From UHGV virus genome UHGV-1676273: 12,770 bases of DNA. The stretch is one strand, 5' to 3'. The notes under the pieces are model-generated. The model did not search any database. It was not told where the DNA came from and worked only from the letters and a program-made list of their open reading frames with translations. How positions within the stretch are numbered: position 1 is the stretch's first letter; each line of letters begins with the position of its first letter. The position numbers and the translations under genes are program-made. Source of the DNA: a virus. Below are positions 1 through 12,770 of this stretch, one piece after another.

Positions 1-245
1 GGATCAAGTTTGAGCAGGATACGGGGCAACTGATCCCGGCAGATGAAGTTGCCAGGGAGTTTTCAGTAATGGCAAAAGCTGTAGTGATGGTGCTGGAAAC
101 CCTCCCTGATGTACTCGAGCGCGATTGTGCGCTTCCACCTGCAGCGGTTTCCCGTGTTCAAAGTGTGATTGACGATTTGCGCGACCAGATGGCCCAGAAG
201 GTCATGGAAGCCGAAGCAGAGGAGGACGAGCCAGAGGAGGACTGA
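1..245 (+). CDS. 3' end of an upstream gene, probably the terminase small subunit (Nu1-like); partial, start lies outside the window
   Basis: Open frame from codon 3-5 to TGA at 243-245, ending in an acidic tail (...EAEAEEDEPEED*). The stop overlaps the large-terminase ATG (ATGA at 243-247), the arrangement seen for lambda Nu1/A. Product identity is inferred from position only. Confidence 0.45.
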   Translation, partial: IKFEQDTGQLIPADEVAREFSVMAKAVVMVLETLPDVLERDCALPPAAVSRVQSVIDDLRDQMAQKVMEAEAEEDEPEED

Positions 246-2347
246 TGGCAAAGCGGGCATCCGCCAGGGGGATCCGTCGGGATGTCTCCGGAATTTTACG
301 CGCGCCACGCCGCATGCTGGTTGCCGACGCGGTGGCCGAGTATATGCGTGTGCCAATGGGCGCCGGTAACTCGGTCCCGTGGGATCCTAATCTGGCCCCT
401 TATGTTATCGAGCCAATGAATTGCCTGGCGTCACGCGAGTATGATGCTGTGGTGTTTGTCGGCCCGGCACGAACGGGTAAGACTATTGGCCTGATTGATG
501 GCTGGATTGTATACAGCATCGTTTGTGACCCGGCTGATATGCTGGTAATCCAGGTCTCCGAAGAGAAAGCGCGCGAACATTCAAAAAAGCGTCTTGATCG
601 CACATTCCGTTGCAGCCCGCAGGTTAAATCAAGACTGAGCCCTCGCCGTAACGATAACAACGTTCACGATCGCACATTCCGTGCAGGTAACTATCTGAAG
701 CTAGGCTGGCCTTCAGTCAATATTATGTCCTCGTCGGACTATAAATTTGTTGCTCTCACCGACTACGACCGCTTCCCGGAGGACATCGACGGGGAGGGGG
801 ACGGATTCTCGCTTGCCTCCAAACGTACCACCACATTTATGTCCGCCGGGATGACTCTGGTGGAGAGCTCGCCGGGACGTGACATCTGCGACAGCAAATG
901 GCGACGTAAGTCGCCTCATGAAGCGCCACCGACGACTGGTATTCTTTCCCTTTACAATCGTGGTGACCGCCGCCGCTGGTACTGGCCATGTCCGCACTGC
1001 GGTGAATATTTTCAGCCAGCCATGGATGCCATGACCGGCTACCGTAATGAACCGGATCCCTTTAAAGCCAGTGAGGCGGCGTATCTACTTTGCCCGCACT
1101 GCAGCGGCATTATCACTGCGGAGAAAAAGCGTGAGCTCAATAGTGCAGGAGTCTGGTTGCGTGAAGGTCAGGTCATTGATCGTAACGGCAACGTTTCCGG
1201 TGAACCGCGCCGCTCCCGTATCGCCAGTTTCTGGATGGAAGGGCCAGCTGCTGCGTATCAGACCTGGGCGCAACTGGTTTACAAATTACTGACTGCAGAA
1301 CAGGAGTATGAAGCGACAGGAAGCGAAGAAACACTCAGGGCGGTTATCAACACCGACTGGGGATTGCCTTATCTTCCTCGTGCCAGCATGGAGCAACGAA
1401 AAAGTGAACTGCTTGAGCAGCGGGCAGAGCCAGTTCCTTCCCGCAGTGTGCCGGATGGCGTTAATTTCCTTGTGGCGACAGTGGATGTGCAGGCGGGACG
1501 TCATCGCCGTTTTGTGGTTCAGGTAACGGGCTATGGCAGCCGTGGCGAACGCTGGATTATTGATCGTTACAACATCACGCAGTCATTGCGCGGTGACAGC
1601 GACGGGGAGAGCCAGCGAATTGATCCGGCCAGCTATCCGGAAGACTGGGATGTCCTGCTGACGGATGTTTTTCATAAAAGCTGGCCGCTGGCCTCCGATC
1701 CTTCTCAACAAATGCGACTGATGGCAATGGCGGTGGACTCCGGCGGTGAAGACGGGGTCACTGATAATGCCTATAAATTCTGGCGTCGTTGCCGTCGTGA
1801 TGGCCTTGGTAAACGTATTTACCTGTTTAAGGGCGACAGCATCCGGCGCGCAAAACTGATCAGCCGTACATTCCCTGATAACACCGGACGAACGGGCCGA
1901 CGGGCGCAGGCCGCAGGTGATGTGCCGCTCTGGCTTCTTCAGACGGATGCCCTGAAAGACCGGGTGAATAACGCGTTATGGCGTGACTCGCCAGGTCCCG
2001 GCTATGTGCATTTCCCTGACTGGCTGGGGAGCTGGTTTTACGACGAACTGACGTATGAAGAGCGGAGCAGTGACGGGAAATGGAGTAAGCCGGGTCGCGG
2101 TGCCAACGAAGCTTTTGACCTGATGGTGTATGCCGAGGCTCTGGTCATTCTGCATGGATACGAAAAGATCCGCTGGCCGGATGCACCGGAGTGGGCGAGC
2201 CGGGAAACCTGGCTGGAGTGTGTCCCGGACAGTACCGAACCGTCACCCTCACCGGAACCGGTATCCACGCCTGTTAAAAAACAAAAACGGAAGAAAACAG
2301 TAACTGACGATGTTAACCCCTGGCTGACTTCCGGAGGATGGTTATGA
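245..2347 (+). CDS. Terminase large subunit, lambda gpA family (700 aa)
   Basis: Walker A-like VGPARTGKT near the N-terminus; paired Cys motifs CPHCGEYF and CPHCSGI arranged as in lambda gpA; VATVDVQ nuclease-region motif. GAGGAGGA lies 5-13 nt upstream of the ATG at 245. First gene of the head module. Confidence 0.9.
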   Translation: MAKRASARGIRRDVSGILRAPRRMLVADAVAEYMRVPMGAGNSVPWDPNLAPYVIEPMNCLASREYDAVVFVGPARTGKTIGLIDGWIVYSIVCDPADMLVIQVSEEKAREHSKKRLDRTFRCSPQVKSRLSPRRNDNNVHDRTFRAGNYLKLGWPSVNIMSSSDYKFVALTDYDRFPEDIDGEGDGFSLASKRTTTFMSAGMTLVESSPGRDICDSKWRRKSPHEAPPTTGILSLYNRGDRRRWYWPCPHCGEYFQPAMDAMTGYRNEPDPFKASEAAYLLCPHCSGIITAEKKRELNSAGVWLREGQVIDRNGNVSGEPRRSRIASFWMEGPAAAYQTWAQLVYKLLTAEQEYEATGSEETLRAVINTDWGLPYLPRASMEQRKSELLEQRAEPVPSRSVPDGVNFLVATVDVQAGRHRRFVVQVTGYGSRGERWIIDRYNITQSLRGDSDGESQRIDPASYPEDWDVLLTDVFHKSWPLASDPSQQMRLMAMAVDSGGEDGVTDNAYKFWRRCRRDGLGKRIYLFKGDSIRRAKLISRTFPDNTGRTGRRAQAAGDVPLWLLQTDALKDRVNNALWRDSPGPGYVHFPDWLGSWFYDELTYEERSSDGKWSKPGRGANEAFDLMVYAEALVILHGYEKIRWPDAPEWASRETWLECVPDSTEPSPSPEPVSTPVKKQKRKKTVTDDVNPWLTSGGWL

Positions 2348-2556
2348 ATCAGAATGATATTGAAGCCATGATTCAGCGTTATACGGAAGCTGAAATGGCG
2401 GTGCTGGACGGAAAATCCGTCACCTTTAATGGTCAGCAGATGACCATGGAAAACTTATCTGAGATCCGGCAGGGACGGCAGGAGTGGGAGCGCCGCCTTG
2501 CGGCTCTGATTACACGACGACGGGGGCATCCCGGGTACCGGCTGGCGAGGTTCTGA
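2344..2556 (+). CDS. Head completion / head-tail joining protein, gpW-like (70 aa)
   Basis: About 70 aa with C-terminal ...ITRRRGHPGYRLARF, resembling the lambda gpW C-terminus (...RRRGPAGFYV). Sits between terminase and portal as in lambda. Start chosen at ATG 2344 (GGAGG at 2333-2337, 6-nt spacer) rather than ATG 2338; it overlaps the terminase stop (ATGA). Confidence 0.75.
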   Translation: MNQNDIEAMIQRYTEAEMAVLDGKSVTFNGQQMTMENLSEIRQGRQEWERRLAALITRRRGHPGYRLARF

Positions 2557-4064
2557 TGGCAATTCTTGATGATGTGATTGGCGTTTTTTCACCAGGATGG
2601 AAAGCGGCAAGGCTGCGTTCCCGTGCGGTGATCCAGGCTTATGAGGCCGTAAAAACGACGCGGACACACAAAGCCCGGCGGGAAAACCGAACTGCCGACC
2701 AGTTAAGCCAGTACGGGGCCGTGTCGTTACGTGAGCAGGCCCGTTACCTTGATAACAACCACGATCTGGTTATTGGTGTATTTGACAAGCTGGAAGAACG
2801 GGTGGTGGGGAAAAACGGGATTATTGTCGAGCCACATCCGGTATTACGCAATGGGGCCATTGCCCGTGATCTGGCAGCGGAGATACGCACCCGATGGAGT
2901 GAATGGTCTGTCAGTCCGGAAGTCACCGGGCAGTTTACCCGTCCGATGCTGGAACGTCTGATGCTGCGTACCTGGCTGCGCGATGGTGAGGTGTTTGCCC
3001 AGATGGTTTCCGGGCGCATAAACAGCCTGACGCCTTCTGCCGGTGTTCATTTCTGGCTGGAGGCGCTCGAGCCGGACTTTATTCCCATGACCAGTGATGA
3101 GAGCAACAGGCTGAATCAGGGCGTGTTTGTTGATGACTGGGGGCGTCCCGAAAAATATCTGGTGTATAAAAGCCGTCCCGTATCCGGGCGGCAGATGGAA
3201 ACCAAAGAAGTGGATGCAGAGCGAATGCTGCATCTTAAATTTGTTCGCCGTCTGCACCAGATGCGCGGGACGTCTTTGTTGTCCGGTGTGCTGATCCGCC
3301 TCAGTGCCCTGAAAGAGTATGAAGATTCTGAGCTGACTGCAGCAAGGATCGCCGCTGCTCTGGGGATGTACATCCGGAAAGGCGACGGGCAGAGCTATGA
3401 ACCGGATGGTAATGGCAGCAAGGAGAATGAACGCGAGCTTACCATTCAGCCAGGCATTATTTACGACGATCTGAAACCCGGCGAAGAAATCGGAATGGTG
3501 AAGTCGGATCGTCCCAATCCTAACCTTGAAACTTTTCGTAATGGTCAGTTGCGTGCCGTGGCGGCGGGCAGTCGTCTGAGTTTTTCCAGTACAGCGCGCA
3601 ACTATAACGGCACTTACAGCGCCCAGCGTCAGGAGCTGGTTGAATCCACTGATGGCTACCTGATCCTGCAGGACTGGTTTATTGGTGCCGTCACCCGCCC
3701 GATGTATCGTGCCTGGCTGAAACAGGCTGTGGCATCCGGTGTTATCAGGCTACCCCGCGATCTTGACCGTTCTTCACTGTATACCGCGGTGTATTCCGGA
3801 CCGGTGATGCCGTGGATTGACCCTGTTAAGGAGGCTGAGGCCTGGAAAATCCAGATTCGTGGTGGAGCGGCGACAGAATCAGACTGGGTACGTGCAGGTG
3901 GTCGTAATCCGGATGATGTCAAACGTCGGCGCAAGGCCGAAATTGATGAAAACCGCAAGCTGGATCTGGTATTTGATACCGATCCGGCCAGTGATAAAGG
4001 AGGCAGCAGTGCCGCAACGAAACGACAGGAGCCGCAGCACACCGACGACCAGTCCGAAGAATAA
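2556..4064 (+). CDS. Portal protein (502 aa)
   Basis: About 500 aa ORF directly after the gpW-like gene, with start overlapping its stop (TGATG at 2554-2558) and GAGG 5 nt upstream. Size and position match lambda gpB; acidic C-terminus. The track start at 2484 is an upstream extension overlapping gpW and is rejected. Confidence 0.8.
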   Translation: MAILDDVIGVFSPGWKAARLRSRAVIQAYEAVKTTRTHKARRENRTADQLSQYGAVSLREQARYLDNNHDLVIGVFDKLEERVVGKNGIIVEPHPVLRNGAIARDLAAEIRTRWSEWSVSPEVTGQFTRPMLERLMLRTWLRDGEVFAQMVSGRINSLTPSAGVHFWLEALEPDFIPMTSDESNRLNQGVFVDDWGRPEKYLVYKSRPVSGRQMETKEVDAERMLHLKFVRRLHQMRGTSLLSGVLIRLSALKEYEDSELTAARIAAALGMYIRKGDGQSYEPDGNGSKENERELTIQPGIIYDDLKPGEEIGMVKSDRPNPNLETFRNGQLRAVAAGSRLSFSSTARNYNGTYSAQRQELVESTDGYLILQDWFIGAVTRPMYRAWLKQAVASGVIRLPRDLDRSSLYTAVYSGPVMPWIDPVKEAEAWKIQIRGGAATESDWVRAGGRNPDDVKRRRKAEIDENRKLDLVFDTDPASDKGGSSAATKRQEPQHTDDQSEE

Positions 4065-4077
4065 TTCCTGGTTCAGG

Positions 4078-6036
4078 ATGCAGGCTGGTCACCAGAGTGA
4101 CGCGGATATTTATATTTATGACGAGATTGGTTTCTGGGGTGTTACAGCGAAGCAGTTTATCAGTGATCTGAATGCACTGGGCGATATCACCCACATTAAT
4201 CTCCATATTAATTCACCGGGTGGCGATGTCTTTGAAGGCATCGCCATTTTTAATGCGCTGAAAACACATGGTGCGTCCATTACCGTTTATGTCGACGGTG
4301 TGGCGGCGTCAATGGCGTCGGTCATTGCGATGGTGGGAAACCCGGTCATTATGCCGGAAAACACCTTCATGATGATTCATAAACCATTTGGCTTTACGGG
4401 CGGTGATGCGGAGGACATGCGCACCTATGCCGACCTGCTCGATAAGGTTGAGGCGGTTCTGTTACCCGCTTATGCACAGAAAACCGGGAAAACCACCGAT
4501 GAAATTGCTGCCATGCTGGCGGATGAGACCTGGATGTCCGGTGCCGAATGTCTGGCACATGGATTTGCTGATCAGGTAACGCCAGCCGTTAAGGCAATGG
4601 CATGTATTCAGTCAAAACGTACAGAGGAATTTAAAAAGATGCCGGAATCCATTCGAAACATGATTACTCCGCCACGCAACAGTGCTCCACGCGTACAGGA
4701 TGATGAACCTGCAGCCTCCCGGACGCCAGTGCAGGCAGCAGCACCCGTGGTGGATGAAAACAGTATCCGTGCGCAGGTACTGGCAGAGCAAAAAGCGCGT
4801 GTAAACGGTATTAATGATCTGTTTGCCATGTTTGGCGGGCGTTATCAGACGCTGCAGGCTCAGTGTCTTGCCGATCCTGAATGTTCGCTGGAGCAGGCCC
4901 GCGAAAAGCTGTTGAACGAGATGGGGCGCGAGTCCACGCCATCCAATAAAAATACCCCGGCTCATATTTATGCCGGTAACGGTAATTTTGTGGGGGACGG
5001 GATCCGCCAGGCGCTGATGGCGCGTGCCGGATTTGAAAAAACCGAACGTGATAATGTCTACAACGGGATGACCCTGCGTGAATATGCCCGTATGTCACTG
5101 ACTGAACGGGGTATTGGGGTTTCCGGTTATAACCCGATGCAGATGGTCGGTGCGGCGTTCACACACAGTACGTCTGACTTCGGTAATATTCTGCTGGATG
5201 TTGCGAACAAAGCCATTCTGCAGGGCTGGGAAGATGCCCCTGAAACCTATGAACAGTGGACGCGGAAAGGTCAGTTGTCTGATTTTAAAATTGCCCATCG
5301 TGTGGGTATGGGGGGCTTCAGTGCTCTGCGTCAGGTGCGTGAAGGGGCGGAATATAAATACGTCACCACCGGAGATAAACAGGCCACTATTGCACTGGCG
5401 ACCTATGGCGAGCTGTTCAGTATCACCCGTCAGGCCATTATCAATGATGATCTGAATATGCTGACCGATGTCCCGATGAAGCTGGGCCGTGCGGCGAAAT
5501 CCACTATTGCCGATCTGGTTTATGCCATTCTGACGTCTAACCCGAAAATCTCCACAGATAATGTAAGTCTGTTCGATAAAGCGAAACATGCAAACGTACT
5601 GGAGAGCGCTGCAATGGACGTGGCATCGCTGGATAAAGCCCGCCAGTTGATGCGCGTTCAGAAAGAGGGGGAGCGTCATCTGAATATTCGTCCTGCGTTC
5701 GTACTGGTACCGACGGCGATGGAGTCTGTTGCTAACCAGGTCATTCGCTCCTCAAGTGTCAAGGGGGCTGACATTAACGCCGGTATTATTAACCCGGTGA
5801 AAGATTTTGCGACCGTTATTGCAGAGCCTCGTCTTGATGATAACAGCCAGACCACCTTCTACCTGGCTGCGTCAAAAGGCTCCGATACGATTGAAGTGGC
5901 TTATCTCAACGGTGTGGATACGCCATATATTGATCAGATGGAGGGCTTCAGTGTGGATGGCGTGACAACGAAAGTGCGTATTGACGCCGGTGTCGCGCCA
6001 GTTGATCACCGCGGTCTGGTGAAATGTACGGCGTAA
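4078..6036 (+). CDS. Fusion protein: N-terminal ClpP-like (S14) prohead protease domain, linker/scaffold-like segment, C-terminal major capsid domain (652 aa from ATG 4078)
   Basis: N-terminal ~180 aa carry ClpP-type catalytic motifs GVAASMASVIA (Ser) and FMMIHKPFG (His). A Pro/Ala/Gln-rich low-complexity linker follows. The C-terminal ~330 aa (YAGNGNF...PVDHRGLVKCTA) is major-capsid-like by size and position. Start chosen at the first ATG after the portal stop; the SD is weak, and the track start at 3817 would overlap the portal by 250 nt. Confidence 0.85.
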   Translation: MQAGHQSDADIYIYDEIGFWGVTAKQFISDLNALGDITHINLHINSPGGDVFEGIAIFNALKTHGASITVYVDGVAASMASVIAMVGNPVIMPENTFMMIHKPFGFTGGDAEDMRTYADLLDKVEAVLLPAYAQKTGKTTDEIAAMLADETWMSGAECLAHGFADQVTPAVKAMACIQSKRTEEFKKMPESIRNMITPPRNSAPRVQDDEPAASRTPVQAAAPVVDENSIRAQVLAEQKARVNGINDLFAMFGGRYQTLQAQCLADPECSLEQAREKLLNEMGRESTPSNKNTPAHIYAGNGNFVGDGIRQALMARAGFEKTERDNVYNGMTLREYARMSLTERGIGVSGYNPMQMVGAAFTHSTSDFGNILLDVANKAILQGWEDAPETYEQWTRKGQLSDFKIAHRVGMGGFSALRQVREGAEYKYVTTGDKQATIALATYGELFSITRQAIINDDLNMLTDVPMKLGRAAKSTIADLVYAILTSNPKISTDNVSLFDKAKHANVLESAAMDVASLDKARQLMRVQKEGERHLNIRPAFVLVPTAMESVANQVIRSSSVKGADINAGIINPVKDFATVIAEPRLDDNSQTTFYLAASKGSDTIEVAYLNGVDTPYIDQMEGFSVDGVTTKVRIDAGVAPVDHRGLVKCTA

Positions 6037-6060
6037 ACGTCGCAGACAACAACTCTGATG

Positions 6061-6079
6061 GCCCGTAAGGGCTTTTTTT
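6061..6079. terminator. Putative rho-independent terminator/attenuator downstream of the capsid gene
   Basis: GCCC-GTAA-GGGC hairpin (4-bp stem, GNRA-type loop) at 6061-6072 followed by TTTTTTT at 6073-6079, starting 25 nt after the capsid stop codon. Confidence 0.5.
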
Positions 6080-6122
6080 GTACCTGAAATCAGCCCCTGA
6101 ACGGGGCTGTGCGGAGACAGTT

Positions 6123-6446
6123 ATGGCAAAGAATTTTGTAGAAGAAGGAAAAACGGTGGCGATTGTTGCCAGTGCAGCCATCAGCAGCGGAGATCTGGTG
6201 CAGGTGGGTGATGTTTTTGCGGTAGCGCTGACCGATATTCCACAGGGTGAAACAGGCGACGGCCTGACCGAAGGTGTGTTTATGCTGCCTAAGCTGAAAA
6301 CGGATGACATGAAAACGGGTAAGAAGGTTTATCTGAAGTCCGGAAAAGTTCAGTTGACTAACAGCGGCTCTGATCCGCTGGTCGGGGTTGTCTGGGCAGA
6401 TGCCGGAACCAGTGCAGAAGAAGTGCCGGTAAAACTCAATGTCTGA
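6123..6446 (+). CDS. Small head-associated protein of unknown function (107 aa), possibly a head decoration protein
   Basis: GGAG at 6113-6116 with 6-nt spacer to ATG 6123. Gly/Val-rich, likely beta-rich protein (MAKNFVEEGKTVAIV...GVFMLPKLK...). Occupies the slot between the capsid gene and the FII-like gene. The DUF2190-like assignment is from memory and unverified. Confidence 0.6.
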   Translation: MAKNFVEEGKTVAIVASAAISSGDLVQVGDVFAVALTDIPQGETGDGLTEGVFMLPKLKTDDMKTGKKVYLKSGKVQLTNSGSDPLVGVVWADAGTSAEEVPVKLNV

Positions 6447-6714
6447 TCCCTTTTCCCGGCTGGCAGCGCGTATGGATGCGATCACGGTCAGAAAGATGGG
6501 AAAGACAGCCTCGATTAATGATGTCGATATGACTGTGATCCCGGGAGAAACACTGGCAGAGCTGAATGCTCTGTCCGGACCTGCGGTCTCTCTGGTGGTG
6601 TTTTCTTCGGGATACCGCCCACGGCGCGGGGATCGCGTTGTTTATGACGGACAACAATGGACGGTCACACGGCATGAACGTTTTAACGGTAAGCCAATGA
6701 TCTTTATTGAGTAA
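6439..6714 (+). CDS. Head-tail joining protein, gpFII-like (91 aa)
   Basis: N-terminus MSDPFSRLAARMDAI resembles lambda gpFII (MADFDNLFDAAIARADE); C-terminal RRGDRVVYDGQQWTV matches the RRGDTLTIGEENFWV region of FII. Start overlaps the preceding gene by 8 nt. Located immediately before Z. Confidence 0.75.
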   Translation: MSDPFSRLAARMDAITVRKMGKTASINDVDMTVIPGETLAELNALSGPAVSLVVFSSGYRPRRGDRVVYDGQQWTVTRHERFNGKPMIFIE

Positions 6715-6725
6715 AGAGGTGTGGG

Positions 6726-7304
6726 ATGAAGGGGCTTGAGAATGCCATCCGCAATCTGAACAGCCTTGATACCCGTATGGTGCCACAGGCCAGCGCATGG
6801 GCGATAAACCGTGTGGCACAGAAAGCGGTCTCGGTTGCCACCCGGCAGGTTGCCGGGAATACCGTTGCGGGAGATAACCAGGTGAAAGGGATCCCCCTGA
6901 AACTGGTACGTCAGCGTGTCCGGGTGTTTAAAGCCAGTCCGTCAGGAAAAATGACGGCCAGGATCCGCGTTAACCGGGGCAATCTGCCCGCCATTAAGCT
7001 GGGGACAGCCCGGGTCAGACTGGCCCGGCGTGGTGGAAAACTGCAGTACCGTGGCAGTGTGCTGAAGGTGGGTAAATATCTTTTCCGGGATGCGTTTATT
7101 CAGCAACTGGCGAATGGTCGCTGGCATGTGATGCGGCGTATTGATGGCAAAAATCGTTACCCCATTGATGTGGTGAAAATCCCGCTGTCCGGACCGCTGA
7201 CACAGGCATTTGAAGATGCCCGCGACCGCATCATTGCTGCGGAAATGCCGAAACAGCTGGGGTATGCACTGAAACAACAACTGAGGTTATGGCTGACCCG
7301 ATGA
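6726..7304 (+). CDS. Z: Minor tail protein Z (192 aa)
   Basis: 192 aa, the same length as lambda gpZ, in the same position between FII and U. AGAGGTG SD upstream of ATG 6726. Confidence 0.85.
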   Translation: MKGLENAIRNLNSLDTRMVPQASAWAINRVAQKAVSVATRQVAGNTVAGDNQVKGIPLKLVRQRVRVFKASPSGKMTARIRVNRGNLPAIKLGTARVRLARRGGKLQYRGSVLKVGKYLFRDAFIQQLANGRWHVMRRIDGKNRYPIDVVKIPLSGPLTQAFEDARDRIIAAEMPKQLGYALKQQLRLWLTR

Positions 7305-7702
7305 ACCGACATACACAAATCCGCCAGGCCGTACTGGCACGCCTTCGGGAACAGTGTGGAGACAGCGCCACGTTTTTTGACGGGCTTCCGGCATTTGTTG
7401 ATGCGCAGGAACTGCCTGCCGTGGCGGTGTGGCTGAGTGATGCTCAGTACACCGGAAAAATGACGGATGAAGATGACTGGCAGGCTGTTCTGCATATTGC
7501 TGTCTTCATCCGGGCACAGGCACCGGATTCAGAGCTGGATATGTGGATGGAGAGCACCATTTTCCCGGCCCTGAATGATATACCGGCACTTTCCGGACTC
7601 ATCGACACCCTGATCCCTCTCGGTTTTAACTATCAACGTGATAATGAGATGGCCACCTGGGCGATGGCGGAAATCACGTACCAGATCACGTACACGAATT
7701 AA
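7301..7702 (+). CDS. U: Tail terminator protein U (133 aa)
   Basis: Strong similarity to recalled lambda gpU (ATFFDG, PAVAVWL, SELDMWMES, DIPALSGLI, ITYQITY motifs). Start chosen at ATG 7301 overlapping the Z stop (ATGA); ATG 7289 is an alternative. Confidence 0.9.
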   Translation: MNRHTQIRQAVLARLREQCGDSATFFDGLPAFVDAQELPAVAVWLSDAQYTGKMTDEDDWQAVLHIAVFIRAQAPDSELDMWMESTIFPALNDIPALSGLIDTLIPLGFNYQRDNEMATWAMAEITYQITYTN

Positions 7703-7712
7703 GGAGGTGGTA

Positions 7713-8456
7713 ATGACCACACCAAATCCACTGGCAAAAACGAAAGGTGCGGGAACGACGTTCTGGATGTACACCGGCAAGGGCGATGCGTTTGCGAACC
7801 CTTTATCGGACACTGACTGGCTGCGTCTTGCGATGGTGAAGGATCTGCAACCTGGCGAAATGACCGCTGATGCAGAAGATGACACTTATCTCGATGATGA
7901 AGATGCAGACTGGAAAACGACAACCCAGGGGCAGAAATCCGTCGGTGATACTTCGGCGACGCTGGCCTGGCGTCCGGGTGACAGCGGGCAGAAAAAACTG
8001 GTTCAGTTGTTCGACTCCGGTGAAGTCTGCGCGTTTCGTATCAAATATCCCAACGGTACTGTTGATGTTTTCCGTGGCTGGCTGAGTTCACTGGGTAAAA
8101 CCATTGCCTCAAAAGACGTGATGACCCGCACCGTGAAAATCAGCGGTGTGGGGCGTCCGTATCTGGCAGAGGAGGGCACTGAAACCGTGGGCGTTACCGG
8201 GCTGACGGTGGCACCGGCATCCGCCAGTGTCAATGTGGGAGCAACCACCACGCTGACCTTTACAGTAAAACCTGACGGAGCCAGTGACAAAGCGATCAGT
8301 GTGCATTCGACAGATCCACAGACTGCCACGGTGACCCTGAACGGGCTTGTGGCCACGGTGAAAGGCGTGAAGCAGGGCAGTGTCAGCATTGTGGGCATGA
8401 CTTCTGACGGCGATTTTGTGGCAGTGGCTACGGTGGCTGTCAGCGCCGCAGGTTAA
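7713..8456 (+). CDS. V: Major tail protein V with C-terminal Ig-like domain (247 aa)
   Basis: Close match to recalled lambda gpV: KGAGTTFWMY, ANPLSDTDW, YLDDEDADW, NGTVDVFRGW, and a C-terminal Ig-like segment (TVAPASASVNVGATTTLTF...). AAGGAGGTGG SD with 5-nt spacer before ATG 7713. The track start at 7638 is an upstream extension. Confidence 0.92.
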   Translation: MTTPNPLAKTKGAGTTFWMYTGKGDAFANPLSDTDWLRLAMVKDLQPGEMTADAEDDTYLDDEDADWKTTTQGQKSVGDTSATLAWRPGDSGQKKLVQLFDSGEVCAFRIKYPNGTVDVFRGWLSSLGKTIASKDVMTRTVKISGVGRPYLAEEGTETVGVTGLTVAPASASVNVGATTTLTFTVKPDGASDKAISVHSTDPQTATVTLNGLVATVKGVKQGSVSIVGMTSDGDFVAVATVAVSAAG

Positions 8457-8476
8457 CAGGACGATACTCATCATTT

Positions 8477-8500
8477 GCCCCGGTTATCCGGGGCTTTTTT
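8477..8500. terminator. Rho-independent terminator/attenuator between V and G
   Basis: GCCCCGG-TTAT-CCGGGGC hairpin (7-bp GC stem) at 8477-8494 followed by TTTTTT at 8495-8500, 21 nt after the V stop. Confidence 0.7.
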
Positions 8501-8516
8501 GCAGGTGGAGAACATG

Positions 8517-8903
8517 ATGTTTCTGAAACAGGGCACGTTTAATTATGAAAAACAGTCCGTGGTGCTCAGTGAGCTGTCCGGGCTGCAGAGAATTGAATAT
8601 CTGGCGTTTGTTCAGCAGCGAACGGCAAAGTTTGATGCCGGGGAGGGAGAACTGCCGGAGGCTGAACGACAGATTGCTTTTCTGCGGATGGGGATGGATA
8701 TCAATGCCTGGCTGGTTTCCCGCTCACTGTGGAATGCGGATCAGTCTAAGGATGTAGAGACGCTTTGCGCATCCGTTATTACAACATGGTCGTATGATGC
8801 CCTGGGGGCGGGGGCGGAGATGGTTCTGTCGCTGAGCGGTATGGGGGCCATTGAGAATGCCGGGGATTTGGAGCATGAGGTGCTGACGCCGGAAAAGTCC
8901 TGA
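8517..8903 (+). CDS. G: Tail assembly chaperone G (128 aa)
   Basis: N-terminus MFLKQGTF...VVLSELSGLQRIEYLAF resembles lambda gpG (MFLKTESFE...TLSELSALQRIEHLA). GGTGGAG SD with 6-nt spacer to ATG 8517 (ATG 8514 also possible). Sits directly upstream of the tape measure gene. Confidence 0.85.
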   Translation: MFLKQGTFNYEKQSVVLSELSGLQRIEYLAFVQQRTAKFDAGEGELPEAERQIAFLRMGMDINAWLVSRSLWNADQSKDVETLCASVITTWSYDALGAGAEMVLSLSGMGAIENAGDLEHEVLTPEKS

Positions 8904-9241
8904 CGCGGGAAATGCAGTTTGTCATGCGGCTTGCCCGGGAGTTCCGGCGGGCAGACTGGCGGCGGATGCTGTCGGAAATGTCGGCCACTGAGCTTGGTGA
9001 GTGGGGCGATTATTTCCGGATGCAGAGCTTCAGTGATGTGTGGATGGATGCGCAGTTTGCCTCGCTGAAGGCATTGATCGTGAGAATGGTGTCCGGCAGC
9101 AGTGATGCTGCGGTGGCTGATTTCAGCCTTTTACCGGAAGAGAACGGGATACCGGAGCGAACGGACGAAGAACTGATGCATCTTGGAGAAGGTATTTCCG
9201 GAGGTGTGCGTTATGGACCAGATAGCCAACCTGGTCATTGA
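8517..9241 (+). CDS. Tail assembly chaperone G-T fusion made by -1 programmed frameshift near 8891-8897 (about 242 aa predicted)
   Basis: The -1 frame relative to G is open only from 8879 (TGA at 8876-8878) and runs to TGA 9239-9241, overlapping the H start. This matches the conserved G/GT arrangement upstream of tape measure genes. The only slippery candidate in the 8879-8900 overlap is G_GAA_AAG at 8891-8897, one nucleotide different from lambda G_GGA_AAG. Confidence 0.7.
8891..8897 (+). other. Candidate -1 ribosomal frameshift heptamer GGAAAAG (G_GAA_AAG in the G frame)
   Basis: It lies four codons before the G stop and is the only site inside the 22-nt window where the G frame and the T frame are both open. 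A-site AAG to AAA re-pairing of tRNA-Lys is a known shift-prone event in E. coli. Confidence 0.55.
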
Positions 9242-12200
9242 TTTGGGGATTGATGCGGCAGAGTTTAAAAATGAAATTCCCCGTATCAAAAACCTTCTGA
9301 ATGGTGCCGCCAGCGATGCAGAACGGTCTTCTGCCCGTATGCAGCGTTTTATGGAGCGTCAGACTCAGGCCGCCCGGCAGACAACGCAGGCGGCTTCTTC
9401 GGCTGCAACAGCCGCATCCGTCCATGCGCAGACGGTGGAGAAGAACGCACAGGCTCATGAACGCATGGCCCGCGAGGTGGAGAAAACCCGCCAGCGTATG
9501 GAGGCACTGAGCCAGAAAATGCGCGAGGAACAGGCGCAGGCCATGGCTCTGGCGGAGGCTCAGGATAAAGCGGCTGCTGCGTTTTATCGTCAGATTGACA
9601 GTGTGAAACAGGCCAGTGCGGGGCTGCAGGAATTACAGCGTATTCAGCAGCAGATCCGACAGGCCAGAAACAGTGGCGGGATTGGTCAGCAGGATTATCT
9701 GGCGCTGATTTCTGAGGTTACGGCGAAAACCCGTGTTCTTACACAGGCTGAGGAAGAGGCTACCCGACAGAAAGTGGCGTTTATCCGTCAGCTTAAAGAG
9801 CAGGCAACCCGCCAGAATCTTTCTTCTTCTGAGTTGCTTCGTGCTAAGGCTGCCCAGCTGGGGGTAAGCAGTGCTGCAGAAGTGTATATCCGCAAAATGG
9901 AGCAGGCAGGAAAAGCCACGCATTCGCTGGGTCTGAAAAGTGCAGCGGCCCGCCAGGAGATAGGCGTTCTGATAGGTGAACTGGCCCGCGGCAATTTAGG
10001 GGCGCTGAGGGGATCCGGGATAACGCTGGCTAACCGTGCCGGATGGATAGACACACTGATGTCACCGAAAGGCATGATGCTTGGCGGGGTTATTGGCGGT
10101 ATTGCCGCGGCCGTCTATGGTCTGGGTAAAGCCTGGTATGACGGTCAGAAGGAGGGGGAAGAATTTAACCGCCAGTTGTCGCTGACGGGGCATTATGCCG
10201 GAGTCACTGCCGGGCAGCTGTGGACGCTCAGTCGTGCTATTTCCGGGAATGGTATTACGCAACATGCTGCAGCCGGTGCGCTGGCTCAGGTGGTGGGGAG
10301 TGGTGCATTTCGTGGAAACGATATCGGTATGGTGGCGAGAGCTGCCGCACAGATGGAGCGATCGGTTGGCCAGTCGGTCAGCGATACCATAAATCAGTTT
10401 AAGCGGCTGAAGGATGATCCTGTAAATGCCGCGAAGGCTCTGGACAATGAGCTGCATTTTCTTACTGCCACTCAGCTTGAGCAGATACGTGTCCTTGGGG
10501 ATCAGGGACGGTCCAGTGATGCTGCACGGATAGCCATGTCTGCACTGGCAGAGGAAACCGGTCGGCGTACTGCGGATATTGATAATAACCTCAATGCGCT
10601 GGGCAGTACGCTGAAGTATCTGTCTGATTTATGGAGTCGTTTCTGGGATGCGGCCATGAATATTGGTCGTGAAGACTCGCTGGATGAACAGATTGCCGCT
10701 TTACAGGAGAAAGTGTCGCGGGCGAAAAGACTCCCCTGGACGGCATCATCTTCTCAGGTTGAATACGATCAGCAGCGTCTTAACGATCTTCAGGAGAAAA
10801 AACGCCAGAAGGATTTGCAGGATGCAAAAGAGCAGGCAGAGCGGAATTATCAGGAGCAACAGAAACGACGTAATGCTGAAAATGCTGCACTGAACCGGAT
10901 GAATGAAACGGAAGCAGCACGACATCAGCGTGAAATTGCGCGTATTAATTCCATGCAGTACGCCGATCAGGCTGTCAGGGATGCGGCGATACAACGTGAA
11001 AATGAACGTTACGAGAAAGCCCTGGCATCCGGTAAGAAAAAAACACGCGAAACCCGTAATGATGAGGCCACCCGGTTATTGCTGCAGTACAGTCAGCAAC
11101 AGGCACAGGTGGAAGGACAGATTGCTGCTGCCAGACAGTCAGCAGGCATTGCCACGGAAAGGATGACAGAAGCGCATAAACAGCTTCTGGCTCTGCAGCA
11201 GCGCATCAGCGACCTGGACGGGAAAAAACTGACGGCAGATGAAAAGAGTGTGCTGGCCCGTAAAGATGAACTGATTCAGGCACTGACGCTGCTGGATGTA
11301 AAACAGCAGGAGCTTCAGAAACAGACGGCACTCAACGAGCTGAAGAAAAAAACAATTCAGCTGACCAGTCAACTGGCTGAAGAAGAGCGCGCTCAGCGTC
11401 AGCAACATGACCTGGATATCGCCACGGTGGGTATGGGTGATCAGCAGCGGCAGCGATATCAGGTACAACTGAGTCTTCGCCAGAAATACCAGCAACAGCT
11501 GGAGCAGTTGAGGCGGGATAGTGAGCAGAAAGGGACATATAACACGGATGACTACAGAAAGGCCGAGCAGGCGCTGACGGAGAGCCTGAACCGACAACTG
11601 AATGAGAATCGCCGTTACTGGCAACAGCTTGAAGTTGTGCAGGGTAACTGGAAAAACGGAGTCCTGCGTGCATTTCAGGATTTTACCGTGGATGCAGATA
11701 ATACGGCAGGAACAGCAGAACAGGTGTTCTCGTCAGCCTTCAGCAACATGGGAAATGGCCTGGCAACTTTTGTCACTACCGGCAAACTCAACTTCAAATC
11801 CTTCACCTCTTCGGTGCTGTCAGATATGGCGAAAATCCTGGCGCAGGCAACCATGATGAAATCGATAAAAGGGATTGGCAGTGTACTGGGATTTGATCTC
11901 AGCAGCCTTTCCCTGAATGCCAATGGGGGGATTTATCAGTCTGCTGATTTGAGTCGCTACAGTGGCACGGTGGTTAACCGTCCGACGTTTTTTGCTTTTG
12001 CAAAAGGCGCGGGTGTGATGGGGGAAGCGGGACCTGAAGCCATTCTGCCACTGCGTCGTGGTGCTGACGGTAAGCTGGGGGTTGTGGCGGATATTGGTGG
12101 TTCAGGTATGGCGATGTTTGCCCCGCAGTACAACATCGAGATCAATAACGATGGCACGAACGGGCAGATAGGTCCGGCTGCCCTGAAGGTGGTTTATGAC

Positions 12201-12278
12201 CTCGGGAAAAAAGCGGCAGCGGACTTTATGCAACAGCAGGCCCGTGATGGTGGTCGGTTAAGTGGAGCATATCGGTAA
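9213..12278 (+). CDS. H: Tail tape measure protein H (1021 aa)
   Basis: Very long ORF rich in Gln/Glu/Arg/Ala coiled-coil sequence, with a Gly-rich hydrophobic segment (GMMLGGVIGGIAAAVYGLGKAWY). C-terminus INNDGTNGQIGPAALKVVYDLGKKAAADFMQQQARDGG matches recalled lambda gpH (INNDGTNGQIGPAALKAVYDMARKGARDEIQTQMRDGG). GGAGGTG SD with 6-nt spacer before ATG 9213; the track start at 9183 is rejected. Confidence 0.93.
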   Translation: MDQIANLVIDLGIDAAEFKNEIPRIKNLLNGAASDAERSSARMQRFMERQTQAARQTTQAASSAATAASVHAQTVEKNAQAHERMAREVEKTRQRMEALSQKMREEQAQAMALAEAQDKAAAAFYRQIDSVKQASAGLQELQRIQQQIRQARNSGGIGQQDYLALISEVTAKTRVLTQAEEEATRQKVAFIRQLKEQATRQNLSSSELLRAKAAQLGVSSAAEVYIRKMEQAGKATHSLGLKSAAARQEIGVLIGELARGNLGALRGSGITLANRAGWIDTLMSPKGMMLGGVIGGIAAAVYGLGKAWYDGQKEGEEFNRQLSLTGHYAGVTAGQLWTLSRAISGNGITQHAAAGALAQVVGSGAFRGNDIGMVARAAAQMERSVGQSVSDTINQFKRLKDDPVNAAKALDNELHFLTATQLEQIRVLGDQGRSSDAARIAMSALAEETGRRTADIDNNLNALGSTLKYLSDLWSRFWDAAMNIGREDSLDEQIAALQEKVSRAKRLPWTASSSQVEYDQQRLNDLQEKKRQKDLQDAKEQAERNYQEQQKRRNAENAALNRMNETEAARHQREIARINSMQYADQAVRDAAIQRENERYEKALASGKKKTRETRNDEATRLLLQYSQQQAQVEGQIAAARQSAGIATERMTEAHKQLLALQQRISDLDGKKLTADEKSVLARKDELIQALTLLDVKQQELQKQTALNELKKKTIQLTSQLAEEERAQRQQHDLDIATVGMGDQQRQRYQVQLSLRQKYQQQLEQLRRDSEQKGTYNTDDYRKAEQALTESLNRQLNENRRYWQQLEVVQGNWKNGVLRAFQDFTVDADNTAGTAEQVFSSAFSNMGNGLATFVTTGKLNFKSFTSSVLSDMAKILAQATMMKSIKGIGSVLGFDLSSLSLNANGGIYQSADLSRYSGTVVNRPTFFAFAKGAGVMGEAGPEAILPLRRGADGKLGVVADIGGSGMAMFAPQYNIEINNDGTNGQIGPAALKVVYDLGKKAAADFMQQQARDGGRLSGAYR

Positions 12279-12607
12279 TGGAGACGTTTCACTGGAAAGT
12301 GCGCCCGGATATGAATGTGGTATCAGAGCCGAAAGTGGTGACAGTGAAGCTGGGCGATGGTTATGAACAGCGTCGTGCGGCGGGACTGAATAACCAGTTG
12401 TCGACTTACAGCGTGACGATACGTGTTCGTAAATGTGAACACCCATCTTTAAAAGCCTTTCTGGAACGGCACGGTGGCGTCCGCGCATTTCAGTGGACGC
12501 CACCTTATGACTGGAAGCCGATCAGGGTGGTTTGTCGTAAATGGTCGGCAAGCGTGGGGGCGTTGTGGGTAACCATAACGGCAGATTTTGAACAGGTCGT
12601 GGCATAG
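12278..12607 (+). CDS. M: Minor tail protein M (109 aa)
   Basis: 109 aa, the same length as lambda gpM. Motifs FHWKVRPDM, GDGYEQR, KTYSV-like, WTPPYDWK and ADFEQVV match recalled lambda gpM. Start overlaps the H stop (TAATG). Confidence 0.92.
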   Translation: METFHWKVRPDMNVVSEPKVVTVKLGDGYEQRRAAGLNNQLSTYSVTIRVRKCEHPSLKAFLERHGGVRAFQWTPPYDWKPIRVVCRKWSASVGALWVTITADFEQVVA

Positions 12608-12616
12608 GAGGCTCTG

Positions 12617-12770
12617 ATGCAGGATATTCCACAGGAAACACATCATGAGACGACACGCCTCACTCAGTCAGCCCAGGTGGTGCTCTGGGAAATCGATCTG
12701 ACAGAGGTCGGTGGTGAACGTTATTTTTTCTGTAATGAGCAGAACGAAAAAGGTGAGCCGGTCACCTGGC
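12617..12770 (+). CDS. L: Minor tail protein L, 5' partial (first 51 codons; continues beyond the window)
   Basis: MQDIPQETHHETTRLTQSAQVVLWEIDLTEVGGERYFFCNEQNEKGEPVTW is nearly identical to the recalled lambda gpL N-terminus. AGGAGG SD at 12606-12611 with 5-nt spacer. Confidence 0.92.
   Translation, partial: MQDIPQETHHETTRLTQSAQVVLWEIDLTEVGGERYFFCNEQNEKGEPVTW

What the first reader, a model, noticed from the sequence alone, without database searches (positions are those of the whole stretch)
4078..6036. Prohead protease, scaffold-like linker and major capsid protein encoded as one polypeptide
In lambda the head core uses separate genes (C protease, Nu3 scaffold, D, E), and the C protease is of a different peptidase type. 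Here a ClpP-type serine protease domain (GVAASMASV / MIHKPFG motifs) is fused in frame to a low-complexity Pro/Ala/Gln linker and a capsid domain. That implies the protease is delivered into the procapsid as part of the capsid subunit and must remove itself, which has consequences for stoichiometry. Fusions of this kind have been reported in some enterobacterial prophages, so this is probably not new, but it is the most unusual gene in the window.
Basis: partly seen in the sequence, partly recalled or inferred. Interest (0 to 1): 0.55.

Follow-up and report, generated by a model that had tools for sequence, protein, structure and literature searches.

The report
Known protease–scaffold–capsid fusion gene
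This is the already described "tripartite" head gene of Gifsy-2/mEp460-type lambdoid prophages, encoding a ClpP-like protease, a scaffold-like segment and the major capsid protein in one reading frame; it is very common in E. coli, and the only new point is that it probably also makes a shorter, protease-less product from a conserved internal start.

Summary
The ORF is real and intact, but it most likely starts 69 nt upstream of the reported ATG. GTG 4009 follows AAGGAGG, giving 675 aa, and ATG 4078 has no ribosome-binding site.

It matches NCBIfam NF045540, [quoted passage not shown], over its full length (986 bits, cutoff 475). About 2,000 of 5,426 complete E. coli genomes carry most of the gene, 1,536 records at ≥99% identity. 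It is 70% identical to the Gifsy-2 "tripartite capsid gene" product (Effantin et al. 2010).

An alignment-based AlphaFold model (pLDDT 86) shows:
- a disordered linker at 224–246;
- a three-helix scaffold-like block at 250–308;
- an HK97-type capsid fold at 327–675.

Ser101 and His124 are invariant in 97 relatives.

One addition appears to be unannotated. ATG 4639 (Met211) is a conserved in-frame start, preceded by a conserved Shine-Dalgarno-like GAGGA in unusually unstructured mRNA. An equivalent site occurs in 44 of 46 non-redundant family genes, against 3.8% of other in-frame ATGs. It would give a 465-aa scaffold–capsid protein without protease, as with lambda C/Nu3, so protease:capsid stoichiometry need not be 1:1. 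This is inferred, not shown.

The parts
3997..4003 (+). Shine-Dalgarno AAGGAGG for the full-length product, 5 nt before GTG 4009
   Evidence: Read directly from the sequence. The motif scan picks it out. Duplex with the 16S 3' end is -11.6 kcal/mol. The motif is conserved in close relatives.
4009..6036 (+). Full-length gene: ClpP-like prohead protease, scaffold-like segment and major capsid protein (675 aa, 73.5 kDa; stop TAA 6034-6036). It overlaps the portal gene end (4064) by 56 nt.
   Evidence: NF045540 scores 986 bits against a cutoff of 475 over the full length, and PHROG 133 matches over the full length. PGAP calls the same start in RefSeq. The N-terminal extension is conserved. Product mass.
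4078..4080 (+).
   Evidence: There is no SD-like motif upstream and the duplex is only -2.6 kcal/mol. The equivalent codon is Ile or Leu in Gifsy-2 and four other relatives.
4072..4593 (+). ClpP-like (S14-type) serine protease domain, residues ~22-195 of the 675-aa form
4309..4311 (+). Catalytic Ser101 codon (in GVAASM)
   Evidence: Invariant in 97 of 97 diverse relatives. It aligns with the ClpP active-site Ser motif.
4378..4380 (+). Catalytic His124 codon (in MIHKP)
   Evidence: Invariant in 97 of 97 relatives. It aligns with the MIHQP motif of ClpP.
4525..4527 (+). Glu173 codon, at the position of the third (acidic) ClpP triad residue
   Evidence: The column is Glu in 87 and Asp in 6 of 97 relatives. 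It aligns with the Asp of 'ERDNWMS' in S. pneumoniae ClpP. That this Asp is the catalytic one rests on my own knowledge of ClpP.
4624..4628 (+). Internal Shine-Dalgarno-like GAGGA, 10-11 nt before ATG 4639
   Evidence: Codon 206 is GAG in 24 of 24 Glu cases, whereas other conserved Glu columns are 38% GAG. AGGAG or AAGGA is kept where the residues change to QE, GD or KD. Columns 209-212 are the only ones of 651 where at least 95% of relatives have an SD-like tetramer upstream. Duplex is -6.0 kcal/mol, similar to the neighbouring decoration (-6.6) and portal (-7.3) gene sites.
4639..6036 (+). Predicted nested in-frame ORF from Met211: tether, scaffold-like block and capsid protein, without protease (465 aa, 50.7 kDa). 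Inferred, not shown.
   Evidence: The ATG is invariant in 27 relatives at 56-100% identity. The surrounding 61 nt is the 3rd least structured of 642 windows in the gene, and this holds in all 27 relatives (median 1.4th percentile). An equivalent SD plus ATG occurs in the linker of 44 of 46 non-redundant family genes. Gene callers elsewhere start proteins exactly here (P0166, P0225).
4678..4746 (+). Disordered Pro/Ala/Gln-rich tether, residues 224-246
   Evidence: AlphaFold pLDDT is below 50. Sequence and length are hypervariable among relatives, with 23-78 residues between P212 and R264.
4756..4932 (+). Scaffold-like three-helix block, residues 250-308 (Nu3-like or delta-domain-like)
   Evidence: AlphaFold helices at 250-273, 280-288 and 294-308 with pLDDT 88-96. 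No Pfam family matches. There is weak colinear similarity to the C-terminal Nu3 part of lambda C (E 0.007). The scaffold role is inferred by position and by analogy.
4933..4986 (+). Probable maturation-cleavage zone, residues 309-326 (…TPSNKNTPAHIYAGNGN…)
   Evidence: AlphaFold disorder at 316-323, between the helical block and the capsid domain. The region is variable and carries an insertion in Gifsy-2. Cleavage here would leave a 38-39 kDa mature protein. The exact site is not determined.
4987..6033 (+). Major capsid protein domain, HK97 fold, residues 327-675
6060..6083 (+). GC hairpin followed by a T run just after the gene (terminator-like)
   Evidence: Found by the pattern scan. The mEp460 record annotates it as a rho-independent terminator.
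6123..6446 (+). Partner head-decoration (cement) protein gene, 107 aa
   Evidence: Pfam Phage_cement_2 3.6e-20 and PHROG 122 'head decoration'. It is 61% identical to the Gifsy-2 homologue.

Best explanation
This is the head-shell gene of an mEp460/cdtI/Gifsy-2-type lambdoid prophage.

Shown here:
- One reading frame, 4009-6036, encodes four segments in order: a ClpP-like serine protease with an intact Ser-His-Glu set, a disordered tether, a three-helix scaffold-like block and an HK97-fold major capsid protein.
- It sits between the portal gene and a decoration-protein gene.
- It is a full-length member of the curated family 'ClpP-like prohead protease/major capsid protein fusion protein'.

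Inferred from the family and from HK97 and lambda precedent:
- The subunits assemble with the portal into a T=7 procapsid, with the protease and scaffold parts facing inward.
- The tethered protease then cuts away everything N-terminal to about residue 316-326.
- The fragments leave and the shell of ~38-39 kDa subunits expands.
- Trimers of the neighbouring decoration protein cement the three-fold positions.

Inferred from comparative sequence evidence obtained here (about 0.65-0.7 likely): the gene is also read from a conserved internal ribosome-binding site and ATG 4639. This would give a 465-aa scaffold-capsid protein with no protease, comparable to HK97 gp5 with its delta domain. The full-length form would then act as the protease carrier. 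Protease dosage would be set by the ratio of the two initiation events, as with lambda C/Nu3 and herpesvirus UL26/UL26.5, rather than fixed at one protease per capsid subunit.
For: Identity:
- NF045540 986 bits against cutoff 475, full length. Pfam CLP_protease and Phage_capsid_4. PHROG 133.
- The protein is 100% identical to one in phage vB_EcoS-813R6. The DNA is at least 98.6% identical in 16 phage records, including mEp460, cdtI, Ayreon and Tritos.
- The PGAP fusion name appears on the listed RefSeq hits, and 2,017 of 5,426 complete E. coli genomes hold at least 80% of the gene.
- 70% identity over the full length to the Gifsy-2 gene, with the same gene order.
[quoted passage not shown] PMC8814770 lists Gifsy-2 as T=7. 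PMC8538268 lists a trimeric decoration protein at the three-fold axes of Gifsy-2.

Active site: Ser and His are 97/97, and the acidic residue is 93/97.

Spread: most of the best 150 representatives of the 50%-identity clusters match residues ~8-649 in one stretch at 36-60% identity.

Internal start: as detailed under 'parts'.
Against: - No experiment on this phage is available here.
- The assembly pathway, T number, cleavage site and decoration binding are carried over from Gifsy-2 and from HK97/lambda. The Gifsy-2 paper itself could not be read, so its details rest on citing papers and on my memory of the abstract.
- The SD-like motif lies 10-11 nt from ATG 4639, at the long end of the usual range, and is only a 4-5 base match.
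- The statistics are not corrected for shared ancestry.
- Met211 and Glu206 could be conserved for protein reasons.
- Two family genes, L087 and L149, lack an SD plus ATG in the linker.
- How a ClpP-like domain, normally active in heptameric rings, would work beneath hexamers and pentamers is unknown.
Confidence: 0.85

Rival explanations
1. Only the full-length polyprotein is made, so every capsid subunit carries its own protease (1:1). The conserved GAGGA and ATG would then reflect protein-level constraint on the EEF..MP segment, or an SD-like pause site that helps the protease domain fold before the rest is translated. They would not mark an initiation site.
For: The SD-like match is short and sits 10-11 nt from the ATG. 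P212, next to Met211, is conserved in 91 of 97 relatives, so the segment has some protein-level role. No nested CDS is annotated in any record inspected. Nothing on an internal start in this family was found in the searchable literature.
Against: Codon 206 is GAG in 24 of 24 cases, against 38% GAG at other conserved Glu columns. The purine motif survives changes of the encoded residues. Distant relatives lack Met at this column and instead carry an SD plus ATG elsewhere in an otherwise hypervariable linker (20 of 22 genes below 50% identity). The mRNA here is among the least structured parts of the gene in all 27 relatives. A pause site would not need an ATG.
Confidence: 0.3
2. The long ORF is an artefact, such as a frame error or a decayed prophage gene that joins a separate protease gene to a separate capsid gene.
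For: Some database entries are obvious chimeras or fragments, for example 1,027- and 1,135-aa 'fusions' with terminase or portal domains. One relative (L167) is split by a frameshift into a protease ORF and a capsid ORF.
Against: The same uninterrupted frame is present in phage records from isolated or induced phages (mEp460, cdtI, Ayreon, Tritos, HannyBb). It is present in about 2,000 complete E. coli genomes. It is also present in more than 100 cluster representatives at only 36-60% identity. A curated HMM covers the whole length.
Confidence: 0.01
3. The N-terminal domain is a catalytically dead ClpP-like module, acting for example only as a scaffold or an adaptor for a host protease, and maturation is carried out by another enzyme.
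For: The third triad position is Glu rather than the Asp of cellular ClpP. The usual heptameric ring context is unlikely under a capsid lattice, which is an inference.
Against: Ser101 and His124 are invariant in 97 of 97 relatives and the acidic position is kept in 93 of 97. No other protease gene lies in the head module of the window. NF045542 'head maturation protease, ClpP-related' matches at 216 bits against a cutoff of 120.
Confidence: 0.03

Closest known systems
Salmonella phage Gifsy-2 tripartite capsid gene (STM1033 region; Effantin et al. 2010, Virology 402:355)
   Same: 70% amino-acid identity over the full length, with the same protease, middle domain and capsid order. The neighbours are the same: terminase, W-like adaptor, portal overlapping the gene start, a decoration protein at 61% identity, then Z, U, V, G, T and H tail genes. 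The internal GAGGAG plus ATG is also present.
   Different: The tether differs in length and sequence, Gifsy-2 has an insertion in the presumed cleavage zone, and the N-terminal extension differs. Nothing functional distinguishes them on present evidence.
NCBIfam NF045540 'ClpP-like prohead protease/major capsid protein fusion protein' (sister model NF045541)
   Same: Full-length match well above the curated cutoff. Identical or near-identical proteins already carry this name in RefSeq.
   Different: None. The window gene is an ordinary member. The family annotation does not mention a nested product.
Phage lambda C / Nu3 / D / E head genes
   Same: The gene neighbourhood is the same (A, W, B, head-core genes, then tail genes Z, U, V, G, T, H). 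The protease has a ClpP/crotonase-type fold and a scaffold segment at its C-terminus. In lambda, nu3 is a nested in-frame gene within C. There is weak colinear similarity between window residues 120-324 and lambda C residues 191-425 (E 0.007). The protease gene overlaps the portal gene end in both.
   Different: Lambda C is a Peptidase_S49 protein rather than an S14 ClpP type. Lambda E is a separate gene of another capsid family (Phage_cap_E) with no detectable sequence similarity. The decoration protein is of another family (HDPD rather than Phage_cement_2) and lies before, not after, the capsid gene.
Phage HK97 gp4 protease and gp5 (delta domain + capsid protein)
   Same: A scaffold-like helical domain is fused to the N-terminus of an HK97-fold capsid protein and presumed to be removed by the prohead protease. 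The predicted 465-aa internal product would have this layout. This comparison rests on established knowledge of HK97 and on the model.
   Different: The HK97 protease is a separate gene of the herpesvirus-like type (my own knowledge, not tested here). HK97 uses covalent cross-links rather than a decoration protein (PMC8538268).
Nested protease/scaffold genes of herpesviruses (UL26/UL26.5) and archaeal virus HFTV1 (gp17/gp17.5)
   Same: The full-length product carries the protease, and an in-frame internal start gives the more abundant scaffold. For HFTV1 this was shown by ribosome profiling (bioRxiv 10.64898/2026.09.13.751334).
   Different: In those systems the capsid protein is a separate gene. 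Here the nested product would include the capsid protein itself.

Membership tests
NCBIfam NF045540 ClpP-like prohead protease/major capsid protein fusion protein | Whole-protein HMM score above the curated cutoff with end-to-end coverage | tested here: met
   985.9 bits against a cutoff of 475. Protein residues 9-651 match profile positions 2-651 of 652.
NCBIfam NF045540 ClpP-like prohead protease/major capsid protein fusion protein | Protease and capsid domains in one uninterrupted reading frame | tested here: met
   There is no stop codon between 3817 and 6034 in this frame. The same holds in relatives.
Gifsy-2-type tripartite capsid gene | N-terminal ClpP-like protease, a central domain of about 100-200 residues and a C-terminal HK97-fold capsid protein | tested here: met
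   Pfam domains, AlphaFold domain map, fold matches and 70% identity to the Gifsy-2 protein.
Gifsy-2-type tripartite capsid gene | Lies in a lambdoid head module next to a trimeric decoration protein gene | tested here: met
   Portal gene upstream and a Phage_cement_2 / PHROG 122 decoration gene downstream. The order matches Gifsy-2 and mEp460. The trimeric state was not tested.
Gifsy-2-type tripartite capsid gene | Proteolytic removal of the protease and middle domains, giving a T=7 shell of mature capsid protein | not testable with these tools
   Only a predicted disordered junction at residues 316-323. T=7 for Gifsy-2 is taken from PMC8814770.
Peptidase family S14 (ClpP) fold and active site | ClpP fold with nucleophile Ser and general-base His in the GxAASM and MIHQP motifs | tested here: met
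Peptidase family S14 (ClpP) fold and active site | Asp as the third triad residue; heptameric rings; dependence on a Clp ATPase | tested here: not met
   The aligned residue is Glu173 (87 Glu and 6 Asp of 97), not Asp. Oligomeric state and ATPase dependence could not be tested. It scores far below the cutoffs of the cellular ClpP equivalog models, for example TIGR00493 at 59.7 against 308.6. So it is ClpP-related, not a cellular ClpP.
HK97-fold major capsid proteins (Pfam Phage_capsid_4 / Mu gpT-like) | Pfam score above gathering threshold and HK97-type fold | tested here: met
Nested protease/scaffold genes (lambda C/Nu3 type) | In-frame internal start codon with its own ribosome-binding site, downstream of the protease core | tested here: met
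   ATG 4639 with GAGGA 10-11 nt upstream. Columns 209-212 are the only ones of 651 with an SD-like motif upstream in at least 95% of relatives. Family-wide count is 44 of 46 genes against a 3.8% background. The mRNA is unstructured there. This is a sequence signature only.
Nested protease/scaffold genes (lambda C/Nu3 type) | Two protein products actually made from the one frame | not testable with these tools
   No proteomic or ribosome-profiling data are available for this phage.

The most novel reading that the evidence does not exclude
The 'tripartite fusion' is really a nested gene pair throughout its family. A conserved, unannotated internal ribosome-binding site and ATG (4639 here) would produce a protease-less scaffold-capsid protein as the main building block, and the full-length form would be a minority protease carrier. 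Protease dosage would then be set translationally, as in lambda C/Nu3 and herpesvirus UL26/UL26.5, with the difference that the nested product here is the capsid protein itself. I found no annotation of this and no paper on it. I could not read the Gifsy-2 paper, which may already discuss it.
Probability: 0.6. Interest if true: 0.45.

Novelty: already known. Interest (0 to 1): 0.25.

Why it matters
The fusion itself is textbook-adjacent: it is published for Gifsy-2, has a curated NCBI family name, and occurs in more than a third of complete E. coli genomes.

It matters in two practical ways.
- **Annotation.** Phage records label the same gene 'head maturation protease', 'preconnector protease C', 'Nu3', 'Major head protein' or 'protease/scaffold'. 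Automated searches for a major capsid protein can therefore miss it, as happened for Gifsy-2 in PMC8814770.
- **Assembly.** It would add a very common bacterial example to the nested protease/scaffold strategy shared by lambda, herpesviruses and an archaeal virus. It would also give a simple handle (SD or ATG mutations) for studying how much tethered protease a procapsid needs.

Tried and rejected
- **Single-sequence AlphaFold.** It gave an unusable model (pLDDT 40). It was replaced by a 97-sequence alignment model.
- **The Gifsy-2 paper.** It is not held in the library, so only citing papers could be quoted.
- **Literature on an internal start in this fusion family.** Five searches found nothing relevant. 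One hit on the same strategy in the archaeal virus HFTV1 was read.
- **Met column in the linker.** I first suspected the column that is Met in 62 of 97 sequences (aligned with Pro234 of the window protein). The window clade lacks that Met, so that position is not the start here. Its equivalent is Met211.
- **Other in-frame ATG, GTG or TTG codons with SD-like motifs** (4417, 5614, 5953). These show no conserved upstream motif and were dropped.
- **P0166 and P0225.** These begin exactly at the Met211 equivalent and looked like natural split genes. P0225 lies on a 1.5-kb contig cut just upstream. P0166 follows a protease ORF separated by a frameshift, with homology continuing in the other frame. 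This is probably a mutation or an error, so it is not independent evidence.
- **Frame-error or pseudogene artefact.** Considered and rejected (see rivals).
Full report
**Observation.** The + strand frame containing 4078-6036 is open from 3817 to the TAA at 6034-6036. From the first ATG (4078) it encodes 652 aa with the quoted motifs GVAASMASV and MIHKPFG.

The start needs correcting. GTG 4009 lies 5 nt after a perfect AAGGAGG (3997-4003), and its SD:anti-SD duplex is -11.6 kcal/mol. ATG 4078 has no SD-like motif and scores -2.6. The 23 extra residues are conserved in relatives, with a near-invariant SW[F/Y] motif upstream of the ATG. The ATG equivalent is Ile or Leu in Gifsy-2 and four other diverged relatives. 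RefSeq/PGAP calls the 675-aa form. The gene is thus 4009-6036 (675 aa, 73.5 kDa) and overlaps the portal gene end by 56 nt.

**What it is.**
- Pfam finds CLP_protease (E 4.5e-36) in the N-terminal part and Phage_capsid_4 (E 8e-55, plus Mu-like_gpT) in the C-terminal part.
- NCBIfam has a curated full-length model for exactly this architecture, NF045540 'ClpP-like prohead protease/major capsid protein fusion protein'. It scores 986 bits against a cutoff of 475, end to end. NF045542 'head maturation protease, ClpP-related' matches the N-terminus.
- PHROG 133 matches over the full length.
- The whole window is the terminase-to-tape-measure module of an mEp460/cdtI-type lambdoid phage, at 96.5-97.9% DNA identity over about 97% of the window.
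- The gene is at least 98.6% identical in 16 phage records, and the protein is 100% identical to one in vB_EcoS-813R6.
- At least 80% of the gene is present in 2,017 of 5,426 complete E. coli genomes, where PGAP already gives it the fusion name.
- It is 70% identical over the full length to the Gifsy-2 gene, which has the same neighbours. The adjacent decoration protein is 61% identical.
- That Gifsy-2 gene is the subject of Effantin et al. [quoted passage not shown] I could not read it. [quoted passage not shown]
- The architecture is widespread well beyond enterobacteria. Most of the best 150 representatives of 50%-identity clusters match residues ~8-649 in one stretch at only 36-60% identity. 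80 phage records hold a full-length relative, including Pseudomonas phage MD8 at 57%.

**Structure.** A single-sequence AlphaFold run failed (pLDDT 40). With a 97-sequence alignment (34-96% identity) the model reached pLDDT 86. The segments are:

| Residues | Feature |
|---|---|
| 1-17 | disordered |
| 22-~195 | α/β domain, followed by two short helices |
| 224-246 | disordered; the Pro/Ala/Gln stretch |
| 250-308 | three helices, at high confidence |
| 316-323 | disordered |
| 327-675 | capsid domain |

- No close relative of the capsid part has a solved structure.
- Ser101 and His124 are invariant in 97 of 97 relatives. The position aligned with the ClpP triad Asp is Glu173 (87 Glu and 6 Asp of 97).
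- The tether is hypervariable in length (23-78 residues) and in sequence.
- The helical block has no Pfam family. The window protein aligns weakly and colinearly with lambda C, from the end of its protease domain through its Nu3 part (E 0.007 for that single comparison).

**A conserved internal start.** This is new in this analysis and is inferred. In the 97-sequence alignment, one column inside the hypervariable tether is Met in 62 sequences, preceded by Glu/Gly/Lys-rich residues. The window clade lacks that Met but has an invariant Met211 (ATG 4639) 20-odd residues earlier. The following evidence comes from DNA of relatives fetched from IMG/VR.

1. In 27 relatives less than 95% identical to each other (56-100% identical to the window), the ATG is invariant. 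Codon 206 is GAG in 24 of 24 Glu cases, whereas twelve other conserved Glu columns are 38% GAG, never more than 15 of 27.
2. Where the residues differ (QE, GD, KD), the DNA still reads AGGAG or AAGGA at the same place.
3. All 651 codon columns were scanned for GGAG, GAGG or AGGA at -17 to -5. The mean occupancy is 5.5%, and only columns 209-212 reach 95% or more.
4. In 46 family genes less than 90% identical to each other, 44 have an SD-like motif before an in-frame ATG in the linker. This includes 20 of 22 genes below 50% identity, where the site lies at a different position inside the tether. Of all other in-frame ATGs, 35 of 933 have such a motif (Fisher p 5e-33, not corrected for shared ancestry).
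5. In the window, the 61 nt around ATG 4639 fold at -2.5 kcal/mol, against a gene mean of -14.3 ± 4.4. That is the third least structured of 642 windows. In all 27 relatives the site lies in the least structured 10%, with a median at the 1.4th percentile.
6. The SD duplex energy of -6.0 is like that of the neighbouring decoration (-6.6) and portal (-7.3) genes.
7. Gene callers elsewhere have started proteins exactly at this Met (P0166, P0225). Their contexts, a truncated contig and a frameshifted copy, make this weak evidence.

The product would be 465 aa and 50.7 kDa, consisting of the tether, the helical block and the capsid protein.

Caveats:
- The 10-11 nt SD-ATG spacing is long.
- The motif is short.
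- L087 and L149 lack the signature.
- No record inspected annotates a nested CDS.
- I found no paper on it in this family.

The general strategy is well known for lambda and HSV-1, and was recently shown by ribosome profiling for the archaeal virus HFTV1.

**Mechanism.** The architecture, an intact catalytic set, family membership and gene context are shown. The following is inferred from Gifsy-2, HK97 and lambda.
- Subunits assemble on the portal into a T=7 procapsid, with the protease and helical parts inside.
- The tethered protease removes everything N-terminal to about residue 316-326.
- A 38-39 kDa mature protein remains and the shell expands.
- The Phage_cement_2 protein encoded at 6123-6446 decorates the shell.

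Inferred from the comparative evidence above, at about 0.65-0.7: most subunits come from the internal start and lack protease, so the full-length form acts as the protease carrier and dosage is set at initiation.

**Verdict.** The finding is correct and its interpretation is sound, but the feature is already known, curated and extremely common. The start coordinate and a few details need correction. The probable nested start is a modest, testable addition rather than a surprise, given the lambda and herpesvirus precedent.

Noticed in passing
window 4009-6036 and phage records: The same gene is labelled inconsistently in public phage records: 'head maturation protease', 'head-tail preconnector protease C', 'head-tail preconnector protein Nu3', 'Major head protein', 'putative protease/scaffold protein' and 'major capsid protein'. 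Several records start it at the downstream ATG (652 aa) rather than at the GTG (675 aa). PMC8814770 reports that no HK97-fold capsid protein could be retrieved automatically for Gifsy-2.
   Followed up: partly
window 6060-6083: A GC-rich hairpin followed by a run of seven T lies between the capsid gene and the decoration gene, inside what should be one late operon. The mEp460 record annotates it as a rho-independent terminator. It could lower expression of downstream genes relative to the capsid gene unless it is antiterminated.
   Followed up: no
window 6439-6714: This 91-aa gene matches Pfam PF13856 'Gifsy-2', described as 'ATP-binding sugar transporter from pro-phage', and PGAP names it 'DNA breaking-rejoining protein'. 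Its position and a weak Phage_attach hit suggest a head-tail joining protein, so both names look like misnomers.
   Followed up: no
window 8475-9241: The tail assembly chaperone pair looks like lambda G/T. The downstream ORF (ATG 8912) is in the -1 frame relative to the upstream one, which ends at TGA 8901-8903. That matches the usual programmed -1 frameshift, but the sequence just before the stop is C-GGA-AAA-G / CCG GAA AAG rather than lambda's G GGA AAG. The slippery site was not identified.
   Followed up: partly
window 7638-8456: The major tail tube protein (lambda V-like, Phage_TTP_12) carries a C-terminal Big_2 Ig-like domain.
   Followed up: no
proteins P0006, P0033, P0034, P0061, P0064, P0080: Some database entries join this protein to terminase, portal, minor-tail or DUF1983 domains in products of 750-1,135 aa. 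These are most likely assembly or gene-calling chimeras, not real larger fusions.
   Followed up: no
L167 2400-2510 (GCA_000755365.1 contig BBMQ01000056.1): A relative in which the fusion is split into a 201-aa ClpP-like ORF and a 443-aa scaffold-capsid ORF by a frameshift near the GFAD motif. Homology continues in the other frame. The downstream ORF starts at the Met211 equivalent, behind AAGGA. Whether this is a working split version, decay or a sequencing error is unknown.
   Followed up: partly
window residues 120-324 of the 675-aa protein (nt 4366-4980) vs lambda C residues 191-425: There is weak but colinear similarity (24% identity, E 0.007 in a single pairwise comparison). It runs from the end of the protease domain through the helical block and the lambda Nu3 region, e.g. 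AEQKARVNGINDLF against AAENSRIMGILNCE. This hints that the middle domain is a distant Nu3 homologue.
   Followed up: partly

Follow-up and report, generated by a model that had tools for sequence, protein, structure and literature searches.

The closest solved homologue of the protein described here is gp48 of the Clostridioides difficile myophage phiCD508 (PDB 9gay and 9gb0), a member of the PF09956/DUF2190 family (InterPro IPR011231, 'VT1-Sakai H0018') that mass spectrometry detected in virions and that has been modelled in a 3.4 Å map (PMC11948020). On the T = 7 capsid of this phage, 420 copies of gp48 are arranged as trimers on the true and quasi three-fold axes; each trimer contacts nine capsid subunits, and the N-terminal arm fits into a hole that two adjacent capsid proteins leave between the axial domain and the extended loop (PMC11948020). 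In phage Pam3, gp6 forms 140 β-tulip trimers, and its N-loop supplies most of the capsid contacts (PMC9942802). Here we describe a 107-residue protein encoded just downstream of the capsid gene in an mEp460/Gifsy-type lambdoid prophage of Escherichia coli. Its family, its predicted fold and the conserved linkage of its gene with the capsid gene indicate that it is very probably a cement protein, that is, a trimeric β-tulip clamp that binds and reinforces the expanded capsid at the three-fold and quasi-three-fold junctions and is the counterpart of lambda gpD.

The stretch analysed (hereafter referred to as the window) comprises 12,770 nucleotides (nt) of the virus genome UHGV-1676273 and carries a lambda-like late operon on its plus strand (Table 1). 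The head module includes a gene in which a ClpP-like prohead protease is fused to the major capsid protein. The open reading frame (ORF) of this fusion is over-extended when it is taken from TTG 3817; the alignment to the NCBIfam fusion model begins at residue 96. With either start, 3817 or 3913, the fusion gene shares about 150 nt or more with the 3′ terminus of the portal gene, in another frame.

Table 1. Features of the late operon around the 107-codon gene (window coordinates).
Feature	Position	Strand	Basis or remark
Terminase large subunit	245..2347	+	
W-like gene	2338..2556	+	
Lambda-type portal	stop at 4064	+	
ClpP-like prohead protease/major capsid protein fusion	3913..6036	+	NF045540 (985 bits), PF00574, PF25209; start per Tritos annotation
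Terminator-like hairpin, GGCCCGTAAGGGCT + T7	6060..6079	+	scan and folding; between capsid stop and putative cement gene
Second hairpin, 7-bp stem CAGCCCC-TGAAC-GGGGCTG	6091..6109	+	directly 5′ of the Shine–Dalgarno motif; sequence and RNAfold
Shine–Dalgarno motif GGAG	6113-6116	+	6 nt 5′ of ATG 6123; read from sequence
Predicted cement/decoration protein	6123..6446	+	107 aa; PF09956 Phage_cement_2 (formerly DUF2190), PHROG 122
Flexible N-terminal arm, codons 1-10	6123..6152	+	conserved M-A-K-N...G9; AlphaFold2 pLDDT
Overlap of the predicted cement gene with the FII/Hc1-like gene	6439..6446	+	8 nt, ATGTCTGA; sequence
Gifsy-2/FII-like (Hc1-like) gene	6439..6714	+	PF13856, PHROG 153
Z, U, V-like tube protein, G/T, tape measure and M-like gene, in this order	after 6714	+	

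The ORF extends over 324 nt, comprising 107 codons and a TGA stop at 6444–6446. The original prediction, made from the sequence alone, had described it as preceded by a good Shine–Dalgarno motif and overlapping the start of the FII-like gene, and both features are present, the downstream ATG overlapping the stop codon within AATGTCTGA. The overlap suggests that translation of the two genes is coupled. The 11.05-kDa product is acidic (pI 4.65) and is Gly/Val-rich, as had been noted (V 16, G 12, K 10 and A 10 of 107 residues; G and V together 26%). It matches the Pfam family PF09956 along the entire profile (residues 6–105 against positions 1–103 of 103; 73.3 bits with a gathering cut-off of 24, E = 2.3 × 10−20) and the PHROG 122 'head decoration' profile from end to end (residues 1–107 against 1–109 of 109; E = 4.9 × 10−47). 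The gene differs from that of phage Tritos at three nucleotides, all three synonymous, and the 5′ intergenic region is identical in the two. The two E values and the exclusively synonymous differences place this ORF far beyond chance, confirming that it is real. An alternative TTG start at 6078, which would yield 122 residues and is given by the ORF listing and by the Tritos record, was rejected: it lies inside the T-run of the terminator-like hairpin, has no Shine–Dalgarno motif and would precede a conserved family N terminus, M-A-K-N. Since family alignments begin at M1-A2-(K3)-N4 of the protein and TTG 6078 falls within the T-run, ATG 6123 is the likely start.

The protein belongs to a large family, with 4,299 clusters (at 50% identity) matching its profile at E ≤ 0.001. 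It is 100% identical to proteins of the coliphages mEp460, Tritos and phi458, and 98–99% identical to those of cdtI, Ayreon and HannyBb; clear orthologues, likewise encoded after the protease/capsid gene, are found in Fels-1 (63%), Gifsy-2 (60%) and VT1-Sakai (H0018; 49.5%). All close homologues carry a precomputed PF09956 assignment, which agrees with the DUF2190-like assignment that had been raised as a possibility, and the protein has the setting associated with this family, being small, single-domain and encoded next to the major capsid gene of a phage head module. NCBIfam has no model for it. The gene occurs in 1,826 of 5,426 complete E. coli genomes, mostly at 95% nucleotide identity or above; PGAP labels the product 'DUF2190 family protein' in E. 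coli genomes, and RefSeq phage records call it 'head decoration'. It is therefore an ordinary gene that has already been annotated: the identical protein has been deposited as a head decoration protein, the Pfam family is named for phage cement proteins, and one member has been solved on its capsid. Searches of the accessible literature for DUF2190, PF09956, mEp460, Gifsy virion proteomics, and protease–capsid fusion with decoration uncovered no experiments on this protein, on relatives more than 50% identical to it or on the enterobacterial branch of the family, and no experimental characterisation of the VT1-Sakai H0018, Gifsy-2 or Fels-1 homologues. The main value of the present analysis thus lies in annotation, as roughly one in three complete E. 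coli genomes carries the gene and many records describe it as DUF2190, hypothetical, membrane or 'recombinase RecA', whereas the evidence supports the name capsid cement/decoration protein.

To examine the fold, an AlphaFold2 model was built from a 43-sequence alignment (pLDDT 91.7, pTM 0.81); one sequence (P0079), which is chimeric or truncated, was left out of the alignments. The model consists of nine β-strands and no helix, in keeping with the expectation of a β-rich protein. Residues 1–10 are its only uncertain part (mean pLDDT 57, compared with 92–97 elsewhere), and N4 and G9 within this segment are at least 90% conserved among 108 diverse family members. A Foldseek comparison with the PDB, the kind of check that the original prediction had proposed, returned phiCD508 gp48 as the top match (TM 0.74), followed by the phi29 gp8.5 base and the HFTV1, Sf11, TW1, Pam3, T1, FCWL1, XM1 and BB1 decoration proteins; lambda gpD and phage 21 SHP were matched partially, over 55–60 residues. 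This list corresponds to the membership of the β-tulip decoration fold as reviewed previously (PMC7602432), and the protein resembles in fold the β-tulip capsid decoration superfamily (gpD, TW1 gp56, phi29 gp8.5, P74-26 gp87 and Pam3 gp6). At the sequence level, neither the protein on its own nor a narrow enterobacterial profile retrieved anything meaningful from the PDB (best match LptE, E = 0.09–0.29), and phiCD508 gp48 was reached only with a broad profile of 108 sequences assembled from distant representatives (E = 6.5 × 10−8; phi29 gp8.5, E = 0.014). Because this profile matches phiCD508 gp48, kinship to a solved decoration protein is backed by sequence as well as by fold.

The same model bears on the names 'recombinase RecA', 'predicted RecA/RadA family phage recombinase' and 'membrane protein', which, together with 'hypothetical protein', are attached to some family members, for example in the Stx2a-converting phage records LC567820 and LC567818. 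Taken literally, these names would make the protein a small RecA/RadA-like phage recombinase or a membrane protein, a reading to which we attach almost no credence: RecA/RadA is a legacy name of COG5471/DUF2190, the protein has no Walker A motif ([AG]xxxxGK[ST]), its model is all-β, and no RecA-like structures were among the matches. The recombinase and membrane labels are thus contradicted by the fold and motif tests.

A comparison with the solved relatives revealed both the shared core and several differences. The protein is 23% identical to phiCD508 gp48, a protein of a myophage of a Gram-positive host in which the protease and the capsid protein are separate and the gp48 gene lies upstream of the capsid gene, whereas here the two are fused and the gene lies downstream. 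Pam3 gp6 and E217 gp24, which represent PF22758 (Phage_cement), are larger (166–211 residues), with an additional C-terminal β domain and a 23-residue N-loop, and the match of our protein to PF22758 falls under the gathering score of 27. The remaining β-tulip stabilisers (HFTV1 capsid stabilization protein, TW1 gp56, Sf11 gp40, T1 capsid chains 9kzj_H/I, FCWL1 decoration protein, XM1 minor capsid protein and the phi29 gp8.5 base) are 12–19% identical to it and are mostly 130–160 residues long with extra elements, including a long fibre in phi29 gp8.5. By analogy with phiCD508 gp48 and Pam3 gp6, the N-terminal segment probably serves as the capsid-contacting arm. However, the segment ahead of the aligned core is only about 4 residues long here, compared with about 15–18 in phiCD508 gp48 and 23 in Pam3 gp6; because this arm is short, the details of anchoring may differ from those in the solved relatives.

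Resemblance to lambda gpD is confined to the fold. Only about half of the fold of gpD or phage 21 SHP (PF02924) superposes on the protein; no PF02924 match was obtained at E ≤ 0.01, and alignment of the family profile with lambda gpD gave an hhalign probability of 0.13, with no detectable sequence similarity, which upholds the earlier impression that the protein does not look like gpD. The protein thus falls outside the gpD family and has only the β-tulip core in common with it, although it probably works like gpD. Two kinds of lambdoid head would fill the same role, that of a small trimeric three-fold clamp, with distantly related β-tulip proteins whose genes lie on opposite sides of the capsid gene.

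Gene order provides a further line of evidence. The gene had been assigned to the 'D/FI slot' of lambda; the FI part of this assignment holds, as the gene lies between the capsid (E) and FII genes, whereas the D part does not, as lambda D precedes E. The order here, A-W-B-(C/E fusion)-107-codon gene-FII-Z-U, parallels the lambda order ...E-FI-FII-Z-U with this gene in the FI position, and no FI homologue occurs in the window. From position, the protein could stand in functionally for lambda gpFI, which is non-structural and aids terminase docking on proheads. We regard this as extremely unlikely, given that the reading draws only on position, that the fold is that of capsid-bound decoration proteins, and that the family profile aligned with lambda FI at an hhalign probability of only 0.10 with no Pfam FI match, in line with the earlier remark that gpFI, too, is dissimilar.

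In relatives at 48–54% identity, the order of protease/capsid fusion, PF09956 gene, Gifsy-2-like gene, Z and U is retained, and the gene comes immediately after the protease/capsid fusion gene in the window, in loci L002, L003 and L005, in Citrobacter phage Chris1 and in VT1-Sakai. Chris1 is a myophage with sheath and baseplate genes in which the homologue is still found directly after the fusion gene; since this pairing is kept despite different downstream genes, it is the capsid gene, rather than the neck or tail genes, to which the homologue is linked. The Chris1 arrangement and the ranking of structural matches both disfavour a role in head completion or head–tail joining at the portal vertex, in concert with the downstream FII-like gene; we consider this alternative very unlikely. 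In VT1-Sakai (an Stx1 prophage), H0018 comes after the capsid fragment H0019, and an IS629 element (L007 996–2305) splits the protease/scaffold gene H0022 from H0019, just 5′ of H0018; because of this separation, the VT1-Sakai head module is probably defective.

Taken with the family and fold evidence, the linkage to the capsid gene bears out decoration or cementing as the leading guess of the original prediction, and the capsid domain of the fusion protein, at about residues 440–739 of its ORF, is the presumed binding partner. Among solved capsids, the best matches to the capsid protein of this phage were weak Mu GpT-domain capsid matches (E = 1.5 × 10−4), with no close solved homologue found. 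Based on the solved homologues, the following mechanism can be proposed. The 11-kDa all-β protein would be made late, from the same transcript as the protease/capsid fusion. After prohead expansion, its trimers would bind the outer surface of the capsid at the icosahedral three-fold and quasi-three-fold sites, where three capsomers meet, and the short flexible N-terminal arm would tuck against the E-loop/A-domain region of adjacent capsid subunits. Capsomers would thereby be clamped together non-covalently, and the DNA-filled head would be stabilised, as gpD does in lambda. About 420 copies would be expected per head if the capsid is T = 7, a triangulation number that we guess from genomes of 43–47 kb. 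Presence in virions, the trimeric state, the binding site, the copy number and the stabilising effect are all predicted by homology; within PF09956, trimers on the outside of the capsid are known only for phiCD508 gp48.

A protein of this fold and family could also decorate the capsid surface without mainly cementing it, serving adhesion, display or a dispensable ornament, or could be essential for the completion of packaging in the manner of lambda gpD. Fold and family evidence apply equally to such roles; moreover, whether a protein is classed as decoration or as cement hinges on stability data that are frequently lacking, and some β-tulip proteins are needed for assembly whereas others are not (PMC7602432). 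Nevertheless, the protein is a bare 107-residue core without an Ig-like domain, fibre or collagen extension that could provide a second function, and its characterised β-tulip relatives have been reported as stabilisers (PMC7602432), making these roles quite improbable. We also consider it unlikely, but conceivable, that a minimal protein with a very short arm on a protease–capsid fusion shell anchors in a way unlike the solved β-tulip cements, or that it is essential for the completion of DNA packaging, as gpD is, and partly replaces the missing FI function. For the favoured cement protein, more speculatively, a compact decoration protein from an E. coli phage could be used as a gpD-like display scaffold.

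The 86-nt gap between the capsid stop codon and the cement gene contains two hairpins (Table 1), both identical in Tritos. The corresponding gap in Chris1 has two sites that combine a hairpin with a T-run (L006 3430–3447 and 3459–3480); no hairpins were found after the capsid gene in L002 or L005, and conservation is patchy. The two hairpins might act as a partial terminator or as a stabiliser of the mRNA 3′ end, and so determine how much capsid protein is made relative to the downstream products.

On the other side of the cement gene, the 91-residue product of the gene at 6439–6714 matches PF13856 (E = 1.8 × 10−17) and, weakly, PF05354 (gpFII; E = 0.0018). It is named 'DNA breaking-rejoining protein' by PGAP, 'ATP-binding sugar transporter from pro-phage' in PF13856, and Hc1 head closure protein in Tritos. 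The gene occupies the FII slot and has the PHROG 153 assignment and the weak gpFII match, and the first two of these names look misleading.

Further downstream, a G/T-like pair of tail chaperone genes is present (8475–8903 and 8879–9241). The frame of the T-like gene, which is open from 8879, is shifted by −1 from that of the G-like gene. The sequence of the overlap is CCG GAA AAG TCC TGA, and the slip site is likely to be G GAA AAG, not the canonical G GGA AAG of lambda. The V-like major tail protein (7713–8456; L002 5568–6302) has a C-terminal Big_2 Ig-like domain; the Pfam Big_2 match comes from the L002 and L005 orthologues, and the window sequence has the matching region, VTGLTVAPASASV...

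What the first reader, a model, noticed from the sequence alone, without database searches (positions are those of the whole stretch)
8879..8903. G-T programmed frameshift appears to use a variant slippery heptamer, GGAAAAG rather than lambda GGGAAAG
The G and T frames overlap over only 22 nt (8879-8900), which confines the shift site. The only slip-prone sequence there is G_GAA_AAG. The A-site tRNA-Lys can re-pair AAG to AAA, but the P-site codon GAA to GGA re-pairing is poor. This predicts a mainly A-site-driven slip, possibly with lower efficiency than lambda's roughly 4 percent. The site is read directly from the sequence; the mechanism is inference.
Basis: partly seen in the sequence, partly recalled or inferred. 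Interest (0 to 1): 0.5.

Follow-up and report, generated by a model that had tools for sequence, protein, structure and literature searches.

The report
Known variant G-T frameshift heptamer
This is the expected ribosomal frameshift site that lets a lambda-like prophage make its two tail-assembly chaperones (G and the G-T fusion); its GGAAAAG slip sequence differs from lambda's by one base, is common in related phages, and is already annotated as the slip site in phage N15.

Summary
G (8514/8517-8903, PF06894) and the T frame (open 8879-9241, PF06223) overlap by 22 nt. The only in-phase slip-prone sequence in the overlap is G_GAA_AAG at 8891-8897.

It is not a one-off variant. I collected 209 related G-T loci, which give 97 distinct sequence contexts. 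An in-phase A_AAG sits at the same distance from the T domain in all of them. The heptamers are GGAAAAG 86, GGGAAAG 8 and three singletons. Phages phi80, mEp043, Gifsy-1 and N15 carry GGAAAAG. The N15 GenBank record labels it "slippery sequence for -1 translational frameshift".

The first G of the heptamer is a wobble base of Pro, Ala, Leu or Val codons, yet it is G in 95 of 97 contexts, while neighbouring wobble bases vary freely. This points to P-site tRNA-Glu re-pairing GAA to GGA through a central G-U pair, that is, a tandem slip.

I found no conserved downstream RNA structure. An SD-like GAGGTG lies 8 nt upstream but is not conserved across the family. Efficiency is untested; in a published in vitro system this exact heptamer was poorly slippery.

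Verdict: real, functional and ordinary, with a small mechanistic puzzle.

The parts
8514..8903 (+). Gene G, tail assembly chaperone. It starts with a tandem ATG ATG, and the second ATG (8517) is the likelier start. The stop is TGA at 8901-8903.
   Evidence: PF06894 Phage_TAC_2, E=6e-39. Homologs begin MFLK. RefSeq annotates a 387-nt gpG.
8876..8878 (+). TGA stop in the -1 (T) frame. It sets the upstream limit of the shift window.
   Evidence: Read directly from the sequence and from the frame scan.
8877..8882 (+). SD-like GAGGTG, 8 nt upstream of the heptamer. It is a candidate 5' stimulator and is not established.
   Evidence: Duplex energy with the anti-SD is -6.9 kcal/mol, the 6th percentile of in-gene controls. 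The element is present in some clades and absent in the phi80/Enterobacter clade and in lambda.
8879..8900 (+). The 22-nt overlap of the G and T frames, within which the shift must occur.
8891..8897 (+). Slippery heptamer G_GAA_AAG. In the 0 frame it reads Glu-Lys; in the -1 frame it reads GGA AAA.
   Evidence: It is the only in-phase Z_ZZN in the overlap. It is conserved in 86 of 97 distinct contexts. The identical heptamer is annotated as the slippery sequence in N15.
8897..9241 (+). T segment, read in the -1 frame after the slip. The first codon is GTC at 8897-8899 and the stop is at 9239-9241. The predicted gpGT is 241 aa from ATG 8517 (127 G-frame + 114 T-frame residues), with the junction ...TPEK|VLTREM...
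   Evidence: PF06223 Phage_tail_T, E=5e-15. Variable (wobble-like) columns switch from G-frame phase to T-frame phase at the heptamer. The alignment downstream of the heptamer is gap-free across 19 lineages.
9213..12278 (+). Gene H, the tape measure protein and the client of G/GT (context).
   Evidence: PF06791, PF09718 and PF24622.

Best explanation
The window is the late (head and tail) region of an mEp460/cdtI-type lambdoid prophage. Most ribosomes translating G stop at UGA 8901 and make the chaperone gpG. A minority slip back one base on G_GAA_AAG (8891-8897) and continue in the T frame from GUC 8897. This makes a gpGT fusion of about 241 aa with the junction ...TPEK-VLTRE....

By homology with lambda, gpG and gpGT coat the tape measure protein H, and the T part recruits the tail tube protein V.

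The most likely slip mechanism is a tandem slip. A-site tRNA-Lys (mnm5s2UUU) re-pairs from AAG to AAA. P-site tRNA-Glu (mnm5s2UUC) re-pairs from GAA to GGA, with Watson-Crick pairs at codon positions 1 and 3 and a G-U pair in the middle.

Shown here: the gene identities, the frames, the single candidate site, and its conservation at the nucleotide level. Inferred: that a slip actually occurs, its efficiency, and the tandem mechanism, which I rate at about 0.6 given that the site is used.
For: - Gene order is V, G, T, H, M, each with its Pfam family. The region is 98.5-99% identical to mEp460, cdtI and Tritos.
- T is in the -1 frame, overlapping the G 3' end, in every relative examined.
- The in-phase A_AAG lies at a fixed distance from the T domain in 209 loci. 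AAG is always the Lys codon although AAG makes up only 29% of Lys codons in this window. GAA is never replaced by GAG.
- Position 1 is G in 95 of 97 contexts, across Pro, Ala, Leu and Val codons. Within one cluster the adjacent Thr codon varies (ACG 16, ACT 9, ACA 2, ACC 1) while the Ala codon is GCG in 29 of 29.
- Variable third-position columns change phase exactly at the heptamer.
- The N15 record annotates GGAAAAG as the -1 slippery sequence. The Gifsy-1 record calls its T homolog 'part of ... gpG by translational frameshifting'.
- GGGAAAG and GGAAAAG lineages are interspersed on a G+T tree, which suggests the two are interchangeable. The difference is synonymous in the T frame (GGG versus GGA).
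- Lambda biology and the roughly 30:1 ratio are taken from PMC5009743 and PMC3296357.
Against: - There is no experimental evidence for this phage or, as far as I could find, for this heptamer in a G-T context.
- In a reconstituted E. coli system, AUG GAA AAG gave mainly 0-frame product and was described as unfavourable because of a second-position mismatch for tRNA-Glu (PMC6924986).
- An A_AAG tetramer alone gave about 0.15% in vivo without a stimulator (PMC4066793).
- I found no conserved 3' structure that could compensate.
- Two natural exceptions keep only A_AAG: Morganella A_GAA_AAG and one metagenomic G_GCA_AAG. A tetramer may therefore suffice.
- The sequences are phylogenetically related, so the counts are not independent events.
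Confidence: 0.8

Rival explanations
1. Single-tRNA slippage. Only tRNA-Lys slips on the A_AAG tetramer, either in the A site or in the P site while the next codon waits. tRNA-Glu does not re-pair in any meaningful way. The site and the protein product are the same as in the best explanation.
For: - A_AAG is the most shift-prone tetramer in E. coli (PMC4066793).
- NNA_AAG sites are used naturally, for example by IS1222 at G_CGA_AAG (PMC5009743).
- Morganella A_GAA_AAG and one G_GCA_AAG locus retain only A_AAG.
- In Proteus, Providencia and Morganella the heptamer is followed directly by the stop codon.
Against: - Position 1 is G in 95 of 97 contexts although it is a synonymous site for four different amino acids. 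Neighbouring wobble sites are nearly unconstrained.
- Position 3 is only ever A or G apart from one C, so the -1 P-site codon is GGA or GGG. Both can pair with the resident tRNA.
- Tetramers need strong stimulators to reach percent levels, and none is conserved here.
Confidence: 0.15
2. T is made on its own by initiation at ATG 8912, as the mEp460, Tritos and RefSeq records annotate it, and no frameshift is needed.
For: Database annotations start T at this ATG.
Against: - That ATG is not conserved. The homologous codon is CTG, CAT, CGT or GTG in most relatives.
- There is no clear SD upstream of it.
- The T frame is open back into G in every lineage.
- The codons between the heptamer and 8912 show T-frame coding periodicity.
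- According to the review, lambda T is made only as gpGT.
Confidence: 0.03
3. The frame change occurs by another route, such as transcriptional slippage on the A run or a +2/other ribosomal event elsewhere in the overlap. Alternatively, the module is decaying and makes no GT.
For: None specific. The run of four A's is the only homopolymer in the overlap.
Against: - From my own knowledge, four A's is far shorter than the runs known to support RNA polymerase slippage.
- No other in-phase repeat exists in the overlap.
- G, T and H are intact. The module is present at over 95% identity in 1847 of 5426 complete E. coli genomes and in isolated, plaque-forming phages.
Confidence: 0.02

Closest known systems
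Phage N15 genes 14/15 (also phi80 gp13/14 and mEp043)
   Same: The heptamer is the same, G_GAA_AAG, in the same phase and at the same distance from the conserved T-domain residues. The N15 record annotates it as 'slippery sequence for -1 translational frameshift'.
   Different: The G proteins are only about 34% identical to the window's G. In N15 and phi80 the G stop lies 5 codons after the heptamer (overlap 34-82 nt); here it lies 1 codon after. The preceding codon is GCG (Ala) there and CCG (Pro) here.
Lambda G/T -1 programmed frameshift at G_GGA_AAG (Levin, Hendrix and Casjens 1993; Xu, Hendrix and Duda 2004)
   Same: The protein families are the same (PF06894/PF06223), as are the gene order V-G-T-H and the -1 direction. 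The A-site codon AAG to AAA read by tRNA-Lys is the same, and neither has a conserved 3' stimulator.
   Different: Heptamer position 3 is A rather than G. The P-site tRNA is therefore tRNA-Glu re-pairing to GGA with a central G-U pair, instead of tRNA-Gly re-pairing cognately to GGG. The overlap is 22 nt here and 61 nt in lambda.
Gifsy-1 STM2596/STM2595 (Salmonella)
   Same: This is the closest clade outside the mEp460 group (55% G identity). The junction ACG CCG GAA AAG TCC TGA is identical. The record notes translational frameshifting.
   Different: The Gifsy-1 record gives no slip site. Gifsy-1 also has a second in-phase A_AAG at the upstream edge of its 28-nt overlap.
A_AAG tetramer / NNA_AAG hexamer -1 sites (IS1222 G_CGA_AAG; Bacillus cdd A_CGA_AAG)
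   Same: The slip of the single E. coli-type tRNA-Lys from AAG to AAA is the core event (PMC5009743).
   Different: Those sites do not require a re-pairable P-site codon, and in IS elements they rely on 3' structures. Here position 1 is conserved and no structure is conserved.
dnaX A_AAA_AAG with an SD-like 5' element and a 3' hairpin
   Same: The A-site slip is the same. An SD-like GAGGTG lies 8 nt upstream in the window, roughly where the dnaX SD-like element acts.
   Different: No 3' hairpin is present. The SD-like element is not conserved across the family. The P-site codon is different. One relative, Stx2 phage L122, does use A_AAA_AAG.

Membership tests
Lambda-type gpG/gpGT tail assembly chaperone pair made by -1 PRF | The upstream ORF is a gpG-family chaperone. 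| tested here: met
   PF06894, 133 bits, E=6e-39.
Lambda-type gpG/gpGT tail assembly chaperone pair made by -1 PRF | The downstream T domain is in the -1 frame, overlaps the G 3' end, and has no conserved start of its own. | tested here: met
   PF06223 in the frame open from 8879. The -1 arrangement is present in all relatives. ATG 8912 is not conserved.
Lambda-type gpG/gpGT tail assembly chaperone pair made by -1 PRF | The pair lies between the major tail protein gene and the tape measure gene. | tested here: met
   V (PF16461) is upstream and H (PF06791/PF09718) is downstream. Z, U and M flank them.
Lambda-type gpG/gpGT tail assembly chaperone pair made by -1 PRF | A low-percent GT fusion protein is produced and is required for tail assembly. 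| not testable with these tools
   This needs a reporter, a western blot or mass spectrometry.
Canonical X_XXY_YYZ slippery heptamer | The first three bases are identical, so the P-site tRNA re-pairs cognately. | tested here: not met
   The bases are G_GA. The -1 P-site codon GGA is near-cognate for tRNA-Glu, with a central G-U pair.
Canonical X_XXY_YYZ slippery heptamer | Y_YYZ allows cognate A-site re-pairing. | tested here: met
   A_AAG is in phase.
N15-type G_GAA_AAG G-T shift site | GGAAAAG is in the same phase and at the same distance from the T domain as the annotated N15 slippery sequence. | tested here: met
   gap-free alignment.
Pure Z_ZZN tetramer (single-tRNA) shift site | Only the tetramer is constrained and the bases 5' of it are free. 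| tested here: not met
   Position 1 is G in 95 of 97 contexts and position 2 is G in 96 of 97, against 0.18-0.60 bits at control wobble sites. Two exceptions exist.
Stimulated -1 PRF (dnaX/IS type) | A conserved 3' hairpin or pseudoknot lies 5-9 nt downstream. | tested here: not met
   The RNAalifold consensus is -1.1 kcal/mol with no covarying pairs. The window fold has z=-0.8. There is no Rfam match.
Stimulated -1 PRF (dnaX/IS type) | An SD-like element lies 6-17 nt upstream. | tested here: inconclusive
   GAGGTG at 8877-8882 gives -6.9 kcal/mol, the 6th percentile of controls. It is absent in many GGAAAAG lineages.

The most novel reading that the evidence does not exclude
G_GAA_AAG, not lambda's G_GGA_AAG, is the prevailing and possibly ancestral shift heptamer of the enterobacterial lambda-family G-T module. 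It works as a true heptamer through a central G-U re-pairing of P-site tRNA-Glu. Both slipping tRNAs (Glu and Lys) would then carry mnm5s2U34. In these very common E. coli prophages the G:GT ratio would therefore be even more sensitive to host 2-thiolation (Tus/MnmA versus Isc competition) than in lambda. It would also mean that the sequence used as a 'non-slippery' control in vitro is a programmed site in vivo.
Probability: 0.3. Interest if true: 0.45.

Novelty: already known. Interest (0 to 1): 0.25.

Why it matters
The practical value is for annotation. This G-T module is present in about a third of complete E. coli genomes (1847 of 5426). RefSeq and most phage records annotate T as a separate gene starting at a non-conserved ATG. 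The real product is almost certainly a G-T fusion joined at 8897.

There is also a small mechanistic tension. A heptamer used as a poorly slippery control in vitro is used widely in nature at a site where a tuned shift of a few percent is thought to be essential. The conserved first G suggests that a P-site G-U re-pairing contributes. This can be tested cheaply, but it would refine known frameshifting rules rather than overturn them.

Tried and rejected
- Downstream stimulatory structure. Single-sequence folds of 8898-8990 and 8840-8960 were no better than shuffles (z=-0.82 and +0.19). RNAalifold on 19 lineages gave -1.1 kcal/mol with no compensatory pairs. Rejected.
- Rfam scan of 8400-9300. 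Only a chance lncRNA hit at E=0.48.
- SD-like upstream stimulator. It is present in the window's clade at a plausible spacing but is not significant family-wide. Kept only as a candidate.
- Compensation hypothesis: that GGAAAAG lineages have a closer stop codon or a stronger SD than GGGAAAG lineages. No consistent difference. Stop distances of 0, 1 or 5 codons occur with GGAAAAG, and 1 or 5 with GGGAAAG.
- Literature searches for 'GGAAAAG' and 'G GAA AAG' with frameshift, phage and tail terms returned only Peng et al. 2019 as relevant; the rest were primer sequences. The phi80 search was uninformative.
- Licznar et al. 2003 (NNA_AAG context data) and Xu et al. 2004 (survey of phage shift sites) are not held in the library. 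I therefore could not check the measured efficiency of GA-A_AAG or whether this clade was listed.
- A high-throughput frameshift preprint did not include this heptamer.

Full report
**What is in the window**

The 12.8-kb window is the late region of a lambdoid prophage. The genes are:
- terminase large subunit gpA (245-2347) and portal (2484-4064)
- cement and head-tail proteins
- Z, U, V (7638/7713-8456) and G (8514-8903)
- a T-frame ORF (open 8879-9241), tape measure H (9213-12278) and M

Each was identified by its Pfam family. The G-T-H stretch is 98.5-99% identical to phages mEp460, cdtI, Tritos and others. It occurs at more than 95% identity in 1847 of 5426 complete E. coli genomes.

**Checking the observation**

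- G ends ...ACG CCG GAA AAG TCC TGA, with its stop at 8901-8903.
- The -1 frame has TGA at 8876-8878 and is then open to the stop at 9239-9241. It encodes a PF06223 T domain.
- A scan of all in-phase Z_ZZN sites in the overlap finds only G_GAA_AAG at 8891-8897.
- In the window's genes an in-phase A_AAG occurs 13 times in 4015 codons. One falling in a 7-codon overlap by chance has a probability of about 2%.

**Comparative evidence**

I collected relatives from four sources:
- the phage records
- one genome per species
- IMG/VR
- one E. coli chromosome, which was used only to check RefSeq annotation and is not in the 209-locus census.

In all 209 loci processed, T is in the -1 frame overlapping the G 3' end. 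An in-phase A_AAG lies in the overlap in every one. Downstream of the heptamer, 19 lineages down to 32% G identity align without a single gap. Upstream, the G linker is hypervariable in both length and sequence.

Among 97 distinct 97-nt contexts the heptamers are GGAAAAG 86, GGGAAAG 8, and AGAAAAG, AAAAAAG and GGCAAAG once each. At 80% nucleotide identity there are 16 clusters. Thirteen contain GGAAAAG and three contain GGGAAAG.

The sample is biased towards relatives of the window and of the Erwinia sequence used as the second query, so these proportions should not be read as population frequencies. The point that GGAAAAG is widespread still stands. It is the heptamer of phi80, mEp043, a Klebsiella phage and a Providencia phage. 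It is also the heptamer of Gifsy-1 and of prophages of Proteus, Xenorhabdus, Citrobacter, Enterobacter, Erwinia, Kosakonia and others.

On a neighbour-joining tree of G+T proteins, the GGGAAAG lineages (lambda, a Serratia/Symbiopectobacterium group, Edwardsiella) sit in three separate places among GGAAAAG lineages. The A/G difference changes Glu to Gly in G but is synonymous (GGA/GGG) in the T frame.

**It is already recognised**

The GenBank/RefSeq record of phage N15 carries a misc_feature 'slippery sequence for -1 translational frameshift' at 10027-10033. The sequence there is GGAAAAG, in the phase ACT GCG GAA AAG CCC. The Gifsy-1 record, from the closest clade outside the mEp460 group with an identical ACG CCG GAA AAG TCC TGA junction, describes its T homolog as made 'by translational frameshifting'.

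By contrast, the mEp460, Ayreon, Tritos, PhiR40_1 and RefSeq E. coli records annotate T as an independent gene. The ATG they use (8912 here) is not conserved in relatives.

**Where exactly the frame changes**

I aligned the 97 contexts on the heptamer. The poorly conserved columns fall at G-frame third positions upstream (-15, -12, -9, -6, -3; 0.18-0.60 bits). Downstream they fall mainly at T-frame third positions (for example +11 and +17; 0.22 and 0.34 bits). The coding phase therefore switches at the heptamer.

The invariance of AAAG in that table comes partly from how I located the sites. What is not built in is that every locus has such a site, and that positions 0-2 are also conserved.

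**Mechanism**

Published work describes it the same way. [quoted passage not shown]

In vivo, the A_AAG tetramer alone gave about 0.15% and needed the IS3 pseudoknot to reach 5.6% (PMC4066793).

The comparative data point the other way on one detail, the first G of the heptamer.
- It is the wobble base of the preceding codon, which is CCG (22), GCG (41), CTG (22) or GTG (1) in GGAAAAG contexts. That is four amino acids, always G-ending. GCG is only 29% of Ala codons and CCG 46% of Pro codons in this window.
- Within the phi80-like cluster the neighbouring Thr codon is ACG 16, ACT 9, ACA 2 and ACC 1, while the Ala codon is GCG in 29 of 29.
- Overall that position carries 1.86 bits, against 0.18-0.60 bits for other upstream wobble positions.

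A pure tetramer slip has no use for this G. A tandem slip does. With G at position 1, tRNA-Glu (anticodon 3'-CUU-5', wobble base mnm5s2U) can pair with GGA as G-C, G-U, A-U.

The PRFect authors made the same G-U argument for GAA to GGA re-pairing in mycobacteriophage GGGGGAA sites. They also list a 'twofour' motif class among backward frameshift motifs (PMC10885494).

I therefore favour a tandem slip with a near-cognate P-site re-pairing, at about 0.6 given that the site is used. Single-tRNA slippage is the main rival. Morganella A_GAA_AAG and one metagenomic G_GCA_AAG locus show that A_AAG alone may sometimes be enough.

**Stimulators**

- No downstream structure is supported, either by single-sequence folding or by the alignment. 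Rfam finds nothing.
- An SD-like GAGGTG lies 8 nt upstream of the heptamer (8877-8882, overlapping the -1-frame TGA). It pairs with the anti-SD at -6.9 kcal/mol, the 6th percentile of control positions. Similar GAGG or GGAG elements occur at similar spacing in some lineages (Erwinia, Symbiopectobacterium, Buttiauxella, Edwardsiella). They are absent from the phi80/Enterobacter clade and from lambda. I record it as a candidate only.
- The G stop is 0, 1 or 5 codons after the heptamer in different lineages, with no relation to heptamer type.

**Function**

By homology with lambda, gpG and gpGT bind the tape measure protein, and the T part recruits the tail tube protein. The ratio is about 30:1, or about 4% shifting, and it matters for yield (PMC5009743; PMC3296357).

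Maynard et al. showed that loss of U34 2-thiolation of tRNA Lys/Glu/Gln raises lambda G-T shifting and lowers phage yield. In GGAAAAG both slipping tRNAs belong to that modified set. My inference is that this variant may be more sensitive to that host pathway. This is untested.

**Verdict**

The feature is an ordinary, already-annotated kind of G-T frameshift site. What is modestly new here:
- the census showing how common GGAAAAG is
- the evidence that heptamer position 1 is under selection
- the widespread mis-annotation of T in databases

Efficiency and mechanism need the simple reporter experiments listed under next steps.

Noticed in passing
window 8477-8500: A terminator-like hairpin (GCCCCGG TTAT CCGGGGC followed by T6) lies between the V stop (8456) and the G start. 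The mEp460 and Ayreon records annotate a terminator here, and N15 has a 'putative rho-indep. transcription terminator' at the same place. It could lower G/T/H expression relative to V.
   Followed up: partly
window 583-589: An in-phase A_AAA_AAG, the dnaX-type heptamer that is highly shift-prone in E. coli, lies inside the terminase large subunit gene gpA (245-2347). I did not check whether it is conserved or has any consequence.
   Followed up: no
window 6498-6504: An in-phase G_GGA_AAG, lambda's G-T heptamer, lies inside ORF 6439-6714 (PF13856 Gifsy-2 family). The -1 frame stops after 4 codons, so a slip would only truncate the protein.
   Followed up: partly
window 8514-8519: G begins with a tandem ATG ATG. 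Homologs start MFLK. The GGAG at 8507-8510 is 6 nt from the second ATG and only 3 nt from the first. RefSeq uses the second and mEp460 uses the first.
   Followed up: partly
proteins P0025 and P0042 (relatives of window 8514-9241): Two database ORFs (215 and 212 aa, from an E. coli assembly and from a metagenome contig) are in-frame G-T fusions. Internal deletions remove the G linker and the shift site (...LSLSG|FVMRL... and ...SYDA|GKVLTREM...). Such prophages would make only a GT-like protein and no free G.
   Followed up: no
protein P0001: This is a 182-aa G homolog with an internal duplication of the segment LRMGMDINAW...LSLSG.
   Followed up: no
L122 (Stx2 phage, 1299-1305); L102 (Morganella, 1902-1908); L198 (IMG/VR, 1299-1305): Rare alternative heptamers occur at the homologous G-T position: A_AAA_AAG, A_GAA_AAG and G_GCA_AAG. 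All keep A_AAG.
   Followed up: partly
L087 (JAEWTL010000010.1) and L113 (DAINBV010000046.1): Enterobacterial-type G-T modules appear on contigs labelled as a Bacillota MAG (98% identical to the window's G) and a Geobacteraceae MAG. This is probably mis-binning of E. coli or Enterobacter prophage contigs.
   Followed up: no
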